Source: Nitrososphaerota archaeon (GTDB lineage Archaea > Thermoproteota > Nitrososphaeria_A > Caldarchaeales > Calditenuaceae). Taken from it: a stretch of 64,000 bases of DNA. Shown here piece after piece: positions 1-64,000 of this stretch (positions are counted from its first letter, which is position 1; each line of letters opens with the position of its first letter). The notes below the pieces were generated by a model. The model ran no database searches. It was not told the DNA's origin and was given only the letters and a program-made list of their open reading frames with translations. Where the stretch lies: contig JAWBQR010000001.1 in NCBI GenBank assembly GCA_038845265.1, forward strand, positions 32,001-96,000, in the 5' to 3' direction. Made by a program: the position numbers and the translations under genes.

Positions 1-1
1 T

Positions 2-499
2 ATGTTAATTGAGAAGTATCCAAAACCGATAATAGCTGCAATCAGAGGGTATGCATTAGGAGGAGGCTTAGAGTTAGCCCTTGCCTGTGATTTCAGACTC
101 GCATCAGAAAACTCGATTATTGGTCTTCCAGAAATTAACTTGGGGCTTCTACCTGCTGGCGGAGGGATGCAGAGATTGATAAAGAATGTTGGAATAGCAC
201 GTGCTAAAGAAATAGCAATGCTCGGAGAATTAATTGATTGTAATGAAGCAAAACGAGTCGGTTTGATAACTAAAATATTGAGTAATGATAATTTTGTAGA
301 AGAAGTTAAAAAATTTGCATTAAAAATTGCGGAATTACCTCAACTTGCCTTGAAAGCAATAAAATTGTCCATCCTTGCCGAAAGTGAGCCTCCATATTTT
401 TCTGGACAAATATTAGAATCCTTCGTCTTTGAACTATTAATTGCTTCTAGAGACTCAAAAGAGAGAATCAATGCATTTTTAGAACAAAGAAATAAATAA
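2..499 (+). CDS. Enoyl-CoA hydratase/isomerase (crotonase) domain, 5'-truncated by window edge
   Basis: PKPIIAAIRGYALGGGLELALACDFR and GLPEINLGLLPAGGG crotonase motifs. Confidence 0.9.
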   Translation: MLIEKYPKPIIAAIRGYALGGGLELALACDFRLASENSIIGLPEINLGLLPAGGGMQRLIKNVGIARAKEIAMLGELIDCNEAKRVGLITKILSNDNFVEEVKKFALKIAELPQLALKAIKLSILAESEPPYFSGQILESFVFELLIASRDSKERINAFLEQRNK

Positions 500-552
500 A
501 GAGACGAATCGGAGTTTACATTAAGCATGTCTTTAACGACACATCTATTTCA

Positions 553-1383
553 TTAATCTGATTTGTTATTCCAATTTATTGACGTAAAATTAATTATTTC
601 CTCGAGCAATTGATTATTTGAAGCGGCTATTACTGCATATCTTTCTTTTATCATCGGTTCTGTTAGAATAAATCCTGGTTTATCTATCACCCAACATCCG
701 CCTACACGTTCAAGTATGAATAAAGCCGGGACTAGGTCAAATAATCTTAGTTCAGGAGTTAAGCAGACGAATGCATCAATTTTGCCTGTCACGATTTGAC
801 AAATATCAAGTAGAGAAGACCCAAAATTTCTCACATACCTAATTTTTTGACAAAGTTTTAAAAAAGGTTCGATAAATTCTTTTTCTTTTTTTAATGGTCT
901 GAAATCTAAAGACACTATCGCCTTTTCCAATCTGTTAACATCACTCGGAGAAGATACATCATTATCAATGTGTATATTTGTTCTATTGGCAAAGTATATC
1001 TGCCCATTTGGAATATCAATTACTCCTGCTGCAACTATGTCGCTATAGTTTATTCCTTCAAAAAGAGCGATACCAGAAGAGAAAAATCTTATTCCCCTTT
1101 TCATATTTGTACTCCCATCGATCGGATCGATTAGGACTCTGTATCTAGTATTTTTAATGTCCCCAATAATGCCTCTCTCCTCAGTCACAAAAGACACGTC
1201 CCGTAACTCTGAACTAATAGAATTAATAATCACTTCTTCAGTGACCAAGTCGCCCATCGTTGAAGTGTCTCCAAAGGCTCCTATGCATTTTTCTATACCT
1301 GCTTTACCTTCTTTCACAAGTCCAAGATAAGCATTTCTAGCTTTATTCAGGGCAGTCATTATTATTTCTTTTGAGTCTCTCAA
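553..1383 (-). CDS. Inositol monophosphatase / FBPase class IV family
   Basis: TEE, IDPIDGSTN, RNFGSS and FDLVPA motifs. Confidence 0.9.
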   Translation of the reverse strand: MRDSKEIIMTALNKARNAYLGLVKEGKAGIEKCIGAFGDTSTMGDLVTEEVIINSISSELRDVSFVTEERGIIGDIKNTRYRVLIDPIDGSTNMKRGIRFFSSGIALFEGINYSDIVAAGVIDIPNGQIYFANRTNIHIDNDVSSPSDVNRLEKAIVSLDFRPLKKEKEFIEPFLKLCQKIRYVRNFGSSLLDICQIVTGKIDAFVCLTPELRLFDLVPALFILERVGGCWVIDKPGFILTEPMIKERYAVIAASNNQLLEEIINFTSINWNNKSD

Positions 1384-1392
1384 TAGTTCTCC

Positions 1393-1698
1393 CTAAGTCT
1401 TCCTTTTAGCTAGTGCTCTTTTTATATATGATGCTAATATTGGATATCTTCTATTCAATTCAGCTTCGATTATTGACGCTACCTCTTCACTTATACTAAA
1501 TCTGGGCCTTGTATTCTTAAGATAATTCAAGAGGACTGAACTAAATGGTGAATAAAAAGCAACCCTCGGTTGCCTCCTACCTTGGTCCAATGATAGCGCC
1601 ATCGCCTTCTTATCTATTATGATTGCTGTCCTCTCACTCGGTTTCTCCCTCTCTCTCACCACGCTTTTTTTAGATTTATCCTTCCGCTTCTCACTCAT
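1393..1698 (-). CDS. SegB-like ribbon-helix-helix DNA-binding protein
   Basis: PRVAFYSPFSSVLLNYLKNTRPRFSISEEVASIIEAELNRRYP aligns by eye with recalled Sulfolobus SegB core PKIGVWSYPAFLVLQYLYHTVPGFKMSRTAKEALEKGLKEMYP; charged disordered N-tail. Confidence 0.65.
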   Translation of the reverse strand: MSEKRKDKSKKSVVREREKPSERTAIIIDKKAMALSLDQGRRQPRVAFYSPFSSVLLNYLKNTRPRFSISEEVASIIEAELNRRYPILASYIKRALAKRKT

Positions 1699-2239
1699 GT
1701 TAACTATATGAAAAATCTAGTTAAAAGGTATATCTTATAAGATTTACAATATTTTAATCAGTTCAGAAACAAATGAAAAAGGGATCCAGACTTAATTATT
1801 TAACCGATTCGTAACGACATATGTTTAAAAGTTATATATTTATTCCCTCAATGCCAGACATTTGATAAGTTATTGATCGGTATCTCGATTTAAACTGAAT
1901 AAAATGTCGGTTTAACATATTTAAAGAACTGTGTTGTATTATTATTTCAATTTTAAGTGAAAAATTATATTCCTTAGCCGTATTGTTTAAGTCTTAAAAT
2001 GGTTAAAATTAAATGGTAAACATTATACGTTTTAACATTCTTTTAATTATCTGAATGGCCAAAACCTTCAACGATTTTTTAATCATCAGATAGTTAACTG
2101 AATTGTGGCTAATTTTGACGAAAAAAGTATCTGAGATACTGATTAAATCGAAAAATGAAAGTCTTCCTGATGATGGTTTTTTGGTATGAGATATGCTTAT
2201 AAATCATTAATTAAAATTCTGGGGCTGAAGAGAATAGGA
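1699..2239. promoter_or_regulatory. Long AT-rich intergenic region with divergent promoters and clustered TATCT(G/C)A motifs/palindromes
   Basis: Longest non-coding stretch in the window; palindromes ATCTTATAAGAT (1732-1743) and AGTATC-TGA-GATACT (2126-2140). Confidence 0.5.
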
Positions 2240-2644
2240 GTGAATAAAAAGGTAAATCAAGAAAGTTTAGAGGTAATTAAAACGGACACTATAATCGGCA
2301 AGCATGTATATGGGAATCTTTATGGATGCGATAAGAAGATGTTGTCCAACGTTGAATTATTGAAAAAATTGATAGTTGAAGCAGCCGAGATAGCTAAGAT
2401 GACCTTAATTGAAGTTAAGTCGTGGAAGTTTGGTGGAGAGAAAGGGGGAGTCTCAGTCATAGCATTAGTTGTCGAGAGTCACATCGCTATTCATACATGG
2501 CCCAACTATGAATACGCTGCTGTAGATGTCTTTACATGCGGTGAGAAAAGCGATCCAGATGAATCATTCGAACATATATGTAGGGTATTAGCACCTAAAA
2601 AGGTAGTGAAACATTTTGCAGATAGATCAGCTATACAATATTAA
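2240..2644 (+). CDS. Pyruvoyl-dependent arginine decarboxylase proenzyme (crenarchaeal AdoMetDC paralog)
   Basis: IIGKHVYGNLY...KSWKFGGEKGGVSVIALVVESHIAIHTW...FADRS closely resembles recalled Sulfolobus ArgDC; E-SH cleavage site; GTG start at 2240 preferred over 2186. Confidence 0.8.
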   Translation: MNKKVNQESLEVIKTDTIIGKHVYGNLYGCDKKMLSNVELLKKLIVEAAEIAKMTLIEVKSWKFGGEKGGVSVIALVVESHIAIHTWPNYEYAAVDVFTCGEKSDPDESFEHICRVLAPKKVVKHFADRSAIQY

Positions 2645-2712
2645 CGAGAGTCTTTCTATGAGATAAGTTAATTAATCATAAGTCTTCATCTCAAATCTAA
2701 GGGTGTCGTCAT

Positions 2713-3231
2713 TTGATACTTTCGGATTTTGACCTTTGGAACTACATTAGAAGCGGGAGACTTAGGATCGAACCACTTGAGCCAGACATAGTGAGAGAGA
2801 ATGGACTAGATTTGAGGATAGGACCAACAATAGGCAGATTAAAAAAGACTGATAGGATTTTTGATCCAAAAAATGGCAGCGTAGAAGAATTTTTCACTTT
2901 GGAGGCAGGTGATAGCTTTATCGTATATCCCCACGAGCACGTCCTTCTACATACAATTGAGTATGTTTCTTTACCTAGAGATATAATGGCCTTCGTTAAT
3001 CTGCGAAGCAGTTATGCAAGAATTGGGTTGACACTTCCTCCAACAATTATTGACGCAAATTTTGAAGGACAATTGACGATAGAGATGATAGGTGGAGAAT
3101 TTCCTGTTAGACTTTATTCAGGGGAGAGATTTATCCACGTGGTATTTGCTAAGCTTACTTCACCGGTAGAAAGACCATATTCTGGAAAGTATCAAAAGCA
3201 GCGAGGAGTGAAGCTGCCTATCTTTAAGTAA
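2713..3231 (+). CDS. dcd: dCTP deaminase
   Basis: ILSD..I, ENGLDLRIG, RSSYARIG, IDANFEGQLTIE, YSGKYQ.Q. Confidence 0.92.
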   Translation: MILSDFDLWNYIRSGRLRIEPLEPDIVRENGLDLRIGPTIGRLKKTDRIFDPKNGSVEEFFTLEAGDSFIVYPHEHVLLHTIEYVSLPRDIMAFVNLRSSYARIGLTLPPTIIDANFEGQLTIEMIGGEFPVRLYSGERFIHVVFAKLTSPVERPYSGKYQKQRGVKLPIFK

Positions 3232-3234
3232 AAA

Positions 3235-4020
3235 TTATAAATTTATTTCCAGCATATCGTGTGCTACATAGATTCGACATTTATGTTTATCAGATATTTT
3301 CCTTACTAATTCTTCTTCTAAACCATTCCAAACTGGATATAGATGTGTAATTATAACTCTTTTTGGTTTTGCTAATGAGATTATCTCCGACAAGTCTACT
3401 TCTGATGTGTGTTCACCGATCATTGATTGCTTGGGGCAAGAACATTCATGAATAAGCAAGTCGGCATTATTGGCAAAGACTGCTATCTCGGGATTAAATG
3501 CTGTATCTCCAGAGTATACTATTACCTTATCTTTAATATCCAATCTATACATTATGCCTGATTCGTGTTTAACTTTTTTACAACTAATTTTTAAGTCACC
3601 TTGTTCTTTAATAAGATTTTCATCCATTTCGTAAAGCTCGACATATCGTAGGTATCCTATTATGTCGCTCAGGTATCTGAGATACTTGTTTTGATTAATT
3701 GCATGTTCTATAAAACTCATAAGTCCTATTGGCCCATAAATCTTCAAGGTTGGTGGGTTGATTGCAATCTTACCTTCTTCGTTATATGCCCTGAGCTTTA
3801 TAAATGGTAACAAGTCAGCAGTATGATCAATATGGAAATGGCTCAATAATATTTGTCCTATCTTCCAGGCATTTATTTTTGCACGTCGCATTCTTTCGAT
3901 TGTTCCTGGTCCACAATCCAGAAGAAACTTATCCACTCCTGCGTCTATGTATATGGATGTCGCAAATCGATTTTGGGTAGGCACTATTGACCCTGAACCA
4001 AGAACCACGACTTTTATCAT
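3235..4020 (-). CDS. Metallo-beta-lactamase fold hydrolase, RNase Z-like
   Basis: LGSG, LLDCGPG, SHFHIDH, YSGDT, LIHEC, THLY. Confidence 0.85.
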   Translation of the reverse strand: MIKVVVLGSGSIVPTQNRFATSIYIDAGVDKFLLDCGPGTIERMRRAKINAWKIGQILLSHFHIDHTADLLPFIKLRAYNEEGKIAINPPTLKIYGPIGLMSFIEHAINQNKYLRYLSDIIGYLRYVELYEMDENLIKEQGDLKISCKKVKHESGIMYRLDIKDKVIVYSGDTAFNPEIAVFANNADLLIHECSCPKQSMIGEHTSEVDLSEIISLAKPKRVIITHLYPVWNGLEEELVRKISDKHKCRIYVAHDMLEINL

Positions 4021-4024
4021 TTCG

Positions 4025-4474
4025 TTATATCTCTTTCGACTTTTTTACTACCTTTATTCCATAAATTTCTGTCGAGGGATATTCTCCTTTTTCATTCTTT
4101 TCATACTGTTTAATCATGTCCCAGATATTCAGTAGGCTATTCATGACTGCTGCGAGTGCCTCCATCTCGACGCCCGTCTTTGCATAAGAAATAACACGAG
4201 AAACTACTTTTATGCTAGAATTAACCTCGTCGATAAAGACTTCAACATTAACGTTGTCTAACAGTAATTGGTGACACAACGGAAGAAGTAAGGGGACATT
4301 TTTTGCACCAATTATACCTCCAATCTTGGCAACAATTATTGGATCACCCTTGGCAATTTTGCCGTTTTTTATCAGTTCAATAGTTGATTCTTTTAGCTTG
4401 ATATATCCCTCCGCTATGGCCTCTCTTCTCACGATACTTTTCTCTGATACATCGACTTGACTCATATGAAGCAT
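4025..4474 (-). CDS. moaC: Cyclic pyranopterin monophosphate synthase MoaC
   Basis: VDVSEK, KGD, LLPLCH, TGVEMEAL, IWDMIK; start at 4474 after GTGAGG. Confidence 0.95.
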   Translation of the reverse strand: MLHMSQVDVSEKSIVRREAIAEGYIKLKESTIELIKNGKIAKGDPIIVAKIGGIIGAKNVPLLLPLCHQLLLDNVNVEVFIDEVNSSIKVVSRVISYAKTGVEMEALAAVMNSLLNIWDMIKQYEKNEKGEYPSTEIYGIKVVKKSKEI

Positions 4475-4665
4475 TTCCTCACTATCAATAAAAAAGTTTT
4501 CCATATCTATTGAGAAATGTATTAGCATCAATGTTCATAATGCCTCACAAAGAGATTAGACCTGTTTTGAAGACTATTATATATAGTTTCACTTCGTCAA
4601 AATTATTCTTATCAAACAACGGTTTTTGTCTTAGTATAACCATTTTTTAATTGAGATGGAGCAAA

Positions 4666-6276
4666 ATGACTTCAGTTAATGACTTCGTTAAGTTCTTTCG
4701 TGAAAAATATGGTGAATTGGAAGGCGGTATAGAAATAGCGAGCATAATAGAGGAATTGATAAGTTATGCTGGCTTAAAGATTAGTGATGATTTAAGCAGG
4801 TTAGACATACGAGCAACTGAGCGAATCTTAAGAAAAATAGTTGAAAAATGTGATAACAAGAATGAATTAAATCTACGAATAAAGCTGGTTAAATCAATGC
4901 TAGAATTTATAGGCAGTCCAGCTGCCATTAAATTGACTAATAGGGTTAAGATTAACAAACTGGATCCTGAAGTCAGGAGGAAATCTTTTCAGCCTTTCGT
5001 AATTGGATATACGGTTGAAGAGGCAATTAAAGAGGCGGCAAGATGTTTTGCATGTAAAGAAGCTACATGTATAGCTGGCTGTCCTTTAAGGTTAAGCATA
5101 CCTGCATTTATGCAGGCAGTTGCAAATAATAAATTTGATGTGGCCAAACGAATCATAATGAGCACTAGTCCATTTGTTGGCGTATGTGGATACGCTTGTT
5201 TCCATCCATGCGAGTCTAACTGCCTTCACTCATTAATAGGCGGAGAAGGGCTCGCCATATCGCATGTTAAACGTGCGATTTACGAATACGCCCCCAAATT
5301 TGTTCCTGCACCAAAGCCTGCTACAGGGTTTAAGATAGCCGTCATAGGAGCAGGGCCTGCTGGATTAACCGCTGCATATCACCTCAGACTAGAAGGTCAT
5401 GAGGTAACCGTCTTTGATGAGTCATCAGTTATAGGAGGGATGATGATGCTAGGAATACCGAAATTTAGACTGCCGCGTAATGTAGTAAATGATGAAATAA
5501 ATATACTAAAAGAAATGGGAGTCATGTTTGTTAATGGCAAAAAATTAGGCGTAGATTTCAGCATTAGTGAATTATTTAATCAAGGTTTTCACGCTATCTT
5601 CATAAGTATAGGTGCAATGCAATCTCAGTTTGCAGGAATTCCCGGAGAAGATTTGGTGGGAGTTGTTCCTGCACTTTCGTTCTTAAAAAGGGTAAGCTTG
5701 GGATTTAGCGTAGAAGTACCAGCTACCGTCTCAGTTATTGGTGGAGGAGACGTGGCGATAGATGCCGCTAGGACAGCTATAAGACTTGGTGCTAATGATG
5801 TGAAGATATTATATAGACGATCTGAGGCTGAGATGCCGGCTATGAAGGAACATGTAGCCGAGGCTCTAGAAGAGGGTGTTAAGATTTTGTACCTGACAGC
5901 TCCTAAGAGGTTCATAGGCATAAATAGAAAACTCACAAGCATTGAGTGCATTAAGATGGAATTGGGCCCTCCAGATAGTTCAGGTAGAAGAAGACCAATT
6001 CCTGTACCTGGAAGCGAATATATAATCGAGTCAGAGATGGCCATAATAGCGATAGGGCAGTCACCAAATACTGAATTCCTGAAGAAGGAGGGCATAGAAT
6101 TGAGAGACGATGGGCGAATAAAGGTAAACGAAAAGATGGAGACATCAATTATAGGAGTATTCGCCGGTGGTGACGCTGTAAGAGGACCTGCAACGCTCGT
6201 AGAGGCAATTGCTGATGGAAAGAATGCTGCTATTTACATAAACAATTATCTTAAAGAACTTTCTAAAAAGGATTGA
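4666..6276 (+). CDS. GltD/NfnB/SudA-like FAD- and 2x[4Fe-4S]-dependent NAD(P)H oxidoreductase with extra N-terminal helical domain
   Basis: EAARCFACKEATCIAGCP, CGYACFHPCESNC, GAGPAG, GIPKFRLP, GGGDVAID, YRRS, FAGGD. Confidence 0.88.
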   Translation: MTSVNDFVKFFREKYGELEGGIEIASIIEELISYAGLKISDDLSRLDIRATERILRKIVEKCDNKNELNLRIKLVKSMLEFIGSPAAIKLTNRVKINKLDPEVRRKSFQPFVIGYTVEEAIKEAARCFACKEATCIAGCPLRLSIPAFMQAVANNKFDVAKRIIMSTSPFVGVCGYACFHPCESNCLHSLIGGEGLAISHVKRAIYEYAPKFVPAPKPATGFKIAVIGAGPAGLTAAYHLRLEGHEVTVFDESSVIGGMMMLGIPKFRLPRNVVNDEINILKEMGVMFVNGKKLGVDFSISELFNQGFHAIFISIGAMQSQFAGIPGEDLVGVVPALSFLKRVSLGFSVEVPATVSVIGGGDVAIDAARTAIRLGANDVKILYRRSEAEMPAMKEHVAEALEEGVKILYLTAPKRFIGINRKLTSIECIKMELGPPDSSGRRRPIPVPGSEYIIESEMAIIAIGQSPNTEFLKKEGIELRDDGRIKVNEKMETSIIGVFAGGDAVRGPATLVEAIADGKNAAIYINNYLKELSKKD

Positions 6277-6350
6277 CAAGGTACAACATGTATGGGAAAT
6301 ATATTAAAATAGGCGAGATATCAAATTAAACTAAACCAGGTATCTCGATT

Positions 6351-7208
6351 ATGTATGGGGAAACTCTGATGCCTGATCGTCAAACTCCTTATCAATTAAA
6401 AATGAAGGTCATCGAAATATTTGATGAAATAGAAGGCGCTAAAACATTCAGGTTCGTTAATATAGATGATAAGCCCCTGTTCAAATACAATCCGGGACAA
6501 GCAGCAAAGTTGTATTATGATACTCCTCTTAAAAAGAATGATTTTAGACTCTATTCCATAGCGTCATCTCCACTTAGATATGAGTATTTCGAGCTTACAA
6601 TAAAAAGTGAGGGGGGAAGATTTGCTCCATATTTTCTTAGTCAAGCAAATGTCGGAGACATCTGTATAGTTGAGGGACCATTTGGACGCTTTCTCTCAAA
6701 ACCATTAGAAATGATTGAGAAGGGGCTTGTTAACATATTAGTATTTCTTGCGTCCTCAAGTGGCATAGTGCCTTTTAGATGCTTTATTGAATACGCAATA
6801 GACGCAAATCTTGACATTGAAATTTACTTATTCTATGTTAATAGAACTAGAGACGACGTTATTTATAGAAGATTAATTCCTGTACTTCTATCAAGTTATA
6901 GAAAACTTAATTTGATATTTAACCTGACTCGTGAGCATCAAGTTATGGAAAATGAGATAGCTGCACAAATACTATCAAATTATGAAAATTATCGAGACAG
7001 AGTTTCATTTTTATTTGGACGAAGATTGGAGTTTGAGGATATAAAGAAAACTGTAATAGGATGGGATGATGCTTATTACGCTATATGTGGCGGAGCGCGA
7101 TTCATCATTGGAGATAAAGAAAGAGATGAATTAGGAATGATGCAAAAACTAGAATTAGGAGGAATAAATAGGAAAAATATTGAGATAGACACTTATGGAA
7201 CTAAATAA
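6351..7208 (+). CDS. Ferredoxin-NADP reductase (FNR)-family FAD/NAD-binding oxidoreductase without [2Fe-2S] domain
   Basis: YNPGQ, RLYSIAS, EGPFGRF, SGIVPF, ICGG motifs. Confidence 0.82.
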   Translation: MYGETLMPDRQTPYQLKMKVIEIFDEIEGAKTFRFVNIDDKPLFKYNPGQAAKLYYDTPLKKNDFRLYSIASSPLRYEYFELTIKSEGGRFAPYFLSQANVGDICIVEGPFGRFLSKPLEMIEKGLVNILVFLASSSGIVPFRCFIEYAIDANLDIEIYLFYVNRTRDDVIYRRLIPVLLSSYRKLNLIFNLTREHQVMENEIAAQILSNYENYRDRVSFLFGRRLEFEDIKKTVIGWDDAYYAICGGARFIIGDKERDELGMMQKLELGGINRKNIEIDTYGTK

Positions 7209-7212
7209 TTTT

Positions 7213-8214
7213 TTATTTTGCATTTCCTTTAAACAACGGTGCAGCTATATCTGCGATATCAATCTGATCATTGCTGATATCCTCTAAATAAAAACATGCT
7301 CGTAAAATGATAGGCAAATTCTCTCCTAGGTTATTTGCTAATGAAAGGATTGTACCGATTAATTTATCGATTTCACCCTTTTTGTTTATCACATTAATAG
7401 CCAGCTCCGGATCGCATTTTAAAAAAGCGTCAAACGCTTCCGATTGATTTTTAGATAGATGTTCGCCAATGTCTTTTATTTTTATTAAGATCTGAGAGCT
7501 TGGACGATAATCATGGCTTGTTTTTACAATTGATGCCAATGACGCCGCCTTGTCTCCTATCTCTTCTAGTAGTTTTGCAACTAATCGTATATCCATTAAC
7601 CTTAAAGGAGTAATATTGAGTTTTCTGGCCAGACTCAGGTCTCGAATCGCGGCTCTAACTACCCTTACAAGAGTAAAATAATGCCTATCTACTTCTTCAT
7701 CCCTGTTTTCGGTACTTTCAGCCCTATCAAGGTCCCAATTTACAAAGGCTTGGACCGCGTCGTTTATCATGCTCGTCACAAGTGCGTTCTGCCTGTGTAA
7801 CACTTTCGTGGGCTCTACTGCCTCTGGGTCGAGTAAAATCTGGACCTCAATTTTGTTTGGAGCCTCTTCAATTATTTCTGCCCCAGCTAGTCCCCTTATT
7901 GTCTTCTTGGCTTCAGACAAGAGCTTCGCGGGAAATCCCTTATCAGACGTTACTATAATGTGATCATAACCTAACAGATACCCCCATATCAAGTCTCTTA
8001 CTAATCGACGTGATTCCTTTATTAGAAGTGACGAAGATGTCGGCTGCACTGCTGTCTTCTCAGGTGCAATTACCAAACTACCGTCCTCTTTTATCTGCAA
8101 GAGAAGATGGTCGCCTGGCGAAAGTTTATTGTCAGCTATCCATCCTTTAGGAAGCGTGACCGCAAATGATCTCCCTCCCGCAATCTGGAGTTTCCTCCTA
8201 TACGTATTATTCAT
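7213..8214 (-). CDS. phoU: Phosphate uptake regulator (AbrB DNA-binding domain + PhoU domains)
   Basis: RKLQIAGGRSFAVTLPKGW AbrB N-terminus; RDEEVDR and LEEIGD PhoU motifs. Confidence 0.88.
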   Translation of the reverse strand: MNNTYRRKLQIAGGRSFAVTLPKGWIADNKLSPGDHLLLQIKEDGSLVIAPEKTAVQPTSSSLLIKESRRLVRDLIWGYLLGYDHIIVTSDKGFPAKLLSEAKKTIRGLAGAEIIEEAPNKIEVQILLDPEAVEPTKVLHRQNALVTSMINDAVQAFVNWDLDRAESTENRDEEVDRHYFTLVRVVRAAIRDLSLARKLNITPLRLMDIRLVAKLLEEIGDKAASLASIVKTSHDYRPSSQILIKIKDIGEHLSKNQSEAFDAFLKCDPELAINVINKKGEIDKLIGTILSLANNLGENLPIILRACFYLEDISNDQIDIADIAAPLFKGNAK

Positions 8215-8268
8215 AAGTAAAACTTGTCATTTATTGCTCATAAGTCTTAACACCTCTTCTTCATTAAG

Positions 8269-9168
8269 TCAGGACATGTATGGATGTATGCCGAAGAGTC
8301 TTCCAAGAGCCTCTCCGAATAAAAATGCAGCGAAGGCAGTTCCTATCGTCAATGAAAACCCAGTCACGAATTCTTTAGTTATTGATTCCTCCCTTAAGAC
8401 AGCTCCATAAGTTGTGAAAATCGCAATCATAATTATCGCAAAACTTAATGAGGATAAAAATGCCATAAGCATTTCTGTAATGAAAAAATACGGCAAGGCG
8501 AGGAAGCTTACAGCTCCAAGATATGAAGTTCCAGTAATTGTCGCGGAGGTTAAGGGCTTAAAGCTGGCACCATGCTTTGCTTGGAGATATGCTGCTGATG
8601 CCATAGATATTGAAGCAGCAAAACCAACGACTAATCCAGCGATACCAGCTATTAATGTTGAACTAGTAACACCTAAGAAGCCAGCGTGAACACCAGTAAT
8701 CTCGATAATTGCGTCCGCTAATCCAAGCACGACAAAGCTCATATATTTTACAACTGATTCATTTATTTGAGACATAAAGTAGCTTTCATGTTCCTTCTCG
8801 TCCTTAATTATTTTAAGAAGAACCTGTTTATCTTCTTCCTTGAGTTTTGGAAGAATGTATTCGTATGCCTTTATTGTTTCTTTTTCGTGTCTTTCAAATA
8901 GTTTAAGAGTAAACGTTAATCCGAAAATAATTCTAAAGACATACAGAATAAAAACTTTGATACTGCTTATCCTAACAACAAAATTATTATGCGATAGAGA
9001 TTTCCAAAATTCGAAATGAGTCTTTTCGATCTCGGCTAGTTTTTCCAGTGTCATTTTATAGTTTTCATTCTTTTCTCTTTTCGATAACTCTTTGTATATG
9101 ACATAATCTGCAAATTCATCCATCGCAAATTTTAAAATTTGCTGCTCCTGAATATATTTACTAGACAT
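8269..9168 (-). CDS. Rubrerythrin/ferritin-like + VIT1/CCC1 iron transporter (MbfA-like)
   Basis: ExxH di-iron motifs (EIEKTH, DEKEH); VLGLADAIIE and ASISMASAAY VIT1 motifs; several TM helices. Confidence 0.87.
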   Translation of the reverse strand: MSSKYIQEQQILKFAMDEFADYVIYKELSKREKNENYKMTLEKLAEIEKTHFEFWKSLSHNNFVVRISSIKVFILYVFRIIFGLTFTLKLFERHEKETIKAYEYILPKLKEEDKQVLLKIIKDEKEHESYFMSQINESVVKYMSFVVLGLADAIIEITGVHAGFLGVTSSTLIAGIAGLVVGFAASISMASAAYLQAKHGASFKPLTSATITGTSYLGAVSFLALPYFFITEMLMAFLSSLSFAIIMIAIFTTYGAVLREESITKEFVTGFSLTIGTAFAAFLFGEALGRLFGIHPYMS

Positions 9169-9276
9169 TCTTTTATGTTTTTCTTTTACAAAAATATATA
9201 CCGGATTTTATTTCTTATTTTTGCGTATTGGAGAGTTTATATTGTTCTGTTTAAGATAACCATTGGGTAAATTAAG

Positions 9277-9735
9277 ATGCCTAATTGGAAATATTCAGTA
9301 CAGATAACGGAGCCTGCAAAAACTGTCAAGGCGAGCCTAAGGGAGATTGATGTTTCTCCGAAATGGAGCAGAGAGGTATGTCAAGCAATAAAAGGATTAA
9401 GGATAGATAAAGCAAAGAAATTATTAGAAGAAGTAATAGCTAAGAAAAGAATGATTCCTTATAGGAGATATAGAAAGCTACGTGCACATCATTCTGAAAC
9501 AAAGGGACCAGGTGGATATCCAGTTAAGGTCGCCAGAAGAGTATTAAAATTGCTTGATTCACTGGAGGCAAACGCCGAGTTTAAGGGGCTCGACCTAGAT
9601 AAGCTATACATCACGCATGCCGTCGCTCATAAAGGACGCGTCATTAAAAAATTCTTCCCAAGAGCCTTTGGCAGAGCTTCTCCCCATAATAAGACACTTG
9701 TCCATATTGAAGTTATAGCCACAGAGATAGGATAA
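9277..9735 (+). CDS. rpl22: 50S ribosomal protein L22 (uL22)
   Basis: SPKWSREVC, YPVK, NAEFKGLD, PRAFGRA. Confidence 0.97.
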   Translation: MPNWKYSVQITEPAKTVKASLREIDVSPKWSREVCQAIKGLRIDKAKKLLEEVIAKKRMIPYRRYRKLRAHHSETKGPGGYPVKVARRVLKLLDSLEANAEFKGLDLDKLYITHAVAHKGRVIKKFFPRAFGRASPHNKTLVHIEVIATEIG

Positions 9736-9776
9736 AATTCACGTTTATATAGAGTCTACAAGGATTAAAGACAGAG

Positions 9777-10427
9777 TTGCCAACTACAGTGATGAAGATC
9801 CTCAGCAAGAATATAATACGAATGGAGATAGAGGAATATATTAGAGAGAGGCTAAAAGATGCTTTTTTCGGAGGAGTAAGCATAACTTCTTCACCAATAG
9901 GTACCAACATAACTATTTACTCAATGCGGCCAGGATTAGTCATCGGCACTAGAGGTAAAGTCATTAAAGCATTGCAAAAAGAGCTGGAAGAGAAGTTTGG
10001 GCTTGAGAATCTTCAGATCTCTGTTTCAGAGATAGAAGTCCCCGAGCTTAATCCATATGTTATGGCCCAGAGAATTGCACAGGCAATTTCGAGCGGAGTT
10101 AGATGGCGAAGAGTTGCCTTCTGGGCATTAAGACGAATAATGGACGCCGGTGCACGGGGCGCAGAGATTACTATAAGTGGAAAATTGACGTCAGCGAGGG
10201 CTAGGTCTGAGAAATTTTTCGCTGGAATAATGCCTAAATCAGGCGAGTTCGCTAAGCGATACGTTAAGACAGGCGTCGCTCATGTACAGCTAGCAACCGG
10301 CATATATGGAATAAAGGTGAAAATTTATCCGCCAGATGCTCCCTTAGCTGAGGAAGTTAAAATTGAAGAATTAAAAGAGGGACTAAAGGTGATGAGTAGT
10401 GAGGGCGCTCAAGGAGTTAAGAAGTAA
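9777..10427 (+). CDS. rps3: 30S ribosomal protein S3 (uS3)
   Basis: RPGLVIG KH domain, PELNP, GARGAEITISGKL. Confidence 0.97.
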   Translation: MPTTVMKILSKNIIRMEIEEYIRERLKDAFFGGVSITSSPIGTNITIYSMRPGLVIGTRGKVIKALQKELEEKFGLENLQISVSEIEVPELNPYVMAQRIAQAISSGVRWRRVAFWALRRIMDAGARGAEITISGKLTSARARSEKFFAGIMPKSGEFAKRYVKTGVAHVQLATGIYGIKVKIYPPDAPLAEEVKIEELKEGLKVMSSEGAQGVKK

Positions 10428-10620
10428 GTCTGATGAAGAATTAATCGAGGAACTCCAAGAACTAAGGACAGAACTAAGAAATCTACGAACAAAGATAAGA
10501 TCAGGAGGAGCAGTTGAGAACTCTGGACAATTACGGAATATTAAGAGGACGATCGCGAGGATCCTTACAATACTTAATGAGAGAAAAAGAGGATTAGGCA
10601 AGAAACTTGGAGAAGAGTAA
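10399..10620 (+). CDS. rpl29: 50S ribosomal protein L29 (uL29)
   Basis: ELR...LRTEL...NSGQLRNIKRTIARILT; operon position. Confidence 0.95.
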   Translation: MRALKELRSKSDEELIEELQELRTELRNLRTKIRSGGAVENSGQLRNIKRTIARILTILNERKRGLGKKLGEE

Positions 10621-10906
10621 AACTAAGCGTAAGATAATATCTATGGTTGGGTATCAGGTCAAAATAAAACCAAAGTTTAGCGATTACGTGATTGATGGAA
10701 TGATTATTGATGAGACGAAAAATATGATAACGATTAGGGCTACTCAGGGCACCATAAAAAGATTTCCTAAAAACGCTATTTCACTTTATATATGTGACTA
10801 TGATAAGCACCTTTACTTAAAAGATGGCAAACAAATCATTGGCACTCCAAGCGAAAGGGTTAAGCGTATTCGTCGTAAGTGGGCAAAAACATTAGATAAA
10901 CGTTAA
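10607..10906 (+). CDS. rnp1: Ribonuclease P protein subunit p29 (Pop4/Rpp29)
   Basis: GMIIDETKNMI, PK, G..IIGTPSER; between rpl29 and rps17. Confidence 0.85.
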   Translation: MEKSKTKRKIISMVGYQVKIKPKFSDYVIDGMIIDETKNMITIRATQGTIKRFPKNAISLYICDYDKHLYLKDGKQIIGTPSERVKRIRRKWAKTLDKR

Positions 10907-10954
10907 TACCTACACTCACCGTTTTTCATCAGACCAGCAGTAGAGTGGTCGATA

Positions 10955-11296
10955 ATGAAGCCGACTAGGAATATTGGACTTGACGTGACGCCTCCTACAA
11001 AAACATGTGATGATGAGAAATGTCCATATCACGGGTCTGTATCAGTTAGGGGCATCATAATTACTGGCAAGGTTATTAAGAAATACATGAAGAACGCTGC
11101 CGTTATCGAGAGAAATACTGTGTATTATGTAAAGAAATATAAGAGGTATGAGAGGAGACGTAAGAGAATTTCTGTCCACTTGCCGCCATGCATTGATGCT
11201 GATGTTGGCGATGTCGTTAGGGCAGCTGAATGTAGACCACTCTCCAAGACCATTAGTTTTGTAGTAATAGAGAATCTCTCAAGAAAGGGTGGTTAG
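10955..11296 (+). CDS. rps17: 30S ribosomal protein S17 (uS17)
   Basis: [26 protein letters not shown]. Confidence 0.97.
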
Positions 11297-11298
11297 AG

Positions 11299-11733
11299 AT
11301 GGCTAAGAGGTCAAGAGCAGTCTCTGAGGTGGGAATACTTCTTAGACGCCCAAATATACCTAGGACAATTACTCATGGAGCATTAATCAACTGTGCTGAC
11401 AACTCAGGGGCTCAAATTCTTAAGGTCATTCAAGTGGTAGGTTTAAAGGGTCGATTAAGGAGACAACCAGCAGCAGGGGTCGGCGACCTAGTGACGGTTA
11501 CTGTCAAAAAGGGAAACATAGAATTAAGGAAGAAGATCATGTATGCTATTATAATTAGGCAGAAGAAGCCTTATAGGAGACCCGATGGTACATGGATAGC
11601 ATTTGAGGATAATGCTGGAGTTTTAGTCACTCCTGAAGGAGACTTAAAGGGGACGGAGATAAAGGGCCCAGTAGCAAAGGAAGCCGCTGAAAGGTGGGCA
11701 AAAATTGCTAATGCTGCATCAATAATTATTTGA
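11299..11733 (+). CDS. rpl14: 50S ribosomal protein L14 (uL14)
   Basis: [30 protein letters not shown]. Confidence 0.97.
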
Positions 11734-11748
11734 GAGGGGGTAGAGATT

Positions 11749-12132
11749 ATGAAGCCCAAGGATCCGAGTAAACAACGTAAAAAATTGTTTAGAGCACCTT
11801 ATCACTTATTAAAGGAAATGATGAAGGCACATCTATCTAGTGAGCTTGCGGAGAGATATAAAAGAAGAGCTGTTCCTATAAGAAAGGGGGATACAGTGAA
11901 GGTACTTAGAGGGGAGTTTAAAGGGATTCAGGGCAAAGTAATAAATGTAGATAGGAGAAGGATGAGGATATATGTTGAGAATGTTACAAGAAAGAAGGCA
12001 GACGGGTCTACAGTGAATGTACCCATCCATGTCACTAAAGTAATGATAACTCAGTTAAACTTAGATGACGAGTATAGGAAAACCTTGCTAGAAGGAGGAA
12101 GAAGAGCCTTAGCTGAGTGGAAGGCAAGGTGA
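11749..12132 (+). CDS. rpl24: 50S ribosomal protein L24 (uL24)
   Basis: PSKQRK, IRKGDTVKVLRG KOW motif. Confidence 0.97.
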   Translation: MKPKDPSKQRKKLFRAPYHLLKEMMKAHLSSELAERYKRRAVPIRKGDTVKVLRGEFKGIQGKVINVDRRRMRIYVENVTRKKADGSTVNVPIHVTKVMITQLNLDDEYRKTLLEGGRRALAEWKAR

Positions 12133-12139
12133 TGAATAT

Positions 12140-12856
12140 ATGAGACTAAAAAGATTAGCTGCACCAAAATCCTTCATAATTCCAAGAAAGGGAAAGAAGT
12201 TTGCTCCTCACCCAGTAGCGGGCCCACATCCGAAGAATTCTTCCATCCCACTTCTCCTCATCATTAGGGACTACTTGAAGTATGCTTCAACCGGGCTGGA
12301 GGCTGAGAAAATAATAAAAATGAAAAAAGTAATGATTGATAATCGATATGTCACTGAACCTAGATATCCTGTGGGATTAATGGATGTCATATCGTTGCCA
12401 GACGTCAATGAGCATTATAGAGTAATACCGATCTATAAGAGAGGATTAACATTAATTAAAATTGATGAGGATGAGGCTAGTTTTAAATTAGGCATGATAA
12501 TTCGAAAGACGATGGTTAAGGATGGCGCTATTCAGTTTACACTACATGACGGGAGGAACCTACTTTTCAAAAATCCCTCCTCGGATGTAAAGTTAATTCC
12601 AGTAGGAGATACATTTAAGATAAGTCTCCCAGACCAAGAATTACTTACACACCTCGAATTGGCAGAAGGTAACTATGGGTTGATTATCGCTGGTTCGAGG
12701 TCTGGACTCCATGGAAAAATAATCAAGATTGATAAGACGCCAAAATATCCTGCTAAACCGTTAATCCAGCTTGAGTCTAATATAGGAACAATATCTACTA
12801 TCCTGAAGTACGTAATGGTAGTAGGGGATGAAAAACCATGGCTGAAACTAAGTTAG
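12140..12856 (+). CDS. rps4e: 30S ribosomal protein S4e (eS4)
   Basis: LKRLAAP, GPH, PVGLMDVI, LHDGRN. Confidence 0.97.
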   Translation: MRLKRLAAPKSFIIPRKGKKFAPHPVAGPHPKNSSIPLLLIIRDYLKYASTGLEAEKIIKMKKVMIDNRYVTEPRYPVGLMDVISLPDVNEHYRVIPIYKRGLTLIKIDEDEASFKLGMIIRKTMVKDGAIQFTLHDGRNLLFKNPSSDVKLIPVGDTFKISLPDQELLTHLELAEGNYGLIIAGSRSGLHGKIIKIDKTPKYPAKPLIQLESNIGTISTILKYVMVVGDEKPWLKLS

Positions 12857-13368
12857 AAAATATCAATAGACGAATCAGGATATCAAAGGTTATAATTAAT
12901 TCAAGCCTAGGCGCAGCAGCTGCTAGGCTTGAAAAAGCATCGAAGATACTAGAAGAACTTACAGGACAAAAACCATCTCTTAGAAGAGCCAAAAAAACAA
13001 TAAGAGGGTTTGGAATTCATAAGGGAGAACCAATTGCAGTGATGGTAACTTTGAGGGGGGAGAAAGCAATTGAATTTTTAAAGAATGCACTAGCTGCAGT
13101 TGGAAATAAGTTAAAAGAAAGCAGCTTCGATGAGTATGGAAATTTTGCCTTCGGAATTAAAGAGCACTTGGATATTCCCGGAACTAAATACAATCCAGAA
13201 GTTGGAATTATTGGTATGGATGTGATAGTTAATGTTGATAGACCTGGACGTAGAGTAGAACTAAGGAGAATAAAAAGAAGCAAAATTGGTAGAAATCATA
13301 GGATAACAAAAGAAGAATCAATAGAATTCATTCAAAAAGAGTTTAACGTAGAGATAATTAGGGAGTAA
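12838..13368 (+). CDS. rpl5: 50S ribosomal protein L5 (uL5)
   Basis: LTGQKP, FGIHKGEPI, GNFAFGIKEH, YNPEVGIIGMD. Confidence 0.97.
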   Translation: MAETKLENINRRIRISKVIINSSLGAAAARLEKASKILEELTGQKPSLRRAKKTIRGFGIHKGEPIAVMVTLRGEKAIEFLKNALAAVGNKLKESSFDEYGNFAFGIKEHLDIPGTKYNPEVGIIGMDVIVNVDRPGRRVELRRIKRSKIGRNHRITKEESIEFIQKEFNVEIIRE

Positions 13369-13378
13369 AGTATTATTT

Positions 13379-15547
13379 TTAGATTTTTCCTATTATTGGT
13401 TCAAGGATGGTGCTTGCTGCTCTTTTAAGCATCTCAATATACTTTCTTGAGTCATAGCTGTATGTTGTTGATACATCAATAGGCACTGCCTTAAAACTAC
13501 CCTCATCTCTACATAGCACATAATTAAGCATAACCCCTGGCCCGGCATCTATGCCTTCTCTCCTAAGAATCTTAGCTGCACTTAATGTATATGTATTGTT
13601 AGAGTATATTTCAATTGGGGCGCAAAGCGACCTAGAGATCACTAAATCTTCTGGATCCACATTTCCCACCACGATTCTCCTAATATATTGATTTAGTAAT
13701 TGTTTACATTTTTCGGCTTCCTTAACTAGCTGTTGATGAGAGTTCGCTCTGCTTAAATTATTGAGCATCTCAATCTGCATTTTCTTAACTATCGGCGGCG
13801 TGTCGCGTCTTCTTGCCTCTATTCCTCTATACTTTAGTGTATTATTTCTAAGCACTCCGAAGTATCTATTATTGACGGGCCGTGAGGAGTGTGTCTTAGA
13901 TTTTAGAAAAACTATCCATTTATATCTACCTTCATAACTTACTGGCAGTCCTGTTTTATTCTCTATTTCTTCAGCTAGCTCTAAGTATTCATCATCGCTT
14001 GCATTCTTTTTCCATATCCAGAGCGAGTCCACTATTCCATGAATGACCTTAAATCTCCTCCTCTCGGCTATTTTTATCGACCTTAAAAGAACCTCCCTAG
14101 CATAGCTACACACAGCCATATGTGCTTCTCTTCTACCGAATTTTGCTTTTCTGAATCCTAGATAGCCGAATGACGTGACTAAGATCCATTTAAGCGCATC
14201 AGACCTGGCCTTATAAATCTCTTTTGAGACACTGTTGTCTTCAGATCTATAGAGCATTTTATAGATGAGTCTCCTTGTGATGATACTTTCTATTGCTCGC
14301 GGCACAATTCCTCGCCATTTTTTGCATATATGAAAGCCTAACTCCGGGACGATTTCGCCCTCGCCTCTGCAACATTCACAGTTTATAGTCTCTCCACTTA
14401 TGTTATGCCTAACCATTAGTTGAGGATAAAGACTCTGAAAATCTATCTCACCAACATTCCAATAGATTCCAGCCGCAGCATCGAGTATTAATCCTCCACG
14501 GTCGGCCCTCCTAAGTTTTTGGGCATCAATATACGAGGTTGTGTTTGGGGTCCAAGGAATTAATATGCCAAGTTTATAAGCATGGTAATATTGAAGAGAG
14601 CTCATACACATCCCTATTGTGTAACGAGCAGCAAGCTGTAGAGGTATGCGTGCAACTCTAGAGACCTCTACTAATCCATTCAGACCCGTAGTGGATGCAA
14701 GCATCGAGTTTTCCAAATCCACATGAATCCTACCCTTCAGAAATACAGGAGTGTGAGACCTGTAGATCCTCCCATAACTCATATACGAATAAGACTTTGT
14801 ACGTATGGGAATTGATCCGCTACATCTATTTAGTCTGAGCTCTAATCCAAGCACTGAAGCTCTATATTGCAGATATGGCAGTTGAAATGAATCGCCGCCA
14901 GCTGTAAGAATCACGTCTATGTCAAATTCTTCAAGAACATTTCCCAGCCCACGTATTATTGCTTCCTCGTCACCATCCAGCTCTACTCTTTCACTACCGA
15001 TAAGCACAATCCTTTCTATCCTATCATTGAATTGGGGAATCTTCCTGCTCTTTCTTGGAATAATTATTAATTTGGCAACTTGCATCCAATCTATATTATA
15101 ATTAACTCTGAGTTGTGATTCGAGGCTAGTTATTTGGTCACCTTTTACCGCGATGAGGGCAGTTGGAAATAAGTCATGTTCATAGAGAAAACTCTGCATA
15201 GATGGTAGATCAACGTTAAAAAGCTTAAACTCAACATAATTTCCCATTTCTAAGAGTTTTCTCGCCAATAACTTTTTAAAACCAATCGGGACCGATATCT
15301 CTAGTGCCTTTCTATTTTTTCTTCCAGGTTCGATAAATTTTTCAACAATATTAACTCGATAGCTACTGCTTAAGTGTTGATAAAGTTCGATTAATTTAGG
15401 AACTGGTCCAATTAAGCAGATCTTAGGAAGCCATTCTACGACGTGCTTATAGACATCCTTTGGGCCTCTCTTAATCCAGAGGGCCACAGAATTCGGCCCT
15501 TCAGGATGCAGGTCTAGGAGCCAGCCTTTGATCATAATAATTATCAC
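13379..15547 (-). CDS. polB2: Family B DNA polymerase, PolB2/Dpo2 group (motif C altered)
   Basis: DFQSLYP (motif A), KWILVTSFGYLG (motif B), HGIVDS in place of YGDTDS, RGIEARRRD; CECC...HICK Zn insertion; degenerate exonuclease motifs. Confidence 0.88.
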   Translation of the reverse strand: MIIIMIKGWLLDLHPEGPNSVALWIKRGPKDVYKHVVEWLPKICLIGPVPKLIELYQHLSSSYRVNIVEKFIEPGRKNRKALEISVPIGFKKLLARKLLEMGNYVEFKLFNVDLPSMQSFLYEHDLFPTALIAVKGDQITSLESQLRVNYNIDWMQVAKLIIIPRKSRKIPQFNDRIERIVLIGSERVELDGDEEAIIRGLGNVLEEFDIDVILTAGGDSFQLPYLQYRASVLGLELRLNRCSGSIPIRTKSYSYMSYGRIYRSHTPVFLKGRIHVDLENSMLASTTGLNGLVEVSRVARIPLQLAARYTIGMCMSSLQYYHAYKLGILIPWTPNTTSYIDAQKLRRADRGGLILDAAAGIYWNVGEIDFQSLYPQLMVRHNISGETINCECCRGEGEIVPELGFHICKKWRGIVPRAIESIITRRLIYKMLYRSEDNSVSKEIYKARSDALKWILVTSFGYLGFRKAKFGRREAHMAVCSYAREVLLRSIKIAERRRFKVIHGIVDSLWIWKKNASDDEYLELAEEIENKTGLPVSYEGRYKWIVFLKSKTHSSRPVNNRYFGVLRNNTLKYRGIEARRRDTPPIVKKMQIEMLNNLSRANSHQQLVKEAEKCKQLLNQYIRRIVVGNVDPEDLVISRSLCAPIEIYSNNTYTLSAAKILRREGIDAGPGVMLNYVLCRDEGSFKAVPIDVSTTYSYDSRKYIEMLKRAASTILEPIIGKI

Positions 15548-15849
15548 TCGAAAGTATCTTTATGATTACTGGATCTGCTAACCATCATCAAGCTATTTTT
15601 TACTTTCTTTTCAAGAAGCATAATTCTATGCTCATGATTCATGAGGATAGACATTATGAAGATTCTAAACACTTCTTGTTCAGGAGTCATTGTACCGGCA
15701 TGAATGTATCTAAATGCACCATCAATCATTCTCTCAAATACTTCACGTTCATCCTTCAATAATGCTCTTCTAAAGTTAGCCCATTTAGCAATCTCAGACT
15801 CAAGACGTTGACGATACGTTAGTGATGATCTACCCATTCCTGAATACAA
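15544..15849 (-). CDS. Small helical PolB2-associated protein (arCOG07300-like)
   Basis: MGRS..TYR..LE.EI..W..FRRAL..ERE.F signature; GTGA overlap with polB2. Confidence 0.75.
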   Translation of the reverse strand: MYSGMGRSSLTYRQRLESEIAKWANFRRALLKDEREVFERMIDGAFRYIHAGTMTPEQEVFRIFIMSILMNHEHRIMLLEKKVKNSLMMVSRSSNHKDTFE

Positions 15850-15975
15850 TTTTAATTACTTAATGATAAGTCAAGAGAGTTTTCCGAAAATGCATAGATA
15901 TAAAGAGAGGACGAGAAAAGTGACGGCTATAGTTGTGAAAATGGATTGTAATTGGCCATTTGAACTAGCGGGACT

Positions 15976-16962
15976 TTAGATATTATTAAGGACTAAATCC
16001 CTAAAGAGCTCTAATTTGTCATCAATGTGAGAGTCTACTAAATAAAACATGAAATATTGAGCTCCAGCCTCGCGTATTCTTCCTAGAAAATCTGTTATTT
16101 TTTCGGGACTTCCGATAGGATTATTCTTTACTATATTTTCAGTAGATGATAATCCCCAAGCTTCGCCGAGACGTTTTAGCCTAGATATAACCATCTCATC
16201 TGTTTTTTCCAATAGTACGATCCCATGATAAGTTAGTTCTACTTCATCTTTCTTTCTGGGAACACCGTCTAGATATTTTTGCAGTATCTCAATTTTTCTT
16301 CTATATGATTCAGGATCTCCACCGCCATTCCATCTATCTGCATGTTTAGCTACTACTCTCAAGGTCAGTTTTTCACCTCCTCCCCCAATAAGTAGTCTCG
16401 GTCTGGGCTTTTGCAGAGGCTTTGGATAGTTAATTGCATTACTTATTCTGTAATATTTTCCATTAAATGAGAACTCTTCTTGAGTCCACATGCCCTTTAT
16501 TATGATGGCTGCCTCCTCTAGCATGGCTATTCTTCTGGCATTAGATGGGAAATCGTATCCATAATCAATATATTCCTTTTCATACCACCCAGCACCTATT
16601 CCAAGCTCCATCCTGCCACCTGATATCACGTCGAAACTGCTGCTCATTTTTGCTAGTAATGAGGGCATCCTATAGCTATTACACGTAACCATTGTTCCAA
16701 GCCGAATAGTGCGTGATGCTTTTGCTAAGGCAGTGAGAGTAACCCATGCCTCGAAGACAGATTCCTTTTTTATTGTAGGATAAGTATAGAAATGATCATA
16801 AACCCATGCCGAATGATAACCAAGCCTCTCCGCTCTGACTAAAGTATTCTCAATCAGTTCATATTGTTTGTCATACGTGACCTCTGGCAAATCTAATCTA
16901 AAGCCTGTTGGAAGCACCAATCCAAATATTGGCTTCATATTAAATGGGATAACCAGCCTCAT
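15976..16962 (-). CDS. LLM-class (luciferase-like) probable F420-dependent oxidoreductase
   Basis: AERLGYHSAWVYDH, IRLGTMV, SGGRMELGIGAGW, PKPLQKPRP, GGGGE. Confidence 0.9.
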   Translation of the reverse strand: MRLVIPFNMKPIFGLVLPTGFRLDLPEVTYDKQYELIENTLVRAERLGYHSAWVYDHFYTYPTIKKESVFEAWVTLTALAKASRTIRLGTMVTCNSYRMPSLLAKMSSSFDVISGGRMELGIGAGWYEKEYIDYGYDFPSNARRIAMLEEAAIIIKGMWTQEEFSFNGKYYRISNAINYPKPLQKPRPRLLIGGGGEKLTLRVVAKHADRWNGGGDPESYRRKIEILQKYLDGVPRKKDEVELTYHGIVLLEKTDEMVISRLKRLGEAWGLSSTENIVKNNPIGSPEKITDFLGRIREAGAQYFMFYLVDSHIDDKLELFRDLVLNNI

Positions 16963-17067
16963 AAATATATTACTTCTATCATCTTTTGCGAGTAGTTTTT
17001 AAGACAAATTTTACATTTTCAATACAGACAAATATTTTTAAGTTAGGACATATGTAAAAAAGACCAG

Positions 17068-17232
17068 ATGGGTAAGAATAGGCCACCAAAAATGCGGAAA
17101 TTCGGAAAAGGAGTTGCAAAATGCAAGAGATGCGGAACCAGTGTAGGGGTAATTAGAAAATATAGACTTTACCTATGTAGAAGATGCATAAATGAAGTTG
17201 CCCCACTAATGGGCTTCAAGGTATATAATTAA
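17068..17232 (+). CDS. rps14: 30S ribosomal protein S14 (uS14, Zn-binding); not in ORF track
   Basis: Translated by hand: MGKNRPPKMRKFGKGVAKCKRCGTSVGVIRKYRLYLCRRCINEVAPLMGFKVYN*, C-x2-C-x14-C-x2-C. Confidence 0.95.
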   Translation: MGKNRPPKMRKFGKGVAKCKRCGTSVGVIRKYRLYLCRRCINEVAPLMGFKVYN

Positions 17233-17239
17233 ACAAAAT

Positions 17240-18178
17240 CTATATCACAACTTCTCTGGGAGGTCTGAGAGCCTCACTAACAAATGATGCGGGGAGCTCG
17301 TCTATTTTGCCATTAAGGGCATGATGATATAGAGTCTCACACATGTCTATTAGGCTCAGAAAATTTAGGTATTCTCTTAAAACAGATTCATCATCTTTAT
17401 CTTCCAAGCGAGAAGACGCAATCTTATATGCTAGGATTGCCGAATTCATTAAGTAATCACCTATCCATGGGGGGACAGCATGTCCAGCCGATAGGCCGAA
17501 TCTCATCACTGGACTTTTACTCAAAAATTTACTCGGTCCCCAAGGTATCTTGATTGTTGATATGAGGTTACTAAAAGTATTTTTAGGTGATGTTAAGATT
17601 CCGGTTACAAATCTTCCTAAATTGAGATATAAATTAATTCCAGAATAATCTATTATTAATGAATCTGATATTTCTGAATTCTTGACGCATCCTGTCGATA
17701 TTAATAAAGTGTAATCCCCAGAAGGAGGAGAATTCTTAATCAATAACCTACTAGATATTTCCTCTATGCCGAAGGGAAACTTAACAATAACATGCACATT
17801 ATCAACGGTTTGCTTTATAATCTGAGCATCCGACCATAGGTAAAACAATCCTTCCATATATTCAGCAAAAAATTCGCATAAATTCAAGACATCCAAAATA
17901 GCGATTCTGAAATGTAGATACGAGTGTATAGAGCTTTTTCCAAAATTAAAATACATAGTTAGTTTATCTATTGTCCTCCTAATTATTAAGGGATTGTTTA
18001 AATTCAATCCTAGGGAGTGAACTAATTTTAACGAGACTGGAATATACAACTGATTTCCACCGAGCCCTATAGCATTATCTACAATAGCTACTCGGTAACC
18101 CTTTTTTGACAACAAATTTGCTGTTATAAGAGAACACACGTCGGCACCGATAATTATTACATCAACTTCTTTTTTCAT
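17240..18178 (-). CDS. Divergent FAD-dependent oxidoreductase (geranylgeranyl-reductase-like), possibly inactive
   Basis: DVIIIGADVCSL (degenerate GxGxxG), GYRVAIVD, GLSAGHAVPPWIG similar to GDAAG..P..G. Confidence 0.55.
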   Translation of the reverse strand: MKKEVDVIIIGADVCSLITANLLSKKGYRVAIVDNAIGLGGNQLYIPVSLKLVHSLGLNLNNPLIIRRTIDKLTMYFNFGKSSIHSYLHFRIAILDVLNLCEFFAEYMEGLFYLWSDAQIIKQTVDNVHVIVKFPFGIEEISSRLLIKNSPPSGDYTLLISTGCVKNSEISDSLIIDYSGINLYLNLGRFVTGILTSPKNTFSNLISTIKIPWGPSKFLSKSPVMRFGLSAGHAVPPWIGDYLMNSAILAYKIASSRLEDKDDESVLREYLNFLSLIDMCETLYHHALNGKIDELPASFVSEALRPPREVVI

Positions 18179-18551
18179 TTCTTTCCTGTCCTTCCTTCTC
18201 ACGCTCAATAATTTCTTTAGGCAGTTTTTCTCTCCATTTTTCTAAAAACATTGCCTCACGTTTTTTATCTCTTAGACCATCCGGCAACATTATAGGTATA
18301 TCATCTATGATTGGATACCACCTTTCACATTTATCACAAAAAAGAAGCCCGTCGCTAATCTCATATGTATAGCAATCATTACATTTTGTTACTGTCAGAT
18401 TATTAATGTAATCTCCATGATAGGAGCAGTAAATTTCGCATTTTATTGTGCCTTTCACTAAGTATCTTTTATCGACATGGAATATTTTTAAAGATAATGG
18501 AAAATTCCTACACATGGGACAAGCTAGGATATCCATCAATCGATACTTCAA
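18162..18551 (-). CDS. trm112: Trm112 family methyltransferase activator
   Basis: KYRLMDILACPMC...GLLFCDKCERWYPIIDDIPIMLPD; TTG start at 18551 preferred. Confidence 0.88.
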   Translation of the reverse strand: MKYRLMDILACPMCRNFPLSLKIFHVDKRYLVKGTIKCEIYCSYHGDYINNLTVTKCNDCYTYEISDGLLFCDKCERWYPIIDDIPIMLPDGLRDKKREAMFLEKWREKLPKEIIEREKEGQERNEKRS

Positions 18552-18633
18552 GCCTGTATCAAATCTTGGTGATATCCTGCTTATTAATCTGTTCGGAAAG
18601 AAAACCTTAACAAATGGCAAAAATCTATATGAA

Positions 18634-19476
18634 GTGTTGCATGGAAATGCCATAAGAGCGTTAGGTGTCTTGACTGTAGCAATCTGGACATTTGTTCTTT
18701 TAATGTCCTTCATAAATGTCCAGCTACCTCATTCTCCTCCTCTCGTAATTATAGAAGAGCCAACGATAGATGCAGCAACTTCTCCATCTCCATATATTAA
18801 CACTCTTGTAGTCTTAATAATAATAGCTGTAGGCGGAGCCATCTTTGTTTCAATCTTAATATATGCGCCTAGGATTGCGTCATATATCTCAATGATAATT
18901 TTTGGATTAGTAACTTTTCTGTCACTAACACTATACACATTACTCCTGTCATATAGAGTAGGAATGCAAATGGAGTCCAGCTTTATTACTCTATGCCTAG
19001 GCCTAGCTGTTCTTTTGACTTGGCTCATCAGAAGGGGAAGAGGAGTATTGCCAATCATTTCTGCATCTATTACTGCCGCCGCCGGAGGTGTCCTAATGGG
19101 CATGATGCTGCCTCCAGTAACGGCGATTTTGCTCCTCTCGGCAATGTCAATATTTGATTTATTAATGGTAAAGAAAGGATACCTATCTGTCCTAAATAAA
19201 GAAGGTTTAAGAGAAAAAATTATGTTGATTAAGGGAATGATAGTTAATTATGATAATTTAACGATAGGTCTTGGTGACTTAGTATTTTATTCGATTCTTG
19301 TGTCAAACATGTATTTTCAATATGGATTCTGGCCAGCAGTATTATCAAATTTAGGGATATTGATCGGCTTCAATCTAACCCTCCTGTATTTAAAGCGCTC
19401 AGGAACAGCACCTGGACTCACAATACCGATTATCCTAGGCCTATTACTAGCATTAGCATCTCAATTTCTCTTATAA
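18634..19476 (+). CDS. Presenilin/signal peptide peptidase (A22) intramembrane aspartyl protease
   Basis: IFD, GLGD and PGL (PAL-equivalent) motifs; about 9 TM segments; start uncertain. Confidence 0.85.
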   Translation: MLHGNAIRALGVLTVAIWTFVLLMSFINVQLPHSPPLVIIEEPTIDAATSPSPYINTLVVLIIIAVGGAIFVSILIYAPRIASYISMIIFGLVTFLSLTLYTLLLSYRVGMQMESSFITLCLGLAVLLTWLIRRGRGVLPIISASITAAAGGVLMGMMLPPVTAILLLSAMSIFDLLMVKKGYLSVLNKEGLREKIMLIKGMIVNYDNLTIGLGDLVFYSILVSNMYFQYGFWPAVLSNLGILIGFNLTLLYLKRSGTAPGLTIPIILGLLLALASQFLL

Positions 19477-19477
19477 T

Positions 19478-20731
19478 TCAAAGAGAGATTTTAAGCATTG
19501 AGGCTACCTTATTTACAAATTCATCGAATTCATTAGGCGACTTGAGTTCACTTATTGATTTTCTAACGATGAATGAAGCACCTGCCAACGAGTAAATTAC
19601 ATCTATTTTTGACTGAAGGAAAATTGCCGAAAATAGTGCCACAGCGCCGAAGTAGTACTCGCAGGGAATTGGCGGCTCGATCCAATTCGTCTTTAATCTT
19701 TCACCATCTGTTATATAATCTGGTCCCCCACATTCATACATGGGATATCCAATACTACTAGATAGTTTTTTAAGTAAATTAGCATATTCGAGGTTAACTT
19801 GATTTTCTTTTTCACCTATGTAATATACATAAACCGATAATTTTTCTTTAGAGAGTTTTTCTCTGTTATTCGTTATTAGTACTTTGTTTGCAATTAATTC
19901 ATACTGGGAATCTTCGGTGCCTTGTTCAACCACAGATATGTTTAGCTTAGTCGCTATGTCTTTTATTGCTTTTCTGAATATCTGGCTGCCGCCTACAAGG
20001 CTTACTTCATTTATTGAAGGGCTAAGTTTTAAAACCTCTGTCATATCCCCAGGTCCTGCAAGATATTCGCTCTCCACCGGAGCTCCTATTGGACGAATTA
20101 TGATCTCACCGATCTCTTCAGGTCGACGAATATCGATAAATGGTTTTCTAGAATGGAGGGTAATGGTGAATGAGGGCCTCACAAATAATGTGCCTGCACC
20201 ACTGTCAGGATCAATTCCGGATGGGACATCAATGGAATAAACAATCGCACCCGATTTGTTTATCCACTCGATCACCGATCTATAGGGCTCTCTAATGTCG
20301 CCCCTAATTCCTGTTCCAAAAATGCCATCAACAATTATATCAGATCGCGATAACCTACTAGACAATTTTTGTAAATCCTTAGCTTCTCTTATGATAACGA
20401 ATTCAATAGAAATTTTCATATTTTTTATTATCTGCCAATTTGTCCTAGCTTCAAGTGTCTTAATTTTATCTTCGTCACCAATCAATGCCACTATAATTTT
20501 TCTTGCCCGCGGTGCAAGGTGCCTAGCTGCTACGAATGCGTCGCCTCCGTTATTTCCGGGCCCTGCAAATACGATAACGGACTTGGAACTTAAGTCCCCT
20601 TCATTCTGAATTATGAATCTAGCGACTTCTGCACCGGCATTTTCCATCAACAATTTCCTGTCAACTCCTAAGTAAGAAGAATTTTCATCTATGATCGATA
20701 TCTCTGAAGATTTAAGCGTCTTAATCATCAT
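19478..20731 (-). CDS. nnrE: NAD(P)H-hydrate epimerase (YjeF-N) with degenerate C-terminal domain
   Basis: LLMENAG, GPGNNGGD, DGIFGTG, IDVPSG. Confidence 0.88.
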   Translation of the reverse strand: MMIKTLKSSEISIIDENSSYLGVDRKLLMENAGAEVARFIIQNEGDLSSKSVIVFAGPGNNGGDAFVAARHLAPRARKIIVALIGDEDKIKTLEARTNWQIIKNMKISIEFVIIREAKDLQKLSSRLSRSDIIVDGIFGTGIRGDIREPYRSVIEWINKSGAIVYSIDVPSGIDPDSGAGTLFVRPSFTITLHSRKPFIDIRRPEEIGEIIIRPIGAPVESEYLAGPGDMTEVLKLSPSINEVSLVGGSQIFRKAIKDIATKLNISVVEQGTEDSQYELIANKVLITNNREKLSKEKLSVYVYYIGEKENQVNLEYANLLKKLSSSIGYPMYECGGPDYITDGERLKTNWIEPPIPCEYYFGAVALFSAIFLQSKIDVIYSLAGASFIVRKSISELKSPNEFDEFVNKVASMLKISL

Positions 20732-20761
20732 TACTATTAAGTAAGAAGATCTTAATGAAAT

Positions 20762-21421
20762 CTACTTTAATCCTTTCCTATTCCTGTTTAATGACAAGAC
20801 TGGGCCTAGGTTGGTTAGCACACCCTTAATTCCTGATTCCTGATAAATTTTTAGGACATATTCCCAATCGACCCTAAGCATGACTACCGTAATGATAATT
20901 AGTGTGATTATTGCAGGAATAGTGCCGATTAATGACTCTCCAGTAAAGTGGCTGAATAACCAGAAGTATGCCCTCCCAAGGTAGGCGGTAAGTATTCCCA
21001 AAACAATCTTTCCAGCCACGCTAGCGATTAGGAACTTCCAAAAATCGAGGCGAGCCATGCCCATGGGAATATAATAAATATCGTCAGGAAGGGGAGTGAC
21101 AGCAAAAATAAATACCCCGATATATCCATATCTGCCTATCAGCTTTTTCATTGCTTCCATCTGCTTCTTCGTACTATTGCTTAACAATCTGTAACTTGTC
21201 CTACCAACTAGATAAGAAGTGATCTTACCAATCGCCCCTCCTATTCCAGCGAATACTCCGAGCAGCAAAGGATTAAGAGTTCTACTTAGTATGACGACAA
21301 TAAACAGGTAGGGGAATGGGATGAAAGGGATTAAGCTTCCGATTATCGATATCAAGAAGATTCCTAAATAACCATAATTTAATGCTAGGTCATAAATCAG
21401 CTTACTAATCTCATGGATCAT
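20762..21421 (-). CDS. VTT/DedA (SNARE-associated) membrane protein
   Basis: IPFIPFP, GGAIGK..SY..GR, FAVTPLPDD. Confidence 0.85.
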   Translation of the reverse strand: MIHEISKLIYDLALNYGYLGIFLISIIGSLIPFIPFPYLFIVVILSRTLNPLLLGVFAGIGGAIGKITSYLVGRTSYRLLSNSTKKQMEAMKKLIGRYGYIGVFIFAVTPLPDDIYYIPMGMARLDFWKFLIASVAGKIVLGILTAYLGRAYFWLFSHFTGESLIGTIPAIITLIIITVVMLRVDWEYVLKIYQESGIKGVLTNLGPVLSLNRNRKGLK

Positions 21422-21452
21422 TTATCTATATAACCTCGTTAAACTAGTTAAT

Positions 21453-22826
21453 CTACTTTGCCTCCTCTTTCAATATATCATTAAGTACCTGCCTAATTAA
21501 TGATTCTGCCAGATCTAAGTATCTCTTAAGAGTAAGACTATCCTTAGCTTCCGCTGAATATTTGATCTGAGGCATGGTATTTGAAGGACGAATAAGTAGC
21601 CAGCCATCACTCAGATATGCCTTGATTCCGTCAATATTAATAATTCTTTCAGCCATTTTCTTCATGGTTTGTGATACCCCCTCCATAACTTTTGCTTTAA
21701 AACTTTCAGGGACATCAATAGTAAGAATAGGTGATGAATAGTATCGAGGAATACTATCAAGTATTTTTGAAAGAGGTTCCTCAGACCTTGATAATAGTTC
21801 GGCAAATTTAGCAACTGCATACAATCCATCATCGAAGCCGTAAAGCTCTGAGAAATAAATATGATTGCTTTTCTCCGCGCCTATAACTGCATTTACCTCA
21901 CGAACTCTCTTTAACATATAAGCCCTACCGACCCTCGAAATTACAGGTTCACACCCCCTTTCAAGTATTATTTTTTCAACCAATGAGCTACTGCCTATAT
22001 CGAATACCACCCTACCTTTTATTTCAGATTTCAGCACTAAAATAGCCAGGGCTATGTCTCCATCAAGAATTCTTCCCCTATCATCTAAGATGACGGCTCT
22101 ATCACCATCGCCGTCTATTCCAGCACCGAGTTCAAAATTATTCTCCGATACGAGCCTTGAGAGATCTTTTAAGGTCTCTACATTAGGTTCTGGCACGTGT
22201 CCTGGAAAAGTTCCGTCAGGATTGTCATTAATACTAATAACTTCACACCCTATTTCTTTTAGCAGAGTCTTTCCAACTATGCATGAAGCACCATTAGAAA
22301 AATCAACGGCGACCCTAACTCTCCTCTTAAGACTTACTAAACGTTTTATTTTATCTATGTACGGGGATATAATATCAATCTTTTTGATATAATCTATAGA
22401 GTTGGATTGTTTTTTAACTTTTATGCGCATTACCAATTCCTTAAGCTTCTCCATTCCCGAGCCAAAGGATATTGTCTCCCCATCGGCTAAAACTAGTTTG
22501 AAGCCGTTCCATTCAGGCGGGTTATGACTGGCGGTGACCTGAATGCCTCCGTCAAATCGGTTTTCCACTACTCCAAGGTATAGAACCGGGGTTGGAACGA
22601 TGCCTGAGTCGTAAACCTCGGCGCCAGCGTCAATTAATCCTTTAGCTATGCTCTTAGCTAAGGCCGGGCTGCTAAGTCTTACATCTCTACCTAACAGTAT
22701 TCGTCCTCCGCCTGTTAACTGGGAGTATGCATGTCCTATTCTATACGCTATCTCTTCGTTTAGCTCTTCTGGATAAATACCTCTAATATCGTATGCCTTA
22801 AATATGGAGTCTGGAATGTCGACCAT
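21453..22826 (-). CDS. Phosphomannomutase/phosphoglucomutase
   Basis: FKAYDIRG, TASHNP, DGDGDR, RPSNT. Confidence 0.95.
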   Translation of the reverse strand: MVDIPDSIFKAYDIRGIYPEELNEEIAYRIGHAYSQLTGGGRILLGRDVRLSSPALAKSIAKGLIDAGAEVYDSGIVPTPVLYLGVVENRFDGGIQVTASHNPPEWNGFKLVLADGETISFGSGMEKLKELVMRIKVKKQSNSIDYIKKIDIISPYIDKIKRLVSLKRRVRVAVDFSNGASCIVGKTLLKEIGCEVISINDNPDGTFPGHVPEPNVETLKDLSRLVSENNFELGAGIDGDGDRAVILDDRGRILDGDIALAILVLKSEIKGRVVFDIGSSSLVEKIILERGCEPVISRVGRAYMLKRVREVNAVIGAEKSNHIYFSELYGFDDGLYAVAKFAELLSRSEEPLSKILDSIPRYYSSPILTIDVPESFKAKVMEGVSQTMKKMAERIINIDGIKAYLSDGWLLIRPSNTMPQIKYSAEAKDSLTLKRYLDLAESLIRQVLNDILKEEAK

Positions 22827-22835
22827 TCTACATTG

Positions 22836-23507
22836 TTATTTTTCATGCTTTTCAATATATGTTACTCTTATTCCAGCTTTATTTGATGAATACTCCCTAT
22901 TCAAAAATATCAATAGGGGTGTTATCCTCTCCGTTATTCGTGAATTCTCGAGTCCTCCGCCATATAATCCTCTTATATTCGGTATATGTTCAATGACATC
23001 AATGACGGAGTATGCATATTCTCTCTCACCACATACAATCACGTCACATTCTACCGGTGAATACAAATCCAATAATGCCATAGCTGGGAGATAGTTTAAT
23101 GCGGATACAACTCTTGCATCCTTGCCAAGTAATTTATTTAAGGTTTCTGCTGCTGAGCCAGCGGCAGGTTCTATAAATTTCCATCCGCCACCTAGGTCAG
23201 CTTCAAGAGGCACTATCGTTGATACAACGATGGCTTCCTTATTTATTTTGTCTCTGAGAGATTTAGCGGTAGTGTAGAGTCCACTAAAAGGAACAGTGAA
23301 GAATATCATATCTGATTTTTTGCAGATCTCTTCGTTTAATCCCCCTGAAATCTTAAGCGGGCCAACCATCTTTAACGCCTCACCTACTGCTGCTCTTGCT
23401 TTCTCTTCACTTCTAGAACCTATCGCAACTTCATATCCAGCCATTGCTAACCGTAATGCGATAGAAAATCCAAGTCCTGCCGTCCCTCCAACTATCCCTA
23501 TAATCAT
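22836..23507 (-). CDS. npdG: NADPH-dependent F420 reductase (F420H2:NADP+ oxidoreductase)
   Basis: IVGGTAGLG, IGSR, GSAAE, G.LENSR..E.ITPLLI.LN. Confidence 0.88.
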   Translation of the reverse strand: MIIGIVGGTAGLGFSIALRLAMAGYEVAIGSRSEEKARAAVGEALKMVGPLKISGGLNEEICKKSDMIFFTVPFSGLYTTAKSLRDKINKEAIVVSTIVPLEADLGGGWKFIEPAAGSAAETLNKLLGKDARVVSALNYLPAMALLDLYSPVECDVIVCGEREYAYSVIDVIEHIPNIRGLYGGGLENSRITERITPLLIFLNREYSSNKAGIRVTYIEKHEK

Positions 23508-23587
23508 TTCTCCACTTCCTTAAGTCTAACAATCATGAGAATGATATTAAGATTCCAGTATTTTAAAAATTAAATGACGATTAAATT

Positions 23588-25762
<2,175 letters not shown>

Positions 25763-25886
25763 TTAAATTCCACCTCTCTACATATCAAGATGCGCTAGGG
25801 CTATATATCCCTTAACTATCACATCATATAGAGAAAATTCAATGATAATAGAATAAGGTTTAACTATTGGCTATACAAAAAATTTA

Positions 25887-26324
25887 ATGCTAGATATGGG
25901 GGTTGGGAATCACGTTAACACAAATTCATCAAAGTTTGAGGGCCTTGGAAGACACTTAGTGGCAGATTTTTATGGCTGCCCCCAAGATAAATTATCAAAC
26001 AATTCTTATTTAATTAAAATATTAAAAGAAGCTGCAAAGGCAGCTAGAGTAGAAGTCGTAGGCGAATACAGCAAAAAATTTGATGGACCAGGAGGAGTAA
26101 GCGCCATACTCATAATAAAGGAGAGCCACTTATCAATACATACATGGCCAGAACATGGCTACGCTGCAATTGACATATATACATGTGGTAAATCTATCGA
26201 TCCATGGATAGCTTTAGAACTAATTAAGGAAGAATTGCAGCCAGAAACAGCGACAATAATGGAAGTCAAGAGAGGACTAATGATAAATCAAAAAGCTTAT
26301 TTGAAAGAACAGATACCTCAGTAG
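25887..26324 (+). CDS. speD: S-adenosylmethionine decarboxylase proenzyme
   Basis: GRHLVADFYGC, ESHLSIHTWPEHGYAAIDIYTCG; directly upstream of speE. Confidence 0.9.
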   Translation: MLDMGVGNHVNTNSSKFEGLGRHLVADFYGCPQDKLSNNSYLIKILKEAAKAARVEVVGEYSKKFDGPGGVSAILIIKESHLSIHTWPEHGYAAIDIYTCGKSIDPWIALELIKEELQPETATIMEVKRGLMINQKAYLKEQIPQ

Positions 26325-26327
26325 CAG

Positions 26328-27257
26328 ATGACGAAAAATAATAACACAGATGAAGCTATGGGACTATGGCAGTCCGAATGGATAAGCAAAGACATACTCG
26401 AGTTCTATAGAGTTTCTAAGATAATATACTTAGGAAAAACAAAATATCAAAAAATAACTGTCATTGAAACCCTCCCGTATGGCAAATGTCTGTTGTTGGA
26501 TGATAAGATGCAATCGTCTTTAAAAGACGAGTATATCTATCATGAAACACTTGTACATCCGGCGCTTAGCATGCATGGTAACCCAAAGCGAGTCGTGGTG
26601 GTTGGAGGAGGAGAATGTGCGACGATCAGAGAAGTAGCAAAATGGAGTTCCGTTGATGAAATAATAATGGTCGAGCTGGACAAAGAAGTTATAGAAATTA
26701 CTTCAAAATATTTAGGCGAGTTAGGACATGGAGTATTGGATGATCCTAGGCTGCGCCTGGTCATCGAAGAAGGAAGAAAATGGTTATCAGAACAGCCGAA
26801 TAAATCAATTGATGTATTGATTATTGATGTTACGGACCCACTTGAGGGGGGCCCATCTTATCTCTTATTTACCCGAGAATTCTATCAATTAGCCTCACAA
26901 AAATTAAAAGACGATGGGGTTTTAGCCACCCAGGCAACATCTCCAGTTCATAATGAATTCGTATATGACTCCATTAAGAAGACATTAGCATCTATTTTTA
27001 AATACGTAATCCCCTTACACGCATTCATTAAATCATATTCAAGTATATGGGGTTTCTTATTTGCATCAAATAAAAATATACTTGAAATAGCTCCAGATAC
27101 TATAAAGGAGCGACTTAGGGTTAATGGTGTCTCCGATCTAAAATTTTATGCAGCCGATATGCATTTTTCATTAAAATGCATAGCAGAGAAATATGAATGT
27201 CTCATAAGTTCGACTGGTAGAATAATAGAAGACAATTCACCTATCTTCGTAAAATAA
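26328..27257 (+). CDS. speE: Polyamine aminopropyltransferase
   Basis: TKYQKI, DEYIYHETLVHP, VGGGE, IIDVTDP. Confidence 0.93.
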   Translation: MTKNNNTDEAMGLWQSEWISKDILEFYRVSKIIYLGKTKYQKITVIETLPYGKCLLLDDKMQSSLKDEYIYHETLVHPALSMHGNPKRVVVVGGGECATIREVAKWSSVDEIIMVELDKEVIEITSKYLGELGHGVLDDPRLRLVIEEGRKWLSEQPNKSIDVLIIDVTDPLEGGPSYLLFTREFYQLASQKLKDDGVLATQATSPVHNEFVYDSIKKTLASIFKYVIPLHAFIKSYSSIWGFLFASNKNILEIAPDTIKERLRVNGVSDLKFYAADMHFSLKCIAEKYECLISSTGRIIEDNSPIFVK

Positions 27258-27261
27258 CGAA

Positions 27262-27669
27262 TCATAAATATTCTCTTAAAAATTTAGCTGTGGAGTCTGT
27301 TAGTTCATATTCATGGATTTTTGATATATCAACCCACTTTACTTCTAAAGCGTCTGATGATGCCCTAAGCTCTCCACCAATTACTTTTCCTTCAAAGTCA
27401 ATTACTACATAATGTTCCTTAACTTTTCCTTTATAGTCCTTTACAAATATATCAACTACGTCAAGCAATCTTGTTATCTCAATTTTTAATCCTGTTTCTT
27501 CTTCTATTTCCCTTATTGCTGCATCTCTTACTTTCTCGCCAAATCTCAGTCTTCCACCTGGTATCGACCATTTACCTTTTCCAGGATCACGTAAACGCTT
27601 GACCAGTAAAACTTTATCATCGCTTTTTATTAATACACCAACACCTATAATTATCTTTTTGGGCAGCAA
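27262..27669 (-). CDS. NUDIX hydrolase (ADP-ribose pyrophosphatase-like)
   Basis: PGGRLRFGEKVRDAAIREIEEETGL Nudix box. Confidence 0.92.
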   Translation of the reverse strand: MLPKKIIIGVGVLIKSDDKVLLVKRLRDPGKGKWSIPGGRLRFGEKVRDAAIREIEEETGLKIEITRLLDVVDIFVKDYKGKVKEHYVVIDFEGKVIGGELRASSDALEVKWVDISKIHEYELTDSTAKFLREYL

Positions 27670-27714
27670 GTCTATAATAAATAAAAAAGTCTTTTACTTA
27701 AATGGCTACTATTT

Positions 27715-28335
27715 TTACTGAGACTTAGAAACTGAGTCGGTCTCCATCGTTTTTATGCCTTCTGGAATCTCTGGGAATGTTGATTTCATGCGTTGAGCAG
27801 CAATTTCTGAAGCCTCTTGAAGTATTTTCTGTGCCTCACTATCTGAAACCGAGACATTTACTACTGCGCCAGACACCGTCCCAGCTTCAATTATTAATCC
27901 CTCAAGTATCTCATCGACATGCTTAAGGTTCTGAGCAACTTCAGGCACTATCCCAGATAGATCCGACTGAACTTGTTTAATAATTGTAGTTGCTGGACCT
28001 AGCACATGCATTACATCTCCAAACTCTTTAACCGTTTCAAGTCTAAGTATGACTTTTTCGAGTGATAGCTGACTCCTGACCACTATCCTTGACATCTTTC
28101 TCAGCTGTGCAATTTCGTTCGCATAGATGGTTGCTCGTCCCACATCACCCTCCTGCTGCGCCCTTACGCATTGCTCAAAAAGCTCTTTGCCCCGCCCTAT
28201 TAATCGCTGGCTGGTCCTGTTCAGCTTCTCAGACTGAATCTTAAGCGCAGTAATTATCTCTAAGTATCTACCATCGGAAGAAAATGCTGTTCCTCCTGTG
28301 CCCCCTTTGCTGAATGGATTTCTCAACTTTATCAC
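27715..28335 (-). CDS. ESCRT-III/Snf7 family protein (CdvB1/B2-like paralog)
   Basis: RATIYANEIAQLRK, LEKVILRLET..EFGD, EAQKILQEA, FPEIP (MIM2-like); no C-terminal winged helix. Confidence 0.9.
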   Translation of the reverse strand: MIKLRNPFSKGGTGGTAFSSDGRYLEIITALKIQSEKLNRTSQRLIGRGKELFEQCVRAQQEGDVGRATIYANEIAQLRKMSRIVVRSQLSLEKVILRLETVKEFGDVMHVLGPATTIIKQVQSDLSGIVPEVAQNLKHVDEILEGLIIEAGTVSGAVVNVSVSDSEAQKILQEASEIAAQRMKSTFPEIPEGIKTMETDSVSKSQ

Positions 28336-28521
28336 TTTCAGTTCCCAGTCCTGACGCCCACGTATTTAATTTTTATCGACTTGGACTTCCGAGAATTTCC
28401 CTATGAATACCATGGGCTTATGCCAAAACGATGAAATCTCTTATAGATCCCCTTAATAGAGATTTTTACATTTATAAATCGAGACTGAAAAATTCTCTAA
28501 AAGGGGAAGAGAGGGTTAGTA

Positions 28522-29133
28522 ATGGGAAAATTAGCAATAATTATGACAGATTTTAAAGAAATTGCAGGTAAAGAGAGAGGATTATACCCAATTAACAACA
28601 GACCAGTTATGGAATACGTCCTAGAGTCAATTCCTGATGAAGTCGAAGAGATCATGATATCTGTCAGAGGTGAAAAAGAAGCAGAAGCATATGGCTTCTT
28701 GGCTGATAAATTTTTAGCACGAATATATTTGGCAGGTAATAAGATGATCGGGACCCAACTTGCAAGCATCATGGAAGAATCTCAGGCGCAAGACACTTAC
28801 TTAGTATTGCCATGCGATGCCCCACTTTTAAAAATTGAATATAATAGTTTTTTATTTGATGTGTGTAGGAAATTTTCAGCAGCAATCCCAAGAACTTCGG
28901 ATGACAAAAGATACTACTTATTCTCATCCTATAGATCGGAAGAGTTTTTAAGTGCATATTATAAAGCATCAAGTCCAGAAATGGATGAAATTGTTTCGAA
29001 GATGCGGAATGTATTATTTATAAATGTAAATGCCCTAAAAATATTTGATGATAAACTTAACCTGTTGCTCAGAGTAACAAGTGTAGAAGAGGCAAAAAGG
29101 GCCGAACGAATAATTAGGTCAAAAGATCAATAA
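28522..29133 (+). CDS. MobA-like NTP transferase fold protein, degenerate N-terminal motif
   Basis: PINNRPVMEYV, VLPCDAPLL; lacks LAGG.S.R.G.K. Confidence 0.6.
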   Translation: MGKLAIIMTDFKEIAGKERGLYPINNRPVMEYVLESIPDEVEEIMISVRGEKEAEAYGFLADKFLARIYLAGNKMIGTQLASIMEESQAQDTYLVLPCDAPLLKIEYNSFLFDVCRKFSAAIPRTSDDKRYYLFSSYRSEEFLSAYYKASSPEMDEIVSKMRNVLFINVNALKIFDDKLNLLLRVTSVEEAKRAERIIRSKDQ

Positions 29134-29156
29134 TTTACATGTGATGGGACATTAAG

Positions 29157-29855
29157 ATGGGATTAGCTAATGATTGGGCCCATGTCATCACCAGCATCTC
29201 AAAACTAGAGAGAAAATATCGATTAATTAATAGAATAATCTCCCTAGGAATGGATACTAAAGTTCGGAAAAAGGGGGTATATCTTTCAGGTCATCCAGCT
29301 GGAAAAGTTCTGGACGCAGGAGCAGGTGACGGTTCATTATCAATCGAGATACTAAAGATATCAAATAGCAATTTGAACATGATTTTACTAGATCCATTAT
29401 TAAATATGTTAAAGATTGCTAAAGAAAAAATAAATGATTATCGGATAGATTATGTAGTGGGGTTGCTTGAAAAATCGCCTTTCCGTGACACTTCATTTAA
29501 TAAGGTATACATGGCTTTTTCTCTACGCGACATGTATAACCTAGACGAGGCTGTCAGAAATTTATTATTCCTCATGAAAAATAAAGCTACTTTGACAGTG
29601 ATAGATATCGGCAAACCTGAACATAAATCTCTACAGATAGTGTTCTCTCTATATTGGAGTATAGTTGCTCCCTTGCTCACTTTGTTCGGCGCACCCTCTG
29701 CATGGAGACTAATTTATATGATTTATCCTACATATAGACGGTTGTTAACAAATAATAAATTAGCTAATAAACTAAAAAGCTATTTCAAGATTCGAATAGT
29801 CAAACAATTATTTTATGGCGGCATAATAATCATTATTGCTGAGAAGACGGCTTAA
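29157..29855 (+). CDS. UbiE/MenG family SAM-dependent methyltransferase
   Basis: Y..INRIISLGMD..VRK, LDAGAGDG, PFRDTSF, AFSLRD. Confidence 0.85.
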   Translation: MGLANDWAHVITSISKLERKYRLINRIISLGMDTKVRKKGVYLSGHPAGKVLDAGAGDGSLSIEILKISNSNLNMILLDPLLNMLKIAKEKINDYRIDYVVGLLEKSPFRDTSFNKVYMAFSLRDMYNLDEAVRNLLFLMKNKATLTVIDIGKPEHKSLQIVFSLYWSIVAPLLTLFGAPSAWRLIYMIYPTYRRLLTNNKLANKLKSYFKIRIVKQLFYGGIIIIIAEKTA

Positions 29856-29923
29856 TGATCATTTATACTAGGCATGTTTAATTATTTCCATAAATTCCTA
29901 ATTGTTTAGAACTGGGATTAACA

Positions 29924-32900
29924 ATGATTGACACAGGAGAACTTCTAAAAAAATTGGGATACGAATACTATGAATTGTGGGAAGAGAAGGTAGTACCTAA
30001 CCGTGTCGCCCTCACTTTTTCCGACATACTACCTGAATTAGAGAGAAAAAACTTAGAAATAGCTTCTTATAAACTATTTGAACATCAGTTAAAGTCATAT
30101 CAAGCTCTTCTAAATGGTAGGAACTTAATCCTAAAATCTGGTACTGGTTCTGGAAAGACGGAATCATGGTTTCTATACGCCGCAAAGAAAAAATGCAAGA
30201 CATTGGTATTATATCCTACGCTGGCCCTCTCAAATGATCAAATCGTGAGGCTCAGGAACTATGGAGAGGCAGTAGGGTTAAAAATCATGATAATTGATGC
30301 TCCTAGTAAGTCACGAATTGTTGCAGAAAAGGGATATAAGAATGCAAAACGCGAAATAGCAGATGCAGATATAATATTAACAAATCCAGCTTTCCTATTG
30401 AGTGATATAAAGAAACTAGGAACGAACAAGCCACCATTTCTAAGAGAATTTTTATATAATCTCTCTTTTTTAGTCATTGACGATTTTGATTTCTACTCTC
30501 CTAGAAGCATTGCCATATTGCTGGGAATGCTTAGAATAATTGGACTCACGGTCACGCGGAATCCACAAATTGCTATTTTAACGGCAATGCTTGAAAACCC
30601 AATTGAAATAGGCAACGCACTTAAATCGATAAATGGACGTGAATATGAGATAATAGAGGGTAAAGCATACCATCCAGAAAATAAAATATATGTTATCCTT
30701 GGGAAAAACCTGAAAAAAATTTGGGAGGATATATGTAAAGAAAGAGATAAAATCGAAAAGTTAGGAGTAGGTAAAGACATTGAAGAATCATTAAATGATT
30801 ATGATGTTTTTAAGAAGAATTTTTATAAAGTCTTGGAAATAGCTAGAATTGCAGGAGTTAGAATAGAAGAAGAATCATCTCCCAGTTATTTAGACATTCT
30901 ATCTTCATATGCCGAAGATTCGGGCCTCACAATTGTCTTTACCAGAAGCATTTCTAAATCAGAAGAAATTGCGAGACTATTATCAGATCGATTAGGTAAC
31001 GGAAAAGTGTACGCTCATCACCACTTGATTGACAAAAATACTAGAGAAAAAATTGAAGAAATGGCAAGAAATGGAGAGATAAAGATTCTTGTCTCTCCGA
31101 GAACCCTTTCACAGGGCATAGACATTGGTCAAGTTATAAGGACCGTACATATTGGGCTTCCAGAAACTCTTCGAGAGTTTCTGCAAAAGGAGGGCAGAAA
31201 GGGTAGAAGAGAAGCAATTTCAAGAACTGAAAGCATAATTATTCCACAATATTCATGGGACTATAATTTACTGAGAAGAGGAACAATGGCACTTATAAAA
31301 TGGCTCAGCCTCTCGAGAGAGAAAATCATCTTGAATCAGAATAACAAATACATCACATTGTTCACTGGACTCTTCAAGATGAGTAGACCATCCCTATTCA
31401 CAGAACTAACAGAAGATGAGCTAAAATTGCTTGATTCGCTTAGGCTTAAAAAGGATTTGCAATTAACTCAGGCTGGGAAAAGAGCTTGGTTGAGAATGAA
31501 TTTTTACGAGTTCGCACCACCTTTAGGAATTAAAAGACTTAAGAAAGTAAACGAGCATTATGACCAGCTCGAAGATATATCACATGTCGACTTGGTAGAA
31601 AAATTTCAAATAGGATGTATTGACTATACCTCTGACGGAATAGTCACTAGGCATGTTAGATCTCGAGAAAGCAGTAGAGCTGTCACCGCAGTCGTAATTG
31701 AAGACCTAAGTGAGCCCACGTTAATGAAGTATGAAGAATTGTCCTATCCATTAGAAGAATACTATGCTGTTAAGAGGAGATGGAGCGAGACACCATCCAT
31801 TAAATCAGATTATTATTCAGGCAGATTACACTCAGATGTTCAATGCGTAGTCAAGGCGCCCGATGGATTTGACAAATACGTTAAGATTCCTAATCATGTT
31901 CAATGGAGAGTCAGAAGCAAGCATTATAGATATTACGTGATTGGGGAGAATACAATACTTAGTCATGAAGCAAGAAGCATAATTGTTCCTGCTTTAACAA
32001 ACGGAGTATACTATGATTATACATATGGAATGTTATTTGAGATGGATCCATCAGACGACCCTAACCTACTAAGACTTGGGTTAGCATTCATAGAGCTAGT
32101 TATGCGGAGAATATTATCCATTCCTTTTGACACAATCGAGTACGATGTCACGGTTGTAGGTGATAGGAAATTTGTTGGAATCCATGAGACTGAGTCTGCT
32201 GGACTTTTAGAAATTTTAGAATGGCTAGACTTTAAGAAAAAGCTCGAGGAATATCAACCAGACGAATTAGACGAGTTTTTACTGGAAGAGATCAATGAAA
32301 CGGCTTTCTCTTCATGGATTTCTAGAGGAATGGACTGGAACGTGGCTAAACATTACTCCATAAAAATAATTGATCAAATTTTGTTGAGGAAGACATTGAA
32401 GCTATCATTAGGTCAAAGAGAGATTGTCATTCCACTACCAAGCAAATCTCATAAAAGAGTTGTATTAACCGCAAATAAATATGTGATTGACCCTCATGGA
32501 GTCGTTACGTTGTACTGTATCGGGATCTATGATGGAGAAAGATTTTATGTTCCGGTTGGATTCAAGACTCCAGAAGGAATAGATGAAGCTTATCTAGAGG
32601 TCTCAGCAATTCTTTCTAAGAGAATTGATGAAAACTTTACCATTTATACATATGACTTATCCTTGCTAAAAACCATGTTTTCGAGCCTAGGCTTAAAATC
32701 ACTTGAGGTAAAACTTCTAGGAATAGAACTTATAAAAAGACTTGTAGACGTGAAGAAAAAATTTTTAGAAAAATTAGGTAAAAATTTACCTCTTAATGAG
32801 GCTGAGAATTTGGTCGGGTTAAAAAGAGATTCAAGACCTATTGATATCGCCGCAGAAGCTGCAAGAATTTCTCTTGATATTTCTAATCCTAATTGGAGGA

Positions 32901-33004
32901 AAATTGTTTTGGACAGACTGGCACCAATAATAGAAAAAGTGACAGTTGACGAGCTGAAAAATACTTATCTATTGAGTTTTATTTTGGAGAGTGAATTCAC
33001 ATAA
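29924..33004 (+). CDS. SF2 helicase, Hrq1/MrfA(YprA)-like, with C-terminal extension
   Basis: LFEHQ, GTGSGKT, YPTLALSNDQ, LTNP, IDDFD, TLSQGIDIG, QKEGRKGR. Confidence 0.85.
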   Translation: MIDTGELLKKLGYEYYELWEEKVVPNRVALTFSDILPELERKNLEIASYKLFEHQLKSYQALLNGRNLILKSGTGSGKTESWFLYAAKKKCKTLVLYPTLALSNDQIVRLRNYGEAVGLKIMIIDAPSKSRIVAEKGYKNAKREIADADIILTNPAFLLSDIKKLGTNKPPFLREFLYNLSFLVIDDFDFYSPRSIAILLGMLRIIGLTVTRNPQIAILTAMLENPIEIGNALKSINGREYEIIEGKAYHPENKIYVILGKNLKKIWEDICKERDKIEKLGVGKDIEESLNDYDVFKKNFYKVLEIARIAGVRIEEESSPSYLDILSSYAEDSGLTIVFTRSISKSEEIARLLSDRLGNGKVYAHHHLIDKNTREKIEEMARNGEIKILVSPRTLSQGIDIGQVIRTVHIGLPETLREFLQKEGRKGRREAISRTESIIIPQYSWDYNLLRRGTMALIKWLSLSREKIILNQNNKYITLFTGLFKMSRPSLFTELTEDELKLLDSLRLKKDLQLTQAGKRAWLRMNFYEFAPPLGIKRLKKVNEHYDQLEDISHVDLVEKFQIGCIDYTSDGIVTRHVRSRESSRAVTAVVIEDLSEPTLMKYEELSYPLEEYYAVKRRWSETPSIKSDYYSGRLHSDVQCVVKAPDGFDKYVKIPNHVQWRVRSKHYRYYVIGENTILSHEARSIIVPALTNGVYYDYTYGMLFEMDPSDDPNLLRLGLAFIELVMRRILSIPFDTIEYDVTVVGDRKFVGIHETESAGLLEILEWLDFKKKLEEYQPDELDEFLLEEINETAFSSWISRGMDWNVAKHYSIKIIDQILLRKTLKLSLGQREIVIPLPSKSHKRVVLTANKYVIDPHGVVTLYCIGIYDGERFYVPVGFKTPEGIDEAYLEVSAILSKRIDENFTIYTYDLSLLKTMFSSLGLKSLEVKLLGIELIKRLVDVKKKFLEKLGKNLPLNEAENLVGLKRDSRPIDIAAEAARISLDISNPNWRKIVLDRLAPIIEKVTVDELKNTYLLSFILESEFT

Positions 33005-33019
33005 GTCCTTTATATGTTT

Positions 33020-34534
33020 TTAGCCCTTTACGACGCCTATCGGCACTAGACGTGCCACTTTCTTGCTAAGTCCAACTTGATGAGCAACTTCGACTACTTC
33101 GTCGGGATCTTTGTAGGCTTCCGGCACTTCTTCCACAATTGTGTCCATTGTGTCACCCTTCACGTATATGCCCTTACTTTCTAGTGATCGAATGACAGTA
33201 TCGCTTCTATATTGTCGTTTTGCACTTGCCCTGCTCATTTGACGACCCGCGCCATGTGCAGTGCTCCCGAAGCTAAGCTCTAATGAGCTAGGCGAGCCCA
33301 CGAGAACCCAACTAGCGGTGCCCATGCTTCCCGGTAAGAATACTGGCTGACCATAGTTTCGATAAGTCGCCGGTATCATGTCGCTGTAATATTCGTATTT
33401 ACCTGGAAAACTTCTGGTAGCCCCTTTTCTGTGGACAAATACGGCTCTTAGCTCTCCGTCTACCTTGTGTTTCTCAAGTTTAACAATATTGTGAGCAACA
33501 TCGTAAACTATATTCATCGATATATTTTCTGCCCGCTGCTTAAAGACATGTTCAAAACTCTGTCTGACCCAGTGACTAATCGCTTGCCTATTTGCAAAGG
33601 CAAAGTTGACTGCACAACCAAACGCCTTGAGGTACTGTTCCGCTTCTTGACTGCTTGCAGGCGCGCATGCCAATTCCCGGTCTGGGAGCCTCAAATTGTA
33701 TTTATGCACTGCACGTTCCATAACTCTAAGAAAATCACTGCAGATTTGATGTCCATACCCTCTGCTCCCAGTATGTATAAGAACAGTAACTTGTCCTTCT
33801 TCATATATTCCCATCACCTTCGCTATATCTGGATCAAATATCTTCTCTACTCTCTGTATCTCCAAGAAATGATTTCCGCTACCTAATGTTCCTATTTGGG
33901 CTTCACCCCTGCTCTTCGCTTCTCGAGAAACAACTGATGGGTCAGGGTCAGGAATATCTCCTATCTTATCGCGAGGATATCTTCCCTCCTCCTCAATATG
34001 TTTATAATCATCGCTCCATCCAAGTCCATACTTCTCTATCACGTATCTGGCACCCTCCATCGCGATTCTATCAAGGTCGCTATGAGTGACTCTAAAATCG
34101 CTACGGCGTGAACCTAATCCGGCTGGAACGTTTAAAAATATTGTATTTATAAGCTCTCTTATTTTTGGTAATACGTCCTTTACATGGAGATCTGTCACTA
34201 TTAGTCTAACGCCGCAGTTTATGTCATATCCGACGCCTCCTGGAGAGACTACTCCTTCGGTTGCATCCATTGCTGCAACTCCGCCTATTGGAAATCCATA
34301 ACCTTCATGTGCGTCTGGAAGGACAGCTACATGTTTCACGACGCCCGGAAGCGTAGATACATTTACAGCCTGCACAAGTGTTCTATCCACCAACATCTTT
34401 TGTAACAATTGTTCAGATGCATAGACATAAACAGGAGTCTTCATATCACTACGGTATTCCTTCGGAATCAACCATACATTGTTTGAGATTTTCTGAAGAG
34501 GTATCTTGGTAGCCATTCTAACTGTTATTACCAC
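33020..34534 (-). CDS. rtcB: tRNA-splicing ligase RtcB
   Basis: PDAHEGYGFPIGGV, GYDINCG, GSGNHFLE, DVAHN, HRKGATR, HGAGR; no intein. Confidence 0.97.
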   Translation of the reverse strand: MVITVRMATKIPLQKISNNVWLIPKEYRSDMKTPVYVYASEQLLQKMLVDRTLVQAVNVSTLPGVVKHVAVLPDAHEGYGFPIGGVAAMDATEGVVSPGGVGYDINCGVRLIVTDLHVKDVLPKIRELINTIFLNVPAGLGSRRSDFRVTHSDLDRIAMEGARYVIEKYGLGWSDDYKHIEEEGRYPRDKIGDIPDPDPSVVSREAKSRGEAQIGTLGSGNHFLEIQRVEKIFDPDIAKVMGIYEEGQVTVLIHTGSRGYGHQICSDFLRVMERAVHKYNLRLPDRELACAPASSQEAEQYLKAFGCAVNFAFANRQAISHWVRQSFEHVFKQRAENISMNIVYDVAHNIVKLEKHKVDGELRAVFVHRKGATRSFPGKYEYYSDMIPATYRNYGQPVFLPGSMGTASWVLVGSPSSLELSFGSTAHGAGRQMSRASAKRQYRSDTVIRSLESKGIYVKGDTMDTIVEEVPEAYKDPDEVVEVAHQVGLSKKVARLVPIGVVKG

Positions 34535-34649
34535 TTGGCATTATTTAAAAATACTTTAATTTATCCATAATAGGACTCATCTCACTTTTGCGTGTCTGAC
34601 ATTCGTATTAATATAGCTTGAAAGTCAAATTAATGACTGAACGAGAGGA

Positions 34650-35087
34650 CTAGACACTCGCTACCGATATGATCCCTAATGAAGGAAATTTTTTTATGAA
34701 TTCAATTACTAAAGCCTTATAGGTATAGGCCTGTCCATCCGGAGTCTTATTAACTGACGATAACCCCATAAGTATTCTGAAAACTTCTTCTGCCCCATGG
34801 CCCTTTATTAAATATACATCCTTTCCAAGATCTTTTCTGGGGACAAACACTATCGGGAAAACCTCACATTCTAGGCAACATCCCCTCAATAATTCTGCCG
34901 CCTTGATGAGTTCATTTTTATTGAAAAAATGTTTTTCTCCGTTTACTTGATTGACTGATGGTTCATCCATTAATAATAATTGACGAATGGATAGCCTTTT
35001 AGCAGGCATACTAGCTCCAAGTTTTTTAATATACTCAACTAACAAAGCATCAGTTACTGCTTCTTTATCAATTAACCCCTCACTCAT
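34650..35087 (-). CDS. DUF61/UPF0216 family protein
   Basis: MPAKRLSI.QLL..EP.V...GEKH.F.K.EL pattern. Confidence 0.7.
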   Translation of the reverse strand: MSEGLIDKEAVTDALLVEYIKKLGASMPAKRLSIRQLLLMDEPSVNQVNGEKHFFNKNELIKAAELLRGCCLECEVFPIVFVPRKDLGKDVYLIKGHGAEEVFRILMGLSSVNKTPDGQAYTYKALVIEFIKKFPSLGIISVASV

Positions 35088-35141
35088 TTTGACATCTATC
35101 CAATTTTAATATTCATCAGGGATGCATATATAAGCTAGGTT

Positions 35142-35564
35142 TTGTCCACTAAATTTAGAGATAACTTGGTGAGAACAATTCAACTCTTCGTCGGAGCTAG
35201 GAAAGAGGCTAAGGCGAGACTTAGGGTGACGCCTGGGCAGGGGAGGGTATACATAAATGGAATACCGGTTGAGATATATGGAAATGAAATAGTACGTGAA
35301 AAGATCCTTACACCACTTAGGTTGGATGATAAATTTGTGAAGACCCATGACTTTAGGATAAAAGTAGAAGGAGGTGGCATAATCGGTCAAGCTGACGCAT
35401 GTGCGATGGCTATTGCAAGGGCGTTAGCTGCGCATTCAGAGAGCTTAAAAGCGAAGATTCTTCAGTTTAATCGATATCTTATTGCTGGTGATCCTAGGAG
35501 GACGGAGCCTAAAAAACCAAATAGAAGGTCGGCGAGACGTTTCAAACAGAAGAGCTACAGGTAA
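35142..35564 (+). CDS. rps9: 30S ribosomal protein S9 (uS9)
   Basis: GARKEAKAR, GGGIIGQADA, GDPRRTEPKK, QKSYR. Confidence 0.97.
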   Translation: MSTKFRDNLVRTIQLFVGARKEAKARLRVTPGQGRVYINGIPVEIYGNEIVREKILTPLRLDDKFVKTHDFRIKVEGGGIIGQADACAMAIARALAAHSESLKAKILQFNRYLIAGDPRRTEPKKPNRRSARRFKQKSYR

Positions 35565-35640
35565 AGATTATAGGGATGAATTGCTGAATATTGATTAAAG
35601 AAAGGGTATTTAAATTTCTTAATTACTATCTTCGACAGGT

Positions 35641-35853
35641 ATGATGTTTCCGATTAGATGCTTTTCATGCGGCGCACCGATAGCTGATAAGTGGGAAAAA
35701 TTTGTGGAAGCCATTGAGTCTGGAGAGGAGGCGGGAAAGGCTTTAGATAGCCTCGGAATAACTAGATACTGCTGTAGAAGAATGTTCCTCTCACATGTTG
35801 AATACTTTGATGAAATAGTCCAGTTTGAATCATGGTTCGGTAAGAGTCGATAA
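35641..35853 (+). CDS. rpoN: RNA polymerase subunit N (Rpo10)
   Basis: PIRCFSCG, RYCCRRM. Confidence 0.97.
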   Translation: MMFPIRCFSCGAPIADKWEKFVEAIESGEEAGKALDSLGITRYCCRRMFLSHVEYFDEIVQFESWFGKSR

Positions 35854-35856
35854 GAT

Positions 35857-37107
35857 ATGAGCATGACGATAAAAAACATTACAGGAAGAATTATTTATGA
35901 CAGCAGAGGCGACAAGACAATAGAAGTTGAGGTTAATGTTGACGGATTTATTGGTCAGGCTGCAGCACCTTCAGGTAAAAGTAGAGGCGCAAAAGAAGCA
36001 GAACCATTCCCGCCCGGCGGCCCGGAGGAAGCACTTTCCATACTGAGAAGCAATATAGCACCAAAATTATTAGGATTAGGAATTAAGGATCATAGGACAG
36101 TTGATGAAGTGCTTATTAATCTTGATGGTAATTGGAATTTTTCTAAGATTGGCGGAAATGTTGCATTGGCGATATCAATTGCTACGGCGATAGCGATTTC
36201 TAAGTTGAAGGGAGTGTCTCTTTATGCTTACCTCGCCTCATTAACCAATACTGAGCCAGCATTACCACTACCATTAGGAAACGTAATAGGCGGTGGTAAG
36301 CATGCTGGTCCTGGGGCGCCAGAGATTCAGGAAATTCTAGTAATTCCGAGAAACCCAAACACAATCAATGATGCTGTATTTGCAAATATTAAGGTACATA
36401 AGACAGTCGGCAAATTATTAGAACAGAAAATCACTAACTATCCGCTAGGCAAGGGGGACGAGGGTGCATATGCACCACCTATAAGCGTTGAGAGAGCCCT
36501 AGAAGTAGTATATGATGCTGCTAAGAAAGTCGAAGATGAGTTGGGGGTCAAAATATCAATTGGAATGGATGTAGCTGGAACTAATATTTATAATCCCAGT
36601 AAAAAAATGTATGTGCTTACTAGTGTCGGCTTGTATCTCGACAAAGAAGATTTTCTTCAATACTTGGCCGAGTTGTCTGATAAATACGAAATAATATATA
36701 TCGAGGACCCATTTAATGAAGAGGATCTGGAATCTTTTCAAAACCTCTCAAAAGCCCTGCCTAAAACATACATCTGTGGCGATGATTTAGTAGTTACGAG
36801 AGCGGAACTAATTAGTAAAGCTGCTTCACTCAAGGCCATTAGGGCAGCGATAATTAAGCCAAACCAAGTGGGTACACTATCACTTACTTGGGATGCTGTT
36901 AAGACTGGTAAAGATTTTAATCTACTTTTAGTTGCATCACATAGGTCCGGCGAGACAACTGATCATTATTTACCCCATATTGCCGTAGGCTTTGGATGCA
37001 AGGTTATTAAGGCAGGAATAATGGGTGGAGAGAGAGTAGCGAAGGCTAATGAATTAATAAGGATGGGAGAACACTTGAAGACGGTACAGAGGCTGATGAG
37101 CAGTTGA
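35857..37107 (+). CDS. eno: Enolase
   Basis: DSRG, APSGKS, GDEG, IEDPF, GDDL, KPNQVG, SHRSGET. Confidence 0.96.
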   Translation: MSMTIKNITGRIIYDSRGDKTIEVEVNVDGFIGQAAAPSGKSRGAKEAEPFPPGGPEEALSILRSNIAPKLLGLGIKDHRTVDEVLINLDGNWNFSKIGGNVALAISIATAIAISKLKGVSLYAYLASLTNTEPALPLPLGNVIGGGKHAGPGAPEIQEILVIPRNPNTINDAVFANIKVHKTVGKLLEQKITNYPLGKGDEGAYAPPISVERALEVVYDAAKKVEDELGVKISIGMDVAGTNIYNPSKKMYVLTSVGLYLDKEDFLQYLAELSDKYEIIYIEDPFNEEDLESFQNLSKALPKTYICGDDLVVTRAELISKAASLKAIRAAIIKPNQVGTLSLTWDAVKTGKDFNLLLVASHRSGETTDHYLPHIAVGFGCKVIKAGIMGGERVAKANELIRMGEHLKTVQRLMSS

Positions 37108-37736
37108 GTGATAGTACATACATAAGTCCTGAAGTCGAGTTGCAAGAATTATTAGTAAAAAGCGGCGTCCATTTAGGAGCAAAAATAAAAGTAAAACACA
37201 TGGAGAGATTCATCTATAGATTAAGAGCGGATGGTGTATATCTATTCGACGTAAAGAAAATACTTGAAAGGCTTAACATCGCTGCTAAAATGATAGCAAT
37301 GAATGATTTAAATAAGGTTGTAGTTGTGTCAACACATGTATATGGAATTAAGGCAGTGCAAAAATTTTGTGAAATAACTGGTGCAATTCCTATTGCAGGG
37401 AAAATTCCAGCTGGAATTTTTACTAACAGAACATTGAAGTACTATCTTGAGCCAGCGCTTGTAGTCGTTTCTGATCCGCGATATGATATGCAAGCAGTCA
37501 TTGAAGCAAGCATAGCTAGAAAGCCAGTAATAGCAATGTGCAGCACTGACAATACATGTAGCAATATAGATCTGATAATACCTATGAATAATAGAGGAAG
37601 AACATCCTTACCTTTTGCCTTCTGGTATCTTGCAAGGAGAGTACTTATTGAGAAAGGATTAGCGACGCCTGAACTACTTGAAAAAATAACTATTGAACAA
37701 TTTACAACGCAAGCGGTAAGCGAGGAAGAGGAATAA
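37104..37736 (+). CDS. rps2: 30S ribosomal protein S2 (uS2)
   Basis: SGVHLG, GIFTN, DPRYDMQAVIEA, IPMNNRG. Confidence 0.96.
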   Translation: MSDSTYISPEVELQELLVKSGVHLGAKIKVKHMERFIYRLRADGVYLFDVKKILERLNIAAKMIAMNDLNKVVVVSTHVYGIKAVQKFCEITGAIPIAGKIPAGIFTNRTLKYYLEPALVVVSDPRYDMQAVIEASIARKPVIAMCSTDNTCSNIDLIIPMNNRGRTSLPFAFWYLARRVLIEKGLATPELLEKITIEQFTTQAVSEEEE

Positions 37737-37784
37737 ACACTAAAACTATTATAACATTTATTAATAAAGTCATGCAAATAACAG

Positions 37785-38528
37785 ATGTCAGAAATGCTTG
37801 ATATAAGGAGTTTATCAGTTAAGGTAAACGGAAAACTTATTCTGAAAAACATTAATTTAAAGATCAAAGAGGGAGAGATACACGCGCTACTAGGTCCAAA
37901 TGCTTCAGGAAAATCATCCCTAGCTTATGCTATAATGGGATTAACTGACTATGAAATAACACATGGCGAAATACTGTTTAAAGGAACAAATATTACCCAT
38001 TTACCAATAGAAGAAAGAGTAAAGCTAGGAATTGCGTTGGCCTTTCAGAACCCACCGGCCATAAAAAATGTTAAGCTCTCACTACTTCTTAAAAGAATTT
38101 CGAAGGAAAAACCAGCGACACTACCATCTTTTCTGAAGGAACTATCAGTGACTTCTAGTTTTCTTGAGAGAGAGATAAATGTTGGTTTTTCTGGTGGGGA
38201 GAAAAAAATTTCAGAATTGTTGCAGATTTTGTGCTTAAAACCTCAATTTGTTATCCTTGACGAAATAGACTCTGGACTCGACATCATTAATCTCAATAAA
38301 TTAATGAAGATAATCCAAGAGAGGTTAATCGATAATGGTGTCTCGATACTTGCAATTACACATAGGGGAGATATCCTTCAATTCTTAAATCCAGACTTAA
38401 CGCATGTCATGCTAAATGGCGAAATAGTATGCTCAGCTAGAGATTGGAGAAAACCATGGGAAACAATTGTGAGGTGTGGCTATGAAAAATGTGAAGAATG
38501 CAAAGAGCGCGAATTACTTACAGATTGA
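37785..38528 (+). CDS. sufC: Fe-S assembly ABC ATPase SufC/SmsC
   Basis: GPNASGKS, GFSGGEKK, LDEIDSGLD, C-terminal CEEC. Confidence 0.92.
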   Translation: MSEMLDIRSLSVKVNGKLILKNINLKIKEGEIHALLGPNASGKSSLAYAIMGLTDYEITHGEILFKGTNITHLPIEERVKLGIALAFQNPPAIKNVKLSLLLKRISKEKPATLPSFLKELSVTSSFLEREINVGFSGGEKKISELLQILCLKPQFVILDEIDSGLDIINLNKLMKIIQERLIDNGVSILAITHRGDILQFLNPDLTHVMLNGEIVCSARDWRKPWETIVRCGYEKCEECKERELLTD

Positions 38529-39408
38529 TCACATAATTAAGAAATTACTATCTGAAGAAGGGGTGATTCTTAGACCGAGTCCGGAGGCCTATGAAGAATT
38601 TGAAGATATTCGAAGATATCTGGATCAAAAACCAGAAGAGGGTTATATGATTTGGATAAAGAAGCAGATAAAGCATCCTATAAATACATGTATAGCAATT
38701 TCTTCACCAAAAATCCATCAACGACTCAATAACATAGTTATCGTTGAAAGTGGCATTGAGGCTGAAATGTATAGTATCTGCAATGCCGTAAAACCTGTTT
38801 TATGTGGTGTTCATGAAGGTTATACTAAGATAATACTTAAAGAAAATGCGTCACTTAAACTGAGGCATTTTCATAAGTGGGGTATTGGAGATGAAGTAAT
38901 AACTACATCCGAGTTTATCCTAGAAAATGGAGCAACATTGCACAGTTCATATAAGTGCATCAGTCCATTGAAAAAATTGGAAGTAGGAAGCTTAGCTGTG
39001 CTAAATTCTAGGGCATCAGCAAATTTTGAGGTCTCAATAATGGCTAAAAATGAAGAAGCAAACATAGATGAAACTATGATTCTTGAGGGTGACAACTCAA
39101 ATGGAATAATAAAATTAAGAATGATATCTGACAGCAATGCAAGAATAATGTCTCGAAGCAAGATAATAGCTAATGGTGCCGGTAGAGGACATATTGATTG
39201 TATGGGACTATTATTATCTAATGATTCGATTATCAGCTCAGTTCCAGAAATATTTACAAAGAATAAGGGAGCAACTCTAACTCATGAAGCGTCAATAGGA
39301 AAAATCTCGGAAACGGAAATAAATTATCTGCGTAGCAGAGGGTTAACAGAAGAAGAGGCAATTAATCTAATAGTTACTGGATTTTTAGGAGAAGCATTAA
39401 TTCATTAA
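38476..39408 (+). CDS. SufB/SufD-family Fe-S scaffold (SmsB-like)
   Basis: GHIDCMGLL, LTHEASIGKI, YLRSRGL.EEEA..LIV.GF. Confidence 0.9.
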   Translation: MAMKNVKNAKSANYLQIDHIIKKLLSEEGVILRPSPEAYEEFEDIRRYLDQKPEEGYMIWIKKQIKHPINTCIAISSPKIHQRLNNIVIVESGIEAEMYSICNAVKPVLCGVHEGYTKIILKENASLKLRHFHKWGIGDEVITTSEFILENGATLHSSYKCISPLKKLEVGSLAVLNSRASANFEVSIMAKNEEANIDETMILEGDNSNGIIKLRMISDSNARIMSRSKIIANGAGRGHIDCMGLLLSNDSIISSVPEIFTKNKGATLTHEASIGKISETEINYLRSRGLTEEEAINLIVTGFLGEALIH

Positions 39409-39425
39409 ATCAATTATGGAGTTCC

Positions 39426-40838
39426 TTACACATCGAAGTATAGATAAAATTCATACGGATGAGGCATACTGTAAACTTGGAGATGCATGTTTTTCTCAAT
39501 GTCGATTATCGTCTCTATTAACTCAGACGTAAATACCGGTTTTAAAAACTCATTGTCTGACTCTAATTCTTCAACTGCCTCCATTAAACTGATTGGGAGC
39601 TGCTTAATTCCGTATTCACGTCTAACTTCAGGTGTAAGGTGATAGATGTCTGCGTCAACTGGGTCGCCTGGATCTATTTTCTTTTTGATACCATCCATTC
39701 CCGCCATGAGTATAGCAGCAAAGGCCAAGTATGGATTGCATGAAGAATCAGGAGCTCTAAATTCTACTCTCTTGGAGCTTGGCTTGCCGATGTGATAAAC
39801 AGGTATTCTTATGATTGCTGATCTATTAGACCTACTCCATGCGATGTATACTGGGGCCTCAAATCCTGGTATAAGTCTTTTGTAAGAATTTGTCGTTGGA
39901 CAAACTATCGCTGTTAGTGCACGACTGTGTTCAATCAACCCTCCTACATAGTATCTCCCGATCTGACTTAGCTCGGCATACTTGTCCTCTGGGTCATAAA
40001 ATAAGTTTTCTCCTCCTGACCAAAGACTAGAGTGAACATGCATTCCAGATGCATTATCTAAGTAAACAGGCTTAGGCATAAACGTGGCTATTAATCCATG
40101 TTTTTTTGCTACATTTTTAACGACATATTTGCATGTCTGAGTATTATCAGCCATCTTTGTGAGAGTGCTATACGTCATGTCGATCTCACACTGTCCTGCA
40201 GTGGCTACTTCATGGTGATGGGAATCCACCCTTATCCCATAATAATCCTTGAGGATAAGGGCGCATTCATTCCTGAAATCCATCAATGTATCCTGCGGCC
40301 TTGTTGGATAATATCCCTCCTTAAATCTGATTGGATAAGAATCTGAGCTCCAAGCTGCCTCAACAGAACTTATTTCATACGACATTCCCCTGTAAGGCAT
40401 CGACACATCCCAATTAGCCTTATTGAAAACAAAGAACTCAATTTCTGGTCCCCAATACGACTTATCAAAGCCCTGCTCCTCAATGTATTTCTCGGCTTTT
40501 TGTGCGATCCATCTAGGATCTTTTGTGAATCTACCTTTTCCATATGAGAAGTATAGGTCGCATAGAATCCTGATTGTTTTAAACCCGCTGAATGGATCAA
40601 GAGCGATAGTTGAGCAATCAGGCATTAAGACCATATCTGACTCTTGGATGCCGACGAATCCCCTAATGGACGAGCCATCGAGCTTGGGAAAACCACTCTC
40701 AAAGTATTCTCCGTCCATTTCATCTAGCATAACAGTTACGTGCTGAAGCTTACCTAGAATATCTGTGAACTGGAGATCGATAAATTTTGCACCAAATGAC
40801 TCTACTATTTCTTTAATTTTATATGGATCGTCTTTCAT
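39426..40838 (-). CDS. glnA: Glutamine synthetase type I
   Basis: DGSSI, GPEIEFF, HHEVA, TFMPKP, SGMHVH, NSYKRL.PGFEAP, EFRAPD. Confidence 0.97.
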   Translation of the reverse strand: MKDDPYKIKEIVESFGAKFIDLQFTDILGKLQHVTVMLDEMDGEYFESGFPKLDGSSIRGFVGIQESDMVLMPDCSTIALDPFSGFKTIRILCDLYFSYGKGRFTKDPRWIAQKAEKYIEEQGFDKSYWGPEIEFFVFNKANWDVSMPYRGMSYEISSVEAAWSSDSYPIRFKEGYYPTRPQDTLMDFRNECALILKDYYGIRVDSHHHEVATAGQCEIDMTYSTLTKMADNTQTCKYVVKNVAKKHGLIATFMPKPVYLDNASGMHVHSSLWSGGENLFYDPEDKYAELSQIGRYYVGGLIEHSRALTAIVCPTTNSYKRLIPGFEAPVYIAWSRSNRSAIIRIPVYHIGKPSSKRVEFRAPDSSCNPYLAFAAILMAGMDGIKKKIDPGDPVDADIYHLTPEVRREYGIKQLPISLMEAVEELESDNEFLKPVFTSELIETIIDIEKNMHLQVYSMPHPYEFYLYFDV

Positions 40839-41034
40839 CTAATCACTACTAGCGAATGAGCCGGAGGAAGGACTATATAACTTTACCATGTATTGTTCGA
40901 AAAATAAAACAAAAATATGAGTTATATCAATACAATATTTACTACTATTTTAAAATTTTTTAAACCCTTTACAGCATATATTTGTTGTTAAGAGAAATAC
41001 TAGAGTATAAATTTTTAAACTAGCCTGAATCATC

Positions 41035-41703
41035 GTGAAGATTTATACAAAAACGCCACAAATAGCTATATGTATTCTATTAATGTTATTCTTTCTGCTC
41101 TTCAGCATCTGGGGCCACGGATCAGGATTAACTGGGAGTAATCTCTTAATGAACAATTTAGTGAGAATAGAATTTGAAGTATTTTTAATTAATAATAACG
41201 ATAAAATTGAACCGGTAAAAGATGCTTTAGTAGTTGTAGGTTCAAAACACAATATAACTGGTGAGTCAGGCAGGACGTCAATAATGATTAGTCCCGGCTC
41301 ATATAGTAGTTATGTAAAGCTCGCTGATATAAAATTAGCACCATATACAGATAAATTAATTATTACTAAAAATAGCAAAATTGTCGTCACTTTCTTAATA
41401 ACTAAGCTATATCCAAATAAATTCTCGGTTGAATCAAATGAAAACTTCACCATAGTGAGATTAACCATGAATATAAAAGAGAGATATCGAGCATATATCT
41501 CCGATCCAGTATTAACACTCATTAGAAATAATGGCACAGTAATTATGGTGACAGCCGGCCCTAACGGGCTTGGATATTTTACAGATAGAATAACTCCTAA
41601 TAGACCTTACGAGATTGTAGTTAAACTTAATGGAGCCATTTCATATATTGATCCTCAGTCGAGCTACATTCCGCTAGAAATAATAAGTGTCACAAAATCT
41701 TGA
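41035..41703 (+). CDS. Hypothetical exported protein with one prealbumin/carboxypeptidase-regulatory-like beta domain
   Basis: N-terminal hydrophobic segment; PVKDALVVV...TGESGR...PGSY pattern. Confidence 0.55.
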   Translation: MKIYTKTPQIAICILLMLFFLLFSIWGHGSGLTGSNLLMNNLVRIEFEVFLINNNDKIEPVKDALVVVGSKHNITGESGRTSIMISPGSYSSYVKLADIKLAPYTDKLIITKNSKIVVTFLITKLYPNKFSVESNENFTIVRLTMNIKERYRAYISDPVLTLIRNNGTVIMVTAGPNGLGYFTDRITPNRPYEIVVKLNGAISYIDPQSSYIPLEIISVTKS

Positions 41704-41709
41704 CGATCA

Positions 41710-42414
41710 TTATTTATCATAATGCTCAATAGCTGCTTTACACATAGAGAACAAAAGTCCATACCGATCCTTCGATTTTATAAATGCAGAAGTAAGCAAG
41801 ACCCCATCTACACCTAAATCAAAAGCTTTTGAAACATCAGTTTCATCAGATATTCCGGCACCACATAGTACAGGAAGATTTATAGACAATTCCTTTACCA
41901 TTTCAATAGTCTTTGTAATGATTTCGGGTTTCGCCTTTGATACGCTGATACCTGTTCCTATTAACTCTGGTGATTCGATTGCTAAAAAATCTGGCCTAAG
42001 AACTGCTCCAGCGACTGAGGAGGAAGGTGTGTCGGTGCAAAGAATAGAGACCATTTCCATTGCTCTAAGATCTCCTATAATCTTTGCAGCATCCGTTAGC
42101 AATAGTTTCTTTTCTGAGTGATTTAGTAAACTACCAACGCCACCTGCCTCTTTAACGGCGTATGCAGTAATATGCCCCGTATAATTCCCCGGATCTTCAG
42201 CATCGACATGCTGAGCCAAAACTGGAATCTTTGTCTTTCTTGATATTCTATATATGTCTGTTGGCTGAGCCGCAACTGCAATCGTTACACCAGTATCTCT
42301 GCTCACTTGCTCGGCTATTAATGCCAAGTTTTCAGCTTGCTGACCAGTCGTTTCCTTGTGACTCTTAAAATTTAGTATGATTAACGGTGTCTTGAGTTTC
42401 ATAACCGCTATCAC
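41710..42414 (-). CDS. tpiA: Triosephosphate isomerase (archaeal type)
   Basis: NFK, AQHVD, LLNHSE, ESPELIGTG, CGAGIS. Confidence 0.95.
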   Translation of the reverse strand: MIAVMKLKTPLIILNFKSHKETTGQQAENLALIAEQVSRDTGVTIAVAAQPTDIYRISRKTKIPVLAQHVDAEDPGNYTGHITAYAVKEAGGVGSLLNHSEKKLLLTDAAKIIGDLRAMEMVSILCTDTPSSSVAGAVLRPDFLAIESPELIGTGISVSKAKPEIITKTIEMVKELSINLPVLCGAGISDETDVSKAFDLGVDGVLLTSAFIKSKDRYGLLFSMCKAAIEHYDK

Positions 42415-42510
42415 GATTCATAAATAATAATTCTCTTTAAAATAACTTCTTCGTCTCACATTATACAGTAGAGTAGAAACATTTTAATATGGTAGAAAAT
42501 AGTTATCAGA

Positions 42511-43902
42511 GTGATTATGAATCAACGAACATTAGTTAATCCATTCATACCTCATAATGAAGAGGAAATTGCTGAAATGATGCAGACCATAGGAATTAAG
42601 TCGTTAGAAGAGCTTTTTAGCGATATTCCCAGGGAATACATTATTACTGAAGAACCAGAGTTTGAAGGACCATTGTCTGAGAAGGAGATGATAAATCAAA
42701 TCTTTAGAATAGCTTCCAAAAATTTGACTTTTCCAAAGCTGCAACTACACATTGGCCAAGGCGCATATCTTAGGTACGTCCCAGCAGCGGTCAAAGAAGT
42801 ATTGCGAAGAAGTGAATTCCTAACTTCTTATACACCGTATCAACCTGAAGCATCACAAGGCATCCTTACAGCTCTTTTTGAATATCAAAGCCTGATGGCT
42901 GAGCTGCTCGGACTGGAGATTGTTAACTCTTCGATGTATGATTGGTCCACTGCACTGGGCGAGGCTTGCAGGATGACCATTAGATTAACCGGGAAAAAGA
43001 AGATTTTAGTCGGAAGATATACTTTCAAGCAGAGGTTAGAGACACTCTCTACTTATATTGAGCCTATAAGTGGCGTTGTTAGAGAAATAGGATATACTCC
43101 GGATGGGAGGCTCAACATTGACGAGCTAGAACAAAATTTGAACGACACCGCAGCACTGTATGTTGAGTATCCTAATAGTTTGGGATTCATAACACAAAAT
43201 CTTGATGAGTTGGCAGATATTGTACATCGTAAAGGTGCATATTTAATTACAGGTGTTGAACCAACAGTTTTAGGAATTATTAAATCACCTGGAGAGCTTG
43301 GAGCAGATATTGCAGTAGGCGAGGGACAGTCGCTCGGACTTCCATTATCATTTGGAGGACCGTCGCTCGGAATCTTCGCATGTAGGGACGATCCGAAAAT
43401 GCTTAGGAATATGCCTGGAAGATTAATAGGGATGACTGAAGATGTCCAAGGAACAAGGAGATGTTTCACGATGGTTCTCCAGACTAGAGAGCAACATATC
43501 AAGAGAGAAAAAGCTACATCGAATATCTGCACCAATCAAGCATTAATGGCCATTGGAGTAGCTGCTTATTTGGCATTATTAGGAAAAAAAGGATTGAGAG
43601 AGCTAGCCGAGTATATCTTTGCATTGACTGATTACGCGATTAAAAGATTCTCTGAGCTTGATTTTGTTAAGGTTCCTCTCGCTGGTCTCCCACATTACCA
43701 AGAATTTGCCTACACAGTTAGAGGATTAGCGGCCCATGAAGTACTTAGTAAACTGCTGAAAAAGGGGATAGTTGGTGGATTTAATATTAGTGAGATTTAT
43801 CCAGAATTCCGAGAGGCCATAGTTACTTGTTTCACAGAAGTTCATGATAATAAATCTGTGGAGAACTACGTCGCCGCGCTTAGTGAGGTGTTGCCAAAAT
43901 GA
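42511..43902 (+). CDS. gcvPA: Glycine dehydrogenase subunit 1
   Basis: TSYTPYQPEASQG, NSSMYD, QTREQHIKREKATSNICTNQ. Confidence 0.96.
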   Translation: MIMNQRTLVNPFIPHNEEEIAEMMQTIGIKSLEELFSDIPREYIITEEPEFEGPLSEKEMINQIFRIASKNLTFPKLQLHIGQGAYLRYVPAAVKEVLRRSEFLTSYTPYQPEASQGILTALFEYQSLMAELLGLEIVNSSMYDWSTALGEACRMTIRLTGKKKILVGRYTFKQRLETLSTYIEPISGVVREIGYTPDGRLNIDELEQNLNDTAALYVEYPNSLGFITQNLDELADIVHRKGAYLITGVEPTVLGIIKSPGELGADIAVGEGQSLGLPLSFGGPSLGIFACRDDPKMLRNMPGRLIGMTEDVQGTRRCFTMVLQTREQHIKREKATSNICTNQALMAIGVAAYLALLGKKGLRELAEYIFALTDYAIKRFSELDFVKVPLAGLPHYQEFAYTVRGLAAHEVLSKLLKKGIVGGFNISEIYPEFREAIVTCFTEVHDNKSVENYVAALSEVLPK

Positions 43903-45443
43903 ATAATGAGTTTAGACAGGCAAGATGGGCTGAACCACTACTGTTTGAGATTACTAGGAAAAATGCAGGGAATTATAGCACGGTGAGTTGGAACGACATT
44001 CTAATTAGTTCTAAAAATAGGGCAATCAGCAATCTTCCTAAAAACCTATTGAGGGGCACATTTAACCTTCCTGAGGTCTCTGAGGTGGAAGTAATTCGTC
44101 ATTTCACCAGACTCAGTCAAATGAATTACAGTGTCTCAACTGGTTTTTATCCGCTTGGAAGCTGTACGATGAAGTATAATCCAGTGGGAAATGAAGAGGC
44201 TGTTACGATTAATGAATTAATGAATGCTCATCCATTACAGGATCCATCAACTGTTCAGGGATGCCTTGAAATACTCTATAGGTTGGAGAAAATGCTCTGC
44301 TCAGTAACTGGGATGGATAGATTTTCATTTGCTCCTGCAGCTGGCGCACACGGTGAATTTGCAGGATGCCTCATAATGAGAAAATATCATCTTGATAAGG
44401 GAGAAAAACGTAGCGTAGTCATTGTTCCAGACTCTGCGCACGGCACAAATCCAGCTTCAGCCTCAATGGCTGGATTTGAGGTTGAAGAAGTAGAGTCCGA
44501 TGAGCATGGATTGGTCAATGTTGAGAGGCTGAAAGAGATGATGGGCGAGGACGTAGCTGGATTAATGTTAACAAATCCAAATACACTGGGACTATTTGAA
44601 AGAAGGATTAAGGAGATAGTTGAGATTGTCCGTTCCTATGACGGGCTACTCTACTATGATGGAGCAAATCTTAATGCAATAGCAGGGATAGCCAGGCCTG
44701 GAGACATGGGATTTGATATCGTTCACCTAAATCTCCATAAAACATTTTCAACGCCTCACGGCGGCGGAGGCCCTGGGTCAGGACCAGTCGGCGTAAAAGA
44801 CAGATTAATAAAGTATTTACCTCCGCCCTTAATATCATATTCTCCCGAAAGAGGTTACTACTTTGAGCCAGAAGGCAAGGAATCAATAGGCCGAATCAGA
44901 GCATTTCACGGAAACTTCCTAGTATGCGTAAAGGCATACGCTTATTTGCTAAGACTTGGATGGAGGGGTCTTAAGGAGGCATCCGAAATAGCTGTACTAA
45001 CCTCCAATTACCTTCTCTCAAAGATAAAAACCATTGAGAAAGTAACATTGCCCTATGACTCATCCGTTCCGAGGAAGCATGAATTTGTGATTAGTCTTAA
45101 AAAATTGCTGAAGGAAACGAGCGTCTCCGCCAAGGATGTTGCTAAAAGATTATTAGATTATGGTTTCCACGCACCTACGATCTATTTTCCATTAATAGTC
45201 GAAGAGGCCTTCATGATTGAGCCAACCGAGACAGAACCCAAGAGAGAACTCGACAGATATGCGGACACTTTGAGAAAAATTATAAATGAGGCATATACTT
45301 CTGCAGAAAATGTAAAGAATGCACCTCAAAACACTTCTGTCAAAAGAGTAGACGAGGTAAAGGCAAATCATCCCCGCACACTTATACTTAGCTGGAAAAT
45401 CTATACTAAGAAGATAGGCGTCAGTAATAATGGAGATGCCTAG
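43899..45443 (+). CDS. gcvPB: Glycine dehydrogenase subunit 2
   Basis: PLGSCTMKYNP, SAHGTNPAS, HLNLHKTFSTPHGGGGPG. Confidence 0.96.
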   Translation: MNNEFRQARWAEPLLFEITRKNAGNYSTVSWNDILISSKNRAISNLPKNLLRGTFNLPEVSEVEVIRHFTRLSQMNYSVSTGFYPLGSCTMKYNPVGNEEAVTINELMNAHPLQDPSTVQGCLEILYRLEKMLCSVTGMDRFSFAPAAGAHGEFAGCLIMRKYHLDKGEKRSVVIVPDSAHGTNPASASMAGFEVEEVESDEHGLVNVERLKEMMGEDVAGLMLTNPNTLGLFERRIKEIVEIVRSYDGLLYYDGANLNAIAGIARPGDMGFDIVHLNLHKTFSTPHGGGGPGSGPVGVKDRLIKYLPPPLISYSPERGYYFEPEGKESIGRIRAFHGNFLVCVKAYAYLLRLGWRGLKEASEIAVLTSNYLLSKIKTIEKVTLPYDSSVPRKHEFVISLKKLLKETSVSAKDVAKRLLDYGFHAPTIYFPLIVEEAFMIEPTETEPKRELDRYADTLRKIINEAYTSAENVKNAPQNTSVKRVDEVKANHPRTLILSWKIYTKKIGVSNNGDA

Positions 45444-45445
45444 CT

Positions 45446-46540
45446 ATGACCTTGAGAGAACCTGTATTATTTCCAATTCATGAAAAATCGGCTAAAGAGA
45501 TAAGCGAATTTGAAGGATGGCGCACGCCTCTCTTTTACAGATCATTAAAAGATGAACACTATGCTGTTAGAAACCATGTAGGTGTCTTTGACGTAAGTCA
45601 CATGAAGCGATCTTTAATTCGTGGAGCAGGAGCAGCAAAGTACCTCTCTGAAATCTTAACTGTTGATGCATCCCGACTTAAAATAGGAAAAATGAAGTAT
45701 TGCTTATTATTAAATGAGAAGGCCGGCATCATTGATGACGGCACGGTTTTAAGGACAGGTGATGATGAATATCTTCTGACTACTAATGCTGCTACTGATT
45801 TAAAGGTTCATAATTGGATTAGGAGTTTTGCGCCGTCAACGGTGAATATTGAGGACGTTACAGATAGCACGGTACTGCTAGCTATACAGGGTCCAAGAGC
45901 CATAGAATTAGTACCTAAGTTGCTTAACTACGATGTTAGTGGACTTAAGTGGTTTACTGGAACATTCTTAAAACACGTAGGAATCGATATCATAGTTACG
46001 AGAAGTGGATATACAGGTGAAGACGGGTTCGAGCTACTGATAAAGTCTGGTAATTATCAAGAGGCTGGAAAAATATGGAATAACATAATATCTCTCGGCG
46101 CTGTTCCATGCGGTCTAGCTGCCCGAGATATTCTGAGACTGGAGGCGAGTTATCCACTATCACAAGTCGATTTTGATGACTCTACCACGCCAGTTGAGGC
46201 ACGACTAGAGTGGGCAATACAGCTTGAGGGACATGAATTCGTAGGTAAAAAGGCGTTTGAAGAAATACTTCGAACATCTCCCATGAGATTCTTAGTAGGC
46301 ATAGAACTTGAAGAACCCGGAGTACCAAGGAGAGGCATGGAAGTATTTGATGACACAAAAAAAGTCGGATACATAACTAGTGGAAACTTATCACCAACAC
46401 TGAAAAAAGGGATAGCCCTAGGATATGTTACCAGCAAAGTTGCTGAGAAAGATCATGTAATTAAAGTGAAAATAAAAGATGAGTACAGGGAAGCCAGGAT
46501 AAAGCTTGGACCATTTATAAGCCTAAAAATACCAAGGTAG
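45446..46540 (+). CDS. gcvT: Glycine cleavage aminomethyltransferase T
   Basis: FDVSHM, IIDD, QGP, RSGYTGEDGFE, GLAARD.LRLEA. Confidence 0.96.
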   Translation: MTLREPVLFPIHEKSAKEISEFEGWRTPLFYRSLKDEHYAVRNHVGVFDVSHMKRSLIRGAGAAKYLSEILTVDASRLKIGKMKYCLLLNEKAGIIDDGTVLRTGDDEYLLTTNAATDLKVHNWIRSFAPSTVNIEDVTDSTVLLAIQGPRAIELVPKLLNYDVSGLKWFTGTFLKHVGIDIIVTRSGYTGEDGFELLIKSGNYQEAGKIWNNIISLGAVPCGLAARDILRLEASYPLSQVDFDDSTTPVEARLEWAIQLEGHEFVGKKAFEEILRTSPMRFLVGIELEEPGVPRRGMEVFDDTKKVGYITSGNLSPTLKKGIALGYVTSKVAEKDHVIKVKIKDEYREARIKLGPFISLKIPR

Positions 46541-46545
46541 CGTTC

Positions 46546-47898
46546 TTGAATAAAGAAGGTGAAATCTTACATAAAATTCTTCATAAAGTTGGATACGAAA
46601 AAAGAGGGGAGTTAGAGAAGAGGATTAATCAACTTATTAATGAAAATCCAAGACTGTCAAGGCTCGGTGCTCTCTACCTAATCGGCGAAGAGCTCGGAAT
46701 ATTTGAACAGGTTGATTCTGTAGAATATACTGTGCCGATCGCTAAGCTTGTTGGGGGACTAAACAACGTTAATGTTCGCTGCAGAGTAATAGGAAAGAGA
46801 GGCCCATTCAAGACAGATAAGACTGAGTATGCATACTTGAGACTTGGGGATAACTCTGGTGTAATCTCAGCAATAGCTTGGAATGAAGCACTAAAAAAGA
46901 TAAAAGAAATGAATGTTGATGTAGGAGATGTAGTAATTATCAAAGATGCTTATACGAGGGAAAGCATAAATGGAAAGACAGAGCTTCACTTAAATAAGAC
47001 CACAGTCATTAAGAAGGACGAAGACTCAGATATTCAATCATTAGAAGCCTTTTTCAAAGAAGAATTGCCTTCAAACGAAAAAGAGTTTGAAGTAGACGTC
47101 AAGGCAAAAATATTGGGCCTCTCCGACGAACTCTCGATTTATTATCGAGGGGAAAAAATACCCTTGAGGGAAGCTTTACTATTGGTTACCGATAGATTAA
47201 TCAGCACGACAGCATGGAGGGGTCAAGTTGAACTCTTCAAAGATGCATCACCGGGACAAACGGCATTAATTGCAGCTGCTAAGTACCAAAATAAAAAATT
47301 AATTATGACTTCTAAAACGTGTATAAAGTTCATTACTGACACACCCGAAGATGCCATACCTCCACTAGAGATAATTATCCTTGATAAATTAAATTTGAAG
47401 GACGAAGACTATATTTACATTGCCGCTTGTTCTAATTATATCCTTTTTGTTAAACACCCCGACATTCAATTAGGACGGAGCTACATCGTAAAGAAATACG
47501 AACTAATCTACAGTAATAAAAGATGGTTGTTAATTCCGCAAGAACTGATTGAAATACAGAAAAACTCAGCAGGGGGCGTCCAGCCTATTTATTCATTAAG
47601 CAGTCATTCAGATGATTTAACATATGTTTGCGTCGAAGGACGAGTCGAGTCGAAGACACCTCTAGCCTCCAAACAATTAAAAAACGGAGAAGAATTAGAG
47701 ACTCTTAATTTTTGGCTAACAGATGGTGTTACAAATATTTATTGTAGGGCCTTTGGTAAAAGCGCATCCATAATTAATTATACACCAGAGAAATCTTTAA
47801 TTCGACTTAAATGGGCCAGGGTAAGAAAGACCAAGTTCGGTTATATAGAATTAATTGTGGATGATGCATCAAATATAGAGCTTATTAGGGAAGGTTAA
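46546..47898 (+). CDS. Replication protein A-like multi-OB-fold ssDNA-binding protein
   Basis: N-terminal GALYLIGEELG helix; OB folds (LGDNSG.I..IAW, LTDG..IYCRAFG). Confidence 0.78.
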   Translation: MNKEGEILHKILHKVGYEKRGELEKRINQLINENPRLSRLGALYLIGEELGIFEQVDSVEYTVPIAKLVGGLNNVNVRCRVIGKRGPFKTDKTEYAYLRLGDNSGVISAIAWNEALKKIKEMNVDVGDVVIIKDAYTRESINGKTELHLNKTTVIKKDEDSDIQSLEAFFKEELPSNEKEFEVDVKAKILGLSDELSIYYRGEKIPLREALLLVTDRLISTTAWRGQVELFKDASPGQTALIAAAKYQNKKLIMTSKTCIKFITDTPEDAIPPLEIIILDKLNLKDEDYIYIAACSNYILFVKHPDIQLGRSYIVKKYELIYSNKRWLLIPQELIEIQKNSAGGVQPIYSLSSHSDDLTYVCVEGRVESKTPLASKQLKNGEELETLNFWLTDGVTNIYCRAFGKSASIINYTPEKSLIRLKWARVRKTKFGYIELIVDDASNIELIREG

Positions 47899-48763
47899 CA
47901 TCAGTAGAATCCTTTACATTTTTTACTGAGAAGTCGCCAAACTCCTGTGTGTCTTTTACTGTACGTTCTGTCTCAGGACTATATCTATATCCACTTAGTA
48001 TCGAAGCTTGAGCACCTAGGTTGCGGAGCTCTAATACCCTCAAGGGCGGCCCAATGCTTATTCCTTTATTCCTTATAATTTCAAAGGTATAGATCGTAGA
48101 GTCGGCGGGTGACCATCGCATCTTTCTTACATATAGAGTTCTTATTAGGCGTCCTCCAACTCTGACGAGACCAATGACGATTACTCCTGATGAGAGATAT
48201 TCTTCGTATCCAAATCTGCTGAGCTTATTTGAGCCTGTCGGTATATCGCATGTGATCACTGTGGTAGCGCCTATTCTTTCCTCTAAGAATAAAATTATCT
48301 CGCGAATATATTCGCGAACAGCGAATTCATCCCCTGCGCCAAATGCCATCGCCGAGATCGGGTCTAACACAATTCTAGAGACCTTTCCCCCTCTTGTCAT
48401 TTTGACGATTGTGTCGATGTATGCTTTGCTATCTTTCCTGTATTTTCCTAAATCTTCAGAGTATATTCTTATCTCAAATGGGTAGAAGTGTCCTGCCTTG
48501 TAATAGCTCCAAAAATCCCACCCAAGCGTTAAGGCCCCATCAAGCACTGCGGATATTCTCTCGTCTAATGAGACATAAGCTACGTCTTCACCCTTTTGAA
48601 GACCATCCATCAAAAATTGCAAGCTCATTATTGTTTTGCCTACTCCTGTCTCGCCTGTAATTAGGTATGTCTTGCCACGTATAAAGCCGCCTCCTAGTAT
48701 TCTGTCAAGCATCGGTATACCTGTAGAGACTCGTTCGATCAGCATTACATTAATACCATGCAT
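47885..48763 (-). CDS. Single-domain KaiC/RAD55 family ATPase
   Basis: VSTGIPMLD..LGGG, GETGVGKT, VLDPIS, EEYLSSGVI, RKMR; likely start at 48745. Confidence 0.9.
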   Translation of the reverse strand: MHGINVMLIERVSTGIPMLDRILGGGFIRGKTYLITGETGVGKTIMSLQFLMDGLQKGEDVAYVSLDERISAVLDGALTLGWDFWSYYKAGHFYPFEIRIYSEDLGKYRKDSKAYIDTIVKMTRGGKVSRIVLDPISAMAFGAGDEFAVREYIREIILFLEERIGATTVITCDIPTGSNKLSRFGYEEYLSSGVIVIGLVRVGGRLIRTLYVRKMRWSPADSTIYTFEIIRNKGISIGPPLRVLELRNLGAQASILSGYRYSPETERTVKDTQEFGDFSVKNVKDSTDVNLP

Positions 48764-48792
48764 AAGGATTATTTAAGTAAAACCTTAATTCA

Positions 48793-49092
48793 CTATCCAA
48801 ATAAGCTACCGAAGCCTGCAAGAGCATTTTCATCCTCTTCTTTGAGCTTTTTTAATACCTCCCCTTTTTCCTGCTCTTCAATCTCTTTGCCGGCTTCGCC
48901 AATGATCTCTTTTATGCGTTTGAGTTGTTCCTCAGTGCCTATAACTCTTATATAGTAGCCATCTTTACCCGTTAACAGTTTGGCGTCTTTGAATACTAGA
49001 TTTGCCTTTGAGGCTACCTCATCACTCATCAATGCCTGTCTTATCGTTTCTAATTTTTCTCCTGCGATCAAGTAAATTTGTTGGTTCTCCAT
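48793..49092 (-). CDS. Hypothetical alpha/beta protein with ribosomal P-stalk-like C-terminal tail
   Basis: C-terminus EEDENALAGFGSLFG resembles archaeal aP1/aP0 tail EEEALAGLSALFG; the N-terminal part is not P1-like. Confidence 0.7.
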   Translation of the reverse strand: MENQQIYLIAGEKLETIRQALMSDEVASKANLVFKDAKLLTGKDGYYIRVIGTEEQLKRIKEIIGEAGKEIEEQEKGEVLKKLKEEDENALAGFGSLFG

Positions 49093-49190
49093 TGGTATCC
49101 ATCTTAATGTATAATAAGACTACTATATTAACACATTCAATGAGTAAAATTTATTCTCTGGGAACAAAAAAATATTTTTGGCCGAGGGCA

Positions 49191-49832
49191 TTGAGTCAAA
49201 AAAGCGATTCTCCTATCATCAGGAAATTAAACGAGTTGGGAATGGAGCCTGGAATAATATATGAAACAATAATCACATCGGTAGATCGTAATTGCAACCC
49301 TCATTCTGCTGCGATGGGAATAATACTTGAAGAAAATGAAGATTCTGTACTGATTAAAATAAGGGCTTATCCGTCATCAAAGACGGGGCAGAATCTTTTA
49401 ATTAACGGCCTCGGAGTCGTGAACATCACTGATCCTGAATTACTTATTAGGGTAGCGTTAGACATGCCTCCAGAAATTGTGTACGTCAAGTCATCCTGCA
49501 TCGGTGTACCTCGAATAAGCAATGCTGCTGCTTGGATAGAGTTCAAGGTCATAAATATCTCTAAGAAAAACGAGATAATTGAGTTTATATGTTTACCGCT
49601 AAATGTTGATTATTTTGAGGTGAAGCCAAAGCCCTATACGAGGGCAGTTTATGCTCTGCTAGAGGCTATAATTCATGCATCAAAAATCAGAGCATACAAA
49701 GAACTTGGAGATTTGCATAAGGTCTCCGAACTACAAGACCTGATAAATATGAATTTAAAAGTTGTTGAAAAAGTAGCGTCTAAATCGAGATATGAATTGA
49801 TAGTAAATGAAATCAAGAAGAGGTATTTTTAG
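49191..49832 (+). CDS. DUF447 family protein (split-barrel)
   Basis: YETIIT, PHSAAMGI, SKTGQNL, VVNITDP, RAVYALLEAIIHASK; TTG start after GAGGG. Confidence 0.8.
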   Translation: MSQKSDSPIIRKLNELGMEPGIIYETIITSVDRNCNPHSAAMGIILEENEDSVLIKIRAYPSSKTGQNLLINGLGVVNITDPELLIRVALDMPPEIVYVKSSCIGVPRISNAAAWIEFKVINISKKNEIIEFICLPLNVDYFEVKPKPYTRAVYALLEAIIHASKIRAYKELGDLHKVSELQDLINMNLKVVEKVASKSRYELIVNEIKKRYF

Positions 49833-50352
49833 ATTTAACGACACTATCTCTCAAGATGAATAGAATATCTATCAAGAGTACTGATAATATTAGCAAGTAG
49901 CTTATTGGATAGTAGCGCTCATCTTTTAAAATGAGCGCTAAGTACCCGAGACCAGTCCAGTAAGGGATTTTTATGCCTGTCCACTTACCAATTATCTGTT
50001 CTGGAGGTATTGGTGACCAAGGATCGGGATCTCTGTTTGCGTCTCCCTTTGTGATTATCCCGGCTGGGGTCTTAGCTATAGCTCTGTGAATTATCGGCGC
50101 CTCGTATCCCCATAACTTATAGACGATTACGTCTCCATTGTCCGGAGATGCAACTATTGAGTCATAGTCGACGCCCGTTATTACAAGGATATCGCCGACC
50201 TCTATGGTGGGCCTCATGCTTCCCGATTTTACAACCACTAATGGTGAAGGAGTGCCTAAGAGCATACTTATCAGCAAGAACAACATCAGTGCGAGAAAGA
50301 TAGTCGTTCCCAGCAATAATAAGTTCTTAAATATTCCTTTATAGATACTCAT
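49813..50352 (-). CDS. Signal peptidase I (Sec11/SipW type)
   Basis: VVKSGSMRPTI..GD, IIHR, TKGDAN..PD; ATG at 50352 overlaps upstream stop (ATGA). Confidence 0.92.
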   Translation of the reverse strand: MSIYKGIFKNLLLLGTTIFLALMLFLLISMLLGTPSPLVVVKSGSMRPTIEVGDILVITGVDYDSIVASPDNGDVIVYKLWGYEAPIIHRAIAKTPAGIITKGDANRDPDPWSPIPPEQIIGKWTGIKIPYWTGLGYLALILKDERYYPISYLLILSVLLIDILFILRDSVVKSKNTSS

Positions 50353-53084
50353 ACGTTTTTCTTGACCGGTTTCGGATGACGTTTCTTCCAATCTACACTC
50401 CGACCTCCAAGAACTGGACTTCTCCTAGTAGGTTTAACCTTGAAGGACCTGATGACGCTAAAGATGGAAACAGCGCCTAATGATGCCGAGGCCATCAGAG
50501 AAAGCATTAATCCAAAAGGACTAGATCTGCTCGTTACCAGAACCTTAGGCTCTACGTTATCAACAGATATCACATATGAATGCCTTGCATCATCAACACT
50601 ATATTCTACGATATAATCACCCTTTGCAAGCGAGACTAAGATTTTCCCATCCATGTCTGTCTCTCCAGATGTTATCAATTTATTGTCTCGTCTAAACTCA
50701 ACGTTTATTCCTGACATTGGATTCTCAGCCAAGTCGATTATGTAAAGTGAGAATTCATAAACATCGGTAGGCATGCTTAACTTTGTAGGTCCATTATGCT
50801 GAACCAACTTCTCGGCAACCTTGACTCCCTGATACTCTATCCAGACATTGTAGTTTGAGGATGGCAACTTGTATTGAAAGACCCCATCCTTAATATCTCC
50901 TACAAATACTTCCAGTCCGTCTTTTTCAAAATGTATAAGGGCTCTTTCAAGTGGTTCATCACCCCTCTCAGTAACTTTATAAGAATTCACCAGCATCGGG
51001 TATACCTTCGAAACTATTTCAATCGTTTGTCCATTTCTATCGATTTTATGAGCATCCTCATAAACATTTAAACCCAAATACTTCACCTTAATATTCATTG
51101 TTCCATTCGGCACCAGCATAGCCTCGATTATTCCTTTTTCATTAAGCTTGCCGACCAATTGATAATCACCAGCGATTCCCTCAAGCTCAGCGTTTGCTAG
51201 TGGCTCCTTTTCGCCGTCCACAACCTTAATAATAATTTGGTATACGCCTGTCCCAGATATGGTTAGAGTGGTTCTTGTCGGTGATAAATCATTTGGACCT
51301 GAATAAACTTTTATTCCCTTGTAATAAATAGTTGTAAAGACCCGCGAGAGGGGTACATTTTCAAACTCAGCCTCTCCGTTATCATTAGTTATTTTAGTAC
51401 TTTTATATTGACCAATCGATAATAAAATACTTGCACCAACAAGTTTATTATCGCCTGAATAATCTAAAGCAATAATTTTAACGTTTGATACAGATGCAAT
51501 AATGTCTAATTTTGATTCGTCAATTGACCTTTTTTCTATGTTTCCTTCGGCTACTAATTCTCCCATATAGAAGAATTGATAACTATACTTTATACGTAAT
51601 AGTCCCTTTACGATGGTCGAGTCTTCCTTAATATCGACCTCGCCAATCTTTTCACCATCCTGAAGCATCAAGATTAGTTTTCCACTTAGAGTCCTATTAT
51701 CTAATGAAAGTGCAGTAATTTTTACCTGTTTTGCATCTGGGGCTATTGTTATTATTGATTGGTGTTGTGGAGCATCTATACTTCCAGCACCGACAACATC
51801 AGAATTAATTACCAATTCATATTCATACTTAACTAAAGGGTGATCGCGATAAATTGCTGCTCCTTCAGAGATTTTCTTCTCTACTTGATATTTACCAAAC
51901 TTAATTCTCAGAGAGATATCTTCTTTCATATCTTTGAGCTTGCCGAATAGGTCTGCAGTTGATACTTTAATGCTGAAATCTCCAATTGAGGCAATAATAG
52001 AGATTGCGCCTATATCGCTCTCCTTAATAACCCCGCTGTATATCTCGGAGCCTTCAAAAAAGACTTTAAGTACGTAGTCGCGATTTTCATAAACTATTCC
52101 GAAGTTTAATATGCCATCATTTGTAGTTGCCTCAGCATAGGTGCGGCCATCATAAATCAGTCTGCCTGTATAAGTAAATCCTGCCGCCGTGTTTCCAGAC
52201 TTACTCTTGATGTTTACGATTAAGGTTTTCAATTGAAGACTTACATCAATTACTCTATTTCTGTTCAATGTAAAGGAATCAGATTTGTAGATCTCTTCTG
52301 ACTTATACTCAACCGTATATATGTATGTTCCCTGCGGAAGCAACTTGAAAGTAGCATTCCCATCAGTACCTGATATAAGTGTCGCAAAAGGAGTCCCAGT
52401 CACTTCTCCTCTCCATAGTTTAACCGTCGCTCCCTTAACTGGTTGCAGCGAGCTGTCTCGTAATCGAAGTGTAAGCCTGTAGAGATTTAGCGTTACTACA
52501 TATTCATATTCATCTGTAAGTGTTATGTCTTGACTGCTAGTCACAGCGACTTTATCTTCATACTTAATTGTCAGGTGGTATGTAGTTCCGTTTGGAAGAT
52601 TCTCAAAAACAACATATCCATTGCTATCCGTAACCTTTCTCTTATCTACATCTGGGTCTGTCTCGGTTGAAGTTATGTTTACCTTTGCGTTTGGCACTGG
52701 ATCAAGCTTCTCCGAAGACATTACTCTAATTTTCAAATTAAATACTCCCACACGGATTGTCTTAGGAGAACTAGGAGAGGAGTAATTCCAATCATCTATA
52801 TAACCAACCTCTCTATTCAGATATAACGCCTTCAAGATGTATGACTCATTTTTCAACGCTGTTAAAGATACTTTACCACTAGAGTCAGACGTACCTTCAG
52901 CTTCTACCTCATTATTAGTTTTATTTATAAGCTGAACCTTCACTCCTTTCAGTGGCGAGCCATGATAATTCTGGACCGTTATTTGGAAAGTTGTGTCCGC
53001 GAGAACAGGTATTGAAGTGAATTGAAAAATAATAACTAGTAGAAAGAAGGAGGTGATTAGCATTGTTGCTGAGGTTATTTTCAT
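50349..53084 (-). CDS. Large membrane-anchored cell-surface protein with about 10 tandem beta-sandwich (carboxypeptidase-regulatory/prealbumin-like) repeats
   Basis: Signal peptide; repeated V.D..G.P..GA.V.L...TD..G...F..LP.G.Y units; C-terminal TM and basic tail; many NxS/T sequons. Confidence 0.8.
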   Translation of the reverse strand: MKITSATMLITSFFLLVIIFQFTSIPVLADTTFQITVQNYHGSPLKGVKVQLINKTNNEVEAEGTSDSSGKVSLTALKNESYILKALYLNREVGYIDDWNYSSPSSPKTIRVGVFNLKIRVMSSEKLDPVPNAKVNITSTETDPDVDKRKVTDSNGYVVFENLPNGTTYHLTIKYEDKVAVTSSQDITLTDEYEYVVTLNLYRLTLRLRDSSLQPVKGATVKLWRGEVTGTPFATLISGTDGNATFKLLPQGTYIYTVEYKSEEIYKSDSFTLNRNRVIDVSLQLKTLIVNIKSKSGNTAAGFTYTGRLIYDGRTYAEATTNDGILNFGIVYENRDYVLKVFFEGSEIYSGVIKESDIGAISIIASIGDFSIKVSTADLFGKLKDMKEDISLRIKFGKYQVEKKISEGAAIYRDHPLVKYEYELVINSDVVGAGSIDAPQHQSIITIAPDAKQVKITALSLDNRTLSGKLILMLQDGEKIGEVDIKEDSTIVKGLLRIKYSYQFFYMGELVAEGNIEKRSIDESKLDIIASVSNVKIIALDYSGDNKLVGASILLSIGQYKSTKITNDNGEAEFENVPLSRVFTTIYYKGIKVYSGPNDLSPTRTTLTISGTGVYQIIIKVVDGEKEPLANAELEGIAGDYQLVGKLNEKGIIEAMLVPNGTMNIKVKYLGLNVYEDAHKIDRNGQTIEIVSKVYPMLVNSYKVTERGDEPLERALIHFEKDGLEVFVGDIKDGVFQYKLPSSNYNVWIEYQGVKVAEKLVQHNGPTKLSMPTDVYEFSLYIIDLAENPMSGINVEFRRDNKLITSGETDMDGKILVSLAKGDYIVEYSVDDARHSYVISVDNVEPKVLVTSRSSPFGLMLSLMASASLGAVSIFSVIRSFKVKPTRRSPVLGGRSVDWKKRHPKPVKKNV

Positions 53085-53186
53085 TTATAGAAAAAACATA
53101 ATCAGGAGGCTTTAAGCATTATCATTCAATAGAAATTGGGTACTATGAGCATTTCTATTCATCTTAAATAGGAATAGCGATGTTTT

Positions 53187-53753
53187 TCAGCGGCCGCTTA
53201 CTGTTTCTAGCGTCCATCTTACTGAGTTTATGAGGTCTCTAAGCCGTGCATCATCTCTATAATTTTTTACCAAGATTTCTGATACTCTATCACCATCAAA
53301 TACCACTTCATATTTAACCATTTTTTCTCTATCTAGCTCGCCTGACCTAACTCTCTCTTCGTCATCCCTAGTCATCGCTTCGAGCACCTTACGCAATAGA
53401 AAAGAAGAAAATGGCTTGTCGTCTCTTCTCAGCTCCAAGTCCGGGCTAATCTGGAATCTAGCCTCGTCTTTGGTGTAGGTAAGCGTGGCTAGGACAGCAC
53501 CATTACGGCTTCTAATTACTTTAATCGAGGGCTTCTCTAAAATCGGCTTGGCCTGAGGTGCTTGTTCAGGCTTCCTCGAGACCAGAGAGTCGGCTCTCTT
53601 AAAACTCGCACCGGCCAACAACTCATCAATGTAGGAGGTTATTTTCCTAATCATCTCAATTTCCTGATTAAGTTCTGCGATTTTTCGCTCTAGCCATGCC
53701 TTGACCTCCGCTAACGCTTTTGTCTCTTCCTCTGGTAATTCCTCCTCACTCAC
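53187..53753 (-). CDS. Conserved hypothetical protein (N-terminal coiled coil + alpha/beta domain), coupled to lig
   Basis: GTGA overlap with ligase stop; coiled coil then SF.RA, PFSSFL, I.VKNYR...L.N...W.L pattern. Confidence 0.7.
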   Translation of the reverse strand: MSEEELPEEETKALAEVKAWLERKIAELNQEIEMIRKITSYIDELLAGASFKRADSLVSRKPEQAPQAKPILEKPSIKVIRSRNGAVLATLTYTKDEARFQISPDLELRRDDKPFSSFLLRKVLEAMTRDDEERVRSGELDREKMVKYEVVFDGDRVSEILVKNYRDDARLRDLINSVRWTLETVSGR

Positions 53754-55534
53754 GTTGGTTCTACCTCCTCTCTGGGCTGAATAGTCTTGAGCTGAGACTT
53801 ATACATCTCAATGACTTCGTCAACTGTGGTAGCATCTTCAGGCGACTTATCAAACCTGTACCTACCAGTGAATCTTGGAAATCTAATTGCAAGCCCAGCG
53901 TCTTTATTTATTTTTCCAAATGCAGCGGTATGTACAGGACTCAACGTGATCTCATCGCCCACTATTTCTAATACGAGCCTAGGCGTAACCCACACGTCTG
54001 GCTCCATAACTGAGTCTACTCTCGGAGGCTTGTGTGGGATAATCATCTGTTTTAGCATCTCTGTAAGCTTATCAAGATCCTCATCTTTAAATCCAGTCCC
54101 GACCTTACAAATCGACCTGAAGACGTCTGCGTCTTTATCATAAGCCGCTACTAAAACTGTTCCGAATTTTCCACTCCTCTTACCTTTACCATAAAATGCC
54201 CCAATCACGACTAGGTCGAGCGTATCGGTGAGCTTAGAGACATAGCTTCGCTTATACTTTATCCATAGCCAACCCCTAGCGCCAGCCATGTAAACTGATC
54301 TCGGAGAAATATCTTTGACGATGACCCCTTCGCAGCCGTCCTCGACAGCTTTAAGCATGTATTTATCAAGCGTTTCGCAATCACTCACCTCGATTGCTCT
54401 CGTCAAGGACATATCTTCGCTCTGATCAATAATCTCGCCGAGCATAGATCGTCTCTCTAATAATGGTCTATCAATGAGTTCATCTCCATCGATTAATAAC
54501 GCATCAAAAAAGAAGAGCGATACAGGATAGAGTTCTGCCGCCTTCTCAATTTCATATTTTCTTCTTCTGTGCATCAATTCTTGGAAGGGAAGCATATCAC
54601 CAGTATCAGGATCAACAGCGACCGCCTCACACTCAACGATCGCTTGTCTGGCCCTTATCCGAGACCTGCACCTCTCAATTACATCTGGAAACTGATACGT
54701 AATGTTTTCCTGTCTCCTAGAAAAGATTAATATTTCACCATTATTTTTATGGATCTGCATTCTCTCTCCATCATACTTATACTCAGCTAGACCTCTTCCA
54801 CCCAATTTTTCTAAAATCTCCTTGCTGCTGGACAATCTCTCTGCCAGCATTGGGCGAGCAGGCCTTCCTATCGCTAGCCTAATTGTTCGGACACCTACTA
54901 GTCCAGCCCTCTTGGCCTCCCGTACAACTATTCCTATGTCTGAAGAAATGTTATAAGCCCTCTCAAAGATTTCTCTTGTTTCTTTTGACCCCCCGAATAG
55001 TGCCGAGACGGCGTCAATAATAGTCATATCAGCGACGCCGAGCCGCATCTTTCCAGTCAATAGTCTAATAATATATTTTGCCTCCTTCGGCTGAGCCTGG
55101 GCAAGCAGCCCAGAAAGAATCTTTATTTTGTTTTCAACTGCTCCCTCACCACTGATCCTAGCTACTTTATCCAACTTATTATAAACTTCCAATACAGTTA
55201 AGGGCTGATTAAACAAAACTAACTGGGATTTTTTATGAGAGAGTAACTCCTCGGCAACTTGTCCTAAGTCCCCAACTTTATTGAGGAGGTTCTCGATCTT
55301 TGTTTCTTCTACCCCCGTGACGGCTTTTATTGCCCTTATCGCGAGCTTCTCAGCCACTCCAAGCTCGATGCCTACGTATGCTGGATATAGAATACCCAGT
55401 GTTAAATATGCAATTTTATCAACTTCCTTCTCGTCGGCTTCGTTGAATAGTTGTATCAGAATATCACGCATCTCAAGTCTCTTAGTAGTTGACTCTAACT
55501 GTTCGTAATATTCCACAAGCTTTGAGAAATCCAT
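53750..55534 (-). CDS. lig: ATP-dependent DNA ligase
   Basis: EYKYDGER, EGVIVK, WIKYKR, DLVVIG, IRFPRF. Confidence 0.97.
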   Translation of the reverse strand: MDFSKLVEYYEQLESTTKRLEMRDILIQLFNEADEKEVDKIAYLTLGILYPAYVGIELGVAEKLAIRAIKAVTGVEETKIENLLNKVGDLGQVAEELLSHKKSQLVLFNQPLTVLEVYNKLDKVARISGEGAVENKIKILSGLLAQAQPKEAKYIIRLLTGKMRLGVADMTIIDAVSALFGGSKETREIFERAYNISSDIGIVVREAKRAGLVGVRTIRLAIGRPARPMLAERLSSSKEILEKLGGRGLAEYKYDGERMQIHKNNGEILIFSRRQENITYQFPDVIERCRSRIRARQAIVECEAVAVDPDTGDMLPFQELMHRRRKYEIEKAAELYPVSLFFFDALLIDGDELIDRPLLERRSMLGEIIDQSEDMSLTRAIEVSDCETLDKYMLKAVEDGCEGVIVKDISPRSVYMAGARGWLWIKYKRSYVSKLTDTLDLVVIGAFYGKGKRSGKFGTVLVAAYDKDADVFRSICKVGTGFKDEDLDKLTEMLKQMIIPHKPPRVDSVMEPDVWVTPRLVLEIVGDEITLSPVHTAAFGKINKDAGLAIRFPRFTGRYRFDKSPEDATTVDEVIEMYKSQLKTIQPREEVEPT

Positions 55535-55586
55535 TCTCCCCTACCTATGATTAGTACTTGCTAACCTTTAAGCTAATCCCTAACAT

Positions 55587-56591
55587 TCATGAAAAGACAC
55601 TACTGTTAGATTGGCTAAAGATTACCCTTGCACCTTTGTTCTCAGCAGTCGTAATATATACCTCTAAATTAGGCATCAGATCTTTCACGAGCCGCAGAAA
55701 ACTCCGAGCATCATCAGGCTTATCAGTAAATCCATAAATAGTAGGCCCCCAACTGGACTGCCCCACACCGTATAATCCGGCATCAAGCATCAATTCTGCA
55801 AGCTCAGCTGAATCAGGGTTGAAGATTCCTCCCTGAATACTTTCAAACTCGCTACCTACAAGTCTCTGAACTGATTCAACACCTTTTCCAAAAAGCTCTA
55901 TATTATGTTCAATTATGCCAGGAAGGACTTTACTCATAACGCAAGAGTGAATATTCTTTACTGTCTCTTCAGAATATTTTATCTTTGAGAGAATATCATC
56001 CTCTAAAAGTCCAGAAAGTCCCCTCCTTTTATCTGGAATCGATAGTATGATAAGCCAGTCTTCAGGAAAATTAAGTCTCATTATCGGCTGCAGATAGCTA
56101 TTCTTACGTTGACCGAGACTAATTATGAATCCTCCATTCCTAAATGCCTCTATACCGATCCATGAGTACTTACCTCTATTTGTTCGAGCTGCTATCTCCT
56201 CAATGCTCATTCTAATTTCGGCCAAAATCGAGATTGCCGTTGCCGCTGAGAGAATGATCTGTGTACCCGATCCTAGTCCCACATGTCTAGGAGGGTATTC
56301 GATGAATTCTAGGTTAACTCCAACGCTTACATTCAGATCAGAGTAAAATTTTCTCACTACTAACTCTAATTCGTTTTCAAAATTACCTGCTATACGAAGA
56401 CCAGATGCCTCAATGGTCTCTGCAAATAATATGGTTCTAGGCTCCTTAATAGCTAGGCCGATTCCCTGCCAAGGTCTCTGATTATTGCCATCTGTCAGAA
56501 GACCCAGGTGGAGCCTAGAGGGAGCAGTAATCTCTACACGCATGCCCTTCAACAACATCATTACCTTATTTATTAATAAATAATGGGCCAA
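55587..56591 (-). CDS. Beta-ribofuranosylaminobenzene 5'-phosphate synthase (GHMP family)
   Basis: APSRLHLGL, PRHVGLGSGTQ, RG..S.IG..AF..GGFI, GQSSWGPT. Confidence 0.85.
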   Translation of the reverse strand: MAHYLLINKVMMLLKGMRVEITAPSRLHLGLLTDGNNQRPWQGIGLAIKEPRTILFAETIEASGLRIAGNFENELELVVRKFYSDLNVSVGVNLEFIEYPPRHVGLGSGTQIILSAATAISILAEIRMSIEEIAARTNRGKYSWIGIEAFRNGGFIISLGQRKNSYLQPIMRLNFPEDWLIILSIPDKRRGLSGLLEDDILSKIKYSEETVKNIHSCVMSKVLPGIIEHNIELFGKGVESVQRLVGSEFESIQGGIFNPDSAELAELMLDAGLYGVGQSSWGPTIYGFTDKPDDARSFLRLVKDLMPNLEVYITTAENKGARVIFSQSNSSVFS

Positions 56592-56631
56592 CTAATTATA
56601 TATCTCGATAACTACATGAATTGAATAGAAA

Positions 56632-57096
56632 ATGGGTGAGTCAACTACTAAAAGAATTAATTACTTTGCGTATGACGTCCTTCTTAATCCGGACCAGATG
56701 CGCCTAGTTATAAAGAGTTGGCATAAATGTTTTCCGGCATGGCTGCCGAATTATAGACTCGTATTTGATTCTTATTCAGTTTCGTGGAGAGGAGGAGTGG
56801 CCGGGTTGAAAGAAGATGAAGGAACAACTGTTTATGGAGTTGTATATGTGATAGATGAGCAACAATTGTATGTTATTGATAAATTCGAGGGACTAGCCAA
56901 TCTGCGAATGAGGATAAAAGTTACTGTTAAAAGCGATTATGGAGAGCATAACGCATATACACATGTATCATCAAACCCGAGAGGACATGTACCCCCAACT
57001 AAGCAGTATCTTTCTCTTATGACAAAAGGGCTTAGACAAGTCGGATATGGCGATAAAGTAATCATGAACATTATCAATGAGGCGGCTAAACGCTAG
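56632..57096 (+). CDS. Gamma-glutamylcyclotransferase family protein
   Basis: YFAY, YRLVF, VYGVVY, DKFEG, P..QYL. Confidence 0.8.
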   Translation: MGESTTKRINYFAYDVLLNPDQMRLVIKSWHKCFPAWLPNYRLVFDSYSVSWRGGVAGLKEDEGTTVYGVVYVIDEQQLYVIDKFEGLANLRMRIKVTVKSDYGEHNAYTHVSSNPRGHVPPTKQYLSLMTKGLRQVGYGDKVIMNIINEAAKR

Positions 57097-57662
57097 CCTA
57101 GATCTTTCGCCTGAATATACGTTCGCCAAACCCATAAAATACTAGTTATGAAGTTTATTGCAAATGCTACTAATGCAGCAAAAAAATATGAGATTAGATA
57201 GTGCATCAAAAATACCTCTGTAAATAAAGCGAATAATCCAATATTAACTAATATGCTCGCAATCCTAGAAACGTGAAACTTGACTAGTCTACTCATGAAA
57301 CTTCCTCCCAAATTTTTTGATTTTCTAAAGGTCCAATTATCATTGATGTAGAAATTTAATAATACTGACAATTCTGTGGCTACTACTACAGCGACTATCT
57401 CATTGGAGCGCAGAAAATCTATTAGTATATATAATACAGCTTCAGCAAAGACCAGACATGAAATTCCTACTACTACAAATTGAATAGATGTGAGTGATAA
57501 CCCAGATTTAATTATAAATATGATGAGGTTTTTTATTCTATTTGTATTCATGGATTCTCTTCTCAGACATGAAATTCCTACTACTACAAATTGAATAGAT
57601 GTGAGTGATAACCCAGATTTAATTATAAATATGATGAGGTTTTTTATTCTATTTGTATTCAT
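57093..57662 (-). CDS. GtrA family membrane protein with duplicated 37-aa N-terminus (single-copy gene would be 57093..57551)
   Basis: QFVVVG, ELSVLLNFYINDNWTF, NF.TS..WVW. Confidence 0.85.
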   Translation of the reverse strand: MNTNRIKNLIIFIIKSGLSLTSIQFVVVGISCLRRESMNTNRIKNLIIFIIKSGLSLTSIQFVVVGISCLVFAEAVLYILIDFLRSNEIVAVVVATELSVLLNFYINDNWTFRKSKNLGGSFMSRLVKFHVSRIASILVNIGLFALFTEVFLMHYLISYFFAALVAFAINFITSILWVWRTYIQAKDLG

Positions 57663-57674
57663 GGATTCTCTTCT
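57453..57674. repeat. Perfect 111-bp tandem duplication
   Basis: 57453-57563 identical to 57564-57674. Confidence 0.95.
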
Positions 57675-57679
57675 CGAAA

Positions 57680-58528
57680 TTATTTATCTGGATTATATAA
57701 ACTCCTAAGTACAGACAGATCTCTTGAATAGTCTCCCCTTTCATCTTCTGGTGTTTCAATGATCATTGGTAGATTTTTAATGAATTTTTGATTGATAATG
57801 TTCTTGAATCCTTTCTCTCCTATATGCCCCATTCCTATATGCTCATGTCTATCAAGATGGCTGCCTAATCCACCTGCCGAATCGTTTAGATGAACTACCT
57901 TTAACATCTTTAGACCTATGATGGAGTCAAAGTCATTGAGGGTATTCGATATTCCTTCTTCAGTCTTAACGTCGTATCCAGCGGCAAATAGATGACAAGT
58001 ATCTAGACAAATTCCCACTCTATCTATATGAGAAATTTTATCGAGAATCCGCCTTATGTCTTCAAACCTCGACCCGACGCTATTTTTTTGACCAGCCATG
58101 TTTTCTAGTAGAAGCATGCATCTTGGATTAGCTTTCTCAATAGATGTATCAACTGCTCTAGCAACCTGCATAATTCCCACATCTATTCCTTTACCGAGAT
58201 GACTTCCTATGTGACTCACTAGGTAATCTATCTCTAACTGATCGCATCTTTTTAACTCCTCAATTAATGACCTTAATGATAACTGCCATGAAGACTTGTT
58301 TGGAGAGGCGATATTTGGTAAATATGGCATGTGAGCTACTACGACATCAAAACTTGCCTTTCTTCTCTTATCTTTAAACTTCTCGATCTCCTCTTTTTTT
58401 AACTTTGCTGCTTTCCATCCACGTGGGTTGCGGGTAAATATCTGGAAAGTGGTGCAGGACAACTGAAGAGCCCTATCGACTGAAAGATCTATTGAGCCAG
58501 AAATAGATACATGAGCACCTAGCAGCAA
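57680..58528 (-). CDS. nfo: Endonuclease IV (AP endonuclease)
   Basis: GAHVS, QIF, HMPY, LENMAG, CLDTCH, HLNDS, DRHEHIG, ETP. Confidence 0.96.
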   Translation of the reverse strand: MLLGAHVSISGSIDLSVDRALQLSCTTFQIFTRNPRGWKAAKLKKEEIEKFKDKRRKASFDVVVAHMPYLPNIASPNKSSWQLSLRSLIEELKRCDQLEIDYLVSHIGSHLGKGIDVGIMQVARAVDTSIEKANPRCMLLLENMAGQKNSVGSRFEDIRRILDKISHIDRVGICLDTCHLFAAGYDVKTEEGISNTLNDFDSIIGLKMLKVVHLNDSAGGLGSHLDRHEHIGMGHIGEKGFKNIINQKFIKNLPMIIETPEDERGDYSRDLSVLRSLYNPDK

Positions 58529-58642
58529 ATCATTAATTAATTAATAAGAGCATCTGTTTAAGTCTTATGTTGTTTTAATATTTACTAGGTAAAGATATTT
58601 TTATATTGAGGCTAATGCGATATAGTCATCGGTGAGCATATA

Positions 58643-60271
58643 ATGGCGTTAGCTGGTCAGCCAGTGATAATACTCAAGGAGGGAACAAGCAGGAGCAGAG
58701 GAAGAACTGCACAGCGAAATAATATCGCTGCTGCAAAGATAATCGCCGATATGGTCAAGACCACCTTGGGACCAAAGGGGATGGATAAGCTTCTCGTGGA
58801 TTCTATCGGAGACGTAATAGTGACAAATGACGGCGCAACAATACTTGAGAAGATGGATGTCGAACACCCAGCGGCTAAAATGATAATAGAGGTAGCTAAG
58901 ACGCAGGATAAGACTGTGGGCGATGGGACGACTACTGCAGTAATTATTGCAGGTGAACTATTAAGACGTGCAGAAGAACTAGTAGAGCAGAAGATACATC
59001 CAAGTACAATAATCTCAGGATACAAAAAAGCAATGGAGTTGGCAGTGAATAAGTTAAACAGTCTCGCCAAGAACGTCAGCCTTAACGATGTTGAGACTCT
59101 TAAGAAGATGGTTAGGACATGCCTTGGAAGCAAATCACTAGGGTTTGCGACTGATTATCTAGCACAGCTTGCGATAGATGCTGTCAGCGCGGTTGTAAGG
59201 GAGGTCAATGGTAAAAAGAAAGCAGATAAAGACGATATCCAGATTGTTAAGAAGATAGGTAAAAGCCTTCTCGAATCACAGCTCGTCAAAGGAGTGATTG
59301 TTGATAAAGAAGTTGTGCATGCGGCGATGCCTAAGAGGGTCGTCAACGCGAAAATAGCACTTCTTGATGCACCCTTTGAAATCGAGAAGACAGAATTCTC
59401 TGCAGAGATTAGGATCCGGGACCCGCTAAAGATTAAGGAGTTCCTTGATGAGGAGACGAGGATTCTTAAAGAAATGGTCGACAAAGTTGTGAAGGTGGGC
59501 GCTAATGTAGTGTTCTGCCAAAAGGGCATAGATGATGCCGCGCAGTTCTTCTTAGCGAAGGCCGGAATATTAGCCGTGAGGAGAGTAAAGAGAAGCGATA
59601 TGGAGAAACTTGAGAAGGCTACGGGTGGCAGAATAGTTACTAATTTCGAGGATCTAAGCGAAAAAGATTTAGGGCAAGCCGGTCTGGTCGAGGAAAGAAA
59701 GATAGGAGAGGACAGGATGGTGTTTGTTGAGGATTGCAAGAATCCGAAGGCAGTGGCCATACTCATTAGAGCAGGGCTTGAGAGACAACTCGACGAGGCC
59801 GAGAGAGCCCTTAACGACGCCATAATGAACATGATAAACATCGTCGAGGAGAGCAAAGTTGTACCGGGCGGTGGAGCAATAGAGGCCGAGCTTGCCAAAA
59901 TAATTAGGGCTGAGGCCTCCAAGTATCCAGGAAAGGAGCAGCTAGCAATGCTTGCTTATGCCGAAGCTTTGGAGATTGTTCCTAAGACTCTAGCCGAAAA
60001 TTCGGGCCTAGACCCAGTTGACATCATGTCGTCGCTAAGAAATAAGCATGCCGAAGATGGTATGACATTTGGAATAAACATATTCACCGGCAAGGTCGAA
60101 GACATGTACTCGCTTGGAGTAATTGAGCCCATCAGAGTCAAGGCCCAGGCATTAAAATCAAGCTTCGAAGCGACAGCCATGATACTTAGAATTGACGATG
60201 TCATAGCAGCATCAAAGAAGAAAGAAGAAAAGAAGCCTAGTCCAGGAGGAGAAACTCCTGAACTAGACTAG
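58643..60271 (+). CDS. Thermosome (group II chaperonin) subunit
   Basis: [33 protein letters not shown]. Confidence 0.97.
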
Positions 60272-60275
60272 AGCA

Positions 60276-60298
60276 TTTTTAAAATATTCCATTTTTTT
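60276..60298 (+). terminator. Probable oligo-T terminator of thermosome gene
   Basis: TTTTT...TTTTTTT tracts right after the stop codon. Confidence 0.45.
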
Positions 60299-60345
60299 AC
60301 ATCTATAAAAACATTCATATTTTGATGAGTGATGGTTATTTAGTA

Positions 60346-60420
60346 GCTCCGGTAGTATAGCCCGGACAAGTATACTGGCCTTTCGAGCCAGTGACCCGGG
60401 TTCAAATCCCGGCCGGAGCA
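60346..60420 (+). tRNA. tRNA-Glu (anticodon TTC), intronless, CCA not encoded
   Basis: Acceptor GCTCCGG/CCGGAGC, anticodon arm CTGGC-CTTTCGA-GCCAG, T-arm CCGGG-TTCAAAT-CCCGG. Confidence 0.97.
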
Positions 60421-60444
60421 TTACATTACCTATTGGGTTAATAG

Positions 60445-61323
60445 TTAGAAGGTTAGTTCTAACTGTCTTTCCAGTCTTTGTTTCTGGGCTAAATATTCGT
60501 CTTGCTTTAACTCCCCAATTTTATATCTTATCTCTATCTTTTGGATTTCGTGTTTTATTTTGTTATGTTGCTCTATTAGAGTCCGACTCGCATCGAGGAG
60601 TGACTGTAGGTCTGAAGTTATCTTAGAAACTTGTTGACTAGATAATCCTAGTTGTGCGCCTTTCTCATTTATGTCCTTAATCTTTTTCTCGACACTCTGC
60701 GTAAAGGACGGTATGTCGGCTAGTCTTATCTCGATTGGATTCTGTAGAATCGCTAGTTTGGGTCTTATTTTTGAGATCTCTTTATCGATTTCTATCTTCT
60801 GCCTTATATAGTCTCTATCACCTATTTCTCCTATTTCATGCCTAATCTTGAGATTCTCGGAGCGTTCATTTAGTTCCTTTAACCGGTCTTCATATCTTGC
60901 TATCATTTCGCGTCTCTTATCATCCAGAGTGGCAATCCTAGAGCTATACTCGTCATAGATCTCAGTAAAGACATCGACCGTAGCCTCACCATCGAGTAAA
61001 AGATCTATGAGTCTCAAGGACCAAGAGTGGAGCTTGGATAACTGTTCAATTAACTTTCGCTCCTCAGCCACCTCTTCAGGTACCATTCCCTCCACAGTTG
61101 TTGGAGCGGGTGGAGGCTGAGCAGGCTGGACGGCAGCCTCAACTGATGGCTGTGTTGGGGGTTGAGGCCTAGCCTCTGCCGCTCGCGGTGCCTGTGCAGG
61201 AGCTGCGGCCGGTGTAATCTCCTGAAGCTCTGGCGGAAGTTCCTTCCCACAATTCATGCAATATTTCCCTTTTAGGGTCAGCCTTTTGCAGTATGGACAG
61301 ACTACCCTACCCAGGAGCGCCAA
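60445..61323 (-). CDS. Zinc-ribbon protein with Pro/Ala linker and CdvA-like coiled-coil domain
   Basis: CPYC/CMNC; P/A/Q linker; three L/Y..GE....Y/F turn motifs within a coiled coil. Confidence 0.65.
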   Translation of the reverse strand: MALLGRVVCPYCKRLTLKGKYCMNCGKELPPELQEITPAAAPAQAPRAAEARPQPPTQPSVEAAVQPAQPPPAPTTVEGMVPEEVAEERKLIEQLSKLHSWSLRLIDLLLDGEATVDVFTEIYDEYSSRIATLDDKRREMIARYEDRLKELNERSENLKIRHEIGEIGDRDYIRQKIEIDKEISKIRPKLAILQNPIEIRLADIPSFTQSVEKKIKDINEKGAQLGLSSQQVSKITSDLQSLLDASRTLIEQHNKIKHEIQKIEIRYKIGELKQDEYLAQKQRLERQLELTF

Positions 61324-61484
61324 TTATTCTCACTTTCAGTATTTATGTAAATTTAATTCCCTATAAACCTTTAAGGCGTGGTCTCAAAACCTGTATCAAG
61401 GTAATTCTTAGACGCTATTCAAGAGAATATCCAAGTCAATGCATTAGATTGGTTTTTAATGACCTTTGAGGTATAATTCGCTGT

Positions 61485-61706
61485 ATGAGCGAGCTGTCTA
61501 CTGCTCCAATGCATAGGCTTTTAAAAAAGGCTGGCGCAGCAAGAGTCAGCGAAGACGCGGCAGAGGAACTCAGGATCGTTCTTGAGGAAATAGGCCTAAA
61601 AATATCGGAGCAGGCAGTTATACTTGCACAACATGCCGGCCGTCGGACTGTGAAAAGAGAGGATGTCCAGCGGGCCTATAAAATAATTATCAAGTCCAGC
61701 TTATGA
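61485..61706 (+). CDS. Archaeal histone (HMf type)
   Basis: ELSTAPMHRLLKKAGAARVSEDA...HAGRRTVKREDV. Confidence 0.96.
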   Translation: MSELSTAPMHRLLKKAGAARVSEDAAEELRIVLEEIGLKISEQAVILAQHAGRRTVKREDVQRAYKIIIKSSL

Positions 61707-61757
61707 AGACTCAAGATAGATTTTTGACATACCTTTGATAAGCATATCCGAGAAAAA

Positions 61758-62366
61758 ATGGTCAGGGTGATTGTACTCGCGGTCCCAGGAGCAGGAAAGA
61801 CGACTATATTCAAGAAATTATCAGAGCTTAAGCCCAATGTTAAGATACTTAATTTTGGAGACTTAATGTTTAAGGAGGCTTCAAGCCGGTTTGGAATAAA
61901 GTCTAGAGACGAGATGAGGAGCAAGATTCCATTTGATTCCTATCGAGAACTGCAGGATTTAGCAGCAGAGAGCATATCTAGAGAGGAAGGTACACTTATC
62001 GTTGACACGCATGCTGCGATCAAAACACCTTATGGATACTATCCGGGATTACCTTTTTCAGTCGTAACGAAGATGAAGCCTCAGAGTATAATCTTTCTAG
62101 AATATAGGCCTGAAGACATTGCTGCCAGACGGGCTAAGGACGAAGCAGCCGGTGTGAGGACAAGAGGGACAGAAAGCTATGAAGAAATAGAGGAGCATCA
62201 AATGATAGCGCTTAACTATGCGGTAGCGGCCTCGAATGCTGCTTCATGTTATTTCTGCAGGTTTTCGTTTAGGTACCCAGAAGCATATCCATACCAACAT
62301 GTCCATGACGCTGCTGAGATGATAAAGAAGCATATCGAGCTTTTAGAAACAATGTATAACCGATAA
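61758..62366 (+). CDS. adkA: Archaeal adenylate kinase
   Basis: VPGAGKTT, NFGDLM, RDEMR, DTH..I.TP.GYYPGLP. Confidence 0.94.
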   Translation: MVRVIVLAVPGAGKTTIFKKLSELKPNVKILNFGDLMFKEASSRFGIKSRDEMRSKIPFDSYRELQDLAAESISREEGTLIVDTHAAIKTPYGYYPGLPFSVVTKMKPQSIIFLEYRPEDIAARRAKDEAAGVRTRGTESYEEIEEHQMIALNYAVAASNAASCYFCRFSFRYPEAYPYQHVHDAAEMIKKHIELLETMYNR

Positions 62367-62368
62367 GA

Positions 62369-63332
62369 TCACTTATAACCATCAGGCAGCTTAAATGCCC
62401 ATGACGAAGTATCTATAATGCTTGTTTTTCTTGCAATAATTATGAAAACTGTATGGGCACGCATCGTGTGTTGAGGCCGCGTCATCCCCTCCTTAACCCT
62501 CCACGGCCTAAAGAAAACTTCTCCTGAAAAATACTCAAAAAAGCCTTTTAGTTTAAGAGCTGTAGAAGTTTTAATTAGTTGCTCAACTGTAGGCACTATG
62601 GCTGCATAAATGCCTCCAGTCTTAAGTGATTTGTAGGCGGATTCAACTGATCTCCACGGCTCTGGCACATCAGCTATAAAGACATCGACATCCTTCTCCT
62701 CAACGTTAAGCGACAAATCACCCTTCTTTAACTCTATGACGTTTGAGAGCCCTAAAGCATCGGCATGTCTTCTGATTGCTGGGAAATATTCATCATCAAG
62801 GTCATAGCTATATACTTTTCCATTTGGCTTTACGTGCCAAGCTAAAAACAGAGCTAGGACTCCACTTCCTGTTCCTCCTTCAACTACTTTTGAACCCGGA
62901 CCCAAGCCGGTAGTTGCCACTAAGAATCCTATGTCCTTTGGATAGGTAATCTGGGTCCTCCTGGGCAATGATAGCATTTGGCTTTACGTGCCAAGCTAAA
63001 AACAGAGCTAGGACTCCACTCCCTGTTCCTCCTTCAACTACTTTTGAACCCGGACCCAAGCCGGTAGTTGCCACTAAGAATCCTATGTCCTTTGGATAGG
63101 TAATCTGGGTCCTCCTGGGCAATGATAGAAGATATTCTATTATTGTTGGTCTAAAAACCACTGCCCTCTGCCCAATATTACTAGTGAGCTCAACTCCCTC
63201 CTCCTTCCCTATAATGTCATCAGCACTAAAGCTACCCTCATTAGTGTGGTACCTACGTTTATTTCTAAGTGTTAAGAAGTATCTATTTCCTTTTTCAGTA
63301 ATCAATACCACATACTCATTTTCATGAAACAC
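62369..63332 (-). CDS. trmI: tRNA (adenine57/58-N1)-methyltransferase TrmI, frameshifted by a 154-bp tandem duplication
   Basis: RRTQITYPKD, VVEGGTGSG, DVPEPW, HTVF; split into ORFs 62880..63398 and 62369..62977; removing one copy restores one frame. Confidence 0.9.
62821..63128. repeat. 154-bp tandem duplication with one mismatch
   Basis: 62821-62974 vs 62975-63128; T62867 vs C63021 (synonymous GGA/GGG). Confidence 0.95.
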
Positions 63333-63442
63333 CGTCAACAGCTTATCATTGTTATGTACTTTATATCTATCAATAAATTTTTTCGTAGTAGATAACAACT
63401 CAACCGATCAAAACCTATATTTATCCACAAATACCTAGTAAA

Positions 63443-63503
63443 TGGCTATGATGTCTCAGAGTTATTCTGAAAATAATGAATGAAAAGGCATTTGACTGAG
63501 CCA
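63443..63503 (+). ncRNA. Box C/D methylation guide sRNA, probably targeting 23S rRNA H69 and the adjacent 1930s segment
   Basis: TGGCT stem, C box ATGATGT (63448), D' CTGA (63467), C'-like ATGAATGA (63476), D CTGA (63496), closing AGCCA; two 12-nt guides; TATA-like TATATTTAT about 25 nt upstream. Confidence 0.8.
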
Positions 63504-63573
63504 CTCATGATGATATGTTAAGTTTAAATCGGCGTAATCATAGTGTTGATTAAAGATAAACTGGTAGCCCGAC

Positions 63574-64000
63574 ATGTCTGAAGATAAGGAAATGGAGGAG
63601 GCAATATGGCTTCTCCGACATCGCGTTAGAAGAAGAATCATAATGACGATAGGAGATGAGGGTAGGATAAGTGCTACAACGCTTAGAGACAAACTAGGAA
63701 TAAGCACTGGCAGTCTCTATTATAATCTAAAGCAGCTTGAGAAACTGGTGACGCAGGACAGTAAAAGGAACTATGTGCTTACTGAGGAGGGGGTCGCAAT
63801 TTATCGCCTACTAAAGGAACAGGGAGATATCAATTTAGAGTCGATAAAAGCGCCTCAAAGCAAATTTGAGGTAATACTCTCAAATATCTTCTTTCCCGTA
63901 TGGATGGTCGCACCGCTATTAGAAAAGGCGAGACTCTCTGTTTTAATAGGACTATTATCATTAACTTTTCTCTCTGCATTACTCCTAAATTCTAAAGCAG
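63574..64000 (+). CDS. ArsR-like winged-helix protein with C-terminal membrane segments, 3'-truncated; not in ORF track
   Basis: MSEDKEMEEAIWLLRHRVRRRIIMTIGDEGRISATTLRDKLGISTGSLYYNLKQLEKLV...YVLTEEG, then hydrophobic stretches. Confidence 0.8.
   Translation, partial: MSEDKEMEEAIWLLRHRVRRRIIMTIGDEGRISATTLRDKLGISTGSLYYNLKQLEKLVTQDSKRNYVLTEEGVAIYRLLKEQGDINLESIKAPQSKFEVILSNIFFPVWMVAPLLEKARLSVLIGLLSLTFLSALLLNSKA

Follow-up and report, generated by a model that had tools for sequence, protein, structure and literature searches.

What is a ribosomal stalk tail doing at the end of a small protein whose gene lies outside any ribosomal protein operon? The question is raised by a single-copy gene in the window analysed here, i.e. 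the whole 64,000-nucleotide stretch from the genome of a Nitrososphaerota archaeon (features in Table 1). Its predicted product, P0001, is 99 amino acids long and ends in EEDENALAGFGSLFG, also given as ...KKLKEEDENALAGFGSLFG. The stalk tail is the only handle known to serve archaeal and eukaryotic ribosomes in gathering their GTPases and ABCE1, and in the literature searched it has so far been described on stalk proteins only. A preliminary description of this DNA had read the protein as a non-ribosomal adaptor or decoy that captures translational GTPases; the reading frame and the tail it quoted were confirmed to the letter.

Table 1. Features of the P0001 locus, with positions counted from the first letter of the window.
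Feature	Position	Strand	Basis and remarks
Gene of the stalk-tail protein P0001	48793..49092	-	99 codons, ATG start, stop at 48793-48795; ORF list and translation
Acidic α/β domain, residues 1-72	48877..49092	-	AlphaFold2 pLDDT 90-94 across these blocks
Long C-terminal helix, residues 73-98, bearing the acidic run and the tail	48799..48876	-	DSSP of the AlphaFold2 model
P-stalk-like tail, residues 84-99, KEEDENALAGFGSLFG	48796..48843	-	Aligned with the last 16 residues of aP1
AT-rich spacer, 47 bases, between the P0001 gene and the divergent DUF447 gene (ATG 49140)	49093..49139	.	Sequence and ORF positions
KaiC-family ATPase gene	47885..48763	-	Pfam KaiC, E = 1.5e-55; starts 29 bases downstream of the P0001 gene

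A scan of the whole genome (G000; 34 contigs, 1,374,253 bases) covered all stop-to-stop frames of at least 50 aa in six frames and retained those ending in G-hydrophobic-[GSAT]-x-hydrophobic-F plus 0–4 residues. Five frames matched this pattern, and only two of them, P0001 and the canonical aP1 of the same genome, carried an acidic run ahead of it, making it unlikely that the P0001 tail arose by chance. The canonical aP1 (C10:9261-9590) has the MEYIYAALLL-type start and an Ala/Pro hinge (...APAAAQPAAPATQAPAAEA...), and ends in EEEALAGLSALFG, also given as ...KKEEEALAGLSALFG. Eight of the last ten positions are identical between the P0001 tail, ALAGFGSLFG, and that of aP1, ALAGLSALFG, with all hydrophobic positions kept. 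Like aP1, P0001 thereby combines an acidic run with a hydrophobic C-terminal tail ending in L/I-F-G.

Upstream of the tail, no such likeness was found. Pfam searches returned no match of P0001 to Ribosomal_60s (PF00428) at E ≤ 10 and none to the rRNA-binding domain of uL10 (PF00466), the best Pfam match being an unrelated DUF at E = 0.13. In NCBIfam, the archaeal uL10/P0 model weakly matched P0001 with its final 43 positions, over residues 56–99 (E = 0.14). When the family profile described below was compared by hhalign with 33 aP1 sequences, the last 16 columns (84–99) aligned alone, at 50% identity (P = 2e-4, probability 46%). Pfam, hhalign and an AlphaFold2 model agree that the N-terminal helical dimerisation domain of aP1 is absent from P0001, the model being α/β instead. 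An Ala/Pro-rich hinge of the aP1 type is lacking as well: residues 66–83 are rich in Glu and Lys, and residues 73–98 are modelled as a helix. The preliminary description had reported the same two absences, and the confinement of the aP1 alignment to the last 16 columns, together with the missing PF00428 match, speaks against its own caveat that P0001 might turn out to be a recognisable aP1/L12 variant. P0001 is not a variant of aP1, which was itself present in all 41 related genomes searched, but an aP1-like tail on a non-aP1 body.

That body was modelled by AlphaFold2 from an alignment of P0001 with 83 homologs (A1, 84 rows), with a mean pLDDT of 88.6 and a pTM of 0.74. Strands were predicted at residues 3–9, 31–36, 46–52 and 68–70, and helices at 11–23, 37–40, 54–67 and 73–98. 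Over residues 1–72 the elements run strand–helix–short helix–strand–strand–helix–strand, an order that the β-α-β-β-α pattern guessed beforehand fits. In the C-terminal helix the pLDDT is 82, then 61 over the last ten residues. The N-domain carries a conserved motif, D24-D/E25-x-V-S28-R/K29-x-S31-I-x-x-R/K35-D36, plus G52, and is acidic, as is the protein at large (median pI over the 84 members of 5.1 for the first 70 residues and 4.9 for the whole protein).

Several searches for a structural relative of this domain returned generic matches. Foldseek against the PDB gave zero rows at E ≤ 0.001 for the P0001 model; the best rows were PII/GlnK and one KH domain (E 0.014–0.06, TM 0.4–0.5), and Pfam P-II was matched neither by P0001 nor among the families listed for the 84 members. 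VIA-align, run over 48,161 chains, placed FAD-oxidase cap domains, MecA/YpbH C-domains, KH, ACT and xRRM structures at the top with Z of up to 7.9, a value within the tool's stated background for models without a true match (KH structures reached Z 5.5–6.5). A KH profile matched 5–7 of the 84 members below threshold (best E 0.0016–0.018), and the topology of type I KH domains is compatible with the model, but the position of the GXXG loop reads D-D-x-V-S-R. A profile search of PDB sequences returned designed helical proteins alone (E ≥ 0.048). One source labels four close homologs SpoVG; SpoVG is not among the best 25 of the 122 families matching the 84 members at E ≤ 1, and no SpoVG structure appears among the Foldseek or VIA-align matches. 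A specific relative of the body was therefore not found above background in Foldseek, VIA-align or the PDB profile search, nor in Pfam. Because the fold matches are generic, the KH loop is replaced and the family is acidic, we treat the body as a small acidic α/β domain of an unassigned family.

A word-indexed search identified 12 close relatives of P0001, all of 99 aa. Exhaustive searching of representative sequences extended the family to 100 proteins at E ≤ 1e-3, 15 of them at E ≤ 1e-10, nearly all of which are 90–106 aa long and align through the very last residue. The tail motif sits at the C-terminus of 91 of these representatives (among them the 2434-aa P0093, which probably has it by chance), and a near-variant with the first Gly replaced, xFGxI[FL], in six more; the remaining three comprise one fragment and two unrelated long proteins. 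Nearly invariant columns in A1 are M1, G93 and G95. Conservation amounts to 99% for G95, 94% for G93, 87% for F98 and 86% for A90; position 97 invariably holds a hydrophobic residue (I, L, V or M), and ahead of A90 there are four positions that are mostly acidic. These conserved columns and the prevalence of the motif make the tail the most constrained part of the family, so that the tail conservation to which the preliminary description had tied its reading is borne out.

The family tail also has a form of its own. Across phyla it reads G-F-G-x-I-F-G, as opposed to G-L-[SAG]-x-L-F-G for aP1 in the same genomes (31 genome pairs); as most of the paired loci had been picked with AxEGFGxIFG, the separateness of the two forms rests mainly on the unbiased set of 100 representatives. 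Owing to the same ascertainment, an analysis of whether the family tail and the aP1 tail co-vary within genomes was discarded as unusable. In Terraquivivens-type genomes, the family tail and the aP1 tail differ at the same positions. Eukaryotic P1/P2 proteins end in ...DDDMGFGLFD. The G-F-G core of the family tail is presumably closer to this eukaryotic tail than to archaeal aP1, with the spacing after G-F-G (x-I-F-G) being archaeal.

Unusual architectures were met in a few members, e.g. tandem two-domain forms (P0033, P0089) and P0029, in which a LAGLIDADG intein interrupts strand 3. In one 988-aa protein, encoded on a single contig, the last ~100 residues form a family member starting from its own Met behind a peptidase/β-helix protein, probably a gene-calling fusion. 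None of these forms is informative as to a partner. Database entries for the family are all named 'hypothetical' or 'uncharacterized', save for stray automatic labels (SpoVG, MgtE). The full-text literature searched yielded the known work on aP1 with aEF1A, aEF2, aIF5B and ABCE1 and that on recently described archaeal hibernation factors, but no publication on a stalk tail borne by any protein outside the stalk, nor any on the Methanocella accessions of the family, in keeping with the earlier remark that no function had been described for such a protein.

Within the order of the source organism, all 18 genomes of its own taxonomic family (f1) and eight of nine of a second one (f3, including genomes titled Candidatus Terraquivivens) encode a member, as do none of the four genomes of f2 and none of the nine of f4. 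A profile search of 201 genomes of the phylum retrieved 18 full-length matches, all in G000, f1 or f3, and five further partial matches (E 4e-4 to 7e-4), two of which consist of the tail columns alone in 116-aa frames. Beyond this phylum, 99 of 121 genomes sampled from a DPANN phylum represented by a locus titled Aenigmatarchaeota carry the family, as do 119 of 121 sampled from another, Micrarchaeota (a count that takes in G378, a genome used for it alone). The family was likewise found in 81 of 151 genomes of a phylum whose loci are titled Methanobacteriota or Thermoplasmatota archaeon (here the G218 phylum), and in 40 of 201 genomes of the phylum that includes Methanocella and Methanothrix. 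Five closed genomes of the latter encode proteins letter-identical to 'hypothetical proteins' of named methanogens, namely Methanocella arvoryzae, Methanocella sp. MCL-LM, M. conradii HZ254 (Mtc_2243), M. paludicola SANAE and Methanothrix thermoacetophila. Genomes of the two near-universal DPANN phyla measure 0.5–1.5 Mb, and such prevalence in phyla of minimal genomes makes a core function likely and points to constitutive action more than to a stress decoy. P0001 is best explained as belonging to an old archaeal family, as yet unnamed, of cytosolic proteins of ~98 aa, in which an acidic α/β domain is followed by a long helix with the P-stalk tail motif, i.e. an acidic run and then A-x-x-G-F-G-x-I-F-G.

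Gene neighbourhoods vary between lineages. At the present locus, P0001 is flanked by genes for the KaiC-like ATPase, the DUF447 protein, a signal peptidase, an OB-fold protein and GcvT. The AT-rich spacer is presumed, from the arrangement of the reading frames, to hold the promoter region of both the P0001 and the DUF447 gene, and the KaiC-like gene may be co-transcribed with that of P0001. Near-identical contigs for the locus were found in two metatranscriptome runs of one study. One contig of 173 nt lies inside the P0001 reading frame (48874–49046, 0 differences, depth 5), and another of 988 nt (47845–48832, 8 differences) runs from the KaiC-like gene through the 29-nt spacer and takes in the final 40 nt of the P0001 frame; coverage of the DUF447 gene (49105–49974) was zero in both runs. 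Being assembled contigs, from which strand, transcript ends and level cannot be read and which may include DNA carry-over, they are consistent with transcription of the P0001 gene, perhaps jointly with the KaiC-like gene. Sampling of about 3% of each of two raw-read RNA runs (X5, X6) gave zero reads for the locus, a depth too shallow to weigh either way. A KaiC-like gene immediately follows in the three loci of the same genus (L002, L003, L009); in L004, from a neighbouring genus, a gene of the same KaiC cluster stands two genes downstream of the family gene, and the other f1 loci (L005–L008) have different neighbours. The adjacency is specific to the genus, not to the protein family.

Among 78 related loci, 62 were usable in that the target was kept in ORF picking. 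The commonest neighbours, an AmmeMemoRadiSam radical-SAM gene and a gene for a coiled-coil protein with a PLFVKIDKY motif (30/78 loci each), were mainly those of Aenigmatarchaeota. In 7/62 usable loci the family gene immediately follows, on the same strand, the gene for the CCA-adding enzyme, and in 5/62, all from Micrarchaeota, that for ribosomal protein S8e; these gene orders are weak links to translation. The preliminary statement that the gene stands outside any ribosomal protein operon thus applies at this locus but not at the five micrarchaeal ones. Methanocella and Methanothrix loci have unrelated neighbours. A conserved operon partner was sought and not found among these loci, the commonest neighbours recurring within single lineages only, and the variable neighbourhoods point to no partner.

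Of the known stalk clients, aEF1A was the sole one modelled in complex with P0001, using the genome's own protein (P0140, 432 aa) and the family alignment. Three runs gave ipSAE values of 0.79, 0.81 and 0.78, compared with 0.00, 0.00 and 0.02 for the three controls, with 105–111 confident contacts and a partner pLDDT of 87–88. When the tool was calibrated, 58 of 80 solved complexes came up to this mark, as did 2 of 110 mismatched pairs, counts that hold only roughly here because a custom family alignment was used. The modelled interface takes in residues 83–99 of P0001, including every residue from 89 to 99, plus 29–36, 39, 46, 51–53 and 56; on aEF1A it comprises 15–16, 120–143, 176–182, 329–338, 367–370, 381–385, 409, 415–416 and 421–423. 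In a study of A. pernix aEF1A, R140, R329, F331, F401, R409, I421 and I423 were identified from crystal structures and mutants as residues in contact with the aP1 tail, removal of the last three aP1 residues abolished aEF1A binding, and the same conserved Phe of the tail is reported in hydrophobic pockets of aEF2, aIF5B and ABCE1 (PMC6791870). Positions 331, 409 and 423 of the aEF1A modelled here are I, R and V. As the modelled interface overlaps the mapped aP1 site, the multimer modelling suggested in the preliminary description places the predicted tail where experiment puts that of aP1, with a score of 0.79 against 0.02 for the best control. Since complexes of the aP1 tail with aEF1A are already solved, this pass may be recall, and the model shows a likeness to aP1 docking, not binding.

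The model also brings the body of P0001 into play. Of the seven N-domain positions with the highest conservation, four (R/K29, S31, R/K35 and G52) fall within the modelled interface; over all 72 N-domain positions, interface residues were not significantly more conserved (Mann–Whitney p = 0.33). Such N-domain contacts with aEF1A would be new relative to the solved aP1 structures, and the modelled use of a conserved N-domain edge implies that the body may do more than passively carry the tail. With aP1, P0001 shares the acidic run, the same-spaced hydrophobic tail and modelled docking in the same pocket between domains 1 and 3 of aEF1A. It differs in that its tail is joined to a folded α/β domain by a continuous helix, and in having its own form, GFGxIFG compared to GL[SA]xLFG.

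On the strength of the motif and how well it is conserved, of the distinct fold and the taxonomic range, and of the docking model, we infer with a probability of roughly 55% that members of this family bind aEF1A, and probably other stalk clients too, via the tail and in trans. The tail hydrophobics F94, L97 and F98 would insert into the domain-1/3 pocket of aEF1A used by aP1, the conserved N-domain edge would add contacts on domain 3 and, by analogy with aP1, the tail would probably fit aEF2, aIF5B and ABCE1 as well. Having one tail and lacking both the aP1 dimerisation domain and an aP0-docking domain, the protein would work in trans: it would hold factors, or escort them, off the stalk and thereby compete with it for them. 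Purely competing with the stalk would seem a costly function for a gene that is near-universal in minimal genomes. The earlier adaptor-or-decoy proposal is partly supported, by the aP1-like tail on a foreign body and by the predicted tail-dependent docking on aEF1A; the sequestration, hibernation or delivery to another complex that it put forward are conjectural, and the near-universal occurrence favours a constitutive role over that of a stress decoy.

The same tail might instead work on the ribosome itself, if the N-domain docked there or on aP0/aP1 as an accessory stalk component, supplying an extra factor-recruiting tail that could replace one lost from aP0. Indeed, the 296-aa aP0 of this genome (C10:13028-13297) ends in ...AKILEKLTSSS, without an acidic or hydrophobic tail, and aP0 was also tail-less in all five family-bearing genomes checked from other phyla. 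In the G218 phylum, the four complete aP0 frames from family-bearing genomes are short (282–294 aa) and tail-less, a fifth being cut by a contig end, while three of five genomes without the family have an aP0 of 339–342 aa ending in ...GLGALFG or ...GLNALFG (of the other two, one has an aP0 that ends acidic without the motif and one an aP0 that was not resolved). Across the 151 genomes of that phylum, a second Ribosomal_60s match, taken as a crude proxy for a tailed aP0, was rarer where the family was present, with an odds ratio of 0.42 and a Fisher p of 0.02 that ignores relatedness (at least two matches in 17 genomes with and 29 without the family, one match in 56 with and 40 without). The near-universality of the family in two DPANN phyla and its position behind S8e in Micrarchaeota point the same way. 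Against this stand f2 (0/4) and f4 (0/9), which belong to the same order and lack the family although their aP0 is tail-less too (none of 23 credible aP0 C-termini from 28 loci in the order, f2 and f4 included, carries a tail), and 17 genomes that by the proxy appear to hold both a tailed aP0 and a family protein. Strict complementarity with a tail-less aP0 was thus rejected, and a weak tendency remains. Moreover, the N-domain is acidic, does not look like an rRNA binder and bears no similarity to the dimerisation domain of aP1, and in most lineages the family gene is far from ribosomal protein genes. The weak match to the uL10/P0 model is a likeness to the aP0 tail, but P0001 is without the uL10 domain, and the real aP0 of this genome and of its relatives is the one devoid of a tail. 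On balance, we consider a ribosome-bound component unlikely.

Other explanations would take the protein away from the stalk clients altogether. A small KH-like or PII-like regulator or nucleic-acid binder, with a stalk-like tail serving some partner apart from translation factors, would fit the generic α/β fold matches (PII/GlnK at Foldseek E ≥ 0.014; KH, ACT and xRRM at VIA-align Z ≤ 7.9), the sub-threshold KH matches in 5–7 of 84 members, and neighbouring genes that mostly have no role in translation. However, none of these fold matches exceeds the search background, the acidic D-D-x-V-S-R motif replaces the KH GXXG loop in a family that is acidic overall, and the aEF1A model scores far above its controls. 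The tail, as the most constrained part of the family, further keeps each hydrophobic position that PMC6791870 gives as essential for factor binding, and such a regulator appears quite doubtful to us. Very improbable is a decoy shielding the stalk from tail-hijacking proteins such as ribosome-inactivating-type toxins or viral factors. Its sole support is an analogy, ricin-type and Shiga-type toxins being known to bind eukaryotic stalk tails, whereas no defence or toxin genes recur beside the family gene in the related loci and no archaeal toxin of the stalk-hijacking kind was found in the literature searched. Single-copy, vertically conserved genes that are near-universal in whole phyla are, besides, unlike defence genes. 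Among known factors, aEF-1β (EF1_GNE, PF00736) is comparable in size (~90 aa), in its small α/β fold and in binding aEF1A, but hhalign shows no sequence relationship to P0001 (probability 0.08%, E = 0.63), and the modelled site of P0001 is the domain-1/3 pocket. Replacement of aEF-1β was rejected, since 39 of 41 related genomes, the present one among them, have PF00736. The hibernation and association factors HibA/AHA and aRDF are likewise small trans-acting proteins affecting translation, but have HPF/RaiA-CBS or other folds and bind the decoding or tRNA sites of the ribosome (PMC13324472); none of them is known to carry a stalk tail.

The preferred reading of a trans-acting, tail-mediated binder of aEF1A leaves the preliminary description largely on target: P0001 is a free-standing stalk-tail carrier on a different fold, and belongs to a large uncharacterised family. 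More tentatively, and at well under even odds, the family may form part of the general machinery of archaeal translation, hitherto unrecognised, as a stalk tail that is detachable and acts in trans. It would either escort aEF1A and the other stalk clients from one ribosomal round to the next or dock as a separate ribosomal subunit in place of a lost aP0 tail; in both cases a soluble protein of 98 aa would take over part of the stalk's recruitment of factors in whole archaeal phyla, including the cultured Methanocella and Methanothrix. Binding and competition assays should be simple, as the protein is small, soluble-looking and found in culturable organisms, and the family allows the idea of a factor pool to be put directly to the test, namely whether a free tail competes with, feeds or replaces the stalk. 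That aP0 has no tail in many lineages alters the stoichiometry of seven tails assumed for the archaeal stalk. A conserved non-stalk bearer of the stalk tail would be a new player in factor recruitment or homeostasis.

On the minus strand of the window, the stalk-tail gene is followed by a KaiC-family ATPase gene, which starts 29 bases past its stop, and a single metatranscriptome contig spans both. Convergent with the ATPase gene lies that of a 450-aa protein, whose sole significant match is an OB-fold (tRNA_anti-codon, E=6e-9) and which is possibly an RPA-like single-strand-binding protein. A 911-aa ORF, whose start region is overlapped by a signal peptidase gene, combines a signal- or TM-like N-terminal segment, a long repetitive beta-rich stretch and a C-terminal TM segment with a basic tail; its predicted product looks like a surface (S-layer-type) protein.

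Coordinates of genes in the window and in related genomes
Feature	Position	Strand or orientation
KaiC-family ATPase, 292 aa	window 47885-48763	(-)
450-aa protein	window 46546-47898	(+)
Signal peptidase	window 49813-50391	
911-aa ORF	window 50349-53084	(-)
PLFVKIDKY coiled-coil neighbour, example	L030:5420-5932	same strand as family gene
AmmeMemoRadiSam radical SAM gene, example	L015:3731-4771	upstream, divergent from family gene
Two-domain tandem family form	G215:C1:760826-761407	
aP0 (uL10) of the source genome (locus L109, outside window)	C10:~12400-13300	

Two neighbours recur around family genes in related genomes. In ~24 of the 62 usable loci (among L010-L072), a gene for a 130-240-aa protein lies directly or closely downstream on the same strand. 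This protein, for which Pfam and NCBIfam returned no match, bears M-x-F-F-x-K-K at its N terminus; its other features are a linker of low complexity, the conserved motif PLFVKIDKY and a coiled coil. The other neighbour, upstream and divergent, encodes a radical SAM enzyme of the AmmeMemoRadiSam system (TIGR04337, E=1e-91). Of 78 loci, 30 (among L010-L070) have it next to the family gene, and in three Terraquivivens-type loci the two are separated by a distance of two or three genes.

Several family members depart from the usual ~98-aa form. P0029 (485 aa) carries an insert with a LAGLIDADG homing-endonuclease domain in strand 3, between ...GYY and CYISG. With a Cys as its first residue and a terminal ...SN followed by Cys, this insertion looks like an intein; inteins usually occupy conserved positions within important proteins. 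Tandem two-domain forms (P0033, 194 aa; P0089, 175 aa) retain the stalk-like tail in the second copy only. P0171 (988 aa), found on one contig only, is a papain-like peptidase/beta-helix/TM protein that continues, with no intervening stop, into a complete family member having its own Met start; the fusion probably arose as an artefact of gene calling or read-through.

The source-genome aP0, the 296-aa stalk base protein, is without the acidic/hydrophobic C-terminal tail. Across the further aP0 loci covered (L110-L138, L139-L143 and L184-L187), all 23 credible aP0 ends from the same order and the aP0 of nine genomes from three other phyla also lack it. Three other genomes encode the usual tailed, 340-aa form. 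If tail-less aP0 is general, the stalk in many archaeal lineages would carry six tails, not seven.
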